Positions 1 through 64,000 of a stretch of DNA of 64,000 bases are shown one piece after another. Below the pieces are notes generated by a model. It saw only the letters and a list, made by a program, of their open reading frames with translations, ran no database searches and was not told the DNA's origin. The stretch lies in NCBI GenBank assembly GCA_000004985.1, contig GG738862.1; one strand, given 5' to 3'. The position numbers were made by a program, and so were the translations under genes. Within the stretch, counting starts at the first letter, position 1, and every line of letters begins with the position of its first letter. The stretch comes from Naegleria gruberi. Lineage: Eukaryota.

Positions 1-1631
1 ATTAGCTCTATTCCAGATGCACTGTTTAATTTACCACTCCTTGAAAAGTTGTCATTGCTTGTCTACTGCTCCAGTCTAACAAAATGTTCAAAAATTAACC
101 CAAAACCATTGGATAATTTGAAAAAGGTAAAGCTTGTATTTTTTGAATACGAGAACGGTGAGCTTCCAATATCATTCTTTCATTTCAGAAAATGTAGCAA
201 TATTGAAAAAATTAGATTTGAAGAGGAAAGTCAAAAGGTATTAGTGGATATGAATGATTTTTCAAATTTTCCATTATTGAAAAGTCTAGCAGTAACAGCT
301 GGATCTGCTTCTAACTGGAATAGTCCTATTTGCACTCTGGAATCATTGGCAATTAATGTAAAAAAACAATGCTCAGTTACACTCACAGGACTAGACAAAC
401 TGAAGCGTTTGGAATATGTATCACAAAATATGAATAGTCTGGTTCAATATCTAAATGATAACTCTAATGATTGTATTAGAGATTTGAATATTTCTGGAAA
501 GGATATTTCAAAGTTCACATCATTTCCCTGTTGTTTGGAAACCCTCACCATTACACACATGTATCTAAAAGAAATTAATGAGAGATTTGTGAACATTGTC
601 AAGAACCAAACCAACCTTAGAAAACTAGTCATTGAGGAATCCAAATTCGACCTGGTTCCACTCTTGGAATCGCTCACTTGTCTCATCCATCAAATTAGCA
701 AAATACAATTGAGTGGTGAATGCTATCCTATACCATACTCTGAATCCAAATATATTACCAATTTACTCAAAGTCATATCAATATATGACTCCAAGAAAAT
801 AGATCTCAAACTCAGTGGTTTTAATTATACATTCTCAAATCAATCAACTGGATATCTCATCTCTCAAATCNNNNNNNNNNNNNNNNNNNNNNNNNNNNNN
901 NNNNNNNNNNNNNNNNNNNNATCAGTCAAATACAGAAAACATTGCAAACTAAAGCTAGCACATCAGACTTATTCGTAGAAACTGTAGACAGGGAAAAGAG
1001 AAGGAATTCCATTGCTGAAGAGAAACTTCTTTCTGAAAACGAAACTTTGAGACAAGAAAAAGTTGATCTGTTGGGAAGAATCAGAGAGCTTGAAGAGAAG
1101 CAGAACAAGAGTGATGAACTTATTCGAAAGTTAGAATTGGAACTGGCCTCTTTCAGAAATAGAGAATCAATGGAAGTTACTGATTCAAAAACTGAACTAA
1201 TCCTTAATGAGATTACTAACTTATCTGCCAGAAATCAAGATATGATTTTTAATTACATGCTTGAGATTATTCCAAATGAGAATGATTCCGAATCTGAACT
1301 ATTCATTTCTCTCCTATCAAAATCTGTTTACAAATTAGAACCTGTTGATGAAAGACAGCAAATTAGCATGGCATGGGATAAGTTTAACTCCTCAATTATG
1401 AAACGTTTACCAAACTGCTACAAATTATTAATAGAAAACAAAGTTTACAAAGACAAATTCTTTGAAATTTTGAAGAATTGTCAAAGAATTAGTGATTTAT
1501 GTGAACAGTCACGAATTCCAAAGATTAGAATGGAGTGGGGTTCGTCTAAAGCAGGAATGGAGTGTATCTGCCCAGGAATAATGGCTGCCAATAGAGTAAT
1601 AGTCGATAGCATTTATTCTAAATATTTCTAA
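1..1631 (+). CDS. 5'-partial gene: leucine-rich-repeat region followed by coiled-coil region; spans the 50-N scaffold gap
   Basis: ORFs 49..978 and 942..1631. The reading frame is already open from nt 1 (IPDALFNLPLLEKLSL...), so the CDS starts upstream of the window; the M at 49 is a TTG. LxxLxL-type repeats in the first part; heptad-rich ETLRQEKVDLLGRIRELEEKQNKSDELIRKLELELAS in the second. The frame changes across the N-run, as expected for a gap of unknown length. Stop TAA at 1629-1631. Confidence 0.5.
871..920. other. assembly/scaffold gap (50 N)
   Basis: Run of exactly 50 n inside an open reading frame. Confidence 0.97.
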
Positions 1632-1637
1632 TAAAGG

Positions 1638-3289
1638 TTATTCGAAATGATTGACAGCCATGTGAGTCATAAAGGTGACAGTGGTTGTTACTTGCTTTGT
1701 TGCATCTGTTGGTATAACATCCACTCTCAAAGCATTAGCAGCACTCAAAGACAATCTCACTCTAAATATATCTCCAATACTCATGGACGAAACATCCACT
1801 TTCAGATCTGCCTGAAATACACAACCCATCTCATCAACAAAATTAACCTTTTTGACAGCTCTATAAATTTTGATTTCAATAATAGATGCATCAGTATTCT
1901 TTACAAATTGCTTATCAACATAGAATTGATCAGTGATTTCCTGATTAATGTTAATCATTGAGGAAAATACTCCAGTGCAAACGAAAGGTTCAGCCGAATC
2001 TCCCTCAATTCTCTTAAGTCTCTTCTCATCATCCTTACCAAATTTAAATGCTCTCTCACTTTCAATACCATAGGCATGTTTTGATCTTCTGCATGCAATC
2101 TTGTCTGGATTTCTTCCCAAATAGGCAGCACCTTTTACAACAGATTCAGATCCAAATGAAGGAACGACAATTTTACCCTTTGCCAACTCTTGAAAGACTT
2201 CCATTCTCTTCATAAGAAGTTTGGATTGTGAAAAGCCACCAACAAAGATTAAATAATTATAAATATCCTTATCAAGAATAGAATTGACAAAATCTTCAAT
2301 TTCAGCAAAAACTGAACCAAATACTTCAGTTTCTAATTCTTTCTTTGAAACTACAATGGAATCTAACTTGTACATTGAGTGACCTTTGAGACTTGGAATT
2401 GTGACTTTAAGTGGACAATATCCTTCATAATTAAACATTGTAATCTTTTGACTTTCCCATTGATTAGTAATATTTTGAATGTCAATGGAAGACAATGCAG
2501 AGTACAAATCGCCAAGTTTCGTTTTCAAATACTCTAACAAGAGTCTGTCTAATTTGGTACTTCCAGCATTGATTGCAGTAGAATACCTTGAACACTTTAA
2601 TTTACCATTCAATACACTGACAGCTGTCACATCAACAGTACCACCTCCAGCATCAACAACCAAATATCTTTCCCCATCTTTCATTTGCAATTGACTTTTA
2701 CATTCTTCCAAAATGTAAACAGCAGCAGCTTCAGGTTCCAACAAGAACATGAGAGTTTCTTCACCAGGATCTTCTTCTTCTACCAAACCAGCTTCAAAGA
2801 ACACCTTTTTAATAACTTGAATGTGTTCTCTTTCCCAATTTGCAGGAACAGTTGAAACCCAACGAACAGAATGAGGATCAAGTTTATACTTGGTTAAAGC
2901 AGAAGCAGAGAATAGTTTCAAATAGTCTGCTAGAACTTTAACCACACTGAATGATATGCCATTCACTACCATTTCCTTATCTTCGTCTGGATCAATAAAT
3001 AGAGCTTGTTTCATTCCTGTGAGAAAGTAATAGTTGACTTTAACGTCATCTGTCATGGCAAAGTATTTCTTGCTTGCTTCGTAACCAATGCTATCCACCT
3101 GGAGAAATGAATTGTATAATACACATGTCTTGTTTTTCAGTTGACTTTTACCATTTTCATCATCGTGTCTAACAGTTTCAGGTGTTTGTGAAGTTTGAGG
3201 AAGAACACAAATACCACTCAGTGTCGATCCTAGATCGAGAGAGACGTTTGTTTTAGTGAGTGTGTCAATGAATCCTACCATTTTTTTTA
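1638..3289 (-). CDS. Hsp70-superfamily ATPase, HSPA12-like (actin/hsp70 fold)
   Basis: Continuous 583-codon ORF. VVDAGGGTVDVT phosphate-2 motif and hsp70/actin-like ATPase core. Likely true start is the A-rich AAAAAAATG (MVGFIDTL...) at about 3289 rather than the ORF-track start at 3389. Converges on the upstream + gene with only 6 bp between stops. Confidence 0.6.
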
Positions 3290-3434
3290 AATATTGGAAG
3301 TAAATTGACGTGTTGACATTGAAGGATGGTTGGGAATTGTCAAAGACGTGTGACAAAACTTGACGAGTGATACAAAAACGTGGTGGCAATTAATTGTATC
3401 AATTTTGAGCTGCTATTATGCTTGTCCAATTGGT

Positions 3435-4922
3435 TTATTATTTATATTGATTCCTTTAATTCAACTTGTTGCTTAGTTTGAACTACAGAATTAACTACTT
3501 GCTTTTCAGAGGAGTGATTAGAATCATTCTTTCTATCCTTAATCTTCTTCCACACAATTTCAATGAAATCAAACACAGCACGTTTATGTCTAACTCTAAA
3601 ATCATGAACATAATAAATCAAACAACTACAATTCCAATACTTAAGGTCAATCAAAAATTCAAAAAGAAAAACGTACGCATTAACAAAAGATCCGCCAATA
3701 ATGTTACCAATTGTTACTGGCAACAAATTCATAATGAAAAAGTCATAGAGAGTTACATTAGCTCCGTACTGTTAAAATCAATGAGAATTCTATTAACTAT
3801 TTGTGGATTAGAAAACTTACAAGCATGCCAAGTGGAATATAGAATGCATTAGCGATAGAGTGTTCAAATCCAAGAGAAACGAATGACATTACAGGAAACC
3901 AAATACCAATAATCTTTGATTGTACTGTAGTAGCTGCTGTTGCATTGAAAACTCCCAATGTAACAAGCATGTTACAAATAATTCCCAATAATACTTGATT
4001 TCCAAATGTCTTATTTGTCTTGGCTTCAGCTAAATGTTTAATATATTCAATCCAATGAGCTGAGCAACATGGTTGTGGCAAATACATGAAGAGATAGGCA
4101 AATATAAAAGCTCCAAAACAATTAAAAATGTAGGTTAGGAATAAGTTCTTCGAAAATTGAGCATATCTAATCAATTTGAGTAAGCATCCAACAATTAAAA
4201 CTTACTGGATGAGAATCTTCTTCGACCTCCAATTTCTCGAGAACAATCCAATCAATACAATCACTACATTTCCTGTAAACAATTCAGAACCAGTAAGATT
4301 GATCAAAATCAACCCAATTGGAAAGACACTATTCAAATAAATAAGCTCAATAACTTGAAAGAACTACTTACGCTCCACCAAAGAATTTTTGAATTCCAGG
4401 ATTTGTTTCTTCCAAACCAGGAGAATTACCTGCTGTAATCACAGTTACTGCACCAGCCAGTCCTTTGAAAATACCAGCAAATAATGACAATATTATCAAT
4501 TGATCAATTGTTAACTTTGATTTCCTAATACCATCTGCCTTGAATTTATCCAAAACCATAGCAGGTGTATTAAATAATACCAAATCTTTCTTCTCTGGTA
4601 TTGGTGTTTCATCATGATGCTTTTCATCAGATAGATGATTACTTGTTAATGTCGATGGAATTGATGATCTCGACAAGACTCTCGGATTCTTTTCCAAGTC
4701 ATTCTCCTCAACATCCAAAATAAATTCCTCCTCTTCTCCATGTTCAGTCGATGCTGAATTTGGGTGTTGTTGTGGGTGTTGTTGTTGTTCTAGTTGAATA
4801 GCATTAAATTCCTTGGCCACCTTGATCGTATTAAGGTTCAACAGCACTGGTGAGTGTAATTCCTCTCCGGATCCGCTCGCTGTTGATACGAGGTGGTGTT
4901 GTTCTTGTTCTTGTTGGCTCAT
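3435..4922 (-). CDS. formate/nitrite transporter (FNT) family channel, tandem paralog A; 5 exons
   Basis: Hand-spliced exons approx: 4370-4922 / 4260-4326 region (GLILINLTGSELFTGNVVIVLIGLFSRNWRSKKILIQ) / 3797-4174 (YAQFSKNLF...FEHSIANAFYIPLGML) / about 3620-3740 (YGANVTLYDFFIMNLLPVTIGNIIGG) / 3435-3600 (C-terminal tail). Matches FocA-family motifs (FTG, FEHSIAN, TIGNIIGG). Introns 41-80 nt, GTAAGT/GTACGT...AG. Confidence 0.8.
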
Positions 4923-5261
4923 GATAATTTGTCAGTTCCTCTCAATTTAATATGAAAATGAGCGAGACGACCTGTTGTGGTGTTTTTTTTTTGTTTCCTT
5001 AAACTCCAACACAACGGATTCTTGATTACGTTTGTGTGTTTCTGGGAAGGGGTACTTAAAAGTGAGGGTGAACATAATAAGGACCTAGAATAGTAATTGT
5101 TTCTGGTGGTTTCGGTTATTTTTTTCCATTGTTGTCGTCCATGATTGTTGGATGCAGAGCATAAATTTCGCCAAAAAAAGGCCTTTGAAAAAATGTCAGT
5201 TCGATCTGGTCATATTTGAAATTAGGTCAGCATTGTTTCATGAACCAGAGGCGGTTTATTC

Positions 5262-6825
5262 TAAACATGTTTTGAAGTATTTTCTTTCAGTTCAATATTT
5301 GAGTCGGTGTTCTTGTTGTTGTTGGATTTGTTATCTTTGATCCTTTTCCACAATTTTTCGAGACCATTAAAGATTGCTCTTTGATGTCTAACTCTATAAT
5401 CATGAACATAGTATAACAAACATCTGATTATTAATTGTTTTAATTAACCATTAAAAAGAATTGATTAACTTACGCATTAAAGATGGCTCCTCCAATAATA
5501 TTTCCAATCGTTACAGGAAGTAAGTTGCCAATGAGGAAGTCATACACTGTGACATTAGCTCCATACTTTTAAAATATATAGTAATCATATGAATCAGATA
5601 CTTACATGCATACCAAGTGGAATATAGAATGCATTGGCAATAGAGTGTTCGAATCCAAGTGCCACAAATGACATAATAGGAAACCAAATTCCAATGACTT
5701 TGCCTCCTAGGGTAGTTGCTGCATTGGCATTGTAAATTGCTATAGTAACCAACATGTTACAAATAATTCCCAAGAGAACAAGACTTCCAAAGGTTTTTGT
5801 TGTTTTTGAGACGGCTGAATTTTGGATAAACGTTATCCAGTGAGCAGAACAACATGGTTGAGGAAGATAAATGAAAAAGTATGCAAACATATAAGCCCCC
5901 AAGCAATTGAAAATGTAGCTCACAAAGAGATTCTTTGAAAATTGTGCATACCTTGAATAATGTGTTAGAAAATTGAGCTCATGGATCTTACTTACTGAAG
6001 TAAAAACTTTTTGGCTCTCCATTTCCTTGCAAATAATCCAATCAAGAGAACAAGTACATTTCCTGTAAATAATTCAGATCCAGTAAAAACAATCAGCATC
6101 AAGCCAACTGGAAAAACACTACAACATGGTTATTATAATATGTTTCGAATAACTTACGCTGCTGCTAATAGCTTTTGCAATCCAGGATTCTCCTCCTCCA
6201 GTTTAGCTACATTTCCTCCTATTAAGGTAGCCATCGCACAAGCAAGTCCTTTGAAAATCCCAGCAAATAACGAAAGAATAATCAATTGGTCAATTGTTAA
6301 TTTAGACTTTTTGATACCATCAACTTTCATTTTTTCAAGAACCATCTTTGGAGAATTAAACAATACAATATCAGGATGAGTATTGATAATCTGTTGTTGA
6401 ATAACTGGTTGTTGTCCTGAATTTTGATTTGCATTTGTTGTCGTCGTCGATGACTCTTTAGAAGCCTTCACATTCTTTTCCTTCTCTCGAACTTCCACAA
6501 TGTCGACAACAACCGTATCGACATCTTTGGTCGATTCTGGAGCCGAAATCTGCTGCTGCTGTTGCTGACGAACAATGGGTTTCTCCTGACTTTCTATTGG
6601 CTGCATATTCGTAAAAGATGAAGAACCAAAAGAATTTTGTTGTTGTACTTGCATGATATCATTCATCGAGTTGTTATTAGTAGTAGTCGAATTAGTATTA
6701 TTAAAGAGGAGCATTGTATTTTCAGTTTGTGGTGGTGGCATTGCCGGATGATAACTCAACAAATTGATAGTAGAATCAATGGATTCGTCGCGGTAAAGGA
6801 GTTGTTGCTGTTGTTGAGTGGACAT
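5262..6825 (-). CDS. formate/nitrite transporter (FNT) family channel, tandem paralog B; 5 exons
   Basis: ORFs 6154..6825 and 5594..6022 plus small 3' exons. Same exon/intron architecture and phases as paralog A (exon 1 ends ...GLQKLLAAA|GTAAGT; FEHSIANAFYIPLGM; LLPVTIGNIIGG). Long N/Q/T-rich N-terminal extension. Start AAAAAAAATG at 6825; stop TAG at about 5262. Confidence 0.8.
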
Positions 6826-7187
6826 TTTTTTTGTGTGTTTGTTTTTTTAAAGAAGGAACAATGCTCAAAAAGGCGCGCTCATTACAAAAAGTAGCCGAAA
6901 TGAAGTTTGCAGTACGAACTACTCAGATACAGCTGTAGTAGGGGAAACTATTTGGGAATAGTTCAGAATGGTTAGTAATCAGCACACTCGAGCACTTGAG
7001 AGAATGATCAATTGTGAGATTTTTTTTTTCAATATGAAAATAAATTATGTTTATTTGTGAAAAGCGGAAAGTACAATTGAGAGAAAGAGAGTGGAAAAAT
7101 GGGGAATCAAGAAAAAGATTTTTTGCATGTAGTGGATTGGATTCGTTTACAGTTTAGAATAAAATTTCTTTATATCCGAAAGGTATC

Positions 7188-8438
7188 TTATTCCATATCA
7201 TTATCAGATAAAACACTATTTGGTGCTGATCCAGATTTTTGCTTAATTAGAACATTTTCCTTAATAAATGTTGAAAGTGCGAGTGCCATCTTCTCATCTC
7301 CAGTAACATGTGGATGTCCATCACAACCCCATTCGTTTGGTTTCAATGTTCCCATAACTTTGGATAAATCATAGTAAAATACAGTCTTTCCATAATTGGC
7401 TTGTCTTTCAGCAATTTGTTTCACATATTGAATGTTACCAAGATGAAGTTTCTAATAAATTTCCAATAAATTTCAAACGAAAGAAACTAAACTTACCACA
7501 AGAACCAATTTCAAATTTGGATTCCTTACCAAATACTTTGCCTTAATAAGATCTATAACTTTCTGATAGCCAGCTCCAAATTCTTCCAATGAAGGTCTTG
7601 GAGGAGTACTAAAATCATTAGTTCCCAAAGAGATTACAACCAAATCTGGAACCACGGAGAAATTCCAAGGTTTTGTGGCATCGTTGGCCAAAGTTCTGCC
7701 ATAGAAAAGTGGAAGAGGATCCTTGGAGACAGTTGACTTGTCGCCATAGTTTCTAACCATTCCTTTACCACTCCAACATTGAACGTGTGAAGTTGTGGCA
7801 TTGAGATATCTGGCAGTTTTTTGGACGAAACTCTCATGAACATTTTCAGTAGCTGCTTCAAAGTGACATGGAGCTACTTTCAAATTTCCATATCCGCAAC
7901 TAATGGAATCACCAATAAATTCCATCTTGAAACTTTTAGACGAAACTATTGGACTCAAAGATTTGATTAAGGCATCACTTTTCAAAATTACAAAACCAGA
8001 AAACCAAACAATTCCAAAACTAGCTTCAGTTCTCTTCTCAATTTCAACTTCGATATTATAAGAATTTGAAGATTGCCTTGCCCATTTGAATTCAACAGAA
8101 TATCCACCATTCTTGGCATCTCTTGGTGTGGTTGCTGAAATGACAAGTGAAGTTAACAATGTCAAACGTTTGTGTTGATCGTTGAGAAGCCAAACGTTGG
8201 CATTGTAAAAGTTTTTAGTTTCTTTCAATTTGACAATTAGTGGAAGAGTTGGTTGAGAATTATCTTGAATGTAATATAAACGAGTAGCCATGGTAAAACC
8301 AGACCAATCGAATAGAATTTGGTCTCCTTGTGTGAAGTAACGACCATTCGAATAAATTACTTGTGGTGATTTAGCCGAAATGGTCAAGGAATAAACAAGG
8401 TGTGAACATAACAAGACACTAACAGCAATTAAACACAA
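7188..8438 (-). CDS. secreted SGNH/GDSL hydrolase (carbohydrate-esterase-like: N-terminal beta-sandwich + GDSL domain); 2 exons
   Basis: ORF 7473..8438 contains FIGDSISCGYG (GDS(x) block I) and VISLGTNDF (block III). The second exon (ORF 7188..7424) contains DGHPHVTGDEKMA (block V DxxH). Intron GTAAGT...TTAG at about 7430-7475. The 5' end is uncertain: the track start is a TTG, and the nearest upstream ATG (about 8453) is in another frame. Confidence 0.65.
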
Positions 8439-8568
8439 TTTTGAGAACTGACATTTTTTTTAATTATGTTTCGTCTAAATCGATTGTTGTAATCAACAAA
8501 GAGAGAATCATTGGTTCACTAATAAAAATGTTGTATTAAATTTATTACAAAAAACCAAGACAAAAAAA

Positions 8569-9219
8569 ATGGCGCCACTCGCAGTTGCTGTTGGTTGTGA
8601 AGCTTTGTTAATCTCATCATGCCTCTTCGGAATTCATAAATCGATCAAGTACAAGCCTAAAAATTACTTTGGATTTGTATTATTATTTGCATCGATCGCT
8701 GTGGCTGCAGTGTTGGGTATTGGTAATTATGCTTCATTGCATCCATCACTGATTACTATTCATCCGATTGTGAGTGGTTATGTGACTAATAGTATTTTGC
8801 CACTCTTGTTACCATTCTCTGTTTATCAAGCTCTTGATTGTGGACCTGTTCGTATGTCAAAGAATGTTGGACAAGTAGTTTTGGGAGTGTTGATTAGTTT
8901 GATTGCTTTTTTGATTTATAATCCTAAATTTATTACTACTCAATTGGGTGTGGAAGGAGAGGTTATTGTTATTGGATCAGTTGTTTTATGTGTTGTATTT
9001 TCAATTTATGGACTTGTTGCTGGTTATTCCAGATACAGATGCAAGAATATGATTCTATGTGTATTGACAATGCTTTTGGCAGATACTATTTTAAGTAAGA
9101 ATTTATTGGGAACCTTGAATATTAAGACTGACCCTTTTGGAAGTGTTGATGTTTTCCACATTATCTTTGCACTTGCTATGGTATTTTTAGGAAATGTATC
9201 TGGTGGTGCCACCTTTTAA
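8569..9219 (+). CDS. small polytopic membrane protein (about 6 TM), unknown function
   Basis: 216-aa ORF with A-rich Kozak-like start context; several hydrophobic helices; no recognisable motif. Confidence 0.45.
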   Translation: MAPLAVAVGCEALLISSCLFGIHKSIKYKPKNYFGFVLLFASIAVAAVLGIGNYASLHPSLITIHPIVSGYVTNSILPLLLPFSVYQALDCGPVRMSKNVGQVVLGVLISLIAFLIYNPKFITTQLGVEGEVIVIGSVVLCVVFSIYGLVAGYSRYRCKNMILCVLTMLLADTILSKNLLGTLNIKTDPFGSVDVFHIIFALAMVFLGNVSGGATF

Positions 9220-9243
9220 TGTATTATAGACTAAAATGAATAT

Positions 9244-12200
9244 TTATTGTCCCAAGAATTGATCTTTCAAAGCTCTATAGTTGGAATATGACTTTCTCTT
9301 GTCAGCAGCTGCCTTTTCAATCTTTTCATCAAGCTCATTTTCATTTGGATCATCAGCCTTCATTTCTTCCAACATGAGTAAATCAGTAGTCTTCAAGTTA
9401 TACTTGTAGAGGGAGTAAGCTAAATGGCTAGTGTTTGGATTAGCTTGTTTATGAACTGTGACAGCTCTACTTTGCATCTTCTTAATAACATTCAACATGG
9501 CAATAGCTCTCTTTGGAGTATACTTGCTGGTCATCTTGAACAACATAAAGTAAACTCTAAGACTAGCAGCAACATTGTTACAAATTTGAGCAAATGAGGT
9601 ACATTTTGGAGTGTATCTTCCTCTAATTTGGAATGCAGCATGCTTGTATTGAATGATATCTCTTAAAGACATGAGCTTTTCATTGATTTCTTGTTCAGTG
9701 GCAATATTAGGAGTTGAAGCAAAGTGTTCCAAGTTGTGAATATTACTCAAAAGAATTGATTTCAAATTCAAAACGGATGCTTCAAGAGCCTTGATATGTC
9801 TGACATCTCCTTTGGTCATTGTTGGTTCTTCCTTCAAACATCTTTGAATGAAGAAATAACATTGGTTACACTTTTCCAATGATTGATAGCTCAAACGAGT
9901 CTTGTCAATATTCAATTTGAGGTATTCAGATTCAGCCAATCTATACAAGCTGAATACTTTAGTCTTGATACTGAATTGAGAATTGGTTGCAAGTTGGCAA
10001 CAATATTTGATCATCTTTTCAGTGTTGTTACAACCATCAGCTTTGAAAATTGGTTCATATCTGGAATATAAATATGTCAACTTGAGGAGAATATTCAAAT
10101 CCAACTCTGTAATATGCTCAGGTAAAATATTGTTCAACATATTTCTATTTGTACAAGCTCCTGGTGTAATTAGGGATGCTGAAATGTCACCATCAAGAGA
10201 AGAGGGTTGAATATCAGGCAACATGTAATCCTTGTTGAGGGTCTTGGCTGCCAAATACCTAGTCAAATTCAAAATTTCAAGAGAAGTGCCAGAGAAATAC
10301 TTTTGTTGGAAGTACTTTTCAAATAATCTCAAGGCATGCAAATTGTTAGAATCTTTACAAAGATTGTTTTCAGCCTCTTTAACAATTTCATTCAAAACTG
10401 AATCGCCAATTGGTCTGAAAACATTTTCACTTCTAGTTTTCAAGATATCATCCATGAGACCGTATCCATCTTCACCTGGGTCCATTTCAGGATCAGCATT
10501 TTCAGCATGTTTTCTGTTCAACAAAGCCATTTGCAAATCTACCAATGGCCACATTCTTTCACCAAAACATTCCTTAAGTTCTGAATCCTTTTCAGTCTTC
10601 TTCTTTCTTCTAGAACCTTGAACCAATACTGGTACATTCCATCTCAAAAGAGTTTCCATTTCTACATCACCAGTAACTGTTGGAACCTGTTGTTGAAGGA
10701 AGAGCAATAAATTGATAGTAATACCCTTGATTGGTTTTACCATCTTGACTTCAATATCAAAAGAAAGTCTGGAATTGATATTTGTACCAACAATTTGTTC
10801 ATTCCAACGAGTATCATTACCTAATTGTTCAATTTTGAAATTGAGAGCTTTTTGATTTTTCAAAACTGTCTTGAATTTAAAGTATTCATCAATTTCTTTC
10901 AATTCTTTACCATCAACTGTAATTTGAGCAGTCAAATAGAGTTGATAGGCATCCAATGTTTGTTTGGATTCATTACCATTGCTTGTACTTCTTTTACCAT
11001 ATCTTAACAAGAGGGATTGATCCAAATAAATGTCATATTGATATCCTGTAAGAGAAGCAAGAACTATTGGGTCAACTTCTAGCAAACTTAGCAATTCGAA
11101 TGTCATCTTCTTCTTTGGTGTGAATTTGATGCATTCAATAATTGGATCACCATTTAATAAAACGATGGTAATAGAGTTATTTACATATTTGAGTTTGTTC
11201 AACAATGAGTAAGAATTGGAGTTACCAGGTACGTTATGTGTCATGGAAGCAGCCAAATCCAATCCCTTGTTAGGATCAGTTGGGAAGAAAGATGCCATCA
11301 TAGTATTCATAATATTATTAGTAGCATCTGTACTTGTGGAATCAACAGATACATCTCCAACATCAAGAAATTCGAAATTTGGATTTTGAATGTGTTGTTG
11401 CAAAGTATCAAATTGTTTGATTTTCTTAGATTGATCATTATCTGTAATATTCTCATCTACATCATCAAATTTTCTCTTTGGTCCTCTTCTTTCATGTTGA
11501 AGAACATGTGACGGTGGAGGAGCTTGTTGAACATTTCTTGATGGTTGTTGTTGAACAGCAGTAACAACTGGAGGAATCATCTCCTGTTGTTGCTGTGGAA
11601 CGATTGAAGAGGCAGCTGCAAGAATACCTGGTGATGTCTCAAATGCAGCATTATAGTCATAAGAGTTTCTGTAAAACATGGAATCTTGATCTGGGATTCT
11701 TAGCCATGATGTTAATGGAGTGGCAGGTAAAACTTCTTGTCCAGCAGGAATAACAAACTGTTGTGCATTGAATTGATTGTTAAGTGCAGTGTTAAATAAC
11801 TGTTCTTGATTACTGTTTACATTGTTTGCTGGAGGAGTATTTCCATACTCAAAACATCCATCAGCAAACAATTCATCAAAATCATCAAACAATGTAACCT
11901 GTTTACGACCTGTTTGTTGTTGATACATTGGATTTGTTTGCATGTGGTGTTGTGGATAGTTAAAATTTGGGTCAGAAATATAGAAATTGGCTGGAGTTTG
12001 ATTGTTGGATGTAAAAACATGTTGTTGTGGTGGTGGATTTTGGAATGTTTGAAGGGAAGGTAAAATGTTCTGTTGAGGAATTACAAAATTTGGTTGTTGT
12101 GCAAATGCAGTGCTAGTTGTGCTCGAGTGATGTTGTTGATTATTGGACAATTGGTGATGATAACCATGGTTGTGATGATGTGTTAGTGGTGGTAGATTGT

Positions 12201-12693
12201 TTTGATGTAAAGATCCACCATTCATGTTGTTGCTATGGAGTGGAGATGTGGAAACACCATTACTACTACTACTAGCATGTTGTTGATGAGATGCAACAAT
12301 TGATGGCGGAATATTACTTGTTGTTGTTGCATATCCATTGCCATTACTGTTCATCTGTTGTTGAAGTAATCGACTTTGAATGGATGCTTGCAAGAGGGCA
12401 ATTTGTTCCTTTTGTTGTTCAATCAAATCTCGTTGTTGTTGGAGGAGGAGAAAAGCCTGTTCATCACTCACATTTGGATTAGAGCTTCCAACCAATTGTT
12501 GTGTTTGACCCAATAAATTACCATACGACATGGAAGGAATAGAAGCAGCAGCACCACCATTTGCTGTATGATTCGGAAGCATATCTTGTAAAATCATGGA
12601 AGGTAATGGTTGGGAATGGCCATTGGTTCCTGGCGAGGAAAGTCTATTGTTGGTTGGTGAATGTTGATGATGTGAATGTTGCTGATTCATCAT
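9244..12693 (-). CDS. large (1149 aa) protein with a roughly 420-aa Q/N/H/S-rich prion-like N-terminal region and a structured C-terminal region of unknown function
   Basis: Single continuous ORF; ATG ATG start at 12693; CAA/CAG- and AAT-rich coding tracts; no catalytic motif recognised. Confidence 0.6.
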   Translation of the reverse strand: MMNQQHSHHQHSPTNNRLSSPGTNGHSQPLPSMILQDMLPNHTANGGAAASIPSMSYGNLLGQTQQLVGSSNPNVSDEQAFLLLQQQRDLIEQQKEQIALLQASIQSRLLQQQMNSNGNGYATTTSNIPPSIVASHQQHASSSSNGVSTSPLHSNNMNGGSLHQNNLPPLTHHHNHGYHHQLSNNQQHHSSTTSTAFAQQPNFVIPQQNILPSLQTFQNPPPQQHVFTSNNQTPANFYISDPNFNYPQHHMQTNPMYQQQTGRKQVTLFDDFDELFADGCFEYGNTPPANNVNSNQEQLFNTALNNQFNAQQFVIPAGQEVLPATPLTSWLRIPDQDSMFYRNSYDYNAAFETSPGILAAASSIVPQQQQEMIPPVVTAVQQQPSRNVQQAPPPSHVLQHERRGPKRKFDDVDENITDNDQSKKIKQFDTLQQHIQNPNFEFLDVGDVSVDSTSTDATNNIMNTMMASFFPTDPNKGLDLAASMTHNVPGNSNSYSLLNKLKYVNNSITIVLLNGDPIIECIKFTPKKKMTFELLSLLEVDPIVLASLTGYQYDIYLDQSLLLRYGKRSTSNGNESKQTLDAYQLYLTAQITVDGKELKEIDEYFKFKTVLKNQKALNFKIEQLGNDTRWNEQIVGTNINSRLSFDIEVKMVKPIKGITINLLLFLQQQVPTVTGDVEMETLLRWNVPVLVQGSRRKKKTEKDSELKECFGERMWPLVDLQMALLNRKHAENADPEMDPGEDGYGLMDDILKTRSENVFRPIGDSVLNEIVKEAENNLCKDSNNLHALRLFEKYFQQKYFSGTSLEILNLTRYLAAKTLNKDYMLPDIQPSSLDGDISASLITPGACTNRNMLNNILPEHITELDLNILLKLTYLYSRYEPIFKADGCNNTEKMIKYCCQLATNSQFSIKTKVFSLYRLAESEYLKLNIDKTRLSYQSLEKCNQCYFFIQRCLKEEPTMTKGDVRHIKALEASVLNLKSILLSNIHNLEHFASTPNIATEQEINEKLMSLRDIIQYKHAAFQIRGRYTPKCTSFAQICNNVAASLRVYFMLFKMTSKYTPKRAIAMLNVIKKMQSRAVTVHKQANPNTSHLAYSLYKYNLKTTDLLMLEEMKADDPNENELDEKIEKAAADKRKSYSNYRALKDQFLGQ

Positions 12694-13467
12694 GTGACGT
12701 GAAAATGTCTATTCTTGTTAATAATAATGATAATAAATAGGGTTGGATAACGATATTACACCTAGTGGTCTCACAGTACAATATTCAAGTGTGGTGGTGT
12801 GAGACTATATAGAGAGAGAAGTAACAACTGTTTTGTCTGTTTCTGTTGTTCTTCTTATTAATCTTCTTCTTATCGACTTTTTACTATCAAATTCTTCTTC
12901 AGTGTTTACCCTAAACAATGAGAGTTTTTTTTTAAATTGTTTTTTGGGAGTTTTTTCTAGAAGGCAACAACGTCGGAATAAATAATCCCTCTAGGAGATG
13001 ATGATGGACGTTGTGTTTAAAGAGCACTCAGATGGAGAGGGCAAATGTGTGGTTAGTAATGATGATAGTGTGCCTGGAAGATAACAAGTGCGTTCAATTT
13101 TTTTAACTAAGAGGACGAAAATTGTGTCCACCACCTCTTTCAATGCAGGTTTCTGCTGTAGAGTATAGGTAGCCAAAAATAGGTCAGCTTGGCTTCTAGA
13201 GAGAAAGGGATTTTGTTTGGTGCAACACAATAAAAGAAATTTTTGGATTTGGATTGAGGGTATTTTAATTTAACAGAATAAAGAACTTGTTCAGCAAGAC
13301 GTAACATTGTGAATAGTTAGGTAATAGTGATGTTACTTCAGGTGTTTTGTGTACTTGGCGAAAGGTCATCTTCCAATAAACAGTGCCCTCTTGTGATCTC
13401 TTTGAAATGGAAGGAGCACACAAGCTTTGTGGAATACTAATTTATTAAGATTGATTCACTTTGTGAA

Positions 13468-14912
13468 ATTATCTAGCAGAAGGTGGAGTCACTAATGGTG
13501 TTAATGGTGTTCTCAATTTTGCAGGAGGAATTGGTTGACCATTTTTAACACAAGAATAATCCTCCATTAATTGATCTACCTCGTCCATGGCTTCATGGAA
13601 TTCACCTTCTTCCATTCCTTCACCAACAAACCAAAATACAAATGATCTCTTATCTTTTGAAGGTTAGATTTCATGTTTCAATAAAAACTTACAAAATAAT
13701 TCCAAGAATCTGGTACGTAATTTTGTGAGTGGATCAACAATCGATGATGAATTGTTATAAACTTGAATATAATCTGAGAATGAAAGTGAGCTATCTGATA
13801 AATTTTCTGATTTCTTTGAGAATATTTGGTGATGGAAATTATCTGTTGGTGTTTTCAATTCATCTGACTGCTCCAAAAATTTAAAGGCAAGGTCAGGGGA
13901 AAAGTTTCCTCTCAATGCAATATCCATCAATATTGATTTTGAACCAAAGTGATCAGTTGCACTCATTTTACAATCATTAGTAAAGAGATCCGTAAAATTA
14001 ATTTCAGAACTGACGTTATCGACCTTTTTGAAAGTACTAGCAATAATATTCAAATTCTTGTAAGGGCTCAAAATAGGACAGGTTGAATTATGGAATCGAG
14101 TTGGTAAGGTAAATGTTGAAATAGTTTGTGAAATAACGTCATTTACATCTCTATAATTTGGTGATGGATTCCCATAACTCCTGCAAACATTGTACAATGA
14201 CTCATTGTCCAAATTGAAAATATTAGTCATGTTATTTCTTTTCAGGTCAGCTAAAGTCAATGCTGTATTGTATGGTTCAACAACTTCTGTCTGGAAATTT
14301 TCAGAAGGAAACACACTGAACGAAGTTTTGTTCTATAGATGAATCAATTAGTTAAATATTGAAAGAAATTTCACTTACTAATTCTGGATAATCATCTTCC
14401 AATATTTCAACAATGAAGGAGCTAGTTCCTGAACCAGTTCCACCTTCCATCGAGTGAGTCATTACAAAACCATCTGGAGAATCACACGCCTCTATCATCT
14501 TTCTCACTCTCTCCTTAATATAGCCTTTGAACGCTCCTCCAATTGTAAATTTACCTCTAGCAAAGTTACTTGCTGAATCTTCCTTTCCCTTGATCAAATT
14601 CTCTTCCTTTAATAAACCCGAAAGGCTTGGATCTTTCTTCACTTGCTCAACAGTGCACTCATCAGTGTCGATGAACAAGCAACGAGCATGTAATTTATTC
14701 TCCTCCCTCATACTTTCATCATATAATGAGGTTAAATTTAAAGAGCATAATGATGACGGTGGTGTTGTATTATTATTCAATAATTGATTGGTGTTGTCTT
14801 GTTGATAATAGCCTTCACCATTAACGTGGTGTTCCTTTCCGAAGAGTTTCCATAATCGAGATCCGATTTGATTACCACACTGCCCAACATGAAAAAAGAT
14901 CAGTTCAGACAT
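13468..14912 (-). CDS. epsilon-tubulin-like (tubulin superfamily); 3 exons
   Basis: Exon 1 (about 14388-14912/14939): [10 protein letters not shown] ... [25 protein letters not shown]. Exon 2 (about 13693-14331): [24 protein letters not shown]. Exon 3 (about 13468-13653): [30 protein letters not shown], then a Pro-rich tail in place of the acidic tail. HSMxGGTGSGxxxxxLExLEDxxPE is most like epsilon-tubulin. Two in-frame ATGs (14939 and 14912); the second has the better A-rich context. Confidence 0.7.
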
Positions 14913-14986
14913 TTTTTTGTTGTTTATTGAGTGAGACATCCTAGATAGTTGAATGTTTCACATGTGGTATGATTTATGGTGATGAT

Positions 14987-17157
14987 TTAAAAGTTGTTTC
15001 TGTTTCGAGAGGGTAAACCATAAGGCATTGAATTTTGTCTGGAGAGTGAGCTATTGCTGCCTGTGTTTGAATTGGCAAGGTTATCTTTGCTGCTTGTTGT
15101 TGCTGGCTGAGCGAGGACGAAACTCTTAATGACGGCTATGGATTCTAATTTACGTATTGACATTCTCTTTTCTCGCTCCTCTTGACGTTTTTGTTTGAGA
15201 GCTAAACTTCTTTGAGTATCTCGTGGGGAAAGGAGTCCAGATAATTGGTCATCAGCCGAAAGTAAATTATCTGTAATTGAAGTATCTGCATTACCATCAA
15301 AGGAAACAAACGAACGAGAAGGTCTTGGCTTTGATTCATTGATACTTTCAGAATTGAGTGGAGAATCTACAAGTGGAGAGACAGGGGAATTAAGGAATGG
15401 TTCAATATCTAGTTTTTTAAGTGATGGTTGACTAGGTGATTTTTTGGGAGTTTCTACAAGTTTTCTATACTTTTTCCATTTGCTTTCATCCTTGGCATAA
15501 ATTTCCTCTTTCAAATAATAAATTGTAGCATTGAGAGTTGTAACACTGAAGCCATACTCTGAAACTCCATGTTCTTCTTCCAATTGATAATCTTGCATGT
15601 AATTGAAATTGGTAATCATGTTGGGAATTTGTGCTCTTACTAATACATAAGCAAGGAGAGGGATCATATCATCGGTGGTAACAAATTCAGTCTTGCTATT
15701 CGCTTGGTTAAATCTCGAAATACTATTCACAATCTTGTCTGTTGTATTTTTTATACATTTCATCTTGTCGAATGGATTTCTTGCTAAATTAATGTTTTCA
15801 GAAAGGAATGTAATAGCTTCCAATTGATCACATCTGAAACTATTTCCAATACTCAAAACATCAAATAAATCGTATGCAGCTGTTTCTTCGTCTTCCAAAA
15901 CTGAGCAAGCAGCATTAATTGACATGCAAACATGCAAGAAATTCTTGTCCTCTGAATAATAGGCATACTTTTCTAAAAATGGGAATAACTTGTCATAAAT
16001 TCCTTCCAATAAAACGCCATGTATAGCATTCTTAACATCCTTATCTTCCTCAGTTGACAAGCTCACATTTTGAAACTCTCCATAAATTACTTGGTAATAT
16101 TCCATAATCTTGTCAGGTATTGAACTGTGAAATCCTCGTAATAATAAATAATTAAAATTAAAATGTTGAATTGATCGTTTGAGTTTGTCGTTATAGGCCT
16201 TATAGTTGACATCTTGAAGAAATTGATGATATTCCTCAACAGTTGTTGGTCGTTTTTCTGTCCATTTGGCTGCTTCACTACCACTTTCAGAGTAATCATT
16301 ATACTCATTGAGTGCTCCTATTGATATTTGTTGATGTTCCTATAACATTAAATTTTAATATATAACATTTAAAACTAGATCAACTTACATCTGCTATACA
16401 CTTGTCAACAAACAAGACCTTATAGGGTTGATATTTGTCATTATAACAAGTTTCCTCTTTCAAGACAAAAACATTAAAGCTCTTACTAAATCCCTTTCCT
16501 GTTTGCAATACATTTACAAAATCAAAAGAATTTTCTTCTGTTGAATTAAAACCAACTCCGAGAGAGGCAAGAGATACATTCTTCTTTTTCTGTCTGGATA
16601 AATTTTCATAAAGTTCCGAATTTTCACAAATTTGATTTCCTCTATCGGTAACATATTCTCCAATGAACAATGGTGAATTGGAAAGAATGTGGTCCTCTAT
16701 CATGTGGTTACACATAAGAAATACAGCAGTTAGGAATTTAATATATCAAAAGAAACCTACTCATAAAGGCTTGAAATTTAGCTCCAGAATATTTCAAAGT
16801 ATTAATTACATAATTCAATTCATCATCAGGAGGAATACAAATAGTCTTTTGTGCATCTCTACAAGATTGAAGATATTGTTTACTTTCCGATAATATGTCC
16901 CAGAATAATGATGAATCAAGATTTAAATTTCTCTTCCTCGCAACTCTTTTCCTCTTTGATTGCATAATAACAGGTGCTTCCTCTGATACTTTTGCTTTTG
17001 ACAAATCCTTTTTTTCAAATGTCAAATCCGAAGGAGATTTGTTAATATTATTATTTATATTATTCTTGGCAAATTCTCTTTGAAACCCAGAGGCAGGCAA
17101 TGATGAAGACATTATAGAATTCTGCGATCCGACTCCTCTACTTTGCCTATTCATCAT
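14987..17157 (-). CDS. VPS9-domain protein (Rab5-family GEF-like); 3 exons
   Basis: ORFs 16738..17157 (exon 1, ATG ATG start), 16380..16715 (exon 2), and 14987 to about 16320 (exon 3; the track splits this into 14987..16105 and a shadow ORF). VPS9 signature DDMIPLLAYVLVRAQIPNMITNFNYMQDY. Introns GTAGGT/GTAAGT...AG. Confidence 0.7.
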
Positions 17158-17636
17158 GATGATTAATTAATAGACGTTGTTGATCAAAAAATAAAAATGA
17201 TGAAACTCTGTGGTAGCAATTCTTTTGGATTTTTTTTTGATTAATTTTTTCCAGATAATGCGGAGTTTTTAAGGAGTTTTAAACTATTGAATTTCAACAA
17301 GATTTCGAATTGATATTGGAAATAGTTTTCAAAATCTCTCTAATACATTGTAGTAATTCATTTCTTCACTATGAATCATTCAACATTGTGAAAAGTTTAG
17401 TTGGCAAGATTCTTGCCATATAATGTGGCATCCCTTATCAACCAATTAATTGAATTGTGCACCAATAATTGGTCCACTAAGATTTAGAGATGATTAAATA
17501 CCCTACCTAACCTCAGATATTGTTATGTTGGTGGTGGTGATATAATTGGTAGGTACCCTTGCTAGGTAGGGGAGTAATACTCATCCATTCAACAACACCA
17601 CTCATTTCCAGGTCCAACTCGAATTCAAAAAAGAAA

Positions 17637-18512
17637 ATGACGAATAGCATTGAAGGAAAATCACTGCCCAACAACTACCCACCAAATAATTTCACTTCAT
17701 ATCATTCCTATTCTACACAGGCAACAGAAAAGAGGAAGGGAGCATTTGTTGTGGTTGAAGAGGAAGAACATGCTCATGTTTGTTATTATAATGATGGCAA
17801 AAGAGTTTCGTATGGAAGTGTTGTGCAAGATGTGGTGTGGAATGAGGAGTATGTTATGAATAGTTGGAGGATTGAGAATGAGGAGAAGGAGAGTAAGGTG
17901 TTTCAGGGTTTGTTGTTGATTGTGTTGGTGGCAATTGTTGCTGTTGGGTTATTGGCCATCTTGTTTGGTGTATTGTCAGCTTCGAATATTGACGACAATG
18001 CTTTTTATTTACCTACTTCATGCACTGTTTTGGAAAGATATGGTTGCTCATGTGAAAATGAAGATTCGAATAGGTTTCTTTCCGTGATTAATACAGTTTC
18101 TAAACTATTTGATTCAACTAATTCCCATCTGAAACAGTATGAATCAGCAAATCCAGAGCCAAATCCTTATCCATGCCCTACAATCAGAAAGTGTGTCTTT
18201 AAAACTCTGATACATTCTAACAATTCCATGGACATTAGGACAACATGCGTGCTCTTTCCAGAATCGAATTATCCTATTGGATCGAATACGACTTGCTATT
18301 TGAGTGAGCAACATTCTAAACTGGTTTCCTTCACTTTTTACTCGAGTGTGAATGAGGCAATGAAGATGATTGCTATTTTGTTTGGTATTATTGCAAGCAG
18401 CTTGTTGGTTGTAACTATTTTCTTTTCTATTTGTGTTGCAGGTTTTAAACTTTGCCAGAGAAGGAAAATTGCCTTAATGAGAAGAAATTTAAATTCAGCC
18501 ATAGTTTTATAA
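17637..18512 (+). CDS. type-I-like membrane protein with Cys-rich extracellular region, unknown function
   Basis: ORF 17559..18512. The first real ATG, in A-rich context (AAGAAAATGACG), is at about 17637. Contains one internal TM segment and one C-terminal TM segment, and several Cys residues. Confidence 0.4.
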   Translation: MTNSIEGKSLPNNYPPNNFTSYHSYSTQATEKRKGAFVVVEEEEHAHVCYYNDGKRVSYGSVVQDVVWNEEYVMNSWRIENEEKESKVFQGLLLIVLVAIVAVGLLAILFGVLSASNIDDNAFYLPTSCTVLERYGCSCENEDSNRFLSVINTVSKLFDSTNSHLKQYESANPEPNPYPCPTIRKCVFKTLIHSNNSMDIRTTCVLFPESNYPIGSNTTCYLSEQHSKLVSFTFYSSVNEAMKMIAILFGIIASSLLVVTIFFSICVAGFKLCQRRKIALMRRNLNSAIVL

Positions 18513-18570
18513 ACATTGAATTCATAACAATACCAATGAAACTATTGTGAAATAAAGTATAATTTCTCTT

Positions 18571-21500
18571 TTATTTTGGAGAGTACATTCCCAACTTGGT
18601 GTCAAACATGAGTTTGGCTTTTTGTTGTTTACGGAAGAAGCTACTTCTAATTCTAATCTTGATTAATTCATCAATTACAATGAATGCAAATGGTGCCAGT
18701 AAAATGATAATGTAGGCATAGAATGGATAATTTGGCCATGCTTGTACTCCTTCAGGTCTAGAAATAATGAGGTGAATGAATGTGAAAAGAGCTTGCAAAG
18801 CCAAACACAATGGAACACAAATCCACCACATGATATTCATAAAGAATTTAACAGTGAATATTGAGTAAACTCTGTGCATTGTTCCAAGTGAAAGGAAGGA
18901 ATAATAGTAAATCAAAATAAACATGGTAATAGTTTGGGCATATGCCAAAACAAAGTAAAACTTTTCACTCTTTCTAATTTCATTGGATAATTGATCTCCC
19001 CAAATGAGCCCTACATTGTCAATCTTGACAGTTTCATCCATACACATTATAGTCCAAAAGTAAACAACAAAGCAAGCTGGAACTGGAAGGCAAAAACGTA
19101 AAAATGTTAAAAGTGCCTTTCCAACATATCTTCCAGTTCTAAATTCATTCTTTGATGAAATAAGGTCCATAATTTTTGGTTCCATTGGAGTGCCGAGTAG
19201 AGAGAAGGAGATCAATGGAATGGCAATCATGCAAAGCCACAAGAATTGAATACCAGTGAAAATAGTAGATGGAAGGGCCATGAGAACGGAAAGTAATTGC
19301 AAAATGAATAATGAAGATGAGCAACCAAAGAGGAAAATCAAAGCTTGTCTAATATTATGAACCAATCTTCTACCTTCCTTAATCATGTGCAAAATCATAG
19401 AGAATGCAGAAAGAGCAGTCTCGGATTGATGAGAGGTAATGTGTAAAGCACATGGATAGGACAAGAATGGAGAAATATCTTCCTGCAAATCTGAAACTTC
19501 TTCTTGATGATTATCGAATTCCATTGGTCTCAAATGTTGTTGAGTGCAAGGATCAACAGCAATGGAAATATTGGCTTGATTGAAGGCACGAGAATTGTTA
19601 ATGTTGATGGAAGAACCAACACAACAGACAACTTCATGATTTTCCTGCAAGACCTCAATCATTTGCTTGGATGAAACAGGCGTAGAGTCGGAGAATAGAG
19701 AAACCAACAATGGAACATCGTCAACAGTTTTCAAGTGTTCCTTGATATTTTCAATACCGTGTGGAAGTTTGGCTTTCAAATCTTCAACATCCAGTTCAAC
19801 TTCATTATCATTCAATGATATGCAACAATTCCAATCAACTTCCATTCCCAATTTTGAACCAAAAGCTTTGGTTTTTTGGGAATTATATGGTGAGAAGTGA
19901 ATAAATCTAATACCAGAGTTGTCTTGAACGTCACTAATAAATTCGGCAAGATCTCTCTTTGGCTGCTGTCTGAAAGCTGCAACTCCCAACAAAATTTGTC
20001 CTCTTTGCATTTGTTCTGCATGTAAGATGAATTTTTCACTGTCAAAATCTTCTTCAGAGAATTCTTCGAGTGGTGTCAATAAATGTTGAGATAGAGATGC
20101 AGGGCTAATAATTCCATTGAGTTCTGTCTTTGAATGATTAATTTCTTGACGAGTAATGTTGATAATATCATCCTTATTGCTATTCAAAACATTATCATAC
20201 TTAGGATCAATTGGGGTGTACGAAATAGCCAAACAATATAAATCTCTTCTTTCTCTCCAATTCTTGACTGTTTCCAAAATATTTTCCTTGAATTGCTTAC
20301 TCAGTGGTTTAATATCTGTTCCAGAGTAATAGTCAGAGCAATATTCCAATACTAAATCTGGATCACCAAAGGAGTGAACTTGTTTTTCTTGTTCCTCATA
20401 CTCAACTACAATAGAGCTCATTTCCCAATTATTACATTGGGTGTGGAGTCTCTTTTTAAAAGTAAATGATTCTAAAACACTGTCTGAGAAACCAATTTCC
20501 TTACCAAGAAGATAAGCATACTTTTTCCAAAGGTGAGACTTGGCATCCAACATTCCTTCAACTCTATCAAAATCTGGAAGAGGGGAAGAACCCGTAATAA
20601 GCAAACTCAAACCAAGTGGTTTAAGTGAATTAGTGTGAACCATCCAATTAGGATCAGTGAATCTGATGACATCCACCTCTCTTGATGCAGTTCTATCAAA
20701 GAGGACATCCAAAGTAATAGTTTCTTCAGCCTTCTCAATGATTTGCATGTTGGATACATCAAGAGGGTTAGCCGCATGACTTGACTCTGATGCTTGGTGT
20801 GTTTCAGTGTGATGTTCATGTCTTTCCTTATTGTGTGTATGAGATTGAGAATGTTGATGATGGTGATGATTGATTGTTTCATCTTCAGGTCTTTCGACAG
20901 TGATGGTAACTTCTGATGGAATGACTTCATCATTAACATTAATTCCACCTACCATTTCGTCAACTTCATCACCCATACCAGTCTTTACAACAACCTTAAT
21001 CTTTTCCATATCCTTGAGTTCCATTTCAGTAGCATCAGTCAAATCCTCAGGATAGTTATTGGTGCATGAGACAATCTGGCTTGGTGTACTGTTTCTTCTA
21101 TCTCTAGTGCTGGCATATTTACTATTTTGTTCTGTATATTGTTCTTCTGAAATATCGACAGCGCTTGTAAAGTTGTTGTGTCTTTCATCATCTCCCTTCA
21201 TGAATAAAACCTTCTCTGGAGCATACAGCAAGTCAGCCAATAAACCAGTTCTGTTAATAAAGCACAAGGCAGTGATTGTTCCCAACACTGTCAAGTTATC
21301 GTAATAGCTAGCATTGGCAGTAAGAATAACTTTGAAAAAGTTTCGTACTTGACTAAGGAATGGAACTTTCATTGGAGTATTACGATTTGATTCAGTGACT
21401 TGAACTCTTTTCATGTGATCATCCCCGCTCTCACCATGCAATGGCTCGTTGAGAGTTTCGAACAGAGAGAGGAGTTTAGAGTTGGAAAATGATAATGAAA

Positions 21501-23031
21501 GCAACCAAAACCCAGGGAAGGCGATTGGTAGCAGAACTAAACAGACATAACATGGCTCCACAAAGGCAAATGTAACCCAGTCATATGATGCTGATCCAAC
21601 GCCAATTCTAATCAAATTACAAATCAGAGCAATACAATATCCAAGGTAGGAAACTATGGTCAATACTGAAATCAAGTTATTGAGCTTGATTTTGAGAGGC
21701 ATCTTTTCCTGTTGATTTCTATAATCCTCATAAGTTTCTTCAATATAGTGACTCATTGGAGTTAAAGAAATCTTATAAAATCCCTTCTCCAATTCTTGAT
21801 GGGCTTCAAAACTAATATTATTATCCTTAAAATCTCTATCAATATTGGTTGAATAAACCAAGTCTCCCTTCACCAATAAAATGTGTGGCATCTTACTCCA
21901 GCACTTATCTCTAAAAACAAAAATCATCTTGTATGGAATCATGTTAATACCTTCAAATAAATTACCATCCTTGCTTTTCATGGAAAAGTTAAAATCATTC
22001 TTTTTCAAAATTGAAAACTTTTGTTTCAGTAAACTGATCACAACGCTATGTCTTCTGTAGTATGAAATGAGTGTCACACTCAAAAAGAAGATTAGTACAA
22101 AGAGTAAAATTGTTGCCTCAACAACTAATCTAATAGCTCCGTAATGATCCTCAAAAGGAATGCCGCCAAATTTCAATCCAGCTGCAATATATAACAGGAT
22201 ACAACACACAAATCCAAGAAGTACCAATAATCCTGCTCTAATAGGACTTTTCCTAATTAACACATCCACTAACGCCATAATAAATCCTTGTTTCGATCTA
22301 TTCTCAATTTTTTCAATAGTTTCCTCCAAAGAATCGAACAAATTTTGCTTGGCTTCACTCGTTGAAAGTCCATCCACTAATGAACTCTTAAAATTCGAAA
22401 GTGGTGAAATATTATCATGGACTTTAAAGTTCTTTTCCGAATGTTGAACAGAAGTTACAGATGACAAAATTTGAGGTGAAGTTACTTCCGAACTTTTTCT
22501 AGCATTATGAGACCCCTTTGCTGACAATGATGAAGTACTTCCAAAGCCTCTTGATGCTTTCACGCTTGAAGTTGGTAATTTCTTATTTGCTGTTGTTGAT
22601 AATGAATTTGTATTGTTTTGTAATGATGGATTAGAAGGATTATTGCTGGACATTGCTGTACTATTGTTAATATTTGTATTATTGCTAGTTTGATGTTGTG
22701 AATGTTGTGAATCGTGTTCACTTTCTTCGTTATTCGATGATTCTCTTGAAATATATTCCATAGAATTTGGAGAAGTAAGCCTTGTCTCTTCATGTTGTTG
22801 TTGTTGATGATGCTCTTCTTCTTCGTGATGATGATTCGACATGGTTTCATCTGTTGTTCCGGAAGGTAAATTTTCATCATATTCAGAATGATGTTCTTCC
22901 AAATGTTGTTGTTCCTCTTCGTGTTGTTGTTCCTCGCCTTCGGTTGTTGTTGGTGGCGAAACAGTCGCCACTGCTGCATCACCAGAATTCTCTTCTATTG
23001 AAATTTGTTCTTCTTGCAGAGGTGAAGACAT
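18571..23031 (-). CDS. large polytopic membrane protein, distant P-type-ATPase-like (TMEM94-like) with degenerate catalytic motifs
   Basis: Continuous 1486-codon ORF; AAAAAAATG start. S/N/H/E-rich N-terminus; at least 10 TM helices flanking a large cytosolic region; the C-terminal block CCVGSSININNSRAFNQANISIAV resembles the P-type ATPase hinge (GDGxNDxP) but lacks the consensus. Confidence 0.45.
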   Translation of the reverse strand: MSSPLQEEQISIEENSGDAAVATVSPPTTTEGEEQQHEEEQQHLEEHHSEYDENLPSGTTDETMSNHHHEEEEHHQQQQHEETRLTSPNSMEYISRESSNNEESEHDSQHSQHQTSNNTNINNSTAMSSNNPSNPSLQNNTNSLSTTANKKLPTSSVKASRGFGSTSSLSAKGSHNARKSSEVTSPQILSSVTSVQHSEKNFKVHDNISPLSNFKSSLVDGLSTSEAKQNLFDSLEETIEKIENRSKQGFIMALVDVLIRKSPIRAGLLVLLGFVCCILLYIAAGLKFGGIPFEDHYGAIRLVVEATILLFVLIFFLSVTLISYYRRHSVVISLLKQKFSILKKNDFNFSMKSKDGNLFEGINMIPYKMIFVFRDKCWSKMPHILLVKGDLVYSTNIDRDFKDNNISFEAHQELEKGFYKISLTPMSHYIEETYEDYRNQQEKMPLKIKLNNLISVLTIVSYLGYCIALICNLIRIGVGSASYDWVTFAFVEPCYVCLVLLPIAFPGFWLLSLSFSNSKLLSLFETLNEPLHGESGDDHMKRVQVTESNRNTPMKVPFLSQVRNFFKVILTANASYYDNLTVLGTITALCFINRTGLLADLLYAPEKVLFMKGDDERHNNFTSAVDISEEQYTEQNSKYASTRDRRNSTPSQIVSCTNNYPEDLTDATEMELKDMEKIKVVVKTGMGDEVDEMVGGINVNDEVIPSEVTITVERPEDETINHHHHQHSQSHTHNKERHEHHTETHQASESSHAANPLDVSNMQIIEKAEETITLDVLFDRTASREVDVIRFTDPNWMVHTNSLKPLGLSLLITGSSPLPDFDRVEGMLDAKSHLWKKYAYLLGKEIGFSDSVLESFTFKKRLHTQCNNWEMSSIVVEYEEQEKQVHSFGDPDLVLEYCSDYYSGTDIKPLSKQFKENILETVKNWRERRDLYCLAISYTPIDPKYDNVLNSNKDDIINITRQEINHSKTELNGIISPASLSQHLLTPLEEFSEEDFDSEKFILHAEQMQRGQILLGVAAFRQQPKRDLAEFISDVQDNSGIRFIHFSPYNSQKTKAFGSKLGMEVDWNCCISLNDNEVELDVEDLKAKLPHGIENIKEHLKTVDDVPLLVSLFSDSTPVSSKQMIEVLQENHEVVCCVGSSININNSRAFNQANISIAVDPCTQQHLRPMEFDNHQEEVSDLQEDISPFLSYPCALHITSHQSETALSAFSMILHMIKEGRRLVHNIRQALIFLFGCSSSLFILQLLSVLMALPSTIFTGIQFLWLCMIAIPLISFSLLGTPMEPKIMDLISSKNEFRTGRYVGKALLTFLRFCLPVPACFVVYFWTIMCMDETVKIDNVGLIWGDQLSNEIRKSEKFYFVLAYAQTITMFILIYYYSFLSLGTMHRVYSIFTVKFFMNIMWWICVPLCLALQALFTFIHLIISRPEGVQAWPNYPFYAYIIILLAPFAFIVIDELIKIRIRSSFFRKQQKAKLMFDTKLGMYSPK

Positions 23032-23167
23032 TTTTTTGTTGATTTGAGTTCAAAAGTGTTTTGGAGGGAGAATTGCAATGATTGAGATTATTAAATAGTA
23101 GTATGGATATTATTCTTAATATTATTGTACGATTCAAAATGAAAACCCTTTCTTTATTGAATAGTAC

Positions 23168-25141
23168 TTAGCAATAATCTACTTTTTCCATGATTTGGGA
23201 AACTAGAGTTTCGCATTCATTCTCGTCACAGTCCAACTCATTTAATAGAGATTCCTTGACTTGTTCCAGTGTAATATTTCCATTCTTAATGAGATTGGCT
23301 ACATATTTGATAGTTTGAGGTTTCCAGAATTTCTTCAACTTGTCACTTCCCAAAAAGTTAGCTAATTTATAAAGCTCAAACATATCAGCATCTTGAATTG
23401 TTAAATTTTCCACCATGAAATCTTCACATTTTTTGAAAAGTGCATTATAGTCCAATTTTTGGGATTGTATTGATAGTTCAATACATATCGAAGGGGTAAT
23501 ATTTGCATTTTCACTGTAAGTGTAATTGATTAGTTGTTTCAAAATTTCCATGTTTGGACAATTAAGTTCCAATGTTGCAATTCCATTTTTTTCCTCTTCT
23601 TCTCTGAATTGAATTCCCTCAGAGAATCCACAAGACGTAATGATATCGAAATAGGCGCTACGCTTTGTAACAAACTTTTTGTGACAAAGTATGACATCTC
23701 TTTCTTGTTCGGAAACTTCTTCATCTTCAATAGATTCAGCTAACTTGATTTTCATGTCACAACCCTTTCTTCTTAAAATATCTAACAGATTGGTTGGCTG
23801 CTTGCTTTCCAAACAAAATCCTAGAGGTGATAGGTCTTTTTGAAGTTCCTTTTTTCTAGCATCTTGAAAATTGTCCAAATTAGCTTTAACCTTGAATTTT
23901 CTGGCAATGAAATCAGCTTGAACTCCAATTTCCACGAATAGAATCTTTGCAAGATTTGTTAATTTCAATGAATAGGCAGCATCCATCAATTCCTGCATGA
24001 ATTGAACTGAAGCGTCCCTAATAATGATTTTTTCCAATGGAATGAATATGCTTTTAACTCTAGGATCAATAATTCTACCTGTGTAAATGTAGGCGAGGAT
24101 AACTTCAAATGGTTTTCTACTGAAAGGTGCATCTCCCAAATTTAAATCAGATAATCTCTCATAAACTTGGTCTATCTGTTCCTCGTTAAGAGTTGGTAAC
24201 TGATAGGGCAGAAATTTTTCTTTGACATACTTTTTGGCAACAAGAACAGAAGATCTGATGCTTTCCAATGTTGGCCTTTGTAAAACTGAGAATGCAGGAA
24301 AAACCTCTCTCTGATATTCACGTGGATCTAAATCATAAGCAAGCATTGTTTTTAAATCCAATGCAGACAAAACAGAGTTTTGGATTGGATGTTCAGATGA
24401 TTCGTTCAATGCAAAATCAATAATTTCTGGCCATCTGGAAATTAAAATCCATTTGTGAAGTCTGTAAGTAGCTGGTAATTGTTCACCAGAAAATTTGATT
24501 GTCAAAGTCATATCAGGTCCATCCATGTTCTCTTCTTCATTTGAGAATATAGCTCTCTTCACAAATGACAATAGTAAGTTCACTAAATTATCATCTTCAA
24601 TCACACCAGACTCATCCTCTTTAGCTTTCTTTTGTGTAGAAAATGAGTAATTATGATAACTCTTCAACAACCATCTCATTTCTTGACTCAATGAATTGAG
24701 ATAACAACGAGAAAACTTGTCATCCCTAGCACCAAGATCTAAATTCCTATCAGCAATTGAAATTCATCAAAAACTCAACTTACCCAATAAACGTTTGGCT
24801 ACATGAACATGTCCAGCCAAACAACTATAATACAGCATTGTATTTCCATGCCTATCAATATCAGTAATTGTAGCTTGCTTTGTTTTGAGCATTTTCTCCA
24901 CTCGAGGCCAATTTCCCTGCTTGGCTAAACTAAAACCTTCATGATCGCAAAAATCAAAAGGATCAAATCCCTTCTTTGGAGTCAGAGGAGATTTCTCTGA
25001 AAAGTTGTGAGCCAAAATCTTGGAAAAGTCATCTCCGTGATTGTGTGCACTATTTGGTGATGATAATTCACTACTGAATTGGCTAGTATTTGCTGCTGTT
25101 GTGGTTGTTGTGGAATTGTTTTTCTGTTGTGCTTGTCCCAT
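23168..25141 (-). CDS. N-myristoylated ankyrin-repeat + BTB/POZ-like domain protein; 2 exons
   Basis: Exon 1 24767..25141 (MGQAQQ...HGNTMLYYSCLAGHVHVAKRLLG|GTAAGT). Exon 2 23168 to about 24730 (NLDLGARDD... DVILCHKKFVTKRSAYFDIITS BTB-like block). Confidence 0.55.
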
Positions 25142-25554
25142 TGTTGATAAAGTGTAGTATTGGTGATGAAGGAAAAAAGAATCCGTGATGATGATGAATA
25201 TTCCTTCTTGTTTGTTCTTTTTTTAAATCTTTTTTTATGAACATTTTAAATGTTCATGTTCATCCATTGTAATCTTCCTTTTAATATATGTAGTTTTCAA
25301 GATGTAACAGTGTGTTCCTTCATCAACTTGATTTATCTTATTACTTCATCATGATTAATTTTGTTCCGAAATTCTAATTTTCCAATTAGTTGAATCACCA
25401 CCAATATTGTCCTTAAATTAATAATAAGCATCATCACAACAAAATATCTTTGAAAAAATCAATTATCCTTCTTCATCTCAAGCCCATCTTTGGTAATTTT
25501 TTTCATAAGAAACTTTAAACAATTTTAAATATTTATTTAAAATTACAAAAAAAA

Positions 25555-26074
25555 ATGTTCCAACGTTCTTCAACCGCCATTTTGTTACTCCTCATTGCTT
25601 GTTTGATGATGATCGGTTTCACCTCTGCTGTTATTCCTGGAGGCTTCTCTCACAATAAGAAACCATCAGCCAAGAGAATTGCCAAATTTACAAGTTTCCT
25701 CTCCAGTAAACTTGCCGCTAAATATCCAACCATCACTCAAATCATTGATATCCAACAACAAGTAAGTTTTTGAGGAAGAGAACATTGGATTCTAATATAT
25801 GTTCTTGATTTCTTGTTTGAATAATTTTTGAATTATTTGGGTCATGATGAAACTTTTGAAAATATTTTGATATTTTCTCTTCTTTTAATTGAAAATTTAA
25901 TTATTGAAAATTTAATATTAGGTTGTTGCAGGAGTCATGTATAAAGTTACTGCTTTGGCAATAGATAGTAATGGACAAGAAAAGACAATCAAGGCTACTA
26001 TTTTCGAACCATTGCCACATGCCATTCAAGCTGGTCAATCCAAACTCCAATTGAAAGATGTTAAGGAATTGTAA
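25555..26074 (+). CDS. secreted cystatin (family I25 cysteine-protease inhibitor); 2 exons
   Basis: Exon 1 25555-25761: signal peptide MFQRSSTAILLLLIACLMMIGFTSA, then ...IIDIQQQ followed by GTAAGT. Exon 2 about 25922-26074: VVAGVMYKVTALAIDSNGQEKTIKATIFEPLPHAIQAGQSKLQLKDVKEL*. The QxVxG motif (QVVAG) is re-formed across the phase-0 intron. Confidence 0.75.
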
Positions 26075-26422
26075 ATTTATTGTAAATAATCTTGTAAAAA
26101 AAAACATAGTTTTACAAAATAATTGTGACATTTTTGTAAATGGAACTTATTAGTCGTTTACAATGATAAGTGTTGGGACTCCTCTCGAGCCATTCGCGTT
26201 ATCAACTCATTCTAGATATTGTCAATTTAGTTTCTAATGAATAACATTATCTCAACTTCGCGTTTTATTTAGAAACTAAAGTGGAACAGTACTAGCCATT
26301 TCTAACACCAATGAATTGTGGCAGACTTCATTAGGACCTCCTACTCAACCCTCACTTTCGAATAGATAGCCTCAATTTGTTATTATCTCTGCAGATTGAT
26401 TTCCAAAATCAAATCAAAAGAA

Positions 26423-26959
26423 ATGGCCAAACAATCTCGATCTAATTCCAATTCAACTGATCACTATCCACTCTATCCAACAAATTCGACTACAAGTAGT
26501 GGACAACAAATGATCATGTTTTCTACAACTCCTGACTACAAAAACGAAGCACACTATTATGAGACGAAACTTGGTAGTGGTGCTTTAATTTGTGACACTG
26601 AATTGTCACCAGTTTGTAGTTGTAATGAATCAGTTTCCAGTTATTTATCATGTGACGATCAATATCATAAACAACAGTCATTCTCAATTCGAACACTTGT
26701 GGTGACTGAACCTTATTGGAAACGAGTGGGAAAGGTACTCGATAATAACAAGAAGAATATCATGATGGGATGTATCATGTTTGTTCTGGTGTCTCTATTC
26801 ATTGTCAGTACTGTTTACTTTGTAAAGAGTTTGCTGATGAATAATATTGTAATATTAACGATTTGTGCTATTATGAGTTTGTTGGCAGCTTTGATTATTT
26901 CAGTTCTTGGAATCATTTGGTTGACCAAACATAGTAGATTCAAAACCACCGCCATGTAG
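26423..26959 (+). CDS. small membrane protein (S/T-rich N-terminus, Cys-rich segment, 2 C-terminal TM helices), unknown function
   Basis: ORF 26396..26959 (TTG start in the track); first ATG at about 26423 (AAAGAAATGGCC). Confidence 0.4.
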   Translation: MAKQSRSNSNSTDHYPLYPTNSTTSSGQQMIMFSTTPDYKNEAHYYETKLGSGALICDTELSPVCSCNESVSSYLSCDDQYHKQQSFSIRTLVVTEPYWKRVGKVLDNNKKNIMMGCIMFVLVSLFIVSTVYFVKSLLMNNIVILTICAIMSLLAALIISVLGIIWLTKHSRFKTTAM

Positions 26960-27208
26960 GGTATTTGTTAAGATATTGTAAATAGTAATGTAAATATTAA
27001 TATTAATGATGATTAGCACACGATCTCTTGTAAATTAAACTAGTTTCTAAAGTAAAAGAATAAATCTTCTTTATCTAAATTTGGAGCATCCTCACCCTCC
27101 TTCCAACAGCAAGAAATCAGTGATGAGGTTGGATAAATTTATAATGGATGAAGTTTAAATTAAATAATTCATAAAGAGATTGACTCGGAATTACTTTAAT
27201 TGTCAGAT

Positions 27209-29152
27209 TTATTTGAGGATAACCTTACTCTTATGAGAAGTATATAGCTCTACCAGAGGTTGTCTTTCAATAGTATTGGCATGAATAGATCCATCCTTAG
27301 CATCCTGTAAGTGAATTTCTTCCAATTTTGGAAAATCTGCATTCAACAGGAATTTCACACCTTCCAAACCTATTAAATTCTGATTCAAAAGGAAAACTCG
27401 AACGTTTGTCAGTGATCCATTACATAATATTTCACATCCTGCATCCCTAATGTCATTTCCAACAAGATCCAAGTATTCCAATTTTGAAAGTGCATTCAGA
27501 TAGAGACAACCAGAGCTGCCAACATTATTTCTCGAAATGGTTAAGTGCTGAAGTTGAGGAAGGAGTGAAATACATCTACAACCTTTGGAACCCAAATTAT
27601 TATTTGAAACTGAGAGGAGGTTGAGGAATGGAAGACTGGAAATGTTTAGGCAACCTTCGTCTCCAATATTGTTGTTATCGACATAGAGTTTAGTTAACTT
27701 TCCAATGCCATTGGCAGTCAATTCTGCAAATCCACTTGATCCTATTTGACAATCTCTCAAATATAAATCTTGTAATGAGAGGAATTGAGCTTTTGCCAAA
27801 TTTTTACATCCTTCATCTGAAATTGGATTATTCGAAATGTTAAGATAAACCAAAGAGGAAACATCTGCATTTCCAATAAATGCACAATCAGATGGTCTAA
27901 CCTCACAAGATTCCAAACTGAGCCACGTTAAATTTGGCATGTTTCCATTGAAAATAAATTGAATACCAGATCCAATAAGCATATTCTTTGAGAGATTCAA
28001 TTGGACCAAATTCTTCAAGTTTCCATTTCCCAAATATTGACAAGCATCAAAATCTAATGCACAACATGACAAGTTCAAGTGAGTTAGAGTTAATAATCCT
28101 CCATTCGAAAGATATTGACATCCCTTTGAATATATTCTATTACCACTCAAATTCAATTGAATCAAATGATTTAGATTACCGTTGGCTAAATATTTACATC
28201 CATTCGATTTGATTCCATTATTATTTGTTTCATTAAGACTTTCAAGACTCACATCTAAACTTGTCAAGCATTTCAATTTACCATTCGCTAAGTATTTACA
28301 TCCCTTTGATCCAATGGAACGATGAGAAGAAACCATTTCTAAACTTGTCAAACCTGTCAAGGAAGTTACTGCACTACTTGTTAAATATTCACATAAATGA
28401 CCAAATGAATAACCTTCAAATGAATCTGCCTCCATCTCATTTGCAAAACTCTCTGTCATGGTCAATTTAGTCAAATTAGGCATGGAATCGAATAAATTCT
28501 TCAAAACTTTTGCCCTTTTCTTTTTTGGAGAAGAAGGAGTTGAAGGCGAAACTTTCTGAAATATTTTCTTCAACTTTCCAAATCCAGAAACCTTCCTCTC
28601 ATTCAAACCAGTGCTAATACTTGGTAAATCCTTATTTGGAATTGAAGGATTAGTAAAAGTTGACCCCAAACTACTCGAACTTGAATTATCATCAAAATTT
28701 GGTGAATTTGGAGTTAAATATCCACCACTTCCACTGACTGTTTCTCTTCTAGATGTCGAAATTGGAGTCGATGGCGATACACTCACTGATAAATCAAGTG
28801 AAACTCTATCTTGCTTTTTGATGTGAAATATTGGCAGTTCACTATAAATCGAATTACTGCAAACTAATTGTTGTAATAAATATTGAACGTGTGAAAATTC
28901 AATGGCATGGACATTAAATGCACCCTTTTCACAATTATTAATAAATTCAAAACATTTCAGAGGATCCTTCATGTCAATATTTATAATTCTTGGTAATGTG
29001 AAATTTAAAGAATTATTTTGATTGTTGACAGTCGAAGAAGTAATGGTACCGAACATTTTGGAGTGTCGATGGTTGGTGTAGGGAAGGTATTGTTCATCGG
29101 CTTCGTTTCTATTAAGTTTGGAGCCAAAGAACATGACAGATTTTCTCATTTT
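27209..29152 (-). CDS. ribonuclease-inhibitor-type leucine-rich-repeat (LRR) protein with S/T/P-rich linker
   Basis: ORF 27209..29233. More than 12 repeats of GCKYLANGNLxxLxxLNLSxNxIGxxG type. The probable start is AAAAAAATG (MRKSVMFFG) at about 29152; an alternative ATG is at 29233. Confidence 0.6.
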   Translation of the reverse strand, partial: KMRKSVMFFGSKLNRNEADEQYLPYTNHRHSKMFGTITSSTVNNQNNSLNFTLPRIINIDMKDPLKCFEFINNCEKGAFNVHAIEFSHVQYLLQQLVCSNSIYSELPIFHIKKQDRVSLDLSVSVSPSTPISTSRRETVSGSGGYLTPNSPNFDDNSSSSSLGSTFTNPSIPNKDLPSISTGLNERKVSGFGKLKKIFQKVSPSTPSSPKKKRAKVLKNLFDSMPNLTKLTMTESFANEMEADSFEGYSFGHLCEYLTSSAVTSLTGLTSLEMVSSHRSIGSKGCKYLANGKLKCLTSLDVSLESLNETNNNGIKSNGCKYLANGNLNHLIQLNLSGNRIYSKGCQYLSNGGLLTLTHLNLSCCALDFDACQYLGNGNLKNLVQLNLSKNMLIGSGIQFIFNGNMPNLTWLSLESCEVRPSDCAFIGNADVSSLVYLNISNNPISDEGCKNLAKAQFLSLQDLYLRDCQIGSSGFAELTANGIGKLTKLYVDNNNIGDEGCLNISSLPFLNLLSVSNNNLGSKGCRCISLLPQLQHLTISRNNVGSSGCLYLNALSKLEYLDLVGNDIRDAGCEILCNGSLTNVRVFLLNQNLIGLEGVKFLLNADFPKLEEIHLQDAKDGSIHANTIERQPLVELYTSHKSKVILK

Positions 29153-29451
29153 TTTATTAATTGTTTTATTGTAATGACAGGTGGCGTTTCTTGATGAGTT
29201 TGATTGCAAAAGGCAAGGAAAATTGACAATCACTGGATTGGTATGATATTAGTTCTTCACTAAGCAATTTTGGGCAACAAATATGAAAGAATCGTATGGA
29301 GTTTAGTTTCATTTCTTTGTCTCACTTCATGTCAAGTGGCGTTTGACATCTCCTTTCCACCATTAATTAATGATAATTTTTATTTTCTTTTGCTGTGGTC
29401 ATTTTTTAAATAAATTTTTTGAATTTACAAGAATTACAAGAATGAAAGAAA

Positions 29452-32083
29452 ATGATTTCTCAAAATTTTCAACAATTTACATATAAATTCAATTTAAGAT
29501 GCAATGTACTCAAATATAGTTCCACTGTACTAAACAAATCAATTCACGGTACCACTTTTGAAAAAATCCCCAAATGGTTTTATACGAAAGATTGGACGAT
29601 TCTCTCAAGCAAAAAAAATACAACAACAAACGCAATGATCACAGATGTTGTCTCACCCACCGTGACCATTCACAACAACGACAACAATAACGACGACACA
29701 AAGGATGACTCTAACAAACAGTCGACGAAACCTAATGTTGTTTCGGATAGCACAATCACTCCAAACGAAACTAGCAAAAAAACAGGATTGACTGCATCCT
29801 CTACCGTAACAACTCTTGACGACATGGAAACGAAAGTAATTCTAACAAATTTAAAGAATGCTTCGAATGTAAATTATGTAGAAACTCAAAATTGGAAGAA
29901 AGGTCTAAAAGGAATTAGACGAAAGAAATATACTTGGACATTTCTAACAGTTTGTGGATTTGTTGGTGGAGTGATTATTTATACGCATGATTTGATTGTC
30001 AAATACATGTTTCAGGGAAGGTTGACTTTGATAAATGCATTCGATTCGAATAGTTATTTCGGATTACGTTTAGTTTTGTGGATTTTGTTTAATTTGGTGT
30101 TTATGTATGTGAGTTTAATGATGACGATTTTCATTGCGCCTGCTTCGGAGGGATCTGGTATTCCAGCTATTAAAGGTAAGTGTTTTCAACTGAAATTAGT
30201 TTTATTCGAATGTGTGACATCTTTCGAATAATTATTTAGCTATTTTAAATGGTACTCCTTTAGAAGATCCTCTCAGTTTCAAAACATTTCTTGTAAAAAT
30301 TATTACACTTCCAGCGGTTTTGGGAACTGGAATGTTTTTTGGTAAAGGTAAGTTTGCAAAATGTCAAATAATTTTTATTCGAATCTCAAAGTTGGACCTT
30401 CGGCTCATATTGGCGCTCTCCTAATCAACAACATGCTCAAAATTCCAATATTTAAACCTATTGGTAGCATTAAATCTTTAAAAAATCAAATGATTGCTTG
30501 TGGTTGTGTAAGTTTACAATAATTTCAATATTAATAATTTTAAAAAATAGGCACTTGGAGTCGGCTCAAATTTTTCTACTCCTGGAGGAGGAGTCCTATT
30601 CGCTCTAGAAGTCATTGGAAGTTACTACAGTTTGAGAGGTTATCTGAAAAGTTTCTATGTGGCAGTGGTTGCTGCATTCACTTCTCGTCTCTTCAATGCT
30701 ACAGTCAACTTGAGTTTAAATTTGGCATTGAATTGGAATTTCAAATTGACTTATCCTTCATTCTCTATTCCTGAACTGATAGCTTTTGCAATTTTGGGTT
30801 TTGGAATGGGAGTTCTTGGAATTGTTTACGTTTATTTGAATGAGAAAATGTATCGATTGAGAGATCGATTTGGAGGACATTACTTGTTTTTCAAACCAGA
30901 GCGATTGAAAAAGTACAAATTCATGATGATTTTTGAGAATCGTGTGATTTGGACAGTGTTTATTTGTATTGCAACAAGTTTATTGACATTCCCTGATTTG
31001 ATTGGCAAGTACATGTCATTGACAGTTGGTGCAACTCTTGAAGATTTAGTTTCTCCTAATCCTCTCACATCAGCCAATGGATGGATCACTAATTCACCGT
31101 ATGATATTTTCTCCTCTCTTGCCATTTTCATTGTGATTCGATTGATATTCACAATTTTTTCAATGAGTTTGCCACTTCCAGGAGGAACATACATTCCACT
31201 AGTTATTATTGGAGCTGGATGTGGAAGATTCTTTGGAGAAATAGTGGCAATTATATTTCCAAATGGATTTGTTGCTGGACAACCAATTTATGCAGGAGCT
31301 TATGCAGTTGTTGGTATTGTGGCATTGACAGCATCAGCCACACATGCATTTTCAACTGTTTTCATCTTCCTTGAAATTGTTGGTGTTGCTGTTTATCTTC
31401 CAAGTTTAATGGCTGCTTTGATAGCTGTCAGAATTTCAAGATTGTGCACAGCAAACTTTTATGATACCAGTATTAAGGTAAAGGGATGGCCAGCATTATT
31501 GGAGAGTATGACAGATTCAGAAGATTTGAAAGTTACCAATATTATGACATCTGTCGATAAACTAGACATTTTGGAAGAGAATGTTTCAATGAGAGATCTT
31601 GAACTCCTCTTACAAAAGAAGAAATTACCAAAGATTTTACCCGTTGTTTCAAGTAAGGACAATTTGGTTCTATTAGGACAAGTGCATCTGAAATCTTTGG
31701 AATTTCAATATAATCTAATGAAAGCTAGATTGAATAATTCAGGAAAGGAAATCACTCAAGCATCAAATTTTGCACCAATATCTGATGAAGGATATGGATC
31801 AGCAAATGATGGAAATGATTCTTCTGCAACTAATATGGCTGGGTATGCCAGTTTCGAATTGCAAGATCGTGATGAAACTGATATTATTCGAATTGAATAT
31901 GAAACATGTGATATTACAATTTCCGAGTCTCAATCAGCTCAGAGAGCTCACATGCTCTTTTCTCAATTGTGTTTGGATGAAGCATTTGTGGTTTGGAAAG
32001 GCAGATTGATGGGACAATTGGCAAGACAAATGCTCATTAATACTGTTTCTGCAAGAGAAAGAAATCAAATAATAGTAGTGTAA
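29452..32083 (+). CDS. CLC-family voltage-gated chloride channel/transporter with C-terminal CBS region; 4 exons; apparent 1-nt frame problem in exon 3
   Basis: Exon 1 29452 to about 30175 (...PASEGSGIPAIKG = GSGIPE motif). Exon 2 about 30240-30347 (...FFGKVG...). Exon 3 about 30391-30507 (GKVGPSAHIGALL = GKEGP motif). Exon 4 about 30551-32083 (GVGSNFSTPGGGVLFALEVIGSYY ... CBS-like tail). All introns GTAAGT..AG, 43-64 nt. As read, exon 3 is 117 nt (an A7 run at about 30478-30484), which is 1 nt out of phase with exon 4. Confidence 0.7.
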
Positions 32084-32278
32084 GAATAAAGGTTTCTAAT
32101 CTTCATAAATCTATGTGGAGCCACATTTTCACTCTCAAGTGTGGATAGTATGTTCACAGTTTTAGTAGTTTTAGTGGCCTACCAGGTTGGTTAATTGTTG
32201 GAATGTAAAGAATACTGCAGTTAGTGTTGAAGCTCCAAAGGTAGATATGACTATTGCACAAATTGTTTAACAATTTAT

Positions 32279-32920
32279 TTAATATTTAGAATAGATTGAA
32301 TATTGTTCATCATATTCTTCCATATATTGTTCATACTCATCATCCTCGTCAATAGATGAAACAATTTGTTTGCCTGTTTCTTGATTTCTAACAAATTCCT
32401 TCATAATTTTCTTATTCTTCTTATTCTTCTTTTGTGAACAAGATTTTAAAGTTGAGGTTTCTGGAGTTGTTGGTTGTAAAACAGTTGTGAATTCAGCATG
32501 TTCTCTAGCAATTCTTTCTTGTTCTTCCTTTTTGAATTTCAAAATCAATTCTCCCAATTGACCATTTGACAACATGTCAATTCTATTATTCTTATCCCAG
32601 AATACATATTCATCTCTATACATCAATTGTTGAATTCGGTGTTGTGGAAGTTCTTCAGCCAAATCACTATTTAAGAATTCTTCATATGAAATAAAAGTGT
32701 CACCTTCAAATCTGTCTTTGTAAATCATTGACAAGTGAAGATAGGCATCATTTAAATCAGAATCCCACATGATTCTATTAATTGCTTCCTTACAAGTTAG
32801 AAAACGTTCCTTTTTCTTTAGCCAAATTGTTTCTTCTTCAGCAATTTGTTCATTCTTAGAAAGGAAATATTTAGTTTGATTGGTGGCAGTATTATTTACA
32901 GGGAGGATTTTTACGGTCAT
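32279..32920 (-). CDS. protein with MJ1316/DUF504-like domain (putative RNA 2',3'-cyclic-phosphate end-binding fold) plus acidic/coiled tail
   Basis: 213-aa ORF. AINRIMWD ... DAYLHLSMIYKDR ... LPQHRIQQLMYRDEYVFWDKNNRID resembles the MJ1316 family (IKWD ... IPxHRI ... W). The C-terminus is K-rich then D/E/Y-rich. Confidence 0.4.
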   Translation of the reverse strand: MTVKILPVNNTATNQTKYFLSKNEQIAEEETIWLKKKERFLTCKEAINRIMWDSDLNDAYLHLSMIYKDRFEGDTFISYEEFLNSDLAEELPQHRIQQLMYRDEYVFWDKNNRIDMLSNGQLGELILKFKKEEQERIAREHAEFTTVLQPTTPETSTLKSCSQKKNKKNKKIMKEFVRNQETGKQIVSSIDEDDEYEQYMEEYDEQYSIYSKY

Positions 32921-33370
32921 GATTTTTTACACAGTTAGGTTGATGATCAATGGATCTTTTTTTTGTTTTGGATTTTCTTGAATTTCAGCTTGCAATTTTC
33001 TATTTAAAAGTGTGAAAAAATGTTTCACACCAGAAGTTGAAGAATAAAAATAGACTTCAAGTTCATATTGAACTTTTTTTTGTACAAACTTGAAGTTGAA
33101 TTTATTGAAATACCAGTGTTCTCAATTCCTGTAAGTGAGGGAAAGATTTTGTGTTTTGAAACCTTAGCTTGAATCTCTCTTCAAAGTTGAGGGATATTGA
33201 ATGAGATATGAGAGGTGATGAGGAGGCAAATATGTGAATTATACAAATCCTTAAAAAACATCTCAATCTCCATTAATTTCACAAAGTGCGAGTAACTTTT
33301 GAAAGCATAAAAATCGGACATCTGGAGAATCAGGTTTAAAACGTTAAACGATTATGGATATTATTTAAAA

Positions 33371-33443
33371 TATTACATAGAGGATTCGAACCTCTGACCT
33401 TGGAATTAAGAGTTCCACGCTCTCCCAGCTGAGCTAATATAAC
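33371..33443 (-). tRNA. tRNA-Lys (anticodon CUU), 73 nt
   Basis: Reverse strand: GTTATAT TA GCTC AGCTGGGA GAGC G TGGAA CTCTTAA TTCCA AGGTC AGAGG TTCGAAT CCTCT ATGTAAT A. Canonical A box (TAGCTCAGCTGG) and B box (GGTTCGAATCC). The acceptor stem is entirely A-U/G-U. Confidence 0.7.
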
Positions 33444-33562
33444 ACAGATTCGAATAAAAAAATAATACTCGTATCATCAAAGGTGTTTTGAGGCAAACTA
33501 ACAAGTTCATTGATTGTTAATAATTGTAATCAATGTTTACTGGTATTTAATATTATTTAAAA

Positions 33563-33633
33563 TATTATATAGAGGATTCGAACCTCTGACCTCGGAATAT
33601 GGTTCCACGCTCTCCCAGCTGAGCTAATATAAC
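33563..33633 (-). tRNA. tRNA-Lys-derived tandem duplicate with altered anticodon arm (CAU in a shortened loop); possible pseudogene or Met-decoding variant
   Basis: Identical D and T arms and flanks to the upstream copy. The anticodon arm is TGGAA-CCATA-TTCCG (5-nt loop, or a 4-bp stem plus 7-nt loop ACCAUAU with C33), 71 nt total. Confidence 0.5.
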
Positions 33634-33767
33634 CCAGTTTCAGATAAAAACAAATAATAGAAACCCCTTGCCAAGTGCTACTAATCAGAGCTTCAATCCT
33701 CTATTGAACGTTTTCTTACTCAAAAAATAGATTATGTTAAGATCAGTTTATTATTAATAATCACAAT

Positions 33768-36221
33768 TTACTGTGAAGGTTTTTCCTTTTTGATCATGTA
33801 AAAATTCAATTCATAATTCTTTGAGTTTTCTGTGAATAAAAATCCAATAGGAATACTAGTGAAAGTACTCTTCTTCTTATTATCCAGCTTTCCTATTACA
33901 GTTTGAGTCTTGTTCTTTTGATTTTGAGTACAAGATAATCTAATTGTAACTGTTTCATTTTCCAACAATTCCAAATTTCCCAAATAAATGCAAATATTCA
34001 ATTGTGTGCTCATGGATTGGATTTGATCCCTTGTCAATGTAATAGTTCTTGTATAAATATCAGCATGTGTTGAAATTTTACGATTCCAATAGAAAAAGTC
34101 TGTCACTGCATTGAATCCTTCAATAATAACTCCAAAGTGTTGGTCAACAACTGTGAATTGTGATTCGGAATTTGGACTCAGCTCTTCATTCTTATTGGGG
34201 AAAACATCAGAGGTGGACATTCTCTTCTTATTTGGCGAAATTAACTCAATTTCATTGGTAGTTGCCTTTTCTTTCATTCTATTTTCAATCTTAATGTTAC
34301 CTTTGTGTGAATCAACTTCAACCAACACGACACATGGCTGGAACTTTGATGAAACAATAAAGTCATCAAGTCTATCTGCATCTATTTGTCTCACATTAGA
34401 ATCATCAATAGCAAACCATGATCCAAGCTTCTTGTTATAAACGAGGCAAATATAATGTCTTCCATAGTAACAAATAATGGAAGAAACGTGTCCCATTACT
34501 TCAATATCACTACCATTACAATTCAATCTAAATATTTCGTGTAGTTTGATTTGTTTGATTTTAAAATAACTCATAAATTCCAAAATATCATCCTCTGATA
34601 TGATGTCTCTATTCCAAGAGAATGAGAATGATGTGACAGCTGGGAAAGCTTGGAAAATGTGCTTTTGTGAATCAGATATTTCTTTGCATGATTCACAAGT
34701 TCTGTGAAAACTCTCAATAGTTGATCTCAAAGCTCCCTCAAAGCTTAAACTTGGATTTTCTCTTTTTTTCTGCACAAATTCACATGATGAAATGCACCAA
34801 TTAGTTGTAGTATAATTATGTGGATCAGAGAATTTGTTACACTTGGAGCAAACATAAAAATCCGTAACATAAAAATCAAAGATCGGTATTTGAGAATACT
34901 CCAAAGAGTTGTTGATATCCTCAATAATTGCTTGCTATTCAATTGTCAATATTGATAAAAACGATGAGAAACTTACAAAAACCTCTGAGGCATCATCCAT
35001 ATGCTTGAGTTGGAATTTAGAATCCTTATTGTGAGCAAATGATAAGCTATTTCTAACCAGGTTTGGATCCAATATCGAATTTTCACTGTATTTAAAGTGT
35101 GTAAATAAATTTTGGAGGGAGCAATAAACACACGATTCAAAACTCTTATGTTTGTGATTTTTAGGATCAATTGATAGGAATAATTCTCTAAATATTTCCA
35201 AATTCCACAAACTCTGAATCACAACATTTAAAAAACAATTATATTCACCCATAGGATTTGATAATCCTTTGAGAGCTGCTTTTGATTTCTGATTTGCAGT
35301 TGATGTCACATTCGAAGTAGATAAAGGTTGATTCTCAGCAGGTAGGTTGACATAGGTTGCTCTTTCATTTGGTGTTAGAATATCAATCACCTTATTAGCA
35401 AGTTTTGTTATTGGACTTGGTGAAGGTGGTGAATTCTTCTTATTGGAATTATTGTGATTCATTGTTGAAATACTTGGTGCTCTCCTTTGATCATAATTTG
35501 ATTCCTGTTGTGAGCTGCTCATTAAATTACTATTAATACTCTGATTGAGTGCAGTTGTGGTTGCAGAGAAGGGAATAGTTTGACTATTTGGTGAAGTATT
35601 ATATCTTGGTGAGGCTGAAGGAATTGTACTGTTATTACTGCTGCTACTATTGCTATTATTATATATTAAATTATTTGCTGATGACGATGATTGAAGATGA
35701 TTATTGTACATGTTAGTTTGTTGTTGATTTTGTTGTTGTTGTTGTTGATTGAAGGAATGAAGATAGTTTTGTTGGGTAGGAACGAGCACTTGTTGTTGAA
35801 GATGATTTGGGTTTTGATAGAGAATTGGAACTTGATCAATCACTAAAGGCTGATGATTATTATTATTTGGAGGAAGAATGACAACTTGTTGGGGAGAATT
35901 TGTTGAATTGTTATTGTTAGTGTTCATCATCATGGTTGGAGGTGAAACTCTTTGGATTGGAACAGTTTGTTGGATCGGATGTGGTTGTGGTTGAAGGTTA
36001 GGAGAGGTTTGTTGGCCATGAATCATTTGTTGTTGTTGTTGTTGATTATTCATCACAATCAGGTTATTATTATTACTATTGGGTGTTAGTGTTCTTGTTG
36101 ATTGATTCGGAAGAGGAGGTAATTGAGTTGTTTGTTGTTGTTGAGGTTGTTGAGGATGAGCGTGAGCATAAATCATCCGAACTGGTTGCTGTTGCTGTTG
36201 TGGTTGTTGTTGGGGATCCAT
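33768..36221 (-). CDS. ubiquitin carboxyl-terminal hydrolase (USP/UBP, peptidase C19) with Q/N-rich N-terminus; 2 exons
   Basis: Exon 1 about 34978-36221 (MDPQQQ...; Cys box GLSNPMGEYNCFLNVVIQSLWN). 42-nt intron GTAAGT...AATAG at about 34936-34977. Exon 2 33768-34935 (His box MGHVSSIICYYGRHYICLV...WFAIDDSNV). Confidence 0.8.
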
Positions 36222-36536
36222 AGAACTAAATAACTTGATGAAAAATCACTTGGGCAATTCAACTACAAATGTTGTTGATATTATTAATACTTTTTTTTAG
36301 ATAGTTTAAATTGAAACGTGAGCATGTAATGGATTTGAATTGGAAACAAAAAGATTTTAGAATCGTGATTGGGGAAAGGAATTGTATTAGGATGATTTAA
36401 CCTTTATTAATTGGCTTGATTTATGAATTTGTAAAGAACTTTTTTGTTGTATTATTCTATTGATATTATTTGATGATGATGAAATAATAAATTTATCGGG
36501 TGATGATGAAAAGAAAAATTAATTTCATTTAAAAAA

Positions 36537-36821
36537 ATGTCTTCCAGTGTTGGTAAGAGAGGTCTTTCGGAAAGAGAGCTCCAAAGAAAAGAGGAACAAT
36601 TAGCAAAGACTTATGGCTATGAAACAGATCTCACCCACAATGAAGAGTCTGTAGTACAAAAGGAATCTCCAACCACTCCAAAAACTGGTTCTTTTAAGGA
36701 ATTTCTTGCTAGTATTTCCACTTGTGAAAAGGGTAGAAAGAAGAGAAAGCCTAATGTTGCTTGCCATGCTCCAGCTAAAACTTTAGATACTGTTGAACCA
36801 GTCACTCCAATGACCAAATAA
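36537..36821 (+). CDS. small basic/acidic hydrophilic protein (94 aa), unknown function
   Basis: ORF with AAAAAAATG start; K/E-rich; no motif recognised. Confidence 0.35.
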   Translation: MSSSVGKRGLSERELQRKEEQLAKTYGYETDLTHNEESVVQKESPTTPKTGSFKEFLASISTCEKGRKKRKPNVACHAPAKTLDTVEPVTPMTK

Positions 36822-37455
36822 TTAAACTATGAATCATTAGAGAACAATTTACCATCAGACAACATACAATTAGACTGAACAACAAACACACGAGAAACAT
36901 CAACCAATAGTAATATATTCTAAATCTCTAGGAAATCCAGTTCATTCAATCCATTGAACAAACCACGGATGAAAGCCTGTAAATAAATAATTTATCTCAT
37001 AAGAAATAATCGGAAAGTTTTTCATACTTTCATACAACAACAATAATCATACAATGATGAATTGGATAGAGGAATAACCCACTTCTCCGCTTCTTCTTGA
37101 AAACACCACCATCAAGAAATTGTATTGAAAATATCGGAAGACGGAAGCACTTACTAATACATTATCTGACCAGCAAACATTTCATCCATCACTATTCGTT
37201 GTTCGTTCATCATGATATTATGATGTAAAGAGACAATGGACGACTCGACTTGAAAAAATTACGACAAACACTCATCATTGGCAAGTCTATTGTCGGCTTG
37301 TGTTGATCATCTATTTGTATTATATATTATTATTGGTTGGAGGATTCTTTTAGATATAATACACTCCCGGAGTTCATCATCTAAATTTCAAGGAGGAGGA
37401 ACAAACACAATTAATTTATTCTAGTTTGAATTTTATAGTAGAATTAAATAATATA

Positions 37456-39054
37456 ATGGGGAATTCATCATCAAATCGTGAAATTACACTAGTAGAGGAA
37501 AAGGATGTTATTAGAGTTGATTTTGAATTTCCAACTCCAATAGTTGGCGTTGATATGTCTCCGATTCTTCATGTCAAGTATCCTGGAACTTGTATTATTG
37601 AATGGTTTCGAGAGACAGAGGAATTAGATGCTCCTAAACGAGCTTCAATGTCTATCAATCAGAATGATCATTCTATAGACGATTCCGATAGTATTTCTCT
37701 ATATAATGGGTTATGTTATGTTCCAACAAATGAGGATTTAACCTATAAACTTCGTTTAAAAATCATCTTATTTGACGATGAATATTACTTACAGACAGGT
37801 AAATGTTTTTGTAAGGAAATAATAACAAAACCTGTCATTCAAATGCCATCATCTGTTCCAAGAAGAACATTAATTATGAACCCAGATGAGAACATTCTCG
37901 ATTATAGAGCTAAAACTAGGTTATTACTCACCTATTACAAACCAGATTTTTCATTTTCTGTTGGAAGTTACACCCTATCATATATTAAGCATGTTCTACA
38001 TCCTGTTACAATACCCGAATTGGATTTTATCAAATACTCTGTGTATAGAAGAAGATTAATTTATAGAGAAATAATACAATCGGATGTGGATGTACTAGCT
38101 TTACAAAATATTTCTTCAGCGGAATATCATGAATGGAATTTGGATTTATCAAAGATTGGTTACTCTAATATCAATCATATTACAGAAATTGAAACAGGAA
38201 ATTGCACCTTTTATAAGCGATCGAAGTTTAGTAGATTCAACGACACTAAAGTAACAGAATTGGAATATGACGATTCTGTATTCAAGACACTTGTCAGTAC
38301 CCTTATGGAGATTGGAAACTTCACTGAGGATCAAATCAATTTGCAACAATTGAAAAGCATTGCTTCCCTCCATTCGGAAAGGATGAAGAGTGGTCTGCCA
38401 TCCATTTGTAGTCTAGTCGAATTTGAGATGAAAGATAATGCAGAAATACTCAAAGTATTCAATCACGAGCTCAATGAAGACAAAAAAAACACCAAACTTA
38501 GGCCAAATATTCTCTTTGACCAAGTCAGCGTTTTATCCATCAATTTTTCTTTGCATTCACTGTATGTTATTGAGCAAGAAAGTCTAGGTGAGGAGGTCAA
38601 TATGAAATTCCTCCTTCTTCAGATAATATCGTTATTCAGGAACATACGTTCATATATTGCATCACGAGTTCAGCAACAACCCAAGTTGCGTCTAGGTATC
38701 ACCTTTTGTGGTAATATTGGTACAAATACCGAAGATACTATCTTACACAAGTATATTGAAAATCAATTTGGTTTCACCGATCCTTACAAGGTTATAACAG
38801 GAGATGAATTTAAATTCTTGTCCAATTTTGATCATACCAAGAAGTATAATAGTAATCATATTTGGTTTTCGAAAGAGCATTTCCAAACCACTTCTATTGT
38901 GTCTGGCACTGTTCAAGTTCCTCAATTATCAATTGTACCTCAAGACGATTCTGAAAATGAGTTGGCATTCCCTAATGAAAATTTTGTGTGTGAGGAACCA
39001 ATGCTAAAATGCGAAATTCAATGGATTGATCCGTATGAAAAACTGGATCAATAA
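37456..39054 (+). CDS. N-myristoylation-motif protein with possible endonuclease/exonuclease/phosphatase (EEP)-like region, unknown function
   Basis: ORF 37426..39054 (TTG in the track); real ATG at 37456 giving MGNSSSN. DVDVLALQNISSAEYHEWNLD weakly resembles the EEP motif (D.D..CLQE). Confidence 0.4.
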   Translation: MGNSSSNREITLVEEKDVIRVDFEFPTPIVGVDMSPILHVKYPGTCIIEWFRETEELDAPKRASMSINQNDHSIDDSDSISLYNGLCYVPTNEDLTYKLRLKIILFDDEYYLQTGKCFCKEIITKPVIQMPSSVPRRTLIMNPDENILDYRAKTRLLLTYYKPDFSFSVGSYTLSYIKHVLHPVTIPELDFIKYSVYRRRLIYREIIQSDVDVLALQNISSAEYHEWNLDLSKIGYSNINHITEIETGNCTFYKRSKFSRFNDTKVTELEYDDSVFKTLVSTLMEIGNFTEDQINLQQLKSIASLHSERMKSGLPSICSLVEFEMKDNAEILKVFNHELNEDKKNTKLRPNILFDQVSVLSINFSLHSLYVIEQESLGEEVNMKFLLLQIISLFRNIRSYIASRVQQQPKLRLGITFCGNIGTNTEDTILHKYIENQFGFTDPYKVITGDEFKFLSNFDHTKKYNSNHIWFSKEHFQTTSIVSGTVQVPQLSIVPQDDSENELAFPNENFVCEEPMLKCEIQWIDPYEKLDQ

Positions 39055-39161
39055 TGTAATTTGTTATAAATTATTGAAATTATTTAATAATTATAATTGA
39101 GAAACCTAGAGGATTGATTTTATTTACATTAACCTAGTGGAAATATTTAAAATTGATAAAA

Positions 39162-40505
39162 TTACAAATTCTTTCTAATGATTGAGGAGATGAAATGCTC
39201 ACCAAATAAGTGATAATAATCAGTATTTACAATATTTAACTGACTTGATGGCAAGATGCTTGCAATCCAACTTGGAATTGCTTGATAATTCATGAGAGCT
39301 AACTCTTTCACTGATTTTGGAGATTCAAAAAGGCCATTTACCATCATATTCAAATCTGGAGTCATTAGAATTTGAGAAACAAATTTGTATTGGAAATTCG
39401 TTCTCGAATTCAATTCAGCAATAATTTCACTCTTCAATAAATTCATATTTTGCTTATTGGCCCATCTGGTGTCAATTCTCCAACTTGGAAAGAGATTATA
39501 TGCATTTGCATAATTGATTACTGTTGTGGAATGGGAATAATAGAAGAAAACTCTTTGTGGACTACTCAAGATTTGATTAAGAGTAGAATTGGTACTAAAG
39601 TGAGCAGGATTAATCATCAATTCACTTCCTAAAATGGAACGACTCATATTCAAAAATTCCAAATGATCATTCTGAGTTGAAAATCCATACAAATGATTAA
39701 AATCCAAAGTAACAACTTCCTTCTTATTATCATTCAAAAATTGCTTAACTTGTCTCAACACATTAGCAATGGTGACACTTGCCAATCCATGACAAGCAAC
39801 AAATTTCAACTCACTGCTAGAAACTCCACTCATCTTACAAACTCTCAAATCCAAATGTCTAATTCCTTGATTTAACTGTTGATAAATTGTGCATTCTTGA
39901 TTCTTAAACCAAGGAGCAACAAATTGCTTAATTCTCTGCGTGTTCAATCCGTACGATGTGAAAATTTGGATCATTTGAGGAATGAGAGTCATGGATGGAT
40001 CAGATTGTAAGTCAGAACTGTATTCCTGAGAGGACGAAACATTATAGGTGGCAGAGTCGTGAGTTGCTGGAATTTTAAGCTTGGTAATTTGAGTATTTCC
40101 AATTTTGGAAAGTAAATCTTGCATCCATCGATTACTTTTGACAGTTCCAACAAAAGATGAAGTGCTAAACGCAAGATCATAATGTCTTTTGCATAGTAAG
40201 GAACTGTCACTTGGATGGTGATGATGTTCGGCACCAAGGGTTGTCAATTGTCGTTTTAATTGCATGACCTTTTCCATTGTAAATTGTTTAGAAATTGTTT
40301 TAGGGATTTGATGTTGAATAATATCGGATCCGAATGTTTTACTTCTCAACATTGTTCCCACGAATGTATTCTTCAAGTTTCCGATAACTTTAGAGAAACC
40401 AGACGAAAGATTAATAGATTCAACTAGTATAATATGATGTTGGATAACAAGATAGATTATACAAATGAGGATCATCGATCTGAAATGTTGCACAGTAGCT
40501 TTCAT
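39162..40505 (-). CDS. secreted PI-PLC X-domain-containing protein (PLCXD-like)
   Basis: ORF 39162..40559. The second ATG, in A-rich context (AAAACAAAATGAAAGCT), gives signal peptide MKATVQHFRSMILICIIYLV. KIPATHDSATY matches the PI-PLC X-box (IPGTHDS). Confidence 0.55.
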   Translation of the reverse strand: MKATVQHFRSMILICIIYLVIQHHIILVESINLSSGFSKVIGNLKNTFVGTMLRSKTFGSDIIQHQIPKTISKQFTMEKVMQLKRQLTTLGAEHHHHPSDSSLLCKRHYDLAFSTSSFVGTVKSNRWMQDLLSKIGNTQITKLKIPATHDSATYNVSSSQEYSSDLQSDPSMTLIPQMIQIFTSYGLNTQRIKQFVAPWFKNQECTIYQQLNQGIRHLDLRVCKMSGVSSSELKFVACHGLASVTIANVLRQVKQFLNDNKKEVVTLDFNHLYGFSTQNDHLEFLNMSRSILGSELMINPAHFSTNSTLNQILSSPQRVFFYYSHSTTVINYANAYNLFPSWRIDTRWANKQNMNLLKSEIIAELNSRTNFQYKFVSQILMTPDLNMMVNGLFESPKSVKELALMNYQAIPSWIASILPSSQLNIVNTDYYHLFGEHFISSIIRKNL

Positions 40506-41143
40506 TTTGTTTTTTATGTGTTTGTTATTTGAAATCTTGTTCAATAGAGTTTCTCTCATATTTATTCGAAATCAACATGATAAACATTTCAAATGTCAAT
40601 GATCAGAATTCAAATTGAAATTACCGTAATTAAGGCAGAGCAATCGTTTTTCATAACACTTAAGGATGACAAGAAACATCACTTTCGAATAGAGAAGTAA
40701 AAATTGTGTTAGGAATGTTCAATTACTTGGATTTTTTCTTGAATGATCTGTTGAATGGTGACAGATGGAGTGTTTGCAAAGTATAGTTTTTGATTGTCCG
40801 ATAAGGTAATACAACCTCTGTTTAGATTTTCAAGTTTCTTTCAAAGAGTTTACAATAGATTATTCGAAAGGGACGAATCTGTTTGAAATGATGGAAAATC
40901 ATGTGATTTTGTATTACCATGATTATAATACGATTGTATTGTAGTAATTTTTGGTTATTGTTACCCTAAAATGGTTTTAATTGTTGAAAAATCGTATATT
41001 TTGAATCTATTAGAAAGTTGTAATTGAAAATAAAGATAAAATTTTCAAAGAAATATTTCAATCTTTAGCTGATTAAATATTAATATCTAGAATCTGGATT
41101 GTAACAAATTAATTTTCAGCCAACTAGAAACCGAATCAATAAA

Positions 41144-43235
41144 ATGTCATCTATTCGAAAGTTCAAAAAAATGTTAAAACGTTTCGTCTATCTTTTCCTT
41201 CTGCTAACCATCACCCTCCCCTTCATCACACCTTCTCCCAAACAAAAACTTGATCTTTTACGTGGAGAAATGCAAAAAAATTCAATTTTTGCTTACATTA
41301 TTCCAACGTCGGATTCCCACATGTCCGAATATGTTTCGTCTAGTGATCAGAGAAGAGCTTTTATTAGTGGATTTGATGGGTCGGCTGGAACTGCTCTGGT
41401 AACTATGGATTCGGCCTTGTTGTGGACTGATGGAAGATATTGGAAACAAGCCGAAAATCAATTAGATTCGAATTATTGGAAATTAATGAAAGGTGGAGTG
41501 GATGTTTCGTTAACAAGTTGGTTATCGGAAAATATGAAAGGAAATCAAAGTGTTGGTGTGGATCCTTTTTTATATTCGGTGGGTGAGTTGAAATTTGAAT
41601 TTGAAAATTTATTGTAAAGATGAGTTTAAAAGTTTACAAAAAAGCTCAGTTCCAATCAAGGTTATTTATCAAAATTTGGTTGATTTAATATGGGAGAATA
41701 GACCACCTTCTCCAAATGGAACTATTTTCGAATTGGGAATTGAATTTTCTGGTCAATCAACAAGTGACAAACTTTCGAATATTAGAACAAGTATGAAAAG
41801 TAAGAATGTTAATTGTTATATAGTCACTGCTTTGGACGAAATTGCTTGGATTCTCAATCTTAGAGGTTCTGATATTGAATATAACACTGTATTCTTCAGC
41901 TATTTAATTATTACAATGGAAGAAGTGAGATTTTATGTTGACAAGTCAAAATTCAAAAGTTCTGACATTGAAAAACATTTGGAAAGTAGTGGAATTTCAG
42001 TTAGACTCTACACTTCGTACATTCAAGATCTTTCCCAATTGACACAACAATCAAGTTCAGTATTTATTGATCCAACCTATTGTAATTATGCAACTTATAG
42101 TTCCATAAAAAGTGAAACCATTCAGGAGGGAACTAGTTTCATTCGGTTCGAAAAGGCCATTAAGAATGATGTTGAAAGACAGGGATTTAGAAATTGTCAT
42201 GTGAGGGATGGTCTTGCTGTTGTTCGTTATCTTGCATGGTTGGAGAATGAATTGAAATTAGGACATGTTGTCAATGAATTTGATGGAGCATTGAAATTGG
42301 AATCGTTCAGAGTTGAGGGTTCTCATTTCCTTCGTTCCAGTTTTGAAACAATTAGTGCCTATGGAGAGAATGCTGCCATAATTCACTACTCTCCCACTCG
42401 TGAGAATCATGCAAATATTGGAAATGATAATGTCTATTTATTAGATAGTGGAGGTCAATATCTTGATGGAACAACCGATATTACCAGAACTGTTCATTTT
42501 GGAGAGCCAAGTGAAAAAGTGAAAAGAAGTTTCACACGTGTTTTGCAAGGTCAATTAGCACTAAGCTCTTTAATCTTTCCAAGCGGCTTGGCTGGCGATA
42601 AAATGGAACCTATTGCAAGATTTGCCTTGTGGAAAGAAGGTTTAAATTATAATCATGGTTCTGGACATGGAGTTGGACATTGTTTGGATGTTCATGAAGG
42701 TCCTCATGGAATTGGGGTTCCTGGATTTGGATTTAAGGAACATTATGATGTCACTATAGAGCCAGGTTATTACGAAATTGGAAATTTCGGTATTCGTATT
42801 GAAAATCTCTATCTAGTAAGAAAAAGTCAAACGCCAAATAATTTTGATGGCAAGACATATTTAGAATTTGAACAAATTACATACTGCCCAATTCAGCCAA
42901 CACTTGTAGATCCTGAATTGTTGAGTGATAAGGAGTTACAAGCTGTCAATGGGTATAATCAACAAGTATGGGAGAAATTGAGTCCACTACTTTCGAATGA
43001 TTTATTGGCATTGAATTATTTGAAACGAAACACTCAACCAATTGATCTAAATAATTCAAGCAATTCCATTGTTACCATATTGGCCATTTCGCTAGCAACG
43101 ATTTTGGTAATTTGTGCCTTTTCAATTATTGGAAATGTTTATTTTGCAATTAAAATTAGAAAGGAATCAAAAAGAAATGGAAGTCATCACCATAATGATG
43201 GTGAACTACAAGCATTAAGTGAAGATGGTTATTAA
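41144..43235 (+). CDS. Xaa-Pro aminopeptidase (aminopeptidase P, M24B), membrane-anchored form; 2 exons
   Basis: Exon 1 41144 to about 41582 (signal/anchor, FISGFDGSAGTALVTMDSALLWTDGRYW). 37-nt intron GTGAGT...AAAG. Exon 2 about 41620-43235 (HGSGHGVGHCLDVHEGP signature; C-terminal TM ILAISLATILVICAFSIIG). Confidence 0.8.
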
Positions 43236-43450
43236 TAAATCTTTTCATTTCACACTTCTTAAAACCTTCTTTCCTTTCTTTGAATTTCTGAAAGCTGTTT
43301 GGCTTTCTCAATCATTCCAATAATCGTTATTACACTGAAATTTGTTTTATCAGAAGATATCAAATTTAGCTGAATTATCAAGCTACTACAGTAGTCATTA
43401 CCATGTTTATTACAAAAGTACTAACTTCAGTAGAGAAGAAAACAATTTAT

Positions 43451-46009
43451 TTAAAGAGAAATCTTCCATTCAGCATTGAATAATGTCTTTTGTTGAGCTG
43501 GGAGAGACCAGGACCACAAAGTTCTTTGATTTCTTTGTTTCCAATGGCAGTCTACAATCCAAAACTTGCAATCTCTCCAAGCATAGTATGCTTCCAAATT
43601 GGCAGACATTGGTTGAGTTTGTAATTGAACATCAACTCCTACAGTACAGAGAGTACCATGGACATAACCTTGAGGAACTAAAGCTGCTTGGAATGAAGCA
43701 TCCAATTCAATACCACCCTTAATAATGAGCAAGTCGATATCAGCTTGACCATCAATAGTAATTTGAGCAGAAGGAATAACTTCAACCATAGCGCTCAATT
43801 GAGCATCACAAATTTGCCATCCCCATTCAGCATCCAAACCAAGAGTAGCACCAGCACTGAAAGTGATTGGAACAATTGAAACCCAAACAGTGTATTCATA
43901 GTTGAATCCATTGCTAGTATGATAAAGTTGATAAGTGTGCAAGTTACAATCAATAAGTTGAGTTGGTAAAGTTTGTTGATAAACAACCTTGTCGAAAACA
44001 CTCAAGAAGATGGTATTGTCTACAGTTTGTGCTCCTTGCTTACCATATGCAGCCTTGGCATCAAAAATACTGGCTTGTTTGGCACCTAAAACATCAACAT
44101 TGGCATAGGCTTCAATTCTTCCATCATAGTTAAAGTTTGGATGATTACAATCAAAGTTGGTTCCAACAAAGAAATCACCGTGCAAATCAACAGAGACAGT
44201 ATCACCACCAAGGTTATAATCTTTGGTAATTGAACGATTGTATGGGTATGGAGAGTCATCGAAAGTGAGCTTACTTGATGGAATGGAATACTTCTTGGCA
44301 AAGGCCTTCATAACCATTCTGAGAGCAGATCTTACTTGTTGATTCTTTTCAGTGGCCAACAATTTAGAAACGACTGGAAGAACATCTTGTGGCTTGAAAA
44401 TGGTTTCAGCATTGTAGATGGCACCGAGAATAGAGACAGCAATTGATGAATCAGATTCCTTTGTAAGAAGAGCAGAACGATCGAGCATTTCGAGCAAGGT
44501 GGAGGCAGCGTCCTTCTTGACTGAAGCTGGAGTAGTTGATCTAGAAACCAAAGAACCAAAGGCTAATAATGCAGCATCTCTGAGAACTGGATTAGAATCA
44601 TAATATTTACCAAACATGGAATAAATCTTACGAATGGATGCAGCAGTTGGTTGCTTCATACCAGTGTTAGCAGACAAGAGAGAGTGGAAGAGCAAATCAT
44701 TGGCGATCTTTGGTTCAATACCATCGAATGATGCTTCAATAAATTCAGAGAAGAATAAATCTTCAAAATTCTTGGCAGAAGTGAGTAAGAAAAAGACCTT
44801 ATCTCTCATTTGCTTATTGTTGGCTTGCTTAAGGTTGGTAATATACTTCATCAAGGTAGTCTTGGCACTGGCCAAAGTTTCAATAACCTTTGGAGCAGAG
44901 CTGTCAAAGAACTTGGCGAGCTTCTTCAAATCCTTGTGATGAGCAATTAATGGCTTTGGTGAGTCCAAAATGGTTGAGATCATTTGAATAGGATCTTCCT
45001 TGAGCATTGGCAATTCATAATTAATTGACTTCAATGAAGCAATGGTACTCTTGGCAACTTCGAACAATGAACCCTTCTTGAATGAGGCATTGTTGATTGG
45101 AGAAACCTTGTTGAAAGCAGTAATAACTTGTTGAGATTGCAAAGCAATATTCAAAGAACCAGCACTTCTCATATTCATATCAAAACCAGTACTATTGGTG
45201 AGTCCCAACTTGGCACCAAGTTGCATGGAAGCAATGTTGGTGATTTGAGAGGTAGTAGTAGAGGCAATATAACCATTTGGATGGACAGCAGTTTGAGCAG
45301 TAGCTTGAATGTCGACATTGTTGGCAGTAACTTGAGCATCACTGAATGATCTAAAGTTTTGTTGAGTGAATTGCTTGTTAATATTCAACATGGCAGCTGG
45401 AGCAGCTTGATAGGCACTAGTGTGGACACCAACACAATCTTGTTCCAAAATTGTGGCAGTACTTTGGGTGACATAGGTCTGGAAGGCACTAATAGCTGAC
45501 AATTTAACATTGACAAAATATGGAGAATCGCCATCTTGATAATAAACTTGAGTAATTTCACCTGTTGGAAGTTGAATAAAGTACATGTCATAACCAAGAG
45601 CAGAACTATCACTAGCACCAAAAGTCAAGGTTGTCTTGGCATTGGCAATCTTGGTATCCTTGTTAATCAAACTGACACGAGAAGCACGAGCGTGTTCACT
45701 AGTTTGACCAACACCAACTTGTGTATTGAACATGTTAGCAACAAAAACAAATGATCCATCCTTTTGAATTTCATTACATCTGTGAACATAGACAGAGTCG
45801 AGAGTAGAAGTGGTTCCATTAGTAAGAGAGTTACTCTTTTGAACATTTCCTCTGGCATCAACAGTACCATGAAGATTAAAAACAAATTCCTGACCGACCT
45901 GGTAGGATAATTGTGAAGGGAGTGCTGAAATGGCTTGAACCATCATGATGATCGCCATCAAGACAACAGCAACACCACCATACAAACCGACGCGATTAAA
46001 GTTCTTCAT
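43451..46009 (-). CDS. secreted large lipid-transfer-protein-like (vitellogenin-N/apolipophorin-like beta-barrel + alpha-helical domain) protein
   Basis: Continuous 852-aa ORF with signal peptide. N-terminal YQVGQEFVFNLHGTV-type beta segment. Long amphipathic helical region (LKKLAKFFDSSAPKVIETLASAKTTL...), then beta-rich C-terminus. Confidence 0.4.
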   Translation of the reverse strand: MKNFNRVGLYGGVAVVLMAIIMMVQAISALPSQLSYQVGQEFVFNLHGTVDARGNVQKSNSLTNGTTSTLDSVYVHRCNEIQKDGSFVFVANMFNTQVGVGQTSEHARASRVSLINKDTKIANAKTTLTFGASDSSALGYDMYFIQLPTGEITQVYYQDGDSPYFVNVKLSAISAFQTYVTQSTATILEQDCVGVHTSAYQAAPAAMLNINKQFTQQNFRSFSDAQVTANNVDIQATAQTAVHPNGYIASTTTSQITNIASMQLGAKLGLTNSTGFDMNMRSAGSLNIALQSQQVITAFNKVSPINNASFKKGSLFEVAKSTIASLKSINYELPMLKEDPIQMISTILDSPKPLIAHHKDLKKLAKFFDSSAPKVIETLASAKTTLMKYITNLKQANNKQMRDKVFFLLTSAKNFEDLFFSEFIEASFDGIEPKIANDLLFHSLLSANTGMKQPTAASIRKIYSMFGKYYDSNPVLRDAALLAFGSLVSRSTTPASVKKDAASTLLEMLDRSALLTKESDSSIAVSILGAIYNAETIFKPQDVLPVVSKLLATEKNQQVRSALRMVMKAFAKKYSIPSSKLTFDDSPYPYNRSITKDYNLGGDTVSVDLHGDFFVGTNFDCNHPNFNYDGRIEAYANVDVLGAKQASIFDAKAAYGKQGAQTVDNTIFLSVFDKVVYQQTLPTQLIDCNLHTYQLYHTSNGFNYEYTVWVSIVPITFSAGATLGLDAEWGWQICDAQLSAMVEVIPSAQITIDGQADIDLLIIKGGIELDASFQAALVPQGYVHGTLCTVGVDVQLQTQPMSANLEAYYAWRDCKFWIVDCHWKQRNQRTLWSWSLPAQQKTLFNAEWKISL

Positions 46010-46368
46010 ATTTTGAGAGCAGCGCTTGATAAATAGAGCGCAGCGGCAGGTTAGTGATTTTTTTTTCTGATGATTTTTTGTCAGGTCGCACTACCTTGCA
46101 GCGTTGATATTGAGGTGGAAGGTTCGTTATGATATTTAAGAAAAAAGATTTTTTGAAAAATCAATGGCTTTGTTAGGTGGTTGATGGCAATTTACATGAA
46201 ATAATGCATTAAGGCGTTGTTGTTGTGGAATAATTGAATTTGATACGGATGGATATGCTTTTACTGTAATCTTTGGATTAAAAGTTCTTATTTAGAAAAG
46301 CGCGAGGATGATGAATATTCCAAATTCTTAATGTTGTGTAAATTATTCGGTGATGAAGAGAGAAAAAA

Positions 46369-46587
46369 ATGGAAGAACGAGAAAGAAGGATGAAACTCTT
46401 AATGTTCAAACATGAAATTTATTCTTCGTCATCTTTGCGACAATCGGAGTTGAAGAGTCTTATACAACAACGAATTAAAAATTATTTAAAAAGTAGAATT
46501 GAAAGGAAGCAACCTGTTGATTTGGATCATCCAGAGAATAGGGAATTTATTGATGAATTGATGAAGGAATTTTTCAAATTGGATTAA
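46369..46587 (+). CDS. small hydrophilic protein (72 aa), unknown function
   Basis: AAAAAAATGGAA start context; R/K/E-rich; it could equally be a uORF or not a gene. Confidence 0.25.
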   Translation: MEERERRMKLLMFKHEIYSSSSLRQSELKSLIQQRIKNYLKSRIERKQPVDLDHPENREFIDELMKEFFKLD

Positions 46588-46674
46588 TATTAATTTGTAT
46601 AAATCAATAATGGACAAGAATAATAACGAAGGAATTATTTAAATTTATATTGATGACATCATAGTGATGAGAAT

Positions 46675-49600
46675 TTAAAAATCCATTTCATACAAATCAG
46701 TTAACATGTTCATGATAATTTCAAAGGATGGTCTTGCACTTGGTTCGGTGGCCCAACTCATTTTCATAATATTAACATAACCATCGACTGCGGAGAGGAG
46801 TTGATGAGCATTACGAGGATTCATTTCTCGTAGAAACTTTTCACACCATGTGGTCATTTCATTCCAATCAACGAATGGTATGATTGGTCGTTTTTCTTGA
46901 TTAGCTACAAAGAAGAGCAAGTTGAAGGCCTTGATTTTCTTTTGATCCAAACTCACATGATTGAAATAATTAATCTTTTCACATGTATCATTCCAATAAG
47001 GGGTTTCCTCAAAGAAGAGTTCCCACATTATTATTGCATATGCATAGACATCCTAAATTGAACGAATAATATTAATATTTTAGAATAGATTGCTAAAACT
47101 TACAATTTTCTTGGCATTCTCTTTGGAAAGTGCGGATGAGGTCTGTTCATTATCTTCTTCAAGAATTAATTCAGGACACCTTTACAAATATTGAAATAAT
47201 TAAATGGATATTCTAATATTATTACTTACATGTATAATAATGTTCCAATATTTGCAGTTAATGATGTTGTCAAGGTATGATTTGAGACTGTTCTAGATAA
47301 TCCAAAGTCACACACTTTTGGATTATCATTATAGTCTAGAATAATATTAGCAGGTTTTAAATCTCTGTGAATGAGATAGTTAGGTTGTAATCCATGCAAG
47401 TATTTCATCCCATTTGCAATACCAATCAGAATTTTTAGCTTTTCCTTCAAAGTCTTCTTGACAGTTCCTTTCTTCATATTCTTGATAAGTCTCTCCATAC
47501 TTCCATTCTGAGCCAACTCTACAACCATGTAGGATTGAGTTTCAGAAATACAAATTCCATAGAATGAAATAATATTCACATGTCTGAGTTGTATCAGAAC
47601 CATTACTTCCTTCTCGAACATGTCATTACTACCCTCCTTTCGAACAATGGTTTTCACAGCAACATCCATCATATTCCATTTGGCTTGATAGACAGATCCT
47701 GAGGCACCTTCTCCAATTTTCTTTTCAAATTTCAGTTCATTTGCTGGAATTATGTAATTGGCATTCTTTTCAATATCCACAGAATGAAGGGATCCATAAT
47801 CAGAGTACGAGACATCATAGGTAAGTAGTTTTTCTTCGATTTCCTTCTCTGATTTTTCTCGAACATAGACTTTCTTGATCTTTTTGTAAACTCTCCAAAT
47901 TGAAAAGGCAAGGAATGAACAAGTGCATGAGCCAATAACGATACCAATAATCATCACCAATATTGAGGCAACAACAATGACTGGTATGACCTGACTATAG
48001 GGAAAACCAAGTTGACACAGTCCATCCTTAATGATATAATCCACCTTGCAAGGAACCAAGTGAACACGTACAAATTTAGTTGTTGCAAATGGGAGTCTTA
48101 ATTTGAGAAAAAAATAATTATCTTTTTTGAGATCTATGGATTCTTTCTTGAGTGAAATGTGAAATCCAACAATATTCGAAAAATTGGTCTGGTTTACATG
48201 CACATCAAAGTTTGAGCTCGATAAAGTATCGTTGATTTCTATAATGGCACTTTCTAACAATACAGGTACATTATTATTTACACCATCAGTCATTTGAGAA
48301 AAGTAAGCAGATACTACTTGCCCCGGATAGACATAAATTGATTCATAAGTGTCATCTGATTTCAATTCCAATCTATCTAGTGAAAGATTGTATTGCCTTA
48401 TTGAGGTGGCAATATCATTTCCGTATTGATCTGCACTATTATATTGAACATCAGGCATATTTTCAATAAAAGCATACCCTTCAATGAATATTCCTCCTCC
48501 AATAAATGCAGAGTTCTCTTCCATCATAGGAGAGTATATTCCAATATTTTTTCCATTTGTGAAACAGGCACCACCTCTAAGGGCTGAATTGAGTAGAAAT
48601 GTTGATTTCGTCATAAAGCCATGCGTATTGATTAGTGATAGGGCTCCTCCACTTCCCTCAACGAAATGACCAGACTTGAAACGCTGTTCCTCCGCTGGTG
48701 ATAGAACAATTCTATTATTTACAAAACTAGTAAGAAGTAAACTAGCTGCCAAAGTAGTATTTCGAATATAGAGTGCACCACCTGCCAGTGTTGAATTATT
48801 TGAATGAAAAAGTGTCGATTCAATTCTAACTGCATAATTTCCATCCATTAATACGGCTCCTCCATTTCCATTTTTTGCTGTGTTATTGATAAATCGTGAT
48901 CCTAGAATGCATGAAGATGTAGAGACAGAGAGGAGTGAAATGCTACCTCCACTCTTGAATGAAGTATTGTTGAAAAATCTGGAGTTTTTCACAACAACTA
49001 CATCAGAAGAATCAATAAGTATAGCACCTGAATGTTTGGCCTTGTTTTGTTGAAAAAAGCAATCAACCACTTTGACCTCCTGACACAGATAGAGAGAAAC
49101 CACTGATTTTGCATTCATTGAATAATTGTCTATGAATGCAGAACGTACAAAATTGACTGTTCCCACTGAAATCCAATCTATCCATCCATACTCTCTCTTT
49201 CCAGAAAAATTACATTTGGTTATAAATATCCGAAAGACAAGGTTTGCCTTAATAGCTGAAAGTTCGGCTGGGTCGCCGGCATCTTCCTTTGGATTCTTTC
49301 TAATATGATTCCGTAACGGAACATATGTAAAATTGCAATGATTAATATCTGCCTGAACGACAGATCGCAATGTCAACTGTGAATTCTTTGAAAATTCGAA
49401 TTGGCAATACGAAAACTCGACACTTTCTGCATGTGCAACTAATATAGTAGGACCAGCACTATCTACATCCAATTTGGCTGAAAATTTGGTCCTATTAAAC
49501 AATACCCTTTCAGCTCCCATTATCATTATATCTGAATCAGTTACACAATTTTCCATTTCAATATTTCCATAATTCATCTCAATAACCGATCCAATAATTC

Positions 49601-50405
49601 TCGAATTAGAAAGTCTAAATCTATAGTCCATACTACTAAAAATTTTCACCTGATAAAAATCAACATTTGAAGCTTCCATACATGGCGTAACCATATTAAT
49701 TGCCTTCATATTATGAAACCGTATATAGGAAATAACACTTGATGAATCAGTTATAAAACCATCTGTATCATAAAAGCATCTAATGAGTCGAGGTGAAGCA
49801 TTGTCAAAACTCTTCACTAACACATTAACTCGAATAAATTGCCGAATCGATCCATCAATGGGTGGAACTCGAGCAAGACATGCCCTTCCACCACTTCTAT
49901 CCAAATCAGCTAGATCAGTCATTAGAATTATATTAAACAAAATTTCAAAGCATTCACCCTTTCTTCCTTCCCTAGTAGAAATTGAGGATAATGAAACCAT
50001 GGCAGCTGACATGTCCTTACATGCATTCTCAGTGGTTGATCCACAATCAAGAATTGATGTATAATTTTCCAAATTTACATGAATATCAAAACTAATTGGA
50101 ATATAGGAAAAACATGTTTTCACTTTTGTAAAATTTCCATTCGTTCGGTTTAATCCCAAATTAGAATTTGTTTCGTCTAATATTCTATTTAATCTTGTTG
50201 GTTTATAATTTTTAGAGTACCTAGGGGTGTTGTATTTTAGAGAAGATGATCCTTTCAATTTTTTACTTTCTCTAATGGTTTCTATTAGTTTCGTTTTATG
50301 TACAAAATTCGATTTTTCAAATTGTCGTATTTCCAACTCCGAAAAAGTAGAAAAACAATCATCATTTGCAATATTTAAACTACTAAATATTAATAAAAGT
50401 AACAT
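46675..50405 (-). CDS. receptor-like protein kinase (TKL-type) with right-handed beta-helix (PbH1/pectin-lyase-fold) ectodomain; 3 exons
   Basis: Exon 1 about 47230-50405 (signal MLLLLIFSSLNIA from the internal ATG, alt ATG 50537; PbH1-like NNTAKNGNGGAVLMDGNY repeats; TM VIPVIVVASILVMIIGIVIG; kinase GEGASGSVYQAKW...HRDLKPANIIL...DFGLSR...GTLLYM). Exon 2 about 47104-47179 (CPELILEED...). Exon 3 46675 to about 47052 (DVYAYAIIMWELFF...). Confidence 0.75.
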
Positions 50406-50706
50406 TATTATCGTTATCCTAAAAAATTGTTCCGAGACTAGTTTCGTCCTTGATGTTCTTTCGTATAAGAAATAGAAAGTTGTGTTTCGGTGATGGTAAC
50501 TTTCTATTTCTTCTCGTCCAAAGAACCTCCAATTCATAGTTTCCTTTCCATAGAGTTGATGTTATTTTTTTAATGTCTGTTGTCGAAAGTGTCTGACGTC
50601 TGTTTTAGGATTTCTTCCAATAAGAAATGCTCACACTCAAAAACAAGAAACAAAGATACAAAGGAAAAAAGATATTTTCCAAAGAATCTTGAACAATCAT
50701 TTAACA

Positions 50707-50777
50707 AAAAAGGTGTAGGAAGACAGGGAATCGAACCCTGATCTTAGGAACCACAATCCCATGTTCTACCACTGAAC
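50707..50777 (-). tRNA. tRNA-His (anticodon GUG), 71 nt
   Basis: Reverse strand: AGGGAGA TA GTTC AGTGGTA GAAC A TGGGA TTGTGGT TCCTA AGAT CAGGG TTCGATT CCCTG TCTTCCT A. Discriminator A73 with no encoded G-1, which is the eukaryotic pattern. Confidence 0.75.
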
Positions 50778-50854
50778 TATCTCCCTTGTTAATTTGGTAA
50801 AGAAGGGTTTTACAACTATTAGACAAATAGATCTTTGTGTTTATTGGGAATTAA

Positions 50855-51957
50855 TCAAGAAATTGAACATGCTGTTTCTGATTCGAATATTTTGGTATCT
50901 TTTTTGACCACCTTAGCTAATAGAATCCTTCTTTCTGAATACTTGGAATGTCCTTCGAAAAAGTATCCCTTTTCAATTGCTCTTTCGACAACTGTTTGAA
51001 TGTTAATATTCTTCTTACAGCTTGTTTCTATAATTTCATAATTGCAACTTCCAAAATTATTCAATAGTTCGATAATTTTCTCCTTAACATGCTCTACATT
51101 TAGCGTGGAATCATATTCCAAACGGTCAATCTTGTTAATGCAAATTGTTAGTGGAATAGATTCGTCATCATGAATATAAATAATTGATCTAAAGATTTTT
51201 TGTAAAATATTGTAATCATCTTCTTGAGAATTCACTGAAAATAGTATAATATATCCTCTAGCTCCTCTCAATTTGGCTATCAATGAAAATCATTGATTCA
51301 TAAACAATTTAGATCATTAAACTTACATTCATGAAACATGTAATAATCATTTCTGAAACCATTTTCCCAAATTTCCAATTTCAATTCTGTTTCATTAAAT
51401 TGAACATTCTTATAAAATACTTCATCCAACGAATAATCATATTGTTCATTGAATTGATCATTTAAATATCGATTGATGAAGGAATGAATACCTGACCCTC
51501 CTGGTCCACTAACACAAAGTTTAAAAACATCTCTTTTCGAATAGGGATCTGAAATTGAAAATTGGTCCTTTCTCCTCCTTTCTGCCTCCTTCAAAATTCC
51601 AAAAATTCTCTTATTCGATTTCATCTTTAATTTCTCCACAATTTCGTCTTTCTTTTTCCAATGATCATGCACATTAATTGAATTCACCACTTCTCGTCCA
51701 TTCTTCACTTCCAATCGGAGATTAATAAATTGAAACAAAATAATCTTCCAATAATTTTCCAATAAATTTTGAAAATTTTCTCCAAATTGTTTAGAAATTA
51801 ATTCCAAGTTACATAAATTTTTGATATTTTTCTCTGATCGGGCGAGGAGTGGATTTGCAATGATGAGAAATTCGAGAATGTGCCGTAAAAGTTCAGGAGG
51901 AAGATCAGTTAGGTGATGTTGTGGAGGCATTTTTTTTTGTAAGTTTCGTATTTTCAA
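50855..51957 (-). CDS. F-box protein fused to a degenerate Ras/Rab-like (pseudo-)GTPase domain; 2 exons
   Basis: Exon 1 about 51327-51957: F-box LPPELLRHILEFL; G1-like GPGGSGIHS (no P-loop Lys/Ser); G3-like WENGF (instead of WDTAGQE). 50-nt intron GTAAGT..ATAG. Exon 2 50855 to about 51276: G4 NKID and G5 ETSCK conserved. Confidence 0.6.
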
Positions 51958-52596
51958 GTTTCGAATGTAATCAAGATGTGTGAAAATAGATGAATTATTG
52001 TTAGTATGTCAATATTTGATAAATTAATCAAGTTTATGCAAAGATAACAAGACATTTGATGTTTTAGTAAAAGGAGCTTGAATCCGAGATATGTCAAAGT
52101 AGTACAACAAGTGAAAGACGTTTTTATCTATCTCTAATTATTACAAGCAACGTTTACTTCAACTAATACCTCCAAACTATTATATTCCCCAAATATTCAA
52201 TGTAGTTCGTTTCGAATAACCCTTCGTATAATCTTTTGGATTAATAGAATTAAACAATAATACATCACCCCTTCAAATGTTTCATCAATTGGTTGATTGA
52301 TGTCATACAGACAAAGAAACAAACTCAAATCCAATTGTGTGTCATTGCCAAATGTAAATATTACAATCATTTCGACATCTTTCGAATAAAATCTTGGTTT
52401 ATTGATGGTAATAACCTACCAGAAAGTAATCAAAAGACCTCAATTGATGGCAAGTTTAGCCATAAACCAACATCTCAATACGCTAGTAGGATACCAAAAT
52501 TGCTAAAGTGCCAAAAAAATATTCGAAACATCTTCATTATCTGAAACTTGTTTATCCTCAAAGAAAAAAAACTCAAAAAAACAAATCAACAACAAC

Positions 52597-54159
52597 ATGA
52601 ACAGCAGCATTCTATCCAATGAGAGTGTCGACTCTCGAACCCACATTGAGCTGTCAACTAGTCCAACAAGTATCTCCTCACCTCGAAATGTCAACCAACA
52701 ACAATCATTCAAAGATAATTCACCACCACAATCTGCAAGTGGCACACACTTTGTAACTCAACCAGAATCTACTGTTTATTCATCGGCAACTGGAAAGAAG
52801 GATTCGAATAATCGTCAGTCAACTAAGAGTGAACAATCTTCGATGAAAACTCCAAGAAATTCATCGGCTACTGGGTTTAGATCTAGGACATTTAGATGGT
52901 ATACATGTTGTGGTGTATTGGAAATGAATTGTTTAAAGTTGACAAGTTTAGTTGCGTTGGTAGTTAGTTTAGTTTCGTTTGTTGCTTTACTCGCCATTAT
53001 TTCAGTTAATTATTCGATTGCAAGGGACTATCAACTCAAGCTTGCAAATTTGAGTACTTCTGGTACTTTTTACAGAGAATTAATGAAGCTGTCATGTAGA
53101 GCAGCTGTCACATCAAGTTACAACAAGACATTGTCATTAGAATTTGCCACAACTTACAATCAATACTTTACAACCTATTATTCTGATTTGGGTAAGCTCG
53201 TTGCTACTGTTCCACCATCCATTCTCTATTGGAATAAGATGAATATTACAATGGAAGAGCTCAAGTCAAGAAAAGCTGTCAGAATGGAACTTGCCATGAT
53301 TGCAAATGTCAAAACTGGAAATTATTCAACAGCTTTGGCAAGTTTGGAATCTGATACATATAAGGGCTATTTAACTGGTTATCAAGAAGAAGTTCAAAGC
53401 TTTATTAATTATGCAGAAGACATGAAAAGTGACAATGAAAAAATGGATTTGACAACCACAACTGTTTCACTAATTGTCATTTGCATCTCACTAGTCATTG
53501 TCATTCCAATTCTCCTAGCATTTATGATATTGAGCTTGAGAAAGGACGATACCAAAGAGAAACAACTCAGACAAGTCAAGAAATACATGATTATGGACAC
53601 AATTAATGATTCTTCATTGGTGGAAAAGTTTAAGGAATTTTGTAAACAAGAACGAAGTGAAGAGAATTTTGTGTTATTGGAAAAGATTAATGAATATAAG
53701 AAGTTGTGTGAAAAGAGTTTTGATATTCAAGTGGTGCTGTATGATACTGGTGATGCTTTGAGTATTTCAGATGTAGTTTCGGATACTACTGCTTCAAGTC
53801 AAGATGAATCGACTAAAAAGAAGAATAAGCATAAGAAGGGATTTACAGAGAAGGATTTGCAAGATATTGAAAAGAAGAAATTCGAAATTGCATTCGAAAT
53901 TTATTCAGAATTTTTAGATATTCAAGGAGATCATGCTGTGAATATTAGTAAGCAATTTGCTGATGTTGTCAAACTTAGTTTAGATTCGTTTGCTAAGGGT
54001 GAGAATGAATACATGCCAGAAACTTTATTCGAAAGTATTGAATACGAAATGTGTTTATTAATGATGGATACTCATCACAGATTTAAACAACATATGGAAG
54101 TTCAATTGAAACAAAAGAAACAAGTCCTTTCAACATTGAAAAGAAAACCAAAAAAGTAA
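52597..54159 (+). CDS. membrane-anchored RGS-domain protein (2 TM segments flanking an extracytosolic region, C-terminal RGS domain)
   Basis: 520-aa ORF with ATG in CAACAACATG context. TM LTSLVALVVSLVSFVALLAII and TVSLIVICISLVIVIPILLAFMIL. RGS-like SLVEKFKEFCKQERSEENFVLLEKINEYKKL. Confidence 0.55.
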   Translation: MNSSILSNESVDSRTHIELSTSPTSISSPRNVNQQQSFKDNSPPQSASGTHFVTQPESTVYSSATGKKDSNNRQSTKSEQSSMKTPRNSSATGFRSRTFRWYTCCGVLEMNCLKLTSLVALVVSLVSFVALLAIISVNYSIARDYQLKLANLSTSGTFYRELMKLSCRAAVTSSYNKTLSLEFATTYNQYFTTYYSDLGKLVATVPPSILYWNKMNITMEELKSRKAVRMELAMIANVKTGNYSTALASLESDTYKGYLTGYQEEVQSFINYAEDMKSDNEKMDLTTTTVSLIVICISLVIVIPILLAFMILSLRKDDTKEKQLRQVKKYMIMDTINDSSLVEKFKEFCKQERSEENFVLLEKINEYKKLCEKSFDIQVVLYDTGDALSISDVVSDTTASSQDESTKKKNKHKKGFTEKDLQDIEKKKFEIAFEIYSEFLDIQGDHAVNISKQFADVVKLSLDSFAKGENEYMPETLFESIEYEMCLLMMDTHHRFKQHMEVQLKQKKQVLSTLKRKPKK

Positions 54160-54186
54160 AAAAAGTAAAAGTTCAAATTCAATATT

Positions 54187-56814
54187 CTAATATTCTCGCC
54201 AAGCATCAACGATTTCCTTTCTATAAAATCCTTGATTGATAAATTCATTTCTCAATTCCCTTGAGGCATAATTTAATGCAATTCTATGAATTTCGTCTGA
54301 TTTAATATTAGAATCCTGCTTGATTGCTTCCAAAACAACTTGTCTATCATTTCTCAGTTCATCTGATGCAAATAAAAGTGACATTCCACATTGTTTGACA
54401 GCTTCCAGAACTACTTCCTTATCATTGCAAAGTAAGTTGTCAGCAAAACGTAATGACATTCCATTATTCTTTACAGCTTGAATTACAATTTCCTTATCGC
54501 TACGGAGCTCGTATAAAACATATTCTAAAGCCAGTCCATTATGTTTCACTACTTCCATAACAAGCTCCTTATCTTTCCTAAATTCCATAGAAATTTGTGA
54601 GAGCATACTTGTGTTAAGTTTGACAACTTGAATAATGAACTCCCTATCGTTTTGTAATGAGACAGAAGCATGATTGAATGGTATACTATAAGAGGTAATT
54701 CCTTGCAATACAATTTCCTTATCATTGTAAAGTTCAGTCGTTTCTAAACATAAAATACCTCCATGTTGCAACCTAGCCAAAATAATTTCTCTATTCCTTT
54801 GCAAATCTGCAGAAGCACATTTAAACTCATTTTGATGCAATTTGACTGCATTCAATACCCATTCTTTATCGTTTCTTAACTCAGAATATGAATCTCGATG
54901 AAGATAGCACCCATTGGTCTTGAGAGCTTGTAAAAATTCTCTGTCGTTTCTAAATGCAATGGAAGCGTTATTGAATGCGTTCTTGTCTGATTTAATTGCT
55001 TGTAAGACTATTTCTAAATCTTGTTTCAACTCAATGGGTGCATAAGCAAGCACAGCAACGTTCTCTTTGATGGCTTGTTTTATAAATTCTCTGTCATTTC
55101 TTAAAGATTCACTGATATATTCAAAAGCTGTTTCATTCTGTTTTACAGCTTGAAGGGCAACTTGTCTATCATTTTTCAATTCATCAGAAGCATATCGCAG
55201 TACAGAACCATCTCTTTGAACAGCATTTAAGACGATTTCTCTATCACTCTTCAGCTCCTCTGAAGCAAAATAAAGGGACATACCCTCCATCTTAACTGCA
55301 TGCATAATAATCTCTCTAGTATTTGTAATATCTTCACTTTCATCTCTAAGGACACTATCCACGCATTCCCACCTGATAGGTTCCCTTGCTGTTGAAAGAA
55401 TCTCAATAACAAACTCTGTAGTTTTCATCTCATTCGGTAAATCTTCAAACCCATAATAAGGTGATCCTGATATTCTAAGAGCATTTAGCATAAAGTCCTT
55501 ATCACGTTTCAAATCATTGGATGCGCACTGTAAAACACCACTTATAGATTCAGTTCCAATCTCCCAATAAATGTCTTCCATGACCAGATCTTTATCATTT
55601 CTGAGCTCCTCTCCACAAAATCTCAAAGTAGAACCAGTAAATGGACACCGTATTGCTTGGAGCACAATTTCTCTATCATTATGAAAATGTGGAAGGTGTT
55701 CCAAAGCTAAATAACCACTCCTTTTAACAGCAATTAAAACCACTTGTCTATCATGTTTCAATTCATCAGATGCGAATTTTATCGCATATCCATCTTGCAT
55801 AACTGCTTTCATAACAATTTCCTTATCATTTCTCAAATCTTCAGAGAGAAACTCTAATCCTAATCCAAAATGTGAAACAGCAGTCAGGGCTATTTCTTTG
55901 TCGTTTTTCATTTCATCAGAAACTAAATTCATTGCATACATGAGGTATTTCACAGCTTGCATAATAAATGTCTTGTCGTTTTTTAGCTCACTACTTGCAA
56001 CTTCCAAGGCACTCCCTTTCAATTGAACAGCTCTCAACATGAAATCTCTGTCATTGAGTAACTCTTGACTTGCATAACGAAGTACACCCGAATGGCATTT
56101 CCTGATTGCTGTGTAAAATAGCTCTTTATCATTTTGCATTTCCTTCGATGCAAGTGCTAGTATTCTACCATTACTATCTCTCAGAAGAAATTGATAAACA
56201 ATCTCTCTATCATGACTAAACACAGAGTTAATATTAGAATAGGAGCATCCTGATTGAACAGCAGCTAGTGTTACATCTCTGTCTTGTCGTAAGTCAACAG
56301 AAGCGAATTCAATCAAATCTCCATCAAATTTAACTGCTCTAAGAACCATTTCCTTATTATTTCTCATCTTAAATGGACAATATTCCAAAAATCTTGGAAA
56401 TAGTTCAAAACCCTCCATCACAAACTCTTCATTCTCCCACAAATTTAACTTTTCACAAATGAGTTTAAATTTCTCTCTCTCAAATAGATACAAATCAAAG
56501 AGTTGCCGATAGATATATTTCTTGTCCCTAATCCAATCAAGAAAGGCAATGATTATTCTTGTCTCGAAACTGTCATTATTCTGCCGACTGTTGGTATCAT
56601 AACTATCATCAAACCTATCCTCATCATGATTTAAATTATTTAAAGCATTAATAAACTGTTTAGTTTCCTCTTCCATCCTTTTTTCAATAATCATATTAAC
56701 AAGGGATAAAAGTGTTTGGAGGATTAAACGAGACTTTTCTTTCGGTGCCGAGTCTCTGATTTTGAAAATTAATAGATTGGATGAAAAGGTTTCGTCCAAT
56801 TTACAAGTTGTCAT
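54187..56814 (-). CDS. DUF4116-like tandem-repeat protein (about 18 copies of a roughly 37-aa helical repeat)
   Basis: ORF 54187..56835. Repeats of the form REIVLNAVQRDGSVLRYASDELKNDRQVALQAVKQNE... The better start is AAAAAAAAATG at about 56814; an alternative ATG is at 56835. Confidence 0.5.
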   Translation of the reverse strand: MTTCKLDETFSSNLLIFKIRDSAPKEKSRLILQTLLSLVNMIIEKRMEEETKQFINALNNLNHDEDRFDDSYDTNSRQNNDSFETRIIIAFLDWIRDKKYIYRQLFDLYLFEREKFKLICEKLNLWENEEFVMEGFELFPRFLEYCPFKMRNNKEMVLRAVKFDGDLIEFASVDLRQDRDVTLAAVQSGCSYSNINSVFSHDREIVYQFLLRDSNGRILALASKEMQNDKELFYTAIRKCHSGVLRYASQELLNDRDFMLRAVQLKGSALEVASSELKNDKTFIMQAVKYLMYAMNLVSDEMKNDKEIALTAVSHFGLGLEFLSEDLRNDKEIVMKAVMQDGYAIKFASDELKHDRQVVLIAVKRSGYLALEHLPHFHNDREIVLQAIRCPFTGSTLRFCGEELRNDKDLVMEDIYWEIGTESISGVLQCASNDLKRDKDFMLNALRISGSPYYGFEDLPNEMKTTEFVIEILSTAREPIRWECVDSVLRDESEDITNTREIIMHAVKMEGMSLYFASEELKSDREIVLNAVQRDGSVLRYASDELKNDRQVALQAVKQNETAFEYISESLRNDREFIKQAIKENVAVLAYAPIELKQDLEIVLQAIKSDKNAFNNASIAFRNDREFLQALKTNGCYLHRDSYSELRNDKEWVLNAVKLHQNEFKCASADLQRNREIILARLQHGGILCLETTELYNDKEIVLQGITSYSIPFNHASVSLQNDREFIIQVVKLNTSMLSQISMEFRKDKELVMEVVKHNGLALEYVLYELRSDKEIVIQAVKNNGMSLRFADNLLCNDKEVVLEAVKQCGMSLLFASDELRNDRQVVLEAIKQDSNIKSDEIHRIALNYASRELRNEFINQGFYRKEIVDAWREY

Positions 56815-57010
56815 TTTTTTTTGTAAAATATTCATCTAGATTCGTATCATTTTTAAATTTGAGATTTGTGTAATCTTGCTCCGACTCTTACTGTTGAATA
56901 TCCCATACACCTCAAATTGAGAACATCCAAAAAAGGACTTGTGCGGAAGGATGGTCAAGTTGACAAGAGGCAATTCGCGAAACTCGTGCAGTAACATTAT
57001 TTCAAAAAAA

Positions 57011-58495
57011 ATGAGGCCTTTGTTATTCCTTGTACTCCTTGTTATCTTGCAAGTTAGCTTGTTGCATGTTAATGCTATTCCTCAAATAACAGCAATTACC
57101 AAATTGACTTCAGATTTAAAAATTACAATTCAAGGTCAATACTTTACACAAAAACCAAATCAAAAACCACTTCTGTATTGGCATGCTGACTTTGGCATAC
57201 TCCCATCAATAGAATTTGGTAGAAAATCTAATTGGGACAGTACTTTTGGTGGTGATCTGGTCAACTCTACCACTCCAAATGTGGTCATTTCAAAGGGATC
57301 AAGAAGTGCCATCAGACTTGATCATGGGACAAAGGAAAGTGCCATTCTCTCTCTTGTTGAATTCAACTCTTCCCAACTCTACGTATGGAGAAGAAGATAC
57401 GATGCCTTTTCATTGGAAAAGGACAGAGCTATCAGAACAAGATATATCAATGCCAAAGCATTGAATGGATATAACTCAACTGTTGTTACTACAGGCATGT
57501 GGATGACCACATTGGATAAATCAATTTGGGCTCAGGTCAACTATGCACCAGCTGGTGCAGCATTCTATTCAGCAACTGTTGGAAATATTAACAATGATGC
57601 AACTGTAACAGTGCAACGCATTCAGACTGGCACTCCAATCTTATTCTATGGTGAAAATGATGTCCAATTCTCAACACCACTCATCAATGCGACAGCCAAT
57701 GAAGGCACAGGTGTCTACTTTTCTTTCAATCACAAAGTTTTTAGATTGTGGGTTGAGTATGGAGTGGAACCAATTAATGTCTATATGAGTCTTGATAAAT
57801 ATGGAATGGTGGAAGTGGAACATAGTGTAGATGGACCATTCTTGAGATCAACCTGGATGAATAAGATCCAACCAGCTGAACGTAGATGGGTAAATGAAGA
57901 ATTTCAGTATCAATCTAATAGTGTTAATGAAATTGATGGAAAATTGCACTTTTGGCAGGATAATTTGAGAGCTTGGAATGAAAGTAAGAGATTTCGGTTT
58001 AGAACAACTTCAAGACCAAATCCATTCAAACAAGTATATCAAACTCAAGTCTCTAATGGAGCTCAAATTAATTCATTCGAGTATTTTGACTCGCTCTATA
58101 TTGATGAAACTTGGCATCGAGTTTTGATAGGAAACTCATCTGTTTATTCCAACTGTACTAAACTGGAATTGATAGTTCCAAACAAGTGGAACGAAACGAC
58201 CATTGAAGGAACTTTGAGATTGGGAGAATTTACAGACACTCCTCTCAATCAATTGTTTGTTTATGTCCTTGATGCAAATGGTGTGGTCAATAGAAATGGT
58301 TTCAATTTGGCAGTTTCAAACCAACCCACTTCATCAGGTCTAGTTGTAGTTGGAACTTTATCTAATACCAAAAGAGTCAATTCCATTGTTTCTCATGCTA
58401 ATCAATTGGTTTCTTCATTCGCATTCCTGATTATCATGTTCTTTTTAATAGATTTGCAGCTCGCTGTTGCTGCTGTTTCATGTTGGTTTTTTTAA
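57011..58495 (+). CDS. secreted/possibly GPI-anchored glycoprotein, unknown function
   Basis: ORF 56939..58495. Real start AAAAAAAATGAGGCCT at 57011 gives signal peptide MRPLLFLVLLVILQVSLLHVNA. Many N-x-S/T sites; hydrophobic C-terminus SFAFLIIMFFLIDLQLAVAAVSCWFF. Confidence 0.5.
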   Translation: MRPLLFLVLLVILQVSLLHVNAIPQITAITKLTSDLKITIQGQYFTQKPNQKPLLYWHADFGILPSIEFGRKSNWDSTFGGDLVNSTTPNVVISKGSRSAIRLDHGTKESAILSLVEFNSSQLYVWRRRYDAFSLEKDRAIRTRYINAKALNGYNSTVVTTGMWMTTLDKSIWAQVNYAPAGAAFYSATVGNINNDATVTVQRIQTGTPILFYGENDVQFSTPLINATANEGTGVYFSFNHKVFRLWVEYGVEPINVYMSLDKYGMVEVEHSVDGPFLRSTWMNKIQPAERRWVNEEFQYQSNSVNEIDGKLHFWQDNLRAWNESKRFRFRTTSRPNPFKQVYQTQVSNGAQINSFEYFDSLYIDETWHRVLIGNSSVYSNCTKLELIVPNKWNETTIEGTLRLGEFTDTPLNQLFVYVLDANGVVNRNGFNLAVSNQPTSSGLVVVGTLSNTKRVNSIVSHANQLVSSFAFLIIMFFLIDLQLAVAAVSCWFF

Positions 58496-59052
58496 GGAAT
58501 GTTTTAAGGGTTGGTCACTGAAAAAGTCAAAGATAAAGTGTAATACAAAACAACAAAAACAGACGGACACACTCATTAATTGCTCATATATACTCGTGAG
58601 CAATGTCTTACAAGCCTTAATGAATGGGTAGTAGGTATAAATTAAATATCTTTCTCTCTTGAGTACATTATTGCATTGACAGTTTTCTTACTTGTCCAAT
58701 GGAGCAGTGATGATGAATTTAGCATTATATTGGATGGAAAACAATGATGATGGTTTTGGTGAACTATCGGATGATGGAACACCAACTTGTGATTTTCCAT
58801 CATGAAAAATAAATTCCATAATTTCATGATGAAGAGAATAAAGGTTCAATTATTCATTGACTACTCAACTCTGTTACAAAACTTGATTGATTTGAGAGAT
58901 TGTAATTAAAGCTCTCAAATATGGACATTCAAATGATTAAACATGGAACACAACCATCACTTTTCATTAAAATTTTGTGGTCAATTAGTGAACGACATGA
59001 AAGAAAAAAAATAACAGAGCTTCAGTTGAACTCTCCAAGAGGATTTTACACA

Positions 59053-62000
59053 ATGACTGCTGGCTCCTCCTCTCTATTGTCGTTCCTATTTCTATTTGTG
59101 ATTTGCTGTTCTCTAATTCACCAATTGAGTGCACTTTCTTTTAACAATATTTCAACAATTGTTGGAGGAGGAAGTTTTATTGGTGATGGGTTGATTTCAA
59201 CCAATGCCTTGCTGAACTATCCATCTGGTATGGCCATGTATAATGGTGATTTATTAATTGCCGATTCGTTTAATCACAGAATTCGAAAGGTTTCGTTTTC
59301 AAGTAGTGGCGTTATTTCAACAATTGCTGGTATTGGTTCTTCATCATTTAGTGGTGATGGCGGTTTGGCAATTAATGCAGAGTTGAATTTTCCAAGTGGT
59401 GTTGCTGTTCATTCTAATGGTGATGTCTATATTGCAGATAAGTCTAATCATGTTATTAGAAAGGTTTCGGCTCTCAATGGAAAGATCACAACAATTGCTG
59501 GAATTGCAGGTGAAACTGAATTGAACAAGTACAGTAACTCATTAGCAACAAATACCACACTGAATTCTCCACAATATCTTGCCGTCAATTCTTCAACTGC
59601 AGAAGTCATCATTTCAGATACAAATAACAATGTTATTCGAAAGGTCTATCTTAATGGAACTATTGTAACAATTGCTGGAGTTTATGGAAGTTCTGGATAC
59701 TCTGGTGATAATGGCAATGCAGTTTCTGCCAAACTCTTCAATCCAAAGGGAATAATCATCAACTCAATTGGTGAAATTATTTTTGCTGATTCTAGAAATC
59801 ACAGAATTAGAAAGATTTCTACAAATGGAAAGATTACAACAATTGCAGGAACTGGAACTGCAGGATTGAGTGGGGATGGTGGTTTGGCTACAAGTGCCAA
59901 ATTGAATTATCCAAATAGTGTTGCATTGGGTTTGAATAATGAGATTTTGATTGTTGACACTTTGAATCATCGAATTAGAAAACTATTCTCAAATGGAACA
60001 ATTATTTCAATTGCTGGGAATGGAACTACTCAAGGTTTTTCTGGAGATGGTGGTAATGCTTTGAATGCCTTGTTAAATTTACCAAATGATGTTGTAATGA
60101 CATTGAATGGTGAATATTTCATTTCTGATTTTGGTAATCATAGAATTAGAAAGGTTTCCAATAGTGGAATAATTTCAACCATTGTTGGTACTTCAAATTT
60201 TGGAAATATCATTCAAGGAGGAAGTGCTTACGTCCTCCCAACTGGCAATCCAATTATTTATTCCACTAAATATCTTGCATTTGCTGACATGAGAGGAAAA
60301 ATCAGTCAAATTGACTTGACAACAAGGATTGTTTCATCTGTAATTTCAGCTCCTCTTCCTTCTGCAGTTGGTTATAAAAGCAAACTTCATGCCATGTATC
60401 TTGATTCCTTTTTAGGAAGTTTAGCAACCAAGATTACAGTGGTTGCTGGAACAGGAAAATTGGGAGGATATGCTGGAGATGGTGGCTTGGCTACAAGTGC
60501 CAGAATTCAAAAACCAACTTCAGTAGTGTTGAATGATCAAAATCTCTATATTGTTGACACTCTGAATCATAGAATTAGAAAGGTTTCATTGACATTTGGC
60601 AACATTACAACAATTGCTGGAATTGGAACTGCAGGCTTTTCTGGAGATGGTGGTTTGGCTACAAAGGCTAAATTGAATTATCCTACACATATGGCTATCA
60701 GTGCAAGTGGAGAAATTTTCATTTCTGATAATGGAAATCAAAGAATTCGTAAAATTGCGACAAATGGAAAGATTTCAACAATTGCTGGAAATGGAATTGT
60801 TGGATTTAGTGGTGATAATGGATTGGCTACTAAAGCTACTTTCAATTCACGAAATGGTATTGCAGTTGCTTCGAATGGTGATGTGTATGTTGCTGATACT
60901 AGAAATCATCGTATTAGAAAGATTTCAGTTTCGAATGGTTTCATTTCAACATTTGCAGGAAATGGTTCAGTGGCCTATCAAGCTACATTTGGTGGAGATG
61001 GAGGATTGGCTGTTAGTGCCAAGTTAAACCTTCCATACTCTGTTGCAATTAATAATGCAACTAATGAGGTCTATATTACTGATTCTGGTAATCATAGAAT
61101 TCGAAAGGTTTCTACCAGTGGAATTATTTCCACTATTGTAGGAACAGGAAGTGCAGGATTTTCTGGAGATTCTGGGTTAGCCATTAATGCTAAACTCAAT
61201 TTACCATACTCTATTTCAATTAATGCATTGGGAGAACTTTTTATTTCTGATCAACTCAACCAAAGAATTCGTAAGGTTTCCACTACAAATTATATCACAA
61301 CCATTGGTGGAAATGGTGGTATAGGTTTTAACGGTGATGGGTTATCAGCCACAAGCACTCAATTGAAATATCCATTTGGAATTTCAGCTAGCTCCACTGA
61401 GGTTTATTTTGCCGATTCTCTAAATAGTAGAGTTAGAAAGATTTCCAATGGAAAAATTACAACAATTGCTGGAGGAATTGGTGATGGTTTAGCAGCTACA
61501 AGTGCGTATCTCAATTCCAACTCTTTCACAACTACTCCGAGTGGCGAATTCATTATTGCCGATTCAAACAACAATCTTATTCGAAAGATTTCAACAAGTG
61601 GTATAATTTCAACCATTGCTGGAACTGGAGCTGCCACTTTTGGAGGAGACAATGCAAATGCCACCATTGCTAAACTGAATAATCCATTAAATGTTGCAGT
61701 GAGTTCGAGTGGTGAAATCTTCATTGCCGACACCAACAACCATAGAATTCGAAAAATTTTCCTCAATGGCACCATTACAACCATTGCAGGTAATGGAACT
61801 GCAGGATATAGTGGCGATGGATTAGATTCAACCAAATGTCAACTTAACTATCCAAGTGCTGTAGCCGTTAGCTCAGGAGGGGAAATCTTTATTGTTGATA
61901 CACATAATCATAGAATTAGAAAAATTGCAATTGACGGAATAATCTCAACTATTGCAGGTAATGGAATTGCGGGATTTAATGGAGATGGAAAATTACCCAT

Positions 62001-62106
62001 CAATACTCAATTGAATTATCCAACAGGAATTGTGATTGCATCGAGTGGTGAGGCATATATTTCTGAAGAAGGAAATAGGAGAATTAGAAAGATTTATCTT
62101 CAATAA
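59053..62106 (+). CDS. secreted NHL-repeat protein (about 20 tandem NHL/YD-like beta-propeller blades)
   Basis: ORF 58921..62106. Start ATG at 59053 (CACAATGACT) giving signal peptide MTAGSSSLLSFLFLFVICCSLIHQLSA. Repeat unit ...NHRIRKVSxxGxISTIAGxGxxGFSGDGGLATxAKLNYPxGVAxxxxGxIYIADxxN... Confidence 0.7.
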   Translation: MTAGSSSLLSFLFLFVICCSLIHQLSALSFNNISTIVGGGSFIGDGLISTNALLNYPSGMAMYNGDLLIADSFNHRIRKVSFSSSGVISTIAGIGSSSFSGDGGLAINAELNFPSGVAVHSNGDVYIADKSNHVIRKVSALNGKITTIAGIAGETELNKYSNSLATNTTLNSPQYLAVNSSTAEVIISDTNNNVIRKVYLNGTIVTIAGVYGSSGYSGDNGNAVSAKLFNPKGIIINSIGEIIFADSRNHRIRKISTNGKITTIAGTGTAGLSGDGGLATSAKLNYPNSVALGLNNEILIVDTLNHRIRKLFSNGTIISIAGNGTTQGFSGDGGNALNALLNLPNDVVMTLNGEYFISDFGNHRIRKVSNSGIISTIVGTSNFGNIIQGGSAYVLPTGNPIIYSTKYLAFADMRGKISQIDLTTRIVSSVISAPLPSAVGYKSKLHAMYLDSFLGSLATKITVVAGTGKLGGYAGDGGLATSARIQKPTSVVLNDQNLYIVDTLNHRIRKVSLTFGNITTIAGIGTAGFSGDGGLATKAKLNYPTHMAISASGEIFISDNGNQRIRKIATNGKISTIAGNGIVGFSGDNGLATKATFNSRNGIAVASNGDVYVADTRNHRIRKISVSNGFISTFAGNGSVAYQATFGGDGGLAVSAKLNLPYSVAINNATNEVYITDSGNHRIRKVSTSGIISTIVGTGSAGFSGDSGLAINAKLNLPYSISINALGELFISDQLNQRIRKVSTTNYITTIGGNGGIGFNGDGLSATSTQLKYPFGISASSTEVYFADSLNSRVRKISNGKITTIAGGIGDGLAATSAYLNSNSFTTTPSGEFIIADSNNNLIRKISTSGIISTIAGTGAATFGGDNANATIAKLNNPLNVAVSSSGEIFIADTNNHRIRKIFLNGTITTIAGNGTAGYSGDGLDSTKCQLNYPSAVAVSSGGEIFIVDTHNHRIRKIAIDGIISTIAGNGIAGFNGDGKLPINTQLNYPTGIVIASSGEAYISEEGNRRIRKIYLQ
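59130..62090 (+). repeat. intragenic tandem repeats (about 140-150-bp period) encoding NHL blades
   Basis: Recurrent nucleotide strings (ACAATTGCTGGAA..GGTGATGGTGGTTTGGCTAC..CATAGAATTAGAAAGGTTTC) about 20 times. Confidence 0.6.
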
Positions 62107-62162
62107 ACAAGCAAAACAGTTCCCTTACCCGTTCAAAATATGTACCTTAGTAAACGCTCAAT

Positions 62163-62253
62163 GGTGAGATGGTCGAGTGGTCTAAGACGACACGTTAAGG
62201 TATGATTAATACCGTGTTCCGCAAGGGCGTGGGTTCAAATCCCACTCTCATCA
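62163..62253 (+). tRNA. tRNA-Leu (anticodon AAG), class II, with about 11-nt intron after position 37
   Basis: GGTGAGA TG GTC GAGTGGTCTAA GAC G ACACG TTAAGG [TATGATTAATA] C CGTGT TCCGCAAGGGC GTGGG TTCAAAT CCCAC TCTCATC A. Intron at about 62201-62211. Confidence 0.65.
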
Positions 62254-62328
62254 AGTTTTGCCTTATTTTAATTTGTACTACCAATTGTAAAAACAATTTT
62301 CACATATTGAATTTCAATATTGAAGGCT

Positions 62329-63261
62329 TTATTTCAAAATTGTATCTCGAAGTTTCTTAATGGAGTCATCAAGTTGAGTAGAAGATTTTACTGAAGATTT
62401 AATCAAAATCATCAAAGTATCAATAGTAGCCCTAAGAGCAACCCATTTGTTCTCTGCAGAAACAGAAGCACTGGATGTTGCCAAAAATTTGCATTGAGCA
62501 ATAATATCAGAAAGACATTTGGCTGTTTCACTAACTCTAGCTGCCACATGATTAGTTCCATTCTGAAGATTGTTAATTTTGGATAAGGTTGAACCAGATG
62601 GAACAATAGTTCCAATTCCAACACCAGTTGCTGCAATTCCACCTCCAATCAACACAGGTGCTAATGCAGGTGCAATAAAACACGAGATTACTCCTGCTAT
62701 TATTGCAGCTACACCACCTACTACTAGAACACACCCAGTAATTATGCCAACAATTGTCCAAGCACGAGCTTTACCAAATTTCTCTTTTGGTATTTCGTTA
62801 TCTATCTGTTGGGCAATGTCAACACATTCACTGCCCATTGTTCCTAAATCATCCTTGTACTTTTCAAAACTTTTAGCCATTTCATTAAAAGTTGTTTCGT
62901 GTGAAGCGATTTTGTTTGTGAATAATAATGCAGTTTCGTCTGTTTTCGCAAGAACTCTAAAATATTCTAATTCTTTTTTCATCAAATTCAATGTTGTTCG
63001 GAATGTGGTATTCAAATTAGTCAATTTCATACATTCTTCATAGAGTTTGACCTTTAACGATTTATATCTCTCTTTAAGTGTTGGAGAAAATTCTGAAATG
63101 TGTTTGTTAGCTTCCTTTACAAAAATACTCAAGGCATTACATTGTTCACCATATTCCAAGAAGGTTTTCTTTAAATCAACTTGTTTAAAGGATGTTGAGA
63201 GAAAATTGCATCCATCAAGGATGGTCTGGATCATGACAGGGTATGCAAGTGTTTGCCCCAT
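62329..63261 (-). CDS. N-myristoylation-motif (MGQT) coiled-coil protein with Gly/Ala-rich double TM hairpin, unknown function
   Basis: 310-aa ORF. Hydrophobic block WTIVGIITGCVLVVGGVAAIIAGVISCFIAPALAPVLIGGGIAATGVGIG. Confidence 0.45.
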   Translation of the reverse strand: MGQTLAYPVMIQTILDGCNFLSTSFKQVDLKKTFLEYGEQCNALSIFVKEANKHISEFSPTLKERYKSLKVKLYEECMKLTNLNTTFRTTLNLMKKELEYFRVLAKTDETALLFTNKIASHETTFNEMAKSFEKYKDDLGTMGSECVDIAQQIDNEIPKEKFGKARAWTIVGIITGCVLVVGGVAAIIAGVISCFIAPALAPVLIGGGIAATGVGIGTIVPSGSTLSKINNLQNGTNHVAARVSETAKCLSDIIAQCKFLATSSASVSAENKWVALRATIDTLMILIKSSVKSSTQLDDSIKKLRDTILK

Positions 63262-63480
63262 ATTGTGTGTGTAATTCTATTTTTTAGACTGGTCTTGCCC
63301 AGCTTCATGCTGATTGTGAGTTTTCTCTCAACATCCTTTAAACAAGTGCTTTCCAATTTTCATGGCATCAACTATCAGTATAAATTTAAGCTTCAAAGCA
63401 CCAGAAGCGTCATTCTATTGAATTATTGGGAATTAAATTTTCGAATTGGAATGTGACTTGTAGTTACAATGGTATTTTGG

Positions 63481-63505
63481 TACAGTCACGTCTCGAATAA
63501 TGCGG
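63481..63505 (+). repeat. left terminal inverted repeat of MITE
   Basis: 25/25 match to the reverse complement of 63975-63999. Confidence 0.75.
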
Positions 63506-63974
63506 TTTTTATTAATTCGGAGGTCGATTTTCAAAAAAAAATTGCAACAACAAAAATAATTCGGAGTGTTATTCTTCAGCATGCTTCTTCTAAAGCACTT
63601 CATCATCTTCACTACCGTCCTTTGCAAGGCCTAATCCTGTTTGAACCCACTCACAATTGTTCTATCTTCTACTGAAGTTAATGCCATTGATGTCCAGTTA
63701 ATTAGTTGCTGTGTTGAGACTTTTGGGAATGTGTTTACCTTCTTCTTATTGTTGATGATAATTTCTGCTTGCTCATCATACCATTCGGCTTGCAAATCTC
63801 TTAGCTTACATTGGAAGGATCTGTTGAATGACAAGTCACATTTACATTAGCTGCATTCTTTGGGCATCTTTATGGCTGTCAAGATTATCAAAAGTTAGGA
63901 TTTATGCATAAAACATATCAATTCATTACAAAATGGATGCAAATAATTCGGAGTGTTTTAAAAATCGACTGACT

Positions 63975-63999
63975 CCGCATTATTCGAGACGTGACTGTA
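63975..63999 (-). repeat. right terminal inverted repeat of MITE
   Basis: 25/25 match to the reverse complement of 63481-63505. Confidence 0.75.
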
Positions 64000-64000
64000 A

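What the first reader, a model, noticed from the sequence alone, without database searches (positions are those of the whole stretch)
33345..33660. Tandemly duplicated tRNA-Lys(CUU) genes: one copy has a rewritten anticodon loop (CAU), and both have all-A-U/G-U acceptor stems
The two units are about 190 bp apart and near-identical, including the flanks, D arm, T arm, and A/B boxes. In the downstream copy (33563-33633) the anticodon loop CTCTTAA has become CCATA, with a neighbouring A to G change in the 3' stem. This gives either a 5-nt loop (non-functional) or a 4-bp stem with a 7-nt loop ACCAUAU carrying a CAU (Met) anticodon and C33, which is an initiator-like feature. This could be a pseudogene caught decaying, or an anticodon-switched tRNA. 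In both copies the acceptor stem (GUUAUAU/AUGUAAU) has no G-C pair, which is very unusual for a nuclear Pol III tRNA and suggests the pair may be a tRNA-derived repeat rather than the main Lys isoacceptor genes.
Basis: seen in the sequence. Interest (0 to 1): 0.55.

Follow-up and report, generated by a model that had tools for sequence, protein, structure and literature searches.

The report
Lysine tRNA gene with broken twin
In the nuclear genome of the amoeba Naegleria gruberi, an intact lysine tRNA gene sits 190 bases from a duplicate whose anticodon loop has lost two bases; the duplicate is most likely a dying tRNA gene, which is ordinary apart from an unusually weak, G-C-free acceptor stem.

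Summary
Two 110-nt units lie on the minus strand, 190-192 nt apart: 33358-33467 and 33550-33659. Each unit has a 24-26 nt leader, a tRNA, and the trailer TTTTAAATAATAT.

The window is Naegleria gruberi NEG-M nuclear DNA.

Copy 1 (33371-33443) is a canonical tRNA-Lys(CUU), scoring 65.4 bits against Rfam tRNA.

Copy 2 (33563-33633) differs at A43G and G68A, both of which keep pairing. Its loop is CCAUA where copy 1 has CUCUUAA, and it scores 50.6 bits. Its lowest-energy form is a 5-nt loop. A 7-nt loop, ACCAUAU, costs 0.8 kcal/mol and leaves only a 4-bp stem without U33.

Of the initiator-tRNA hallmarks checked, copy 2 has only CAU and C33, and only in the forced 7-nt-loop register.

Both acceptor stems have no G-C pair yet are fully paired (-2.5 kcal/mol, against about -7.6 for the neighbouring His and Leu tRNAs). 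This argues for a selected stem rather than decay.

A probable third, eroded T-arm relic lies inverted at 33685-33730.

N. fowleri has no tRNA at the syntenic position.

Best reading: a local tandem duplication of a working Lys(CUU) gene, with copy 2 a young pseudogene. I could not search the N. gruberi genome for sister copies, and I could not test expression. Interest is low.

The parts
33371..33443 (-). Copy 1: canonical tRNA-Lys(CUU) gene, 73 nt. The acceptor stem is GUUAUAU/AUGUAAU (G1.U72, U5.G68 and five A-U pairs) and the discriminator is A73.
   Evidence: ARAGORN. Rfam RF00005 gives 65.4 bits, E=5.7e-12, full length. The sequence was read.
33406..33412 (-). Anticodon loop of copy 1: CUCUUAA, 7 nt, with U33, anticodon CUU and A37.
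33444..33467 (-). 5' flank of copy 1 that is shared with copy 2: TATTATTTTTTTATTCGAATCTGT. It is A/T-rich and TATA-like.
   Evidence: Alignments; repeat families D2 and D3.
33358..33370 (-). 3' flank of copy 1: TTTTAAATAATAT. A run of four T, a Pol III terminator-like signal, starts directly after A73. This flank is identical in copy 2.
33468..33549 (.). An 82-nt spacer between the two units, with no similarity to the sequence outside the units.
33563..33633 (-). Copy 2: a 71-nt paralogue of the tRNA with a shortened anticodon loop. G43 gives U27.G43 and A68 gives U5-A68. It is a probable pseudogene.
   Evidence: Rfam gives 50.6 bits, with 4 loop residues where the model has 6. ARAGORN calls it Met(CAU) using a shifted stem.
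33598..33602 (-). Anticodon loop of copy 2: CCAUA, 5 nt. If the A31-U39 pair opens, the loop becomes ACCAUAU.
   Evidence: Energies are -2.7 kcal/mol for the 5-nt loop and -1.9 kcal/mol for the 7-nt loop, and P(A31-U39 paired)=0.77.
33634..33659 (-). 5' flank of copy 2: TATTATTTGTTTTTATCTGAAACTGG. It differs from the copy 1 flank by 4 substitutions and a 2-nt indel.
33550..33562 (-). 3' flank of copy 2: TTTTAAATAATAT.
33685..33730 (+). Probable eroded relic of the 3' half of a third unit, in inverted orientation. It has the T arm TCAGAGCTTC-AATCCTCTAT (19 of 21 matches), then TTTT and AAAAAATA.
   Evidence: It is the best non-self local match to the tRNA anywhere in the window: score 30, against 24.5 +/- 1.3 and a maximum of 28 in 60 shuffles. 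Infernal does not detect it.

Best explanation
This is a small birth-and-death cluster of nuclear, Pol III-type tRNA-Lys(CUU) genes in Naegleria gruberi NEG-M.

A 110-nt minimal transcription unit was duplicated in tandem. The unit consists of an A/T-rich leader, the tRNA with its internal A and B boxes, and a T4 terminator directly after A73. Alternatively, the two units have been kept alike by gene conversion.

Copy 1 (33371-33443) is an intact gene and very probably works. Its product would be processed, receive CCA, be charged by lysyl-tRNA synthetase through its anticodon, and read AAG codons. The G-C-free but fully paired acceptor stem is a property of this gene lineage, not a sign of decay.

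Copy 2 (33563-33633) kept its structure for a while after the duplication, because both stem substitutions preserve pairing. A change in the anticodon loop (TCTTA to CAT, a net loss of 2 nt) then removed U33 and left a 5-nt loop. Copy 2 is probably still bound by TFIIIC and may still be transcribed, but it cannot present an anticodon normally. It is therefore a young tRNA pseudogene.

An older, mostly eroded fragment lies beside it in inverted orientation.

Shown here: the anatomy, the scores, the identity of the organism, and the absence of a tRNA at the syntenic position in N. fowleri. Inferred: transcription, charging, loss of function in copy 2, and the order of events.
For: Organism: ORF 32279-32920(-) is 100% identical over its full length to N. 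gruberi NAEGRDRAFT_66472. The CLC channel ORF is 95-99% identical to N. gruberi sequences. Short-intron eukaryotic genes surround the locus.

Copy 1: 65.4 bits, about the same as the neighbouring tRNA-His at 69.2 bits. It forms a full cloverleaf with a 7-nt loop, U33 and anticodon CUU. Read, it has U8, A14, G18G19, GGUUCGAAUCC, and TTTT directly after A73.

Copy 2: 50.6 bits, with the deficit confined to the loop. The 5-nt loop is the minimum-free-energy fold and is favoured by 0.8 kcal/mol.

Divergence between the copies: outside the loop the tRNA bodies differ at 2 of 66 positions, and both changes keep pairing. The 5' flank differs at 4 of 24 positions plus an indel (Fisher p=0.04). This fits constraint or gene conversion on both copies until recently.

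Relic: a third fragment lies 50 nt from copy 2.

Genomic context: the region has no ORF longer than 54 aa. N. gruberi is reported to carry 924 tDNAs, including 41 pseudogenes, and 77 pairs closer than 1 kb where 39 are expected, so such pairs are a known feature of this genome (PMC2888827, supplement 2).

Acceptor stem and charging: acceptor stems are reported not to hold major identity elements for eukaryotic tRNA-Lys (PMC3923123). An A-U-only stem therefore need not block lysylation.
Against: There are no expression, processing or charging data.

No other N. gruberi Lys(CUU) gene could be examined, so I do not know whether the A-U-only acceptor stem is the norm, a minor isodecoder, or a dead lineage.

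The acceptor stem is much weaker than its neighbours, at -2.5 kcal/mol against -7.8 (His) and -7.5 (Leu). The cloverleaf of copy 1 is no more stable than shuffled sequence (z=-0.23).

Copy 2 keeps perfect A and B boxes, its terminator and all of its stems, so a retained function is not excluded.

The 7-nt-loop conformer is only 0.8 kcal/mol away.

The contrast between flank and body rests on very few sites, and p=0.18 when both flanks are pooled.
Confidence: 0.65

Rival explanations
1. Copy 2 is a working tRNA that has switched from Lys to CAU, an alloacceptor anticodon shift. It uses the 7-nt loop ACCAUAU on a 4-bp anticodon stem, or a stem that co-opts G26.A44. It is charged by methionyl-tRNA synthetase through CAU and A73, and it reads AUG.
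For: ARAGORN accepts this register and names it Met(CAU). The 7-nt-loop conformer costs only 0.8 kcal/mol, and the A31-U39 pair is open about 23% of the time in the model. CUU to CAU needs a single substitution at position 35. Anticodon shifts between identities are documented in eukaryotes (PMC3923123). Both stem substitutions in copy 2 keep pairing, and its promoter and terminator are intact.
Against: In this register position 33 is C, not the near-universal U. The anticodon helix is one pair short, which moves the anticodon relative to the elbow. The score drops by 14.8 bits. The initiator hallmarks A1:U72, G29-31:C39-41 and A54/A60 are all absent (read). There is no conservation evidence, because the whole cluster is missing at the syntenic position in N. 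fowleri.
Confidence: 0.08
2. Copy 2 does not decode but is kept for another role. It could be a TFIIIC/Pol III-bound element acting as a boundary or affecting the co-oriented UCH gene that ends 135 nt upstream. It could also be a source of small tRNA-derived RNAs.
For: The A and B boxes and the T4 terminator are perfectly preserved, and the body differs from copy 1 at only 2 of 66 sites while the 5' flank differs at 4 of 24. It lies between two protein-coding genes on the same strand.
Against: The same pattern is expected from a recent duplication or from gene conversion, with no function needed. No independent conservation was found. N. fowleri has no element at this position.
Confidence: 0.1
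3. Both copies are members of a non-translational tRNA-derived repeat family, SINE-like or otherwise mobile. The true Lys(CUU) genes have G-C-containing acceptor stems and lie elsewhere in the genome.
For: There is no G-C pair in either acceptor stem, and the stem is weak. The edges of the 110-nt unit are sharp, and its ends form an 8-nt inverted repeat, TATTATTT...AAATAATA. A third fragment lies nearby. N. gruberi has an unusually large tDNA complement of 924.
Against: There is no tRNA-unrelated body or tail. There are no other copies in the 64-kb window. Copy 1 has every canonical tRNA feature and scores like the neighbouring tRNAs. All seven acceptor pairs form in both copies; I estimate the chance expectation at about 0.001 for this base composition. 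The one difference between the stems is pairing-preserving. An 8-nt A/T inverted repeat is weak evidence in DNA that is 31% G+C.
Confidence: 0.07
4. The tRNA is of foreign or organellar origin: a mitochondrial insert in the nucleus, or DNA derived from a giant virus or a bacterium. That would explain the A-U-only acceptor stem.
For: A-U-rich acceptor stems are typical of A+T-rich organelle and virus genomes (own knowledge).
Against: Exact-match scans with 22-29-nt pieces of the tRNA found nothing in IMG/VR viral contigs or in 185,579 bacterial and archaeal genomes. The metagenome scan gave only two chance hits in high-G+C coding DNA. The one isolated Naegleria giant virus carries no tRNAs (PMC11043551). 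The D, anticodon and T stems are G-C-containing, the anticodon is CUU, and a T4 terminator abuts A73, which together look like a nuclear Pol III gene. The flanking genes are cellular, and on one side they are syntenic with N. fowleri. The scans required exact matches, so diverged relatives would have been missed, and the N. gruberi mitochondrial genome could not be fetched.
Confidence: 0.04
5. The short loop of copy 2 is an assembly or sequencing error, and both copies are intact Lys(CUU) genes.
For: None found here. Tandem near-identical repeats can be mis-assembled.
Against: The change is a complex replacement (TCTTA to CAT), not a homopolymer slip. It comes with two further substitutions and a diverged 5' flank, so the two copies are clearly distinct sequences.
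Confidence: 0.03

Closest known systems
Locally duplicated (clustered) nuclear tRNA genes in eukaryotes, as surveyed by Bermudez-Santana et al. 2010 (PMC2888827)
   Same: Two tDNAs lie less than 1 kb apart in parallel orientation, and one is degenerate. That survey reports 77 such pairs in N. gruberi (39 expected), of which 8 are same-isotype parallel pairs and 45 are mixed parallel pairs, plus 41 pseudogenes among 924 tDNAs.
   Different: Similarity here is limited to a sharply bounded 110-nt unit with an unrelated 82-nt spacer. In addition, the gene lineage has an acceptor stem with no G-C pair.
tRNA pseudogenes formed by a lesion in the anticodon loop
   Same: Copy 2 descends from a neighbouring intact gene, has a lesion in an essential element (a 5-nt loop without U33), and has a lower covariance-model score.
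   Different: All four stems, both promoter boxes and the terminator are still perfect, so the copy is very young or still constrained. Expression is unknown.
tRNA anticodon shifts / alloacceptor remoulding (Rogers and Griffiths-Jones 2014, PMC3923123)
   Same: A duplicated tRNA gene now has a different triplet, CAU, at the centre of its anticodon loop, one substitution away from CUU.
   Different: Documented shifts keep a 7-nt loop and were accepted only when syntenically conserved. Here the loop is 2 nt short and no conserved orthologue is available.
Eukaryotic initiator tRNA-Met
   Same: In the forced 7-nt-loop register it shares only CAU and C33.
   Different: It lacks A1:U72, the three G-C pairs at 29-31:39-41, and A54/A60. 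Its body is that of the neighbouring Lys tRNA.

Membership tests
Canonical cytosolic elongator tRNA gene (copy 1, Lys-CUU) | Cloverleaf with 7/4/5/5-bp stems and a 7-nt anticodon loop carrying U33 and a purine at position 37 | tested here: met
   Rfam RF00005 65.4 bits, full length; ARAGORN drawing
Canonical cytosolic elongator tRNA gene (copy 1, Lys-CUU) | Conserved nucleotides U8, A14, G18G19, G53-U54-U55-C56, A58 and C61, with internal A and B boxes | tested here: met
   Read: UAGCUCAGCUGGG and GGUUCGAAUCC
Canonical cytosolic elongator tRNA gene (copy 1, Lys-CUU) | Pol III terminator (a run of T) just downstream | tested here: met
   TTTT starts directly after A73 in both copies. The neighbouring tRNA-Leu also ends with T4.
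Canonical cytosolic elongator tRNA gene (copy 1, Lys-CUU) | Acceptor stem containing G-C pairs (typical of cytosolic tRNAs, not strictly defining) | tested here: not met
   0 of 7 G-C pairs. Stem energy is -2.5 kcal/mol against -7.8 (His) and -7.5 (Leu) in the same window.
Canonical cytosolic elongator tRNA gene (copy 1, Lys-CUU) | Transcribed, processed, given CCA and charged with lysine | not testable with these tools
   No expression data are reachable
Canonical tRNA (copy 2) | 7-nt anticodon loop with U33 | tested here: not met
   The loop is CCAUA. The Rfam alignment shows 4 residues where the model has 6, and the score is 50.6 bits. The 5-nt loop is the minimum-free-energy fold.
Eukaryotic initiator tRNA-Met (copy 2) | A1:U72 pair | tested here: not met
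   G1.U72
Eukaryotic initiator tRNA-Met (copy 2) | Three consecutive G-C pairs at 29-31:39-41 | tested here: not met
   The stem is U.G, G-C, G-C, A-U, A-U
Eukaryotic initiator tRNA-Met (copy 2) | A54 and A60 in the T loop | tested here: not met
   The T loop is UUCGAAU, so position 54 is U and position 60 is U
Anticodon-shifted (Lys to Met) functional tRNA (copy 2) | New anticodon presented in a standard 7-nt loop on a 5-bp stem | tested here: not met
   A 7-nt loop is possible only with a 4-bp stem or with a G26.A44 'pair', and it costs 0.8 kcal/mol
Anticodon-shifted (Lys to Met) functional tRNA (copy 2) | Variant conserved at the orthologous locus in related genomes | tested here: inconclusive
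   The N. fowleri syntenic block (the 532-aa gene, the 104-aa gene and UCH) ends at this intergenic region and holds no tRNA there.
tRNA-derived SINE or dispersed repeat | tRNA-related head joined to an unrelated body and tail, present in many dispersed copies | tested here: not met
   The unit is only tRNA plus 24-26 nt and 13 nt of flank. There are no further copies in 64 kb except one adjacent relic. The genome-wide count was not testable.
tRNA pseudogene (copy 2) | Descent from a tRNA gene plus a lesion in an essential element | tested here: met
   The copies are identical at 64 of 66 body positions outside the loop (90% over the whole 103-nt unit alignment, E=8e-30). The loop is shortened to 5 nt and U33 is lost.
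tRNA pseudogene (copy 2) | No mature, charged product | not testable with these tools
   Needs tRNA-seq or northern blots
Organelle-derived nuclear insert (NUMT) | Specific identity to the mitochondrial tRNA-Lys and co-transferred organellar flanks | not testable with these tools
   N. gruberi mitochondrial DNA could not be fetched. The flanks are nuclear genes, and similarity is limited to the 110-nt units.

The most novel reading that the evidence does not exclude
The A-U-only, G1.U72 acceptor stem marks a distinct and functional class of Naegleria nuclear tRNA. It could, for example, be a Lys(CUU) isodecoder specialised for mitochondrial import or for priming, where an easily melted acceptor stem helps. 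Alternatively or in addition, copy 2 is an expressed, aminoacylated tRNA that reads AUG from a 4-bp-stem, 7-nt-loop anticodon arm. That would be a Lys-to-Met alloacceptor shift caught in a non-canonical architecture.
Probability: 0.07. Interest if true: 0.6.

Novelty: new member of a known kind. Interest (0 to 1): 0.2.

Why it matters
As it stands, this is a routine example of tRNA gene birth and death in a genome already known to carry about 900 tDNAs and many close pairs. It mainly serves as an annotation caution. ARAGORN labels copy 2 'tRNA-Met(CAU)', which would inflate the Met gene count and hide a Lys-derived pseudogene.

The one feature worth a specialist's glance is a well-formed nuclear tRNA-Lys(CUU) whose acceptor stem has no G-C pair and starts with G.U. 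If that turned out to be the main Lys(CUU) species of Naegleria, or a dedicated isodecoder, it would be a mild surprise for work on tRNA stability, processing and identity.

Tried and rejected
1. Fetching N. gruberi DNA outside the window to find sister Lys(CUU) genes. Look-ups of window proteins and of NEG-M proteins all returned 'not on record'.

2. Orthologous or paralogous loci:
- The CLC paralogue locus and the MJ1316 orthologue locus in N. fowleri, the MJ1316 orthologue locus in N. lovaniensis, the UCH homologue locus in Willaertia, and an environmental MJ1316 contig hold no tRNA and no other Rfam family in 119 kb.
- Only the UCH side is syntenic with the window.

3. One metagenome scan with a pattern that allowed either loop. 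It gave two hits, both chance matches inside high-G+C bacterial coding DNA.

4. Viral scans and bacterial/archaeal scans for exact pieces of the tRNA found nothing, so recent foreign origin was rejected.

5. Literature searches for Naegleria tRNA-Lys, acceptor stems or GtRNAdb data found nothing specific. The N. gruberi genome paper is not held.

6. A permissive Infernal scan of 32800-33900 for further tRNA fragments found only the two copies. The other hits are sub-threshold noise.

7. The initiator-tRNA reading was rejected on three hallmarks.

8. An intron or insertional editing to rescue the loop was considered and dropped. The loop is too short rather than too long, and no such editing is known for nuclear tRNAs (own knowledge).

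Full report
**What is there.**
Both tRNA finders place two tRNAs on the minus strand. ARAGORN reports tRNA-Lys(CUU) at 33370-33444 and 'tRNA-Met(CAU)' at 33563-33633. Rfam RF00005 reports 33371-33443 at 65.4 bits and 33563-33633 at 50.6 bits, both full length and above the 29-bit gathering score.

Read on the minus strand, copy 1 is GUUAUAU-UA-GCUC-AGCUGGGA-GAGC-G-UGGAA-CUCUUAA-UUCCA-AGGUC-AGAGG-UUCGAAU-CCUCU-AUGUAAU-A. Copy 2 is the same except for three things:
- The loop is CCAUA (33598-33602) in place of CUCUUAA (33406-33412).
- Position 43 is G, giving U27.G43 where copy 1 has U27-A43.
- Position 68 is A, giving U5-A68 where copy 1 has U5.G68.

The two acceptor stems differ at one position. 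The flanks are alike only over short stretches.

**Extent of the repeat.**
Alignments and the repeat finder define two 110-nt units, 33358-33467 and 33550-33659. Each unit has three parts:
- a 24- or 26-nt A/T-rich leader (TATTATT[TG]TTTTTAT..GAA.CTG.), which differs between copies by 4 substitutions and a 2-nt indel;
- the tRNA;
- an identical 13-nt trailer, TTTTAAATAATAT, whose T4 run starts directly after the discriminator A73.

The 82-nt spacer (33468-33549) and the sequence outside the units do not align. The similarity is far beyond chance (BLAST E=8e-30; 0.00 matches expected in shuffles). No ORF longer than 54 aa crosses the 848-nt intergenic region.

**Where the window comes from.**
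ORFs in the window encode eukaryotic proteins: kinase, NHL repeats, a CLC channel, a ubiquitin hydrolase split by a short intron. ORF 32279-32920(-) is 100% identical over its full length to Naegleria gruberi NAEGRDRAFT_66472. The CLC channel ORF matches N. gruberi sequences at 95-99%.

The window is therefore N. gruberi NEG-M nuclear DNA, with 31-39% G+C. It also holds two other tRNA genes:
- tRNA-His(GUG) at 50716-50786(-);
- tRNA-Leu(AAG) with an 11-nt intron at 62163-62253(+).

**Is copy 1 a real gene?**
It has every canonical feature:
- a 7/4/5/5 cloverleaf;
- U8, A14, G18G19, U33, and the T loop UUCGAAU;
- intact A and B boxes and a T4 terminator;
- a score like that of the neighbouring tRNA-His.

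The odd point is the acceptor stem, which has five A-U and two G.U pairs and no G-C pair. In a nearest-neighbour model it is worth -2.5 kcal/mol, against -7.8 (His) and -7.5 (Leu) for the other tRNAs in the window. The whole cloverleaf is no more stable than shuffled sequence.

Even so, all seven positions pair in both copies. My estimate of the chance expectation for this base composition is about 0.001. The single difference between the two stems, G68 versus A68 opposite U5, keeps pairing. That is the pattern of a stem under selection to pair, not of a decaying repeat.

Published work cited in PMC3923123 holds that eukaryotic tRNA-Lys identity rests mainly on the anticodon and not on the acceptor stem. 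An A-U-only stem therefore need not prevent lysylation. I conclude, by inference, that copy 1 is a functional Lys(CUU) gene of an unusual isodecoder type.

**What is copy 2?**
The 14.8-bit drop against the tRNA model lies entirely in the loop. The minimum-free-energy fold keeps all five anticodon-stem pairs and a 5-nt loop.

Opening the A31-U39 pair gives the 7-nt loop ACCAUAU. This costs 0.8 kcal/mol, and in the model the pair is closed 77% of the time. ARAGORN reaches 'Met(CAU)' only by shifting the stem and counting G26.A44 as a pair. In that register position 33 is C and the helix is one pair short.

The initiator hallmarks are absent. Pair 1:72 is G.U, only two G-C pairs lie in the anticodon stem, and the T loop has U54 and U60. 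'Initiator-like' is therefore not supported.

The loop change can be written as one complex event, TCTTA to CAT. If it is counted instead as three independent edits, the clustering is unlikely (p=0.008). If it is counted as one event, the clustering is unremarkable (p=0.26).

Outside the loop the two bodies differ at 2 of 66 sites, both pairing-preserving, while the 5' flank differs at 4 of 24 sites (p=0.04; p=0.18 if both flanks are pooled). This weakly suggests that copy 2 was constrained, or converted against copy 1, until recently. That fits a young pseudogene.

**A third fragment.**
The best non-self match to the tRNA anywhere in the 64-kb window lies 50 nt from copy 2 on the opposite strand, at 33685-33704. 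It reads TCAGAGCTTC-AATCCTCTAT against the T arm TCAGAGGTTCGAATCCTCTAT. Its score is 30, against 24.5 +/- 1.3 and a maximum of 28 in 60 shuffles. The alignment continues through TTTT and AAAAAATA, which resemble the unit's trailer. Infernal does not report it, so I treat it as a probable eroded relic. Intact, damaged and eroded copies side by side are what a birth-and-death process leaves.

**Comparative context.**
N. gruberi DNA outside the window could not be fetched.

In N. fowleri, the UCH gene, the adjacent 104-aa gene and the 532-aa gene are syntenic with the window (62% identity for the 532-aa gene). Downstream of UCH, however, N. fowleri has a PQ-loop gene after 123 nt and no tRNA. The cluster thus sits at the edge of a synteny block, and its age cannot be read from this comparison.

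No tRNA at all was found in 119 kb of N. fowleri, N. lovaniensis, Willaertia and environmental loci, against four tRNAs in this 64-kb window. That agrees with the expanded tDNA set reported for N. gruberi: 924 tDNAs, 41 flagged as pseudogenes, and 77 pairs within 1 kb where 39 are expected (PMC2888827 and its supplement 2). Close parallel pairs that include degenerate members are therefore a known feature of this genome.

**Foreign origin.**
Exact-match scans with pieces of the tRNA found nothing in viral contigs or in bacterial and archaeal genomes. The metagenome scan gave only two chance hits in high-G+C coding DNA. The one isolated Naegleria giant virus has no tRNAs (PMC11043551). A mitochondrial origin could not be tested directly. 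It fits poorly with the CUU anticodon, the G-C-containing inner stems and the Pol III-type terminator.

**Verdict.**
The most likely explanation (0.65) is a tandem duplication of a working tRNA-Lys(CUU) transcription unit, with copy 2 a young pseudogene disabled by a 2-nt-shorter anticodon loop.

Less likely readings:
- a non-decoding but retained Pol III element (0.10);
- a functional CAU-reading tRNA (0.08);
- a non-translational repeat family (0.07);
- foreign or organellar origin (0.04);
- an assembly error (0.03).

The kind is known and the instance is ordinary. The G-C-free acceptor stem is the only feature that merits a genome-wide follow-up.

Noticed in passing
window 33685-33730 (+): Probable eroded relic of the 3' half of a third tRNA-Lys-like unit, inverted and 50 nt from copy 2. 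The T arm matches at 19 of 21 positions and is followed by TTTT and AAAAAATA. It is the best non-self hit to the tRNA in the whole window.
   Followed up: partly
window 62163-62253 (+): tRNA-Leu(AAG) gene with an 11-nt intron in the anticodon loop. The default ARAGORN run left it unnamed ('tRNA-???'), but running ARAGORN with introns allowed resolves it.
   Followed up: yes
window 50716-50786 (-): tRNA-His(GUG) with an A1-U72 first pair and no genomically encoded G-1 (the base before position 1 is A). A G-1 would have to be added after transcription.
   Followed up: no
window 33358-33467 and 33550-33659: Both 110-nt units begin with TATTATTT and end with AAATAATA(T), an 8-nt terminal inverted repeat that coincides with the edges of similarity. 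It may be chance in A/T-rich DNA, or it may be a trace of how the unit was copied.
   Followed up: no
window 32921-33767 compared with L007 11155-11278: Micro-synteny with N. fowleri (the 532-aa gene, the 104-aa gene and UCH) ends exactly at the intergenic region that holds the tRNAs. N. fowleri has a PQ-loop gene there instead, and its MJ1316 and CLC genes lie elsewhere.
   Followed up: partly
window 32279-32920 (-): The gene next to the tRNA cluster encodes an MJ1316 'RNA cyclic group end recognition' domain protein (NAEGRDRAFT_66472). N. gruberi has an 82%-identical paralogue on another scaffold.
   Followed up: no
window 33768-34904 and 34935-36221 (-): The ubiquitin hydrolase (UCH) gene is split into two ORFs about 30 nt apart, which suggests a very short intron. 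The N. fowleri orthologue is split at the same place, with an 85-nt gap.
   Followed up: no
window 54187-56835 (-) and 58921-62106 (+): Two large repeat proteins: 18 DUF4116 repeats (E=3.6e-200) and an NHL/teneurin-type repeat protein (E=2e-84).
   Followed up: no
L001, L003, L007-L010, L012-L014 (119 kb): No tRNA and no other Rfam family at gathering score in 119 kb of N. fowleri, N. lovaniensis, Willaertia and environmental loci, against four tRNAs in this 64-kb N. gruberi window.
   Followed up: partly

What the first reader, a model, noticed from the sequence alone, without database searches (positions are those of the whole stretch)
63481..63999. Small TIR element (MITE) inserted about 220 bp upstream of a gene start, ending at the window boundary
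There are perfect 25-bp terminal inverted repeats, TACAGTCACGTCTCGAATAATGCGG and its reverse complement. Both ends sit on TA, and the element proper begins with CAGT, which is typical of Tc1/mariner-superfamily ends. The interior is AT-rich and non-coding, with subterminal direct repeats (AATAATTCGGAGTGTT at two places). No transposase ORF is present, so it is a non-autonomous element that needs a trans-acting transposase somewhere else in the genome. It lies in the promoter region of the minus-strand gene at 62329..63261. I do not recognise this TIR as a described element.
Basis: seen in the sequence. Interest (0 to 1): 0.6.

Follow-up and report, generated by a model that had tools for sequence, protein, structure and literature searches.

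The report
Gutted pogo-type transposon in Naegleria
The 519-bp inverted-repeat element is real: it is an ordinary non-autonomous DNA transposon of the pogo (Tc1/mariner-type) kind in the amoeba Naegleria gruberi, which has lost two-thirds of its transposase gene but kept both ends and all its likely transposase-binding motifs.

Summary
There are perfect 25-nt terminal inverted repeats at 63481-63505 and 63975-63999, none are expected by chance, TA sits at both ends, and no intact ORF is present. The window is Naegleria gruberi.

The interior is not non-coding filler. On the minus strand, 63569-63936 is a decayed copy of the last ~145 codons of a pogo-type (Pfam DDE_1) transposase. It carries three stops, a 4-nt frameshift and a ~57-nt deletion. 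An ~885-bp deletion removed the 5' UTR and codons 1 to ~270.

Full-length 1.46-1.48-kb relatives were found in Naegleria lovaniensis and in four contigs of unknown organisms. They encode 409-420-aa transposases and have near-identical termini (TA|CAGT..CTCGA.TA...CGGAG). They also carry the same five copies of an inner-TIR motif at the same positions. All are flanked by TA.

So this is an internally deleted, non-autonomous pogo-superfamily element with a TA duplication. "MITE" in the strict high-copy sense, and a trans-acting partner in this genome, remain untested because no N. gruberi genome could be searched. No annotated N. gruberi homologue exists. It is a new member of a known kind, of low interest.

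The parts
63481..63482 (.). TA dinucleotide, one copy of the target-site duplication (3' side in transposase orientation)
   Evidence: TA flanks both ends here and in five related elements, and the flanks beyond TA are unrelated.
63483..63505 (-). 3' terminal inverted repeat (23 nt without TA). It contains the innermost copy of the repeated motif (ACCGCATTATTCG on the minus strand).
   Evidence: perfect, 0 expected by chance; it aligns with the 3' termini of L001, L003 and L005.
63510..63523 (-). 3' subterminal motif copy 2 (CCTCCGAATTAATA on the minus strand), 42 nt from the 3' end
   Evidence: A CTCCG motif lies 42-43 nt from the 3' end in all four elements compared.
63553..63568 (-). 3' subterminal motif copy 1 (CACTCCGAATTATTTT on the minus strand), directly after the remnant's stop codon.
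   Evidence: The same motif follows the stop codon in L001, L003 and L005.
63569..63936 (-). Transposase pseudogene remnant, equivalent to residues ~270-413 of the 413-aa relative P0003, including the original TAA stop (63569-63571). It keeps the LTFDNLDSH (63872-63898) and CDLSFNRSF (63814-63840) motifs, which hold the 2nd and 3rd catalytic Asp, and GLGLAKDG (63614-63637). Three in-frame stops lie within 63894-63907, 63835-63858 and 63584-63598. A 4-nt deletion lies within 63629-63648 and a ~57-nt deletion within 63858-63877.
   Evidence: E 8e-20 and 3e-18; DDE_1; tblastn; DNA alignment; coordinates.
63937..63940 (.). Approximate junction of the large (~885-bp) internal deletion, which removed the 5' UTR and codons 1 to ~270 (HTH DNA-binding domains and first catalytic Asp)
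   Evidence: the alignment with the 1478/1479-bp full-length elements L001 and L003 resumes here.
63940..63955 (-). 5' subterminal motif (CACTCCGAATTATTTG on the minus strand), an inverted copy of the inner half of the 5' TIR, 19 nt inside it.
   Evidence: CTCCG lies at position 47-49 from the 5' end in all four elements.
63973..63997 (-). 5' terminal inverted repeat (CAGTCACGTCTCGAATAATGCGG) plus the conserved AG that completes CGGAG
63998..63999 (.). TA dinucleotide, the second copy of the target-site duplication

Best explanation
The feature at 63481-63999 is a 519-bp (515 bp without the two TAs) non-autonomous, internally deleted copy of a pogo-superfamily (IS630/Tc1/mariner group) cut-and-paste DNA transposon of Naegleria gruberi. 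It is inserted at a TA dinucleotide 219 nt upstream of the orphan gene NAEGRDRAFT_57776. Its transposase sense strand is the minus strand.

Shown: it keeps both 23-nt TIRs and all five copies of a ~12-16-nt motif that repeats the inner half of the TIR. Two copies form a palindromic pair at the 5' end and three are direct copies at the 3' end. It also keeps the last ~145 codons of the transposase gene in decayed form. It has lost the 5' UTR, the DNA-binding domains and the first catalytic aspartate, so it cannot make a transposase.

Inferred: a full-length element would be about 1.46-1.48 kb and encode a transposase of about 410-420 aa with a CENP-B-like HTH and a DDE_1 (DDD) domain. That enzyme would bind the inner-TIR and subterminal motifs, pair the ends, cut at the CAGT termini and insert at TA, duplicating it. 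The 519-bp copy could move only if such an enzyme were supplied in trans. Whether a source still exists in N. gruberi, and whether this copy was ever mobilised after the deletion, is unknown. Any effect on the neighbouring gene is unknown.
For: Perfect TIRs, not expected by chance.

The organism is N. gruberi: the adjacent ORF is 100% identical to NAEGRDRAFT_57776.

An exhaustive phmmer search of the 71-aa open stretch (63634-63846, minus strand) finds two proteins, at E 8e-20 and E 3e-18. The second match covers residues 323-390 of the 413-aa protein P0003. P0003 matches Pfam DDE_1 at E 2.5e-17, above the cut-off, plus a weak HTH_Tnp_Tc5 hit.

P0003 lies inside a 1478-bp TA-flanked element whose TIRs are TACAGTCCCGTCTCGAATACAACGGA. 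Relative P0004 lies in 1479-bp elements on three contigs from three datasets, with at least two different flanks. Relative P0005, from N. lovaniensis, lies in a 1459-bp element with a perfect 23-nt TIR. All are flanked by TA only.

The window element is collinear with these elements at the 5' TIR and motif, then from codon ~270 to the stop, then the 3' motifs and TIR.

The five motif copies sit at conserved positions: 23 and 47-49 from the 5' end, and ~86-96, 42-43 and 26-27 from the 3' end. Their sequence co-varies with each element's own TIR.

The Asp spacing in the relatives is 34 or 37, inside the DD29-56D range given for pogo. TA duplications and TIRs of 40 bp or less are the pogo norm (PMC7386202).

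In the pogo-like Lemi1/Emigrant pair the transposase binds the TIR plus subterminal copies of the TIR's inner half. These are in direct orientation at one end, and reversed and about 22 bp away at the other (PMC1636448). That is the same layout as here.
Against: No other copy and no full-length partner from N. gruberi itself could be examined. The N. gruberi assembly is not in any searchable collection. The exact TIR is absent from JGI metagenome contigs and IMG/VR. No annotated N. gruberi protein is homologous.

Only one base (A at 64000) is visible beyond the right-hand TA, so in this copy alone a longer duplication cannot be formally excluded.

The closest relatives are only ~70% identical in DNA and 46-63% in protein over the remnant. 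They are therefore family relatives, not the master copy.

The organism behind four of the five related loci is unknown.
Confidence: 0.92

Rival explanations
1. A classical MITE: one member of an amplified, homogeneous, high-copy family in N. gruberi that is still mobilised in trans by an active pogo-like transposase elsewhere in the genome.
For: Small size, perfect TIRs, TA flanks and all five putative binding motifs retained. The codon-position pattern of the remnant against its relatives is 0.25/0.15-0.23/0.44-0.47, the same as between intact relatives. Little neutral decay has therefore accrued since inactivation, which suggests the event is not ancient. Related full-length elements look intact and recently mobile in other hosts: the identical P0004 protein sits at different sites in three datasets.
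Against: Only one copy lies in this 64 kb. No N. gruberi transposase homologue is annotated. Naegleria genomes are reported to be TE-poor: 0.28% TE in N. gruberi in a 2026 preprint and 5.1% total repeats (PMC6125883). The interior is a transposase fragment with further small deletions, typical of one-off deletion derivatives. Copy number could not be measured.
Confidence: 0.3
2. A solitary dead relic. A full-length copy inserted here, then suffered the deletions and point mutations in place. It has never moved since, and the family is extinct in N. gruberi.
For: Several independent lesions are present: ~885-bp, ~57-bp and 4-nt deletions and three stops. There is no annotated homologue in the N. 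gruberi proteome. The genome is TE-poor.
Against: The two 25-nt ends are still 100% identical, and every motif copy is intact at its conserved position. The relatives' own TIRs carry 1-3 mismatches. This argument is weak, however, because post-inactivation divergence appears small.
Confidence: 0.55
3. A chance hairpin, or an element of another superfamily (hAT, PIF/Harbinger, piggyBac, P) whose TIR merely begins with TACAG.
For: Only one base beyond the right end is visible in the window, so a longer duplication cannot be read directly for this copy.
Against: Zero matches are expected by chance. The interior is homologous to a DDE_1 transposase. Five related elements end at exactly the same nucleotides, and they have TA but no 3-, 4- or 8-bp duplication.
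Confidence: 0.01
4. An exapted cis-regulatory or RNA-producing element serving the neighbouring gene, for example a hairpin RNA source or a promoter module.
For: It lies 219 nt upstream of a gene in the same orientation. As a single strand the whole element folds through its TIRs (z -3.7).
Against: The fold is just the TIR stem. No Rfam family matches. No conservation or expression data are available. Position alone is expected in a gene-dense genome.
Confidence: 0.04

Closest known systems
Lemi1 (pogo-like transposon) and its MITE Emigrant in Arabidopsis thaliana (PMC1636448)
   Same: Both are pogo-type elements with a short non-autonomous partner. In both, subterminal motifs repeat the inner half of the TIR. 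The motifs are direct and close to the TIR at one end, and reversed and about 20 bp away at the other. For Lemi1 these motifs were shown to bind the transposase cooperatively. The window element has the same layout.
   Different: Emigrant is a multi-copy family, whereas copy number here is unknown. Here the interior still carries the 3' third of the transposase gene. The host is a heterolobosean amoeba. No binding data exist for the Naegleria motifs.
The 1459-bp element of Naegleria lovaniensis that encodes 'hypothetical protein C9374_006533' (P0005; locus L005 4747-6205)
   Same: Same genus and same family. It has TA|CAGT termini, a CTCGA.TA...CGGAG inner TIR, the five-motif layout, and a DDE_1 plus HTH_Tnp_Tc5 transposase.
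   Different: It is full length with an intact 420-aa ORF and a perfect 23-nt TIR. It is only about 68% identical in DNA and 40% in protein (longest tblastn segment) over the part shared with the window remnant. It is annotated as a host gene, not as a transposon.
Drosophila pogo with its internally deleted copies, and human Tigger with its derived MER elements (own knowledge; general pogo features from PMC7386202 and PMC7325037)
   Same: TA duplication, TIRs of 40 bp or less that start with CAG, a DDD transposase with a CENP-B-like N-terminus, and families made mostly of internal-deletion derivatives that keep both ends.
   Different: The transposase here is small (409-420 aa), the TIR sequence is unrelated, and the host lineage differs. 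Placement among the pogo clades (Tigger, pogoR, Lemi, Mover, Passer, Fot-like) was not determined.
Cirt2 of Candida albicans (PMC12047244)
   Same: A Tc1-mariner/pogo element in a compact microbial eukaryote genome, with TA duplication and low copy number.
   Different: Cirt2 is 1822 bp with 46-bp TIRs and an intact transposase. There is no sequence relation. My initial guess that the window was a Candida-type yeast was wrong.

Membership tests
pogo superfamily (IS630-Tc1-mariner group) | 2-bp TA target-site duplication | tested here: met
   TA lies at both ends of the window element and of five related elements. Flanks beyond TA differ, so a 3-, 4- or 8-bp duplication is excluded for the family. 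PMC7386202 gives TA as the classical duplication.
pogo superfamily (IS630-Tc1-mariner group) | Short terminal inverted repeats (type 1, 40 bp or less) | tested here: met
   A 23-nt perfect TIR (25 nt with TA). The relatives have 23-27 nt.
pogo superfamily (IS630-Tc1-mariner group) | Transposase with a DDE_1-type catalytic domain and a DDD triad, with 29-56 residues between the last two Asp | tested here: met
   The remnant is homologous to residues ~270-413 of P0003. P0003 scores 63.5 bits for DDE_1 against a cut-off of 22. The candidate Asp spacing is 34 or 37. In the window copy only the second and third Asp motifs survive. The catalytic residues were assigned from motifs, not from a structure.
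pogo superfamily (IS630-Tc1-mariner group) | N-terminal CENP-B-like or Tc5-type helix-turn-helix DNA-binding domains | tested here: inconclusive
   P0003 scores 17.6 bits for HTH_Tnp_Tc5, below the 22.2 cut-off. PF03221 is precomputed for P0004 and P0005, marked weak. The family profile matches CENP-B chain 1HLV_A at E 0.026. UniRef names P0005 'HTH CENPB-type domain-containing'. This region is deleted in the window element.
MITE (strict sense) | Short (under ~800 bp), with TIRs and a target-site duplication, and no intact ORF | tested here: met
   519 bp, with TIRs and TA, and no ORF longer than 69 aa.
MITE (strict sense) | Present as a high-copy, homogeneous family in the host genome | not testable with these tools
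   The N. gruberi assembly is not in any searchable collection. There is one copy in the 64-kb window. No match was found in metagenome or viral contigs.
Internal-deletion derivative of an autonomous class II element | Both termini and the remaining interior are collinear with a full-length element, apart from deletions | tested here: met
   Alignment with L001 and L003, the tblastn map and motif positions.
Internal-deletion derivative of an autonomous class II element | The autonomous master is present in the same genome | not testable with these tools
   No annotated N. gruberi homologue was found. Unannotated genomic copies could not be searched.
hAT / PIF-Harbinger / piggyBac | 8-bp, TWA or TTAA target-site duplication respectively, and the matching transposase fold | tested here: not met
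   The flanks of six elements share only TA. The transposase remnant is of the DDE_1 type.
Fot/Fot-like clade of pogo (the clade PMC7386202 reports from one excavate species) | TIRs mostly 40-60 bp, duplications TAA, TAAA or TA, and phylogenetic placement | not tested
   TIRs here are 23-27 nt and the duplication is TA. No phylogeny was made. The held supplement of that paper is truncated and does not show Naegleria.

The most novel reading that the evidence does not exclude
The element is the N. gruberi representative of a small pogo lineage that, as far as I could search, is undescribed, and that may still be active. The lineage was seen here in N. lovaniensis and in contigs of unknown organisms. 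Intact copies with perfect or near-perfect TIRs exist in N. lovaniensis and in the unidentified-organism contigs. The 519-bp copy, which keeps both TIRs and all five putative binding motifs, would then be a natural minimal cassette that a cognate 410-420-aa transposase could mobilise. That would be a starting point for a native transposon tool in Naegleria.
Probability: 0.15. Interest if true: 0.4.

Novelty: new member of a known kind. Interest (0 to 1): 0.2.

Why it matters
Mostly it matters for annotation. It shows that a pogo-type DNA transposon family occurs in Naegleria, whose genomes are reported to be very TE-poor, and the repeat table of the N. lovaniensis genome paper that I read does not list the superfamily. 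It also shows that at least one 'hypothetical protein' of N. lovaniensis (C9374_006533) is a transposase inside a complete element. The conserved five-motif end architecture, which co-varies with each element's TIR, gives a concrete and testable prediction of the transposase binding sites. If an active partner exists, the 519-bp copy defines the minimal cis requirements. None of this changes how this class of element is understood.

Tried and rejected
1. Yeast hypothesis. From GC content, gene density and an intron-containing tRNA I first suspected a CTG-clade yeast and the Candida Cirt elements. I rejected this when the adjacent ORF proved 100% identical to a Naegleria gruberi protein.

2. 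Pfam on the remnant translation gave no meaningful hit. The word-index protein search also found nothing. Only the exhaustive phmmer search found relatives.

3. Attempts to reach more N. gruberi DNA all failed. Exact-product look-ups of three window ORFs and of P0001 were not on record.

4. An exact TIR 20-mer in JGI metagenome contigs and an 18-mer in IMG/VR gave no match. The TIR string occurs in no held paper.

5. A family-profile scan of metagenome contigs gave one distant fragment, L006, at 41% identity, which I did not pursue. The same scan of viral contigs gave none.

6. The DNA for P0002 could not be fetched because the file was too large.

7. I considered arguing that three stop codons imply ~15% neutral decay, so that perfect TIRs would prove selection for mobility. 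I rejected this because the codon-position pattern shows most divergence accrued while the gene was still coding. TIR perfection is therefore only weak evidence.

8. Literature searches for described Naegleria Tc1/mariner or pogo elements or MITEs found nothing specific. The N. gruberi genome paper is not held. Repbase and Dfam cannot be consulted here, so prior description there cannot be excluded.

Full report
**Observation**

Reading 62200-64000 and a repeat search confirm a perfect 25-nt inverted repeat. TACAGTCACGTCTCGAATAATGCGG lies at 63481-63505 and its reverse complement at 63975-63999, 469 nt apart.

- The 23-mer without TA occurs exactly twice in the window, even with three mismatches allowed. 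Shuffles give 0.00 expected matches.
- Across all 64 kb only one other perfect inverted repeat of 18 nt or more exists.
- The reported direct repeat is present and is 17 nt long (AAATAATTCGGAGTGTT at 63554 and 63941), with a third partial copy at 63513.
- No ORF inside exceeds 69 aa.
- The element ends one base before the window end and lies 219 nt from the ATG (63261) of the minus-strand ORF 62329-63261.
- Its GC content (35.8%) is the same as the rest of the window, so it is not especially AT-rich.

**Organism**

I first suspected a yeast and looked at the Candida Cirt elements. The adjacent ORF is, however, 100% identical to Naegleria gruberi NAEGRDRAFT_57776, on a 502,116-bp contig, and has no other homologue.

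**What the interior is**

On the minus strand one frame has a 71-codon open stretch (63634-63846). From memory it looked like the C-terminal part of a pogo-type transposase.

- Pfam and the word-indexed protein search saw nothing.
- An exhaustive phmmer search of 1.84 billion representatives found two proteins: P0002 (90 aa, 63% identity, E 8e-20) and P0003 (413 aa, 59% identity, E 3e-18, residues 323-390).
- P0003 matches Pfam DDE_1 over residues 200-388 (E 2.5e-17, 63.5 bits against a cut-off of 22). It also has a sub-threshold HTH_Tnp_Tc5 hit.
- tblastn and DNA alignment show that the remnant covers the equivalent of residues ~270-413, down to the original TAA stop at 63569-63571. It runs in three different frames.
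- It keeps the LTFDNLDSH and CDLSFNRSF motifs, which hold the second and third catalytic Asp candidates, and GLGLAKDG.
- It contains three in-frame stops, a 4-nt deletion and a ~57-nt deletion.
- Everything from just after the 5' subterminal motif to codon ~270 is missing. That is about 885 bp, comprising the 5' UTR, the HTH domains and the first Asp.
- No other trace of this transposase lies in the window.

**Full-length relatives**

- P0003 is encoded on a 1727-bp contig (L001; GCA_050043615.1, organism unknown). It sits inside a 1478-bp element bounded by TACAGTCCCGTCTCGAATACAACGGA and a near-perfect inverted copy.
- A further search gave P0004 (409 aa, 63% identical to P0003). It lies on three contigs from three datasets (L002-L004).
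- The same search gave P0005 (420 aa), annotated as 'hypothetical protein C9374_006533' of Naegleria lovaniensis (L005).
- P0004 sits in a 1479-bp element. P0005 sits in a 1459-bp element with a perfect 23-nt TIR, TACAGTAGTTCCTCGATTAGAGC.
- All six elements, including the window's, begin with TA|CAGT and share an inner CTCGA.TA...CGGAG pattern (CTTGA in the P0004 element).
- All are flanked by TA on both sides, with otherwise unrelated flanks. The duplication is therefore exactly TA.
- L003 and L004, and L002 and L004, have different flanks, so the P0004 element occupies at least two sites.

**End architecture**

A motif made of CTCCG plus 7-10 nt that repeats the inner half of the element's own TIR occurs five times. 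The positions are conserved among the window element, L001, L003 and L005:

- CGGAG at position 23, in and next to the 5' TIR.
- An inverted copy at positions 47-49.
- A copy directly after the stop codon, 86-96 nt from the 3' end.
- A copy 42-43 nt from the 3' end.
- The 3' TIR copy, 26-27 nt from the 3' end.

The variable part of the motif co-varies with each element's TIR: AATTATT here, TTGTATT in L001 and L003, and mostly CTCTAAT/CTCTATT in L005.

This layout is direct copies near one TIR and a reversed copy about 20 bp from the other. It was described for the pogo-like Lemi1/Emigrant pair, where the transposase was shown to bind the TIR and these subterminal motifs cooperatively (PMC1636448). 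That the Naegleria motifs are binding sites is an inference from this analogy and from the co-variation.

**Classification**

TA duplication, TIRs of 40 bp or less, a DDE_1 domain and a DDD spacing of 34 or 37 all fit the pogo superfamily as defined in PMC7386202 (DD29-56D). The CENP-B-like N-terminus is only weakly supported:

- P0003's HTH_Tnp_Tc5 hit is below the Pfam cut-off.
- The precomputed PF03221 hits for P0004 and P0005 are marked weak.
- The family profile matches CENP-B chain 1HLV_A only at E 0.026.
- UniRef names P0005 an 'HTH CENPB-type domain-containing' protein.

Other superfamilies are excluded by the flanks and by the transposase type. I did not place the family among the pogo clades.

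**How it works**

Shown: the copy has intact ends and cis motifs but no transposase.

Inferred: like other pogo and Tc1/mariner elements it moves by cut-and-paste, inserting at TA, and this copy could move only with transposase supplied in trans.

Whether it ever did is open. The codon-position difference pattern between the remnant and its relatives is 0.25/0.15-0.23/0.44-0.47, the same as between intact relatives (0.23-0.30/0.13-0.17/0.43-0.53). Most divergence therefore arose while the gene was functional in the N. gruberi lineage, and post-inactivation decay is modest. This also means the perfect TIRs are only weak evidence for continued selection on mobility.

No N. gruberi homologue is annotated, although the N. 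gruberi proteome is in the database searched. Naegleria genomes are reported as TE-poor. I therefore give a solitary relic somewhat better odds than an amplified MITE family, but a BLAST of the assembly is needed to decide.

**Known or new**

The kind is entirely familiar. I found no paper describing this family or its TIR. PMC7386202 reports pogo (Fot-like) elements from one unnamed excavate species. Repbase and Dfam could not be consulted. I rate the element a new member of a known kind, with low interest.

**Side observations**

- A second perfect inverted repeat (27 nt; 63179-63205 and 63321-63347) brackets the start codon of the neighbouring orphan gene. On the mRNA-sense strand it folds into a 27-bp stem.
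- An intron-containing tRNA lies just downstream of that gene.
- The N. lovaniensis relative is annotated as a host gene.

Noticed in passing
window 63179-63205 and 63321-63347: A 27-nt perfect inverted repeat, the only other perfect long inverted repeat in the window. One arm lies inside the CDS of NAEGRDRAFT_57776 (codons ~19-28, FLSTSFKQV). The other lies 60-86 nt upstream of its ATG. On the mRNA-sense strand it forms a 27-bp stem whose 115-nt loop contains the start codon (-67.4 kcal/mol, z -5.6). No target-site duplication is seen at its outer edges. It could be a small inverted duplication or a translational control hairpin.
   Followed up: partly
window 62329-63261 (-): The neighbouring gene (NAEGRDRAFT_57776, 310 aa) is an orphan: it has no homologue other than itself among 5.8 billion proteins. 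It has no Pfam domain above cut-off. It has a Gly/Ala/Ile-rich, probably membrane-spanning, central stretch.
   Followed up: partly
window 62162-62254 (+): A tRNA gene with an insertion of about 20 nt, presumably an intron. ARAGORN could not name the anticodon, and Rfam tRNA scores 48.3 bits. It lies 75 nt from the stop codon of the neighbouring gene.
   Followed up: no
L005 4747-6205 (Naegleria lovaniensis PYSW02000027.1, within 11 kb of the contig end): 'Hypothetical protein C9374_006533' is the transposase of a complete 1459-bp pogo-like element with perfect 23-nt TIRs and TA flanks. It is thus a transposon annotated as a host gene.
   Followed up: yes
L002, L003, L004 (ENA ERZ27315067, Logan SRR636569, JGI 3300002220): The identical 409-aa transposase P0004 sits in a 1479-bp element in three independent datasets, with at least two different insertion flanks. 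This suggests a recently mobile element in an unidentified organism.
   Followed up: partly
L001 1-245: The P0003 element is inserted at the end of a Gln-rich open reading frame that runs into the element. The gene caller extended a 144-aa product across the TIR. The organism of GCA_050043615.1 is not identified.
   Followed up: no
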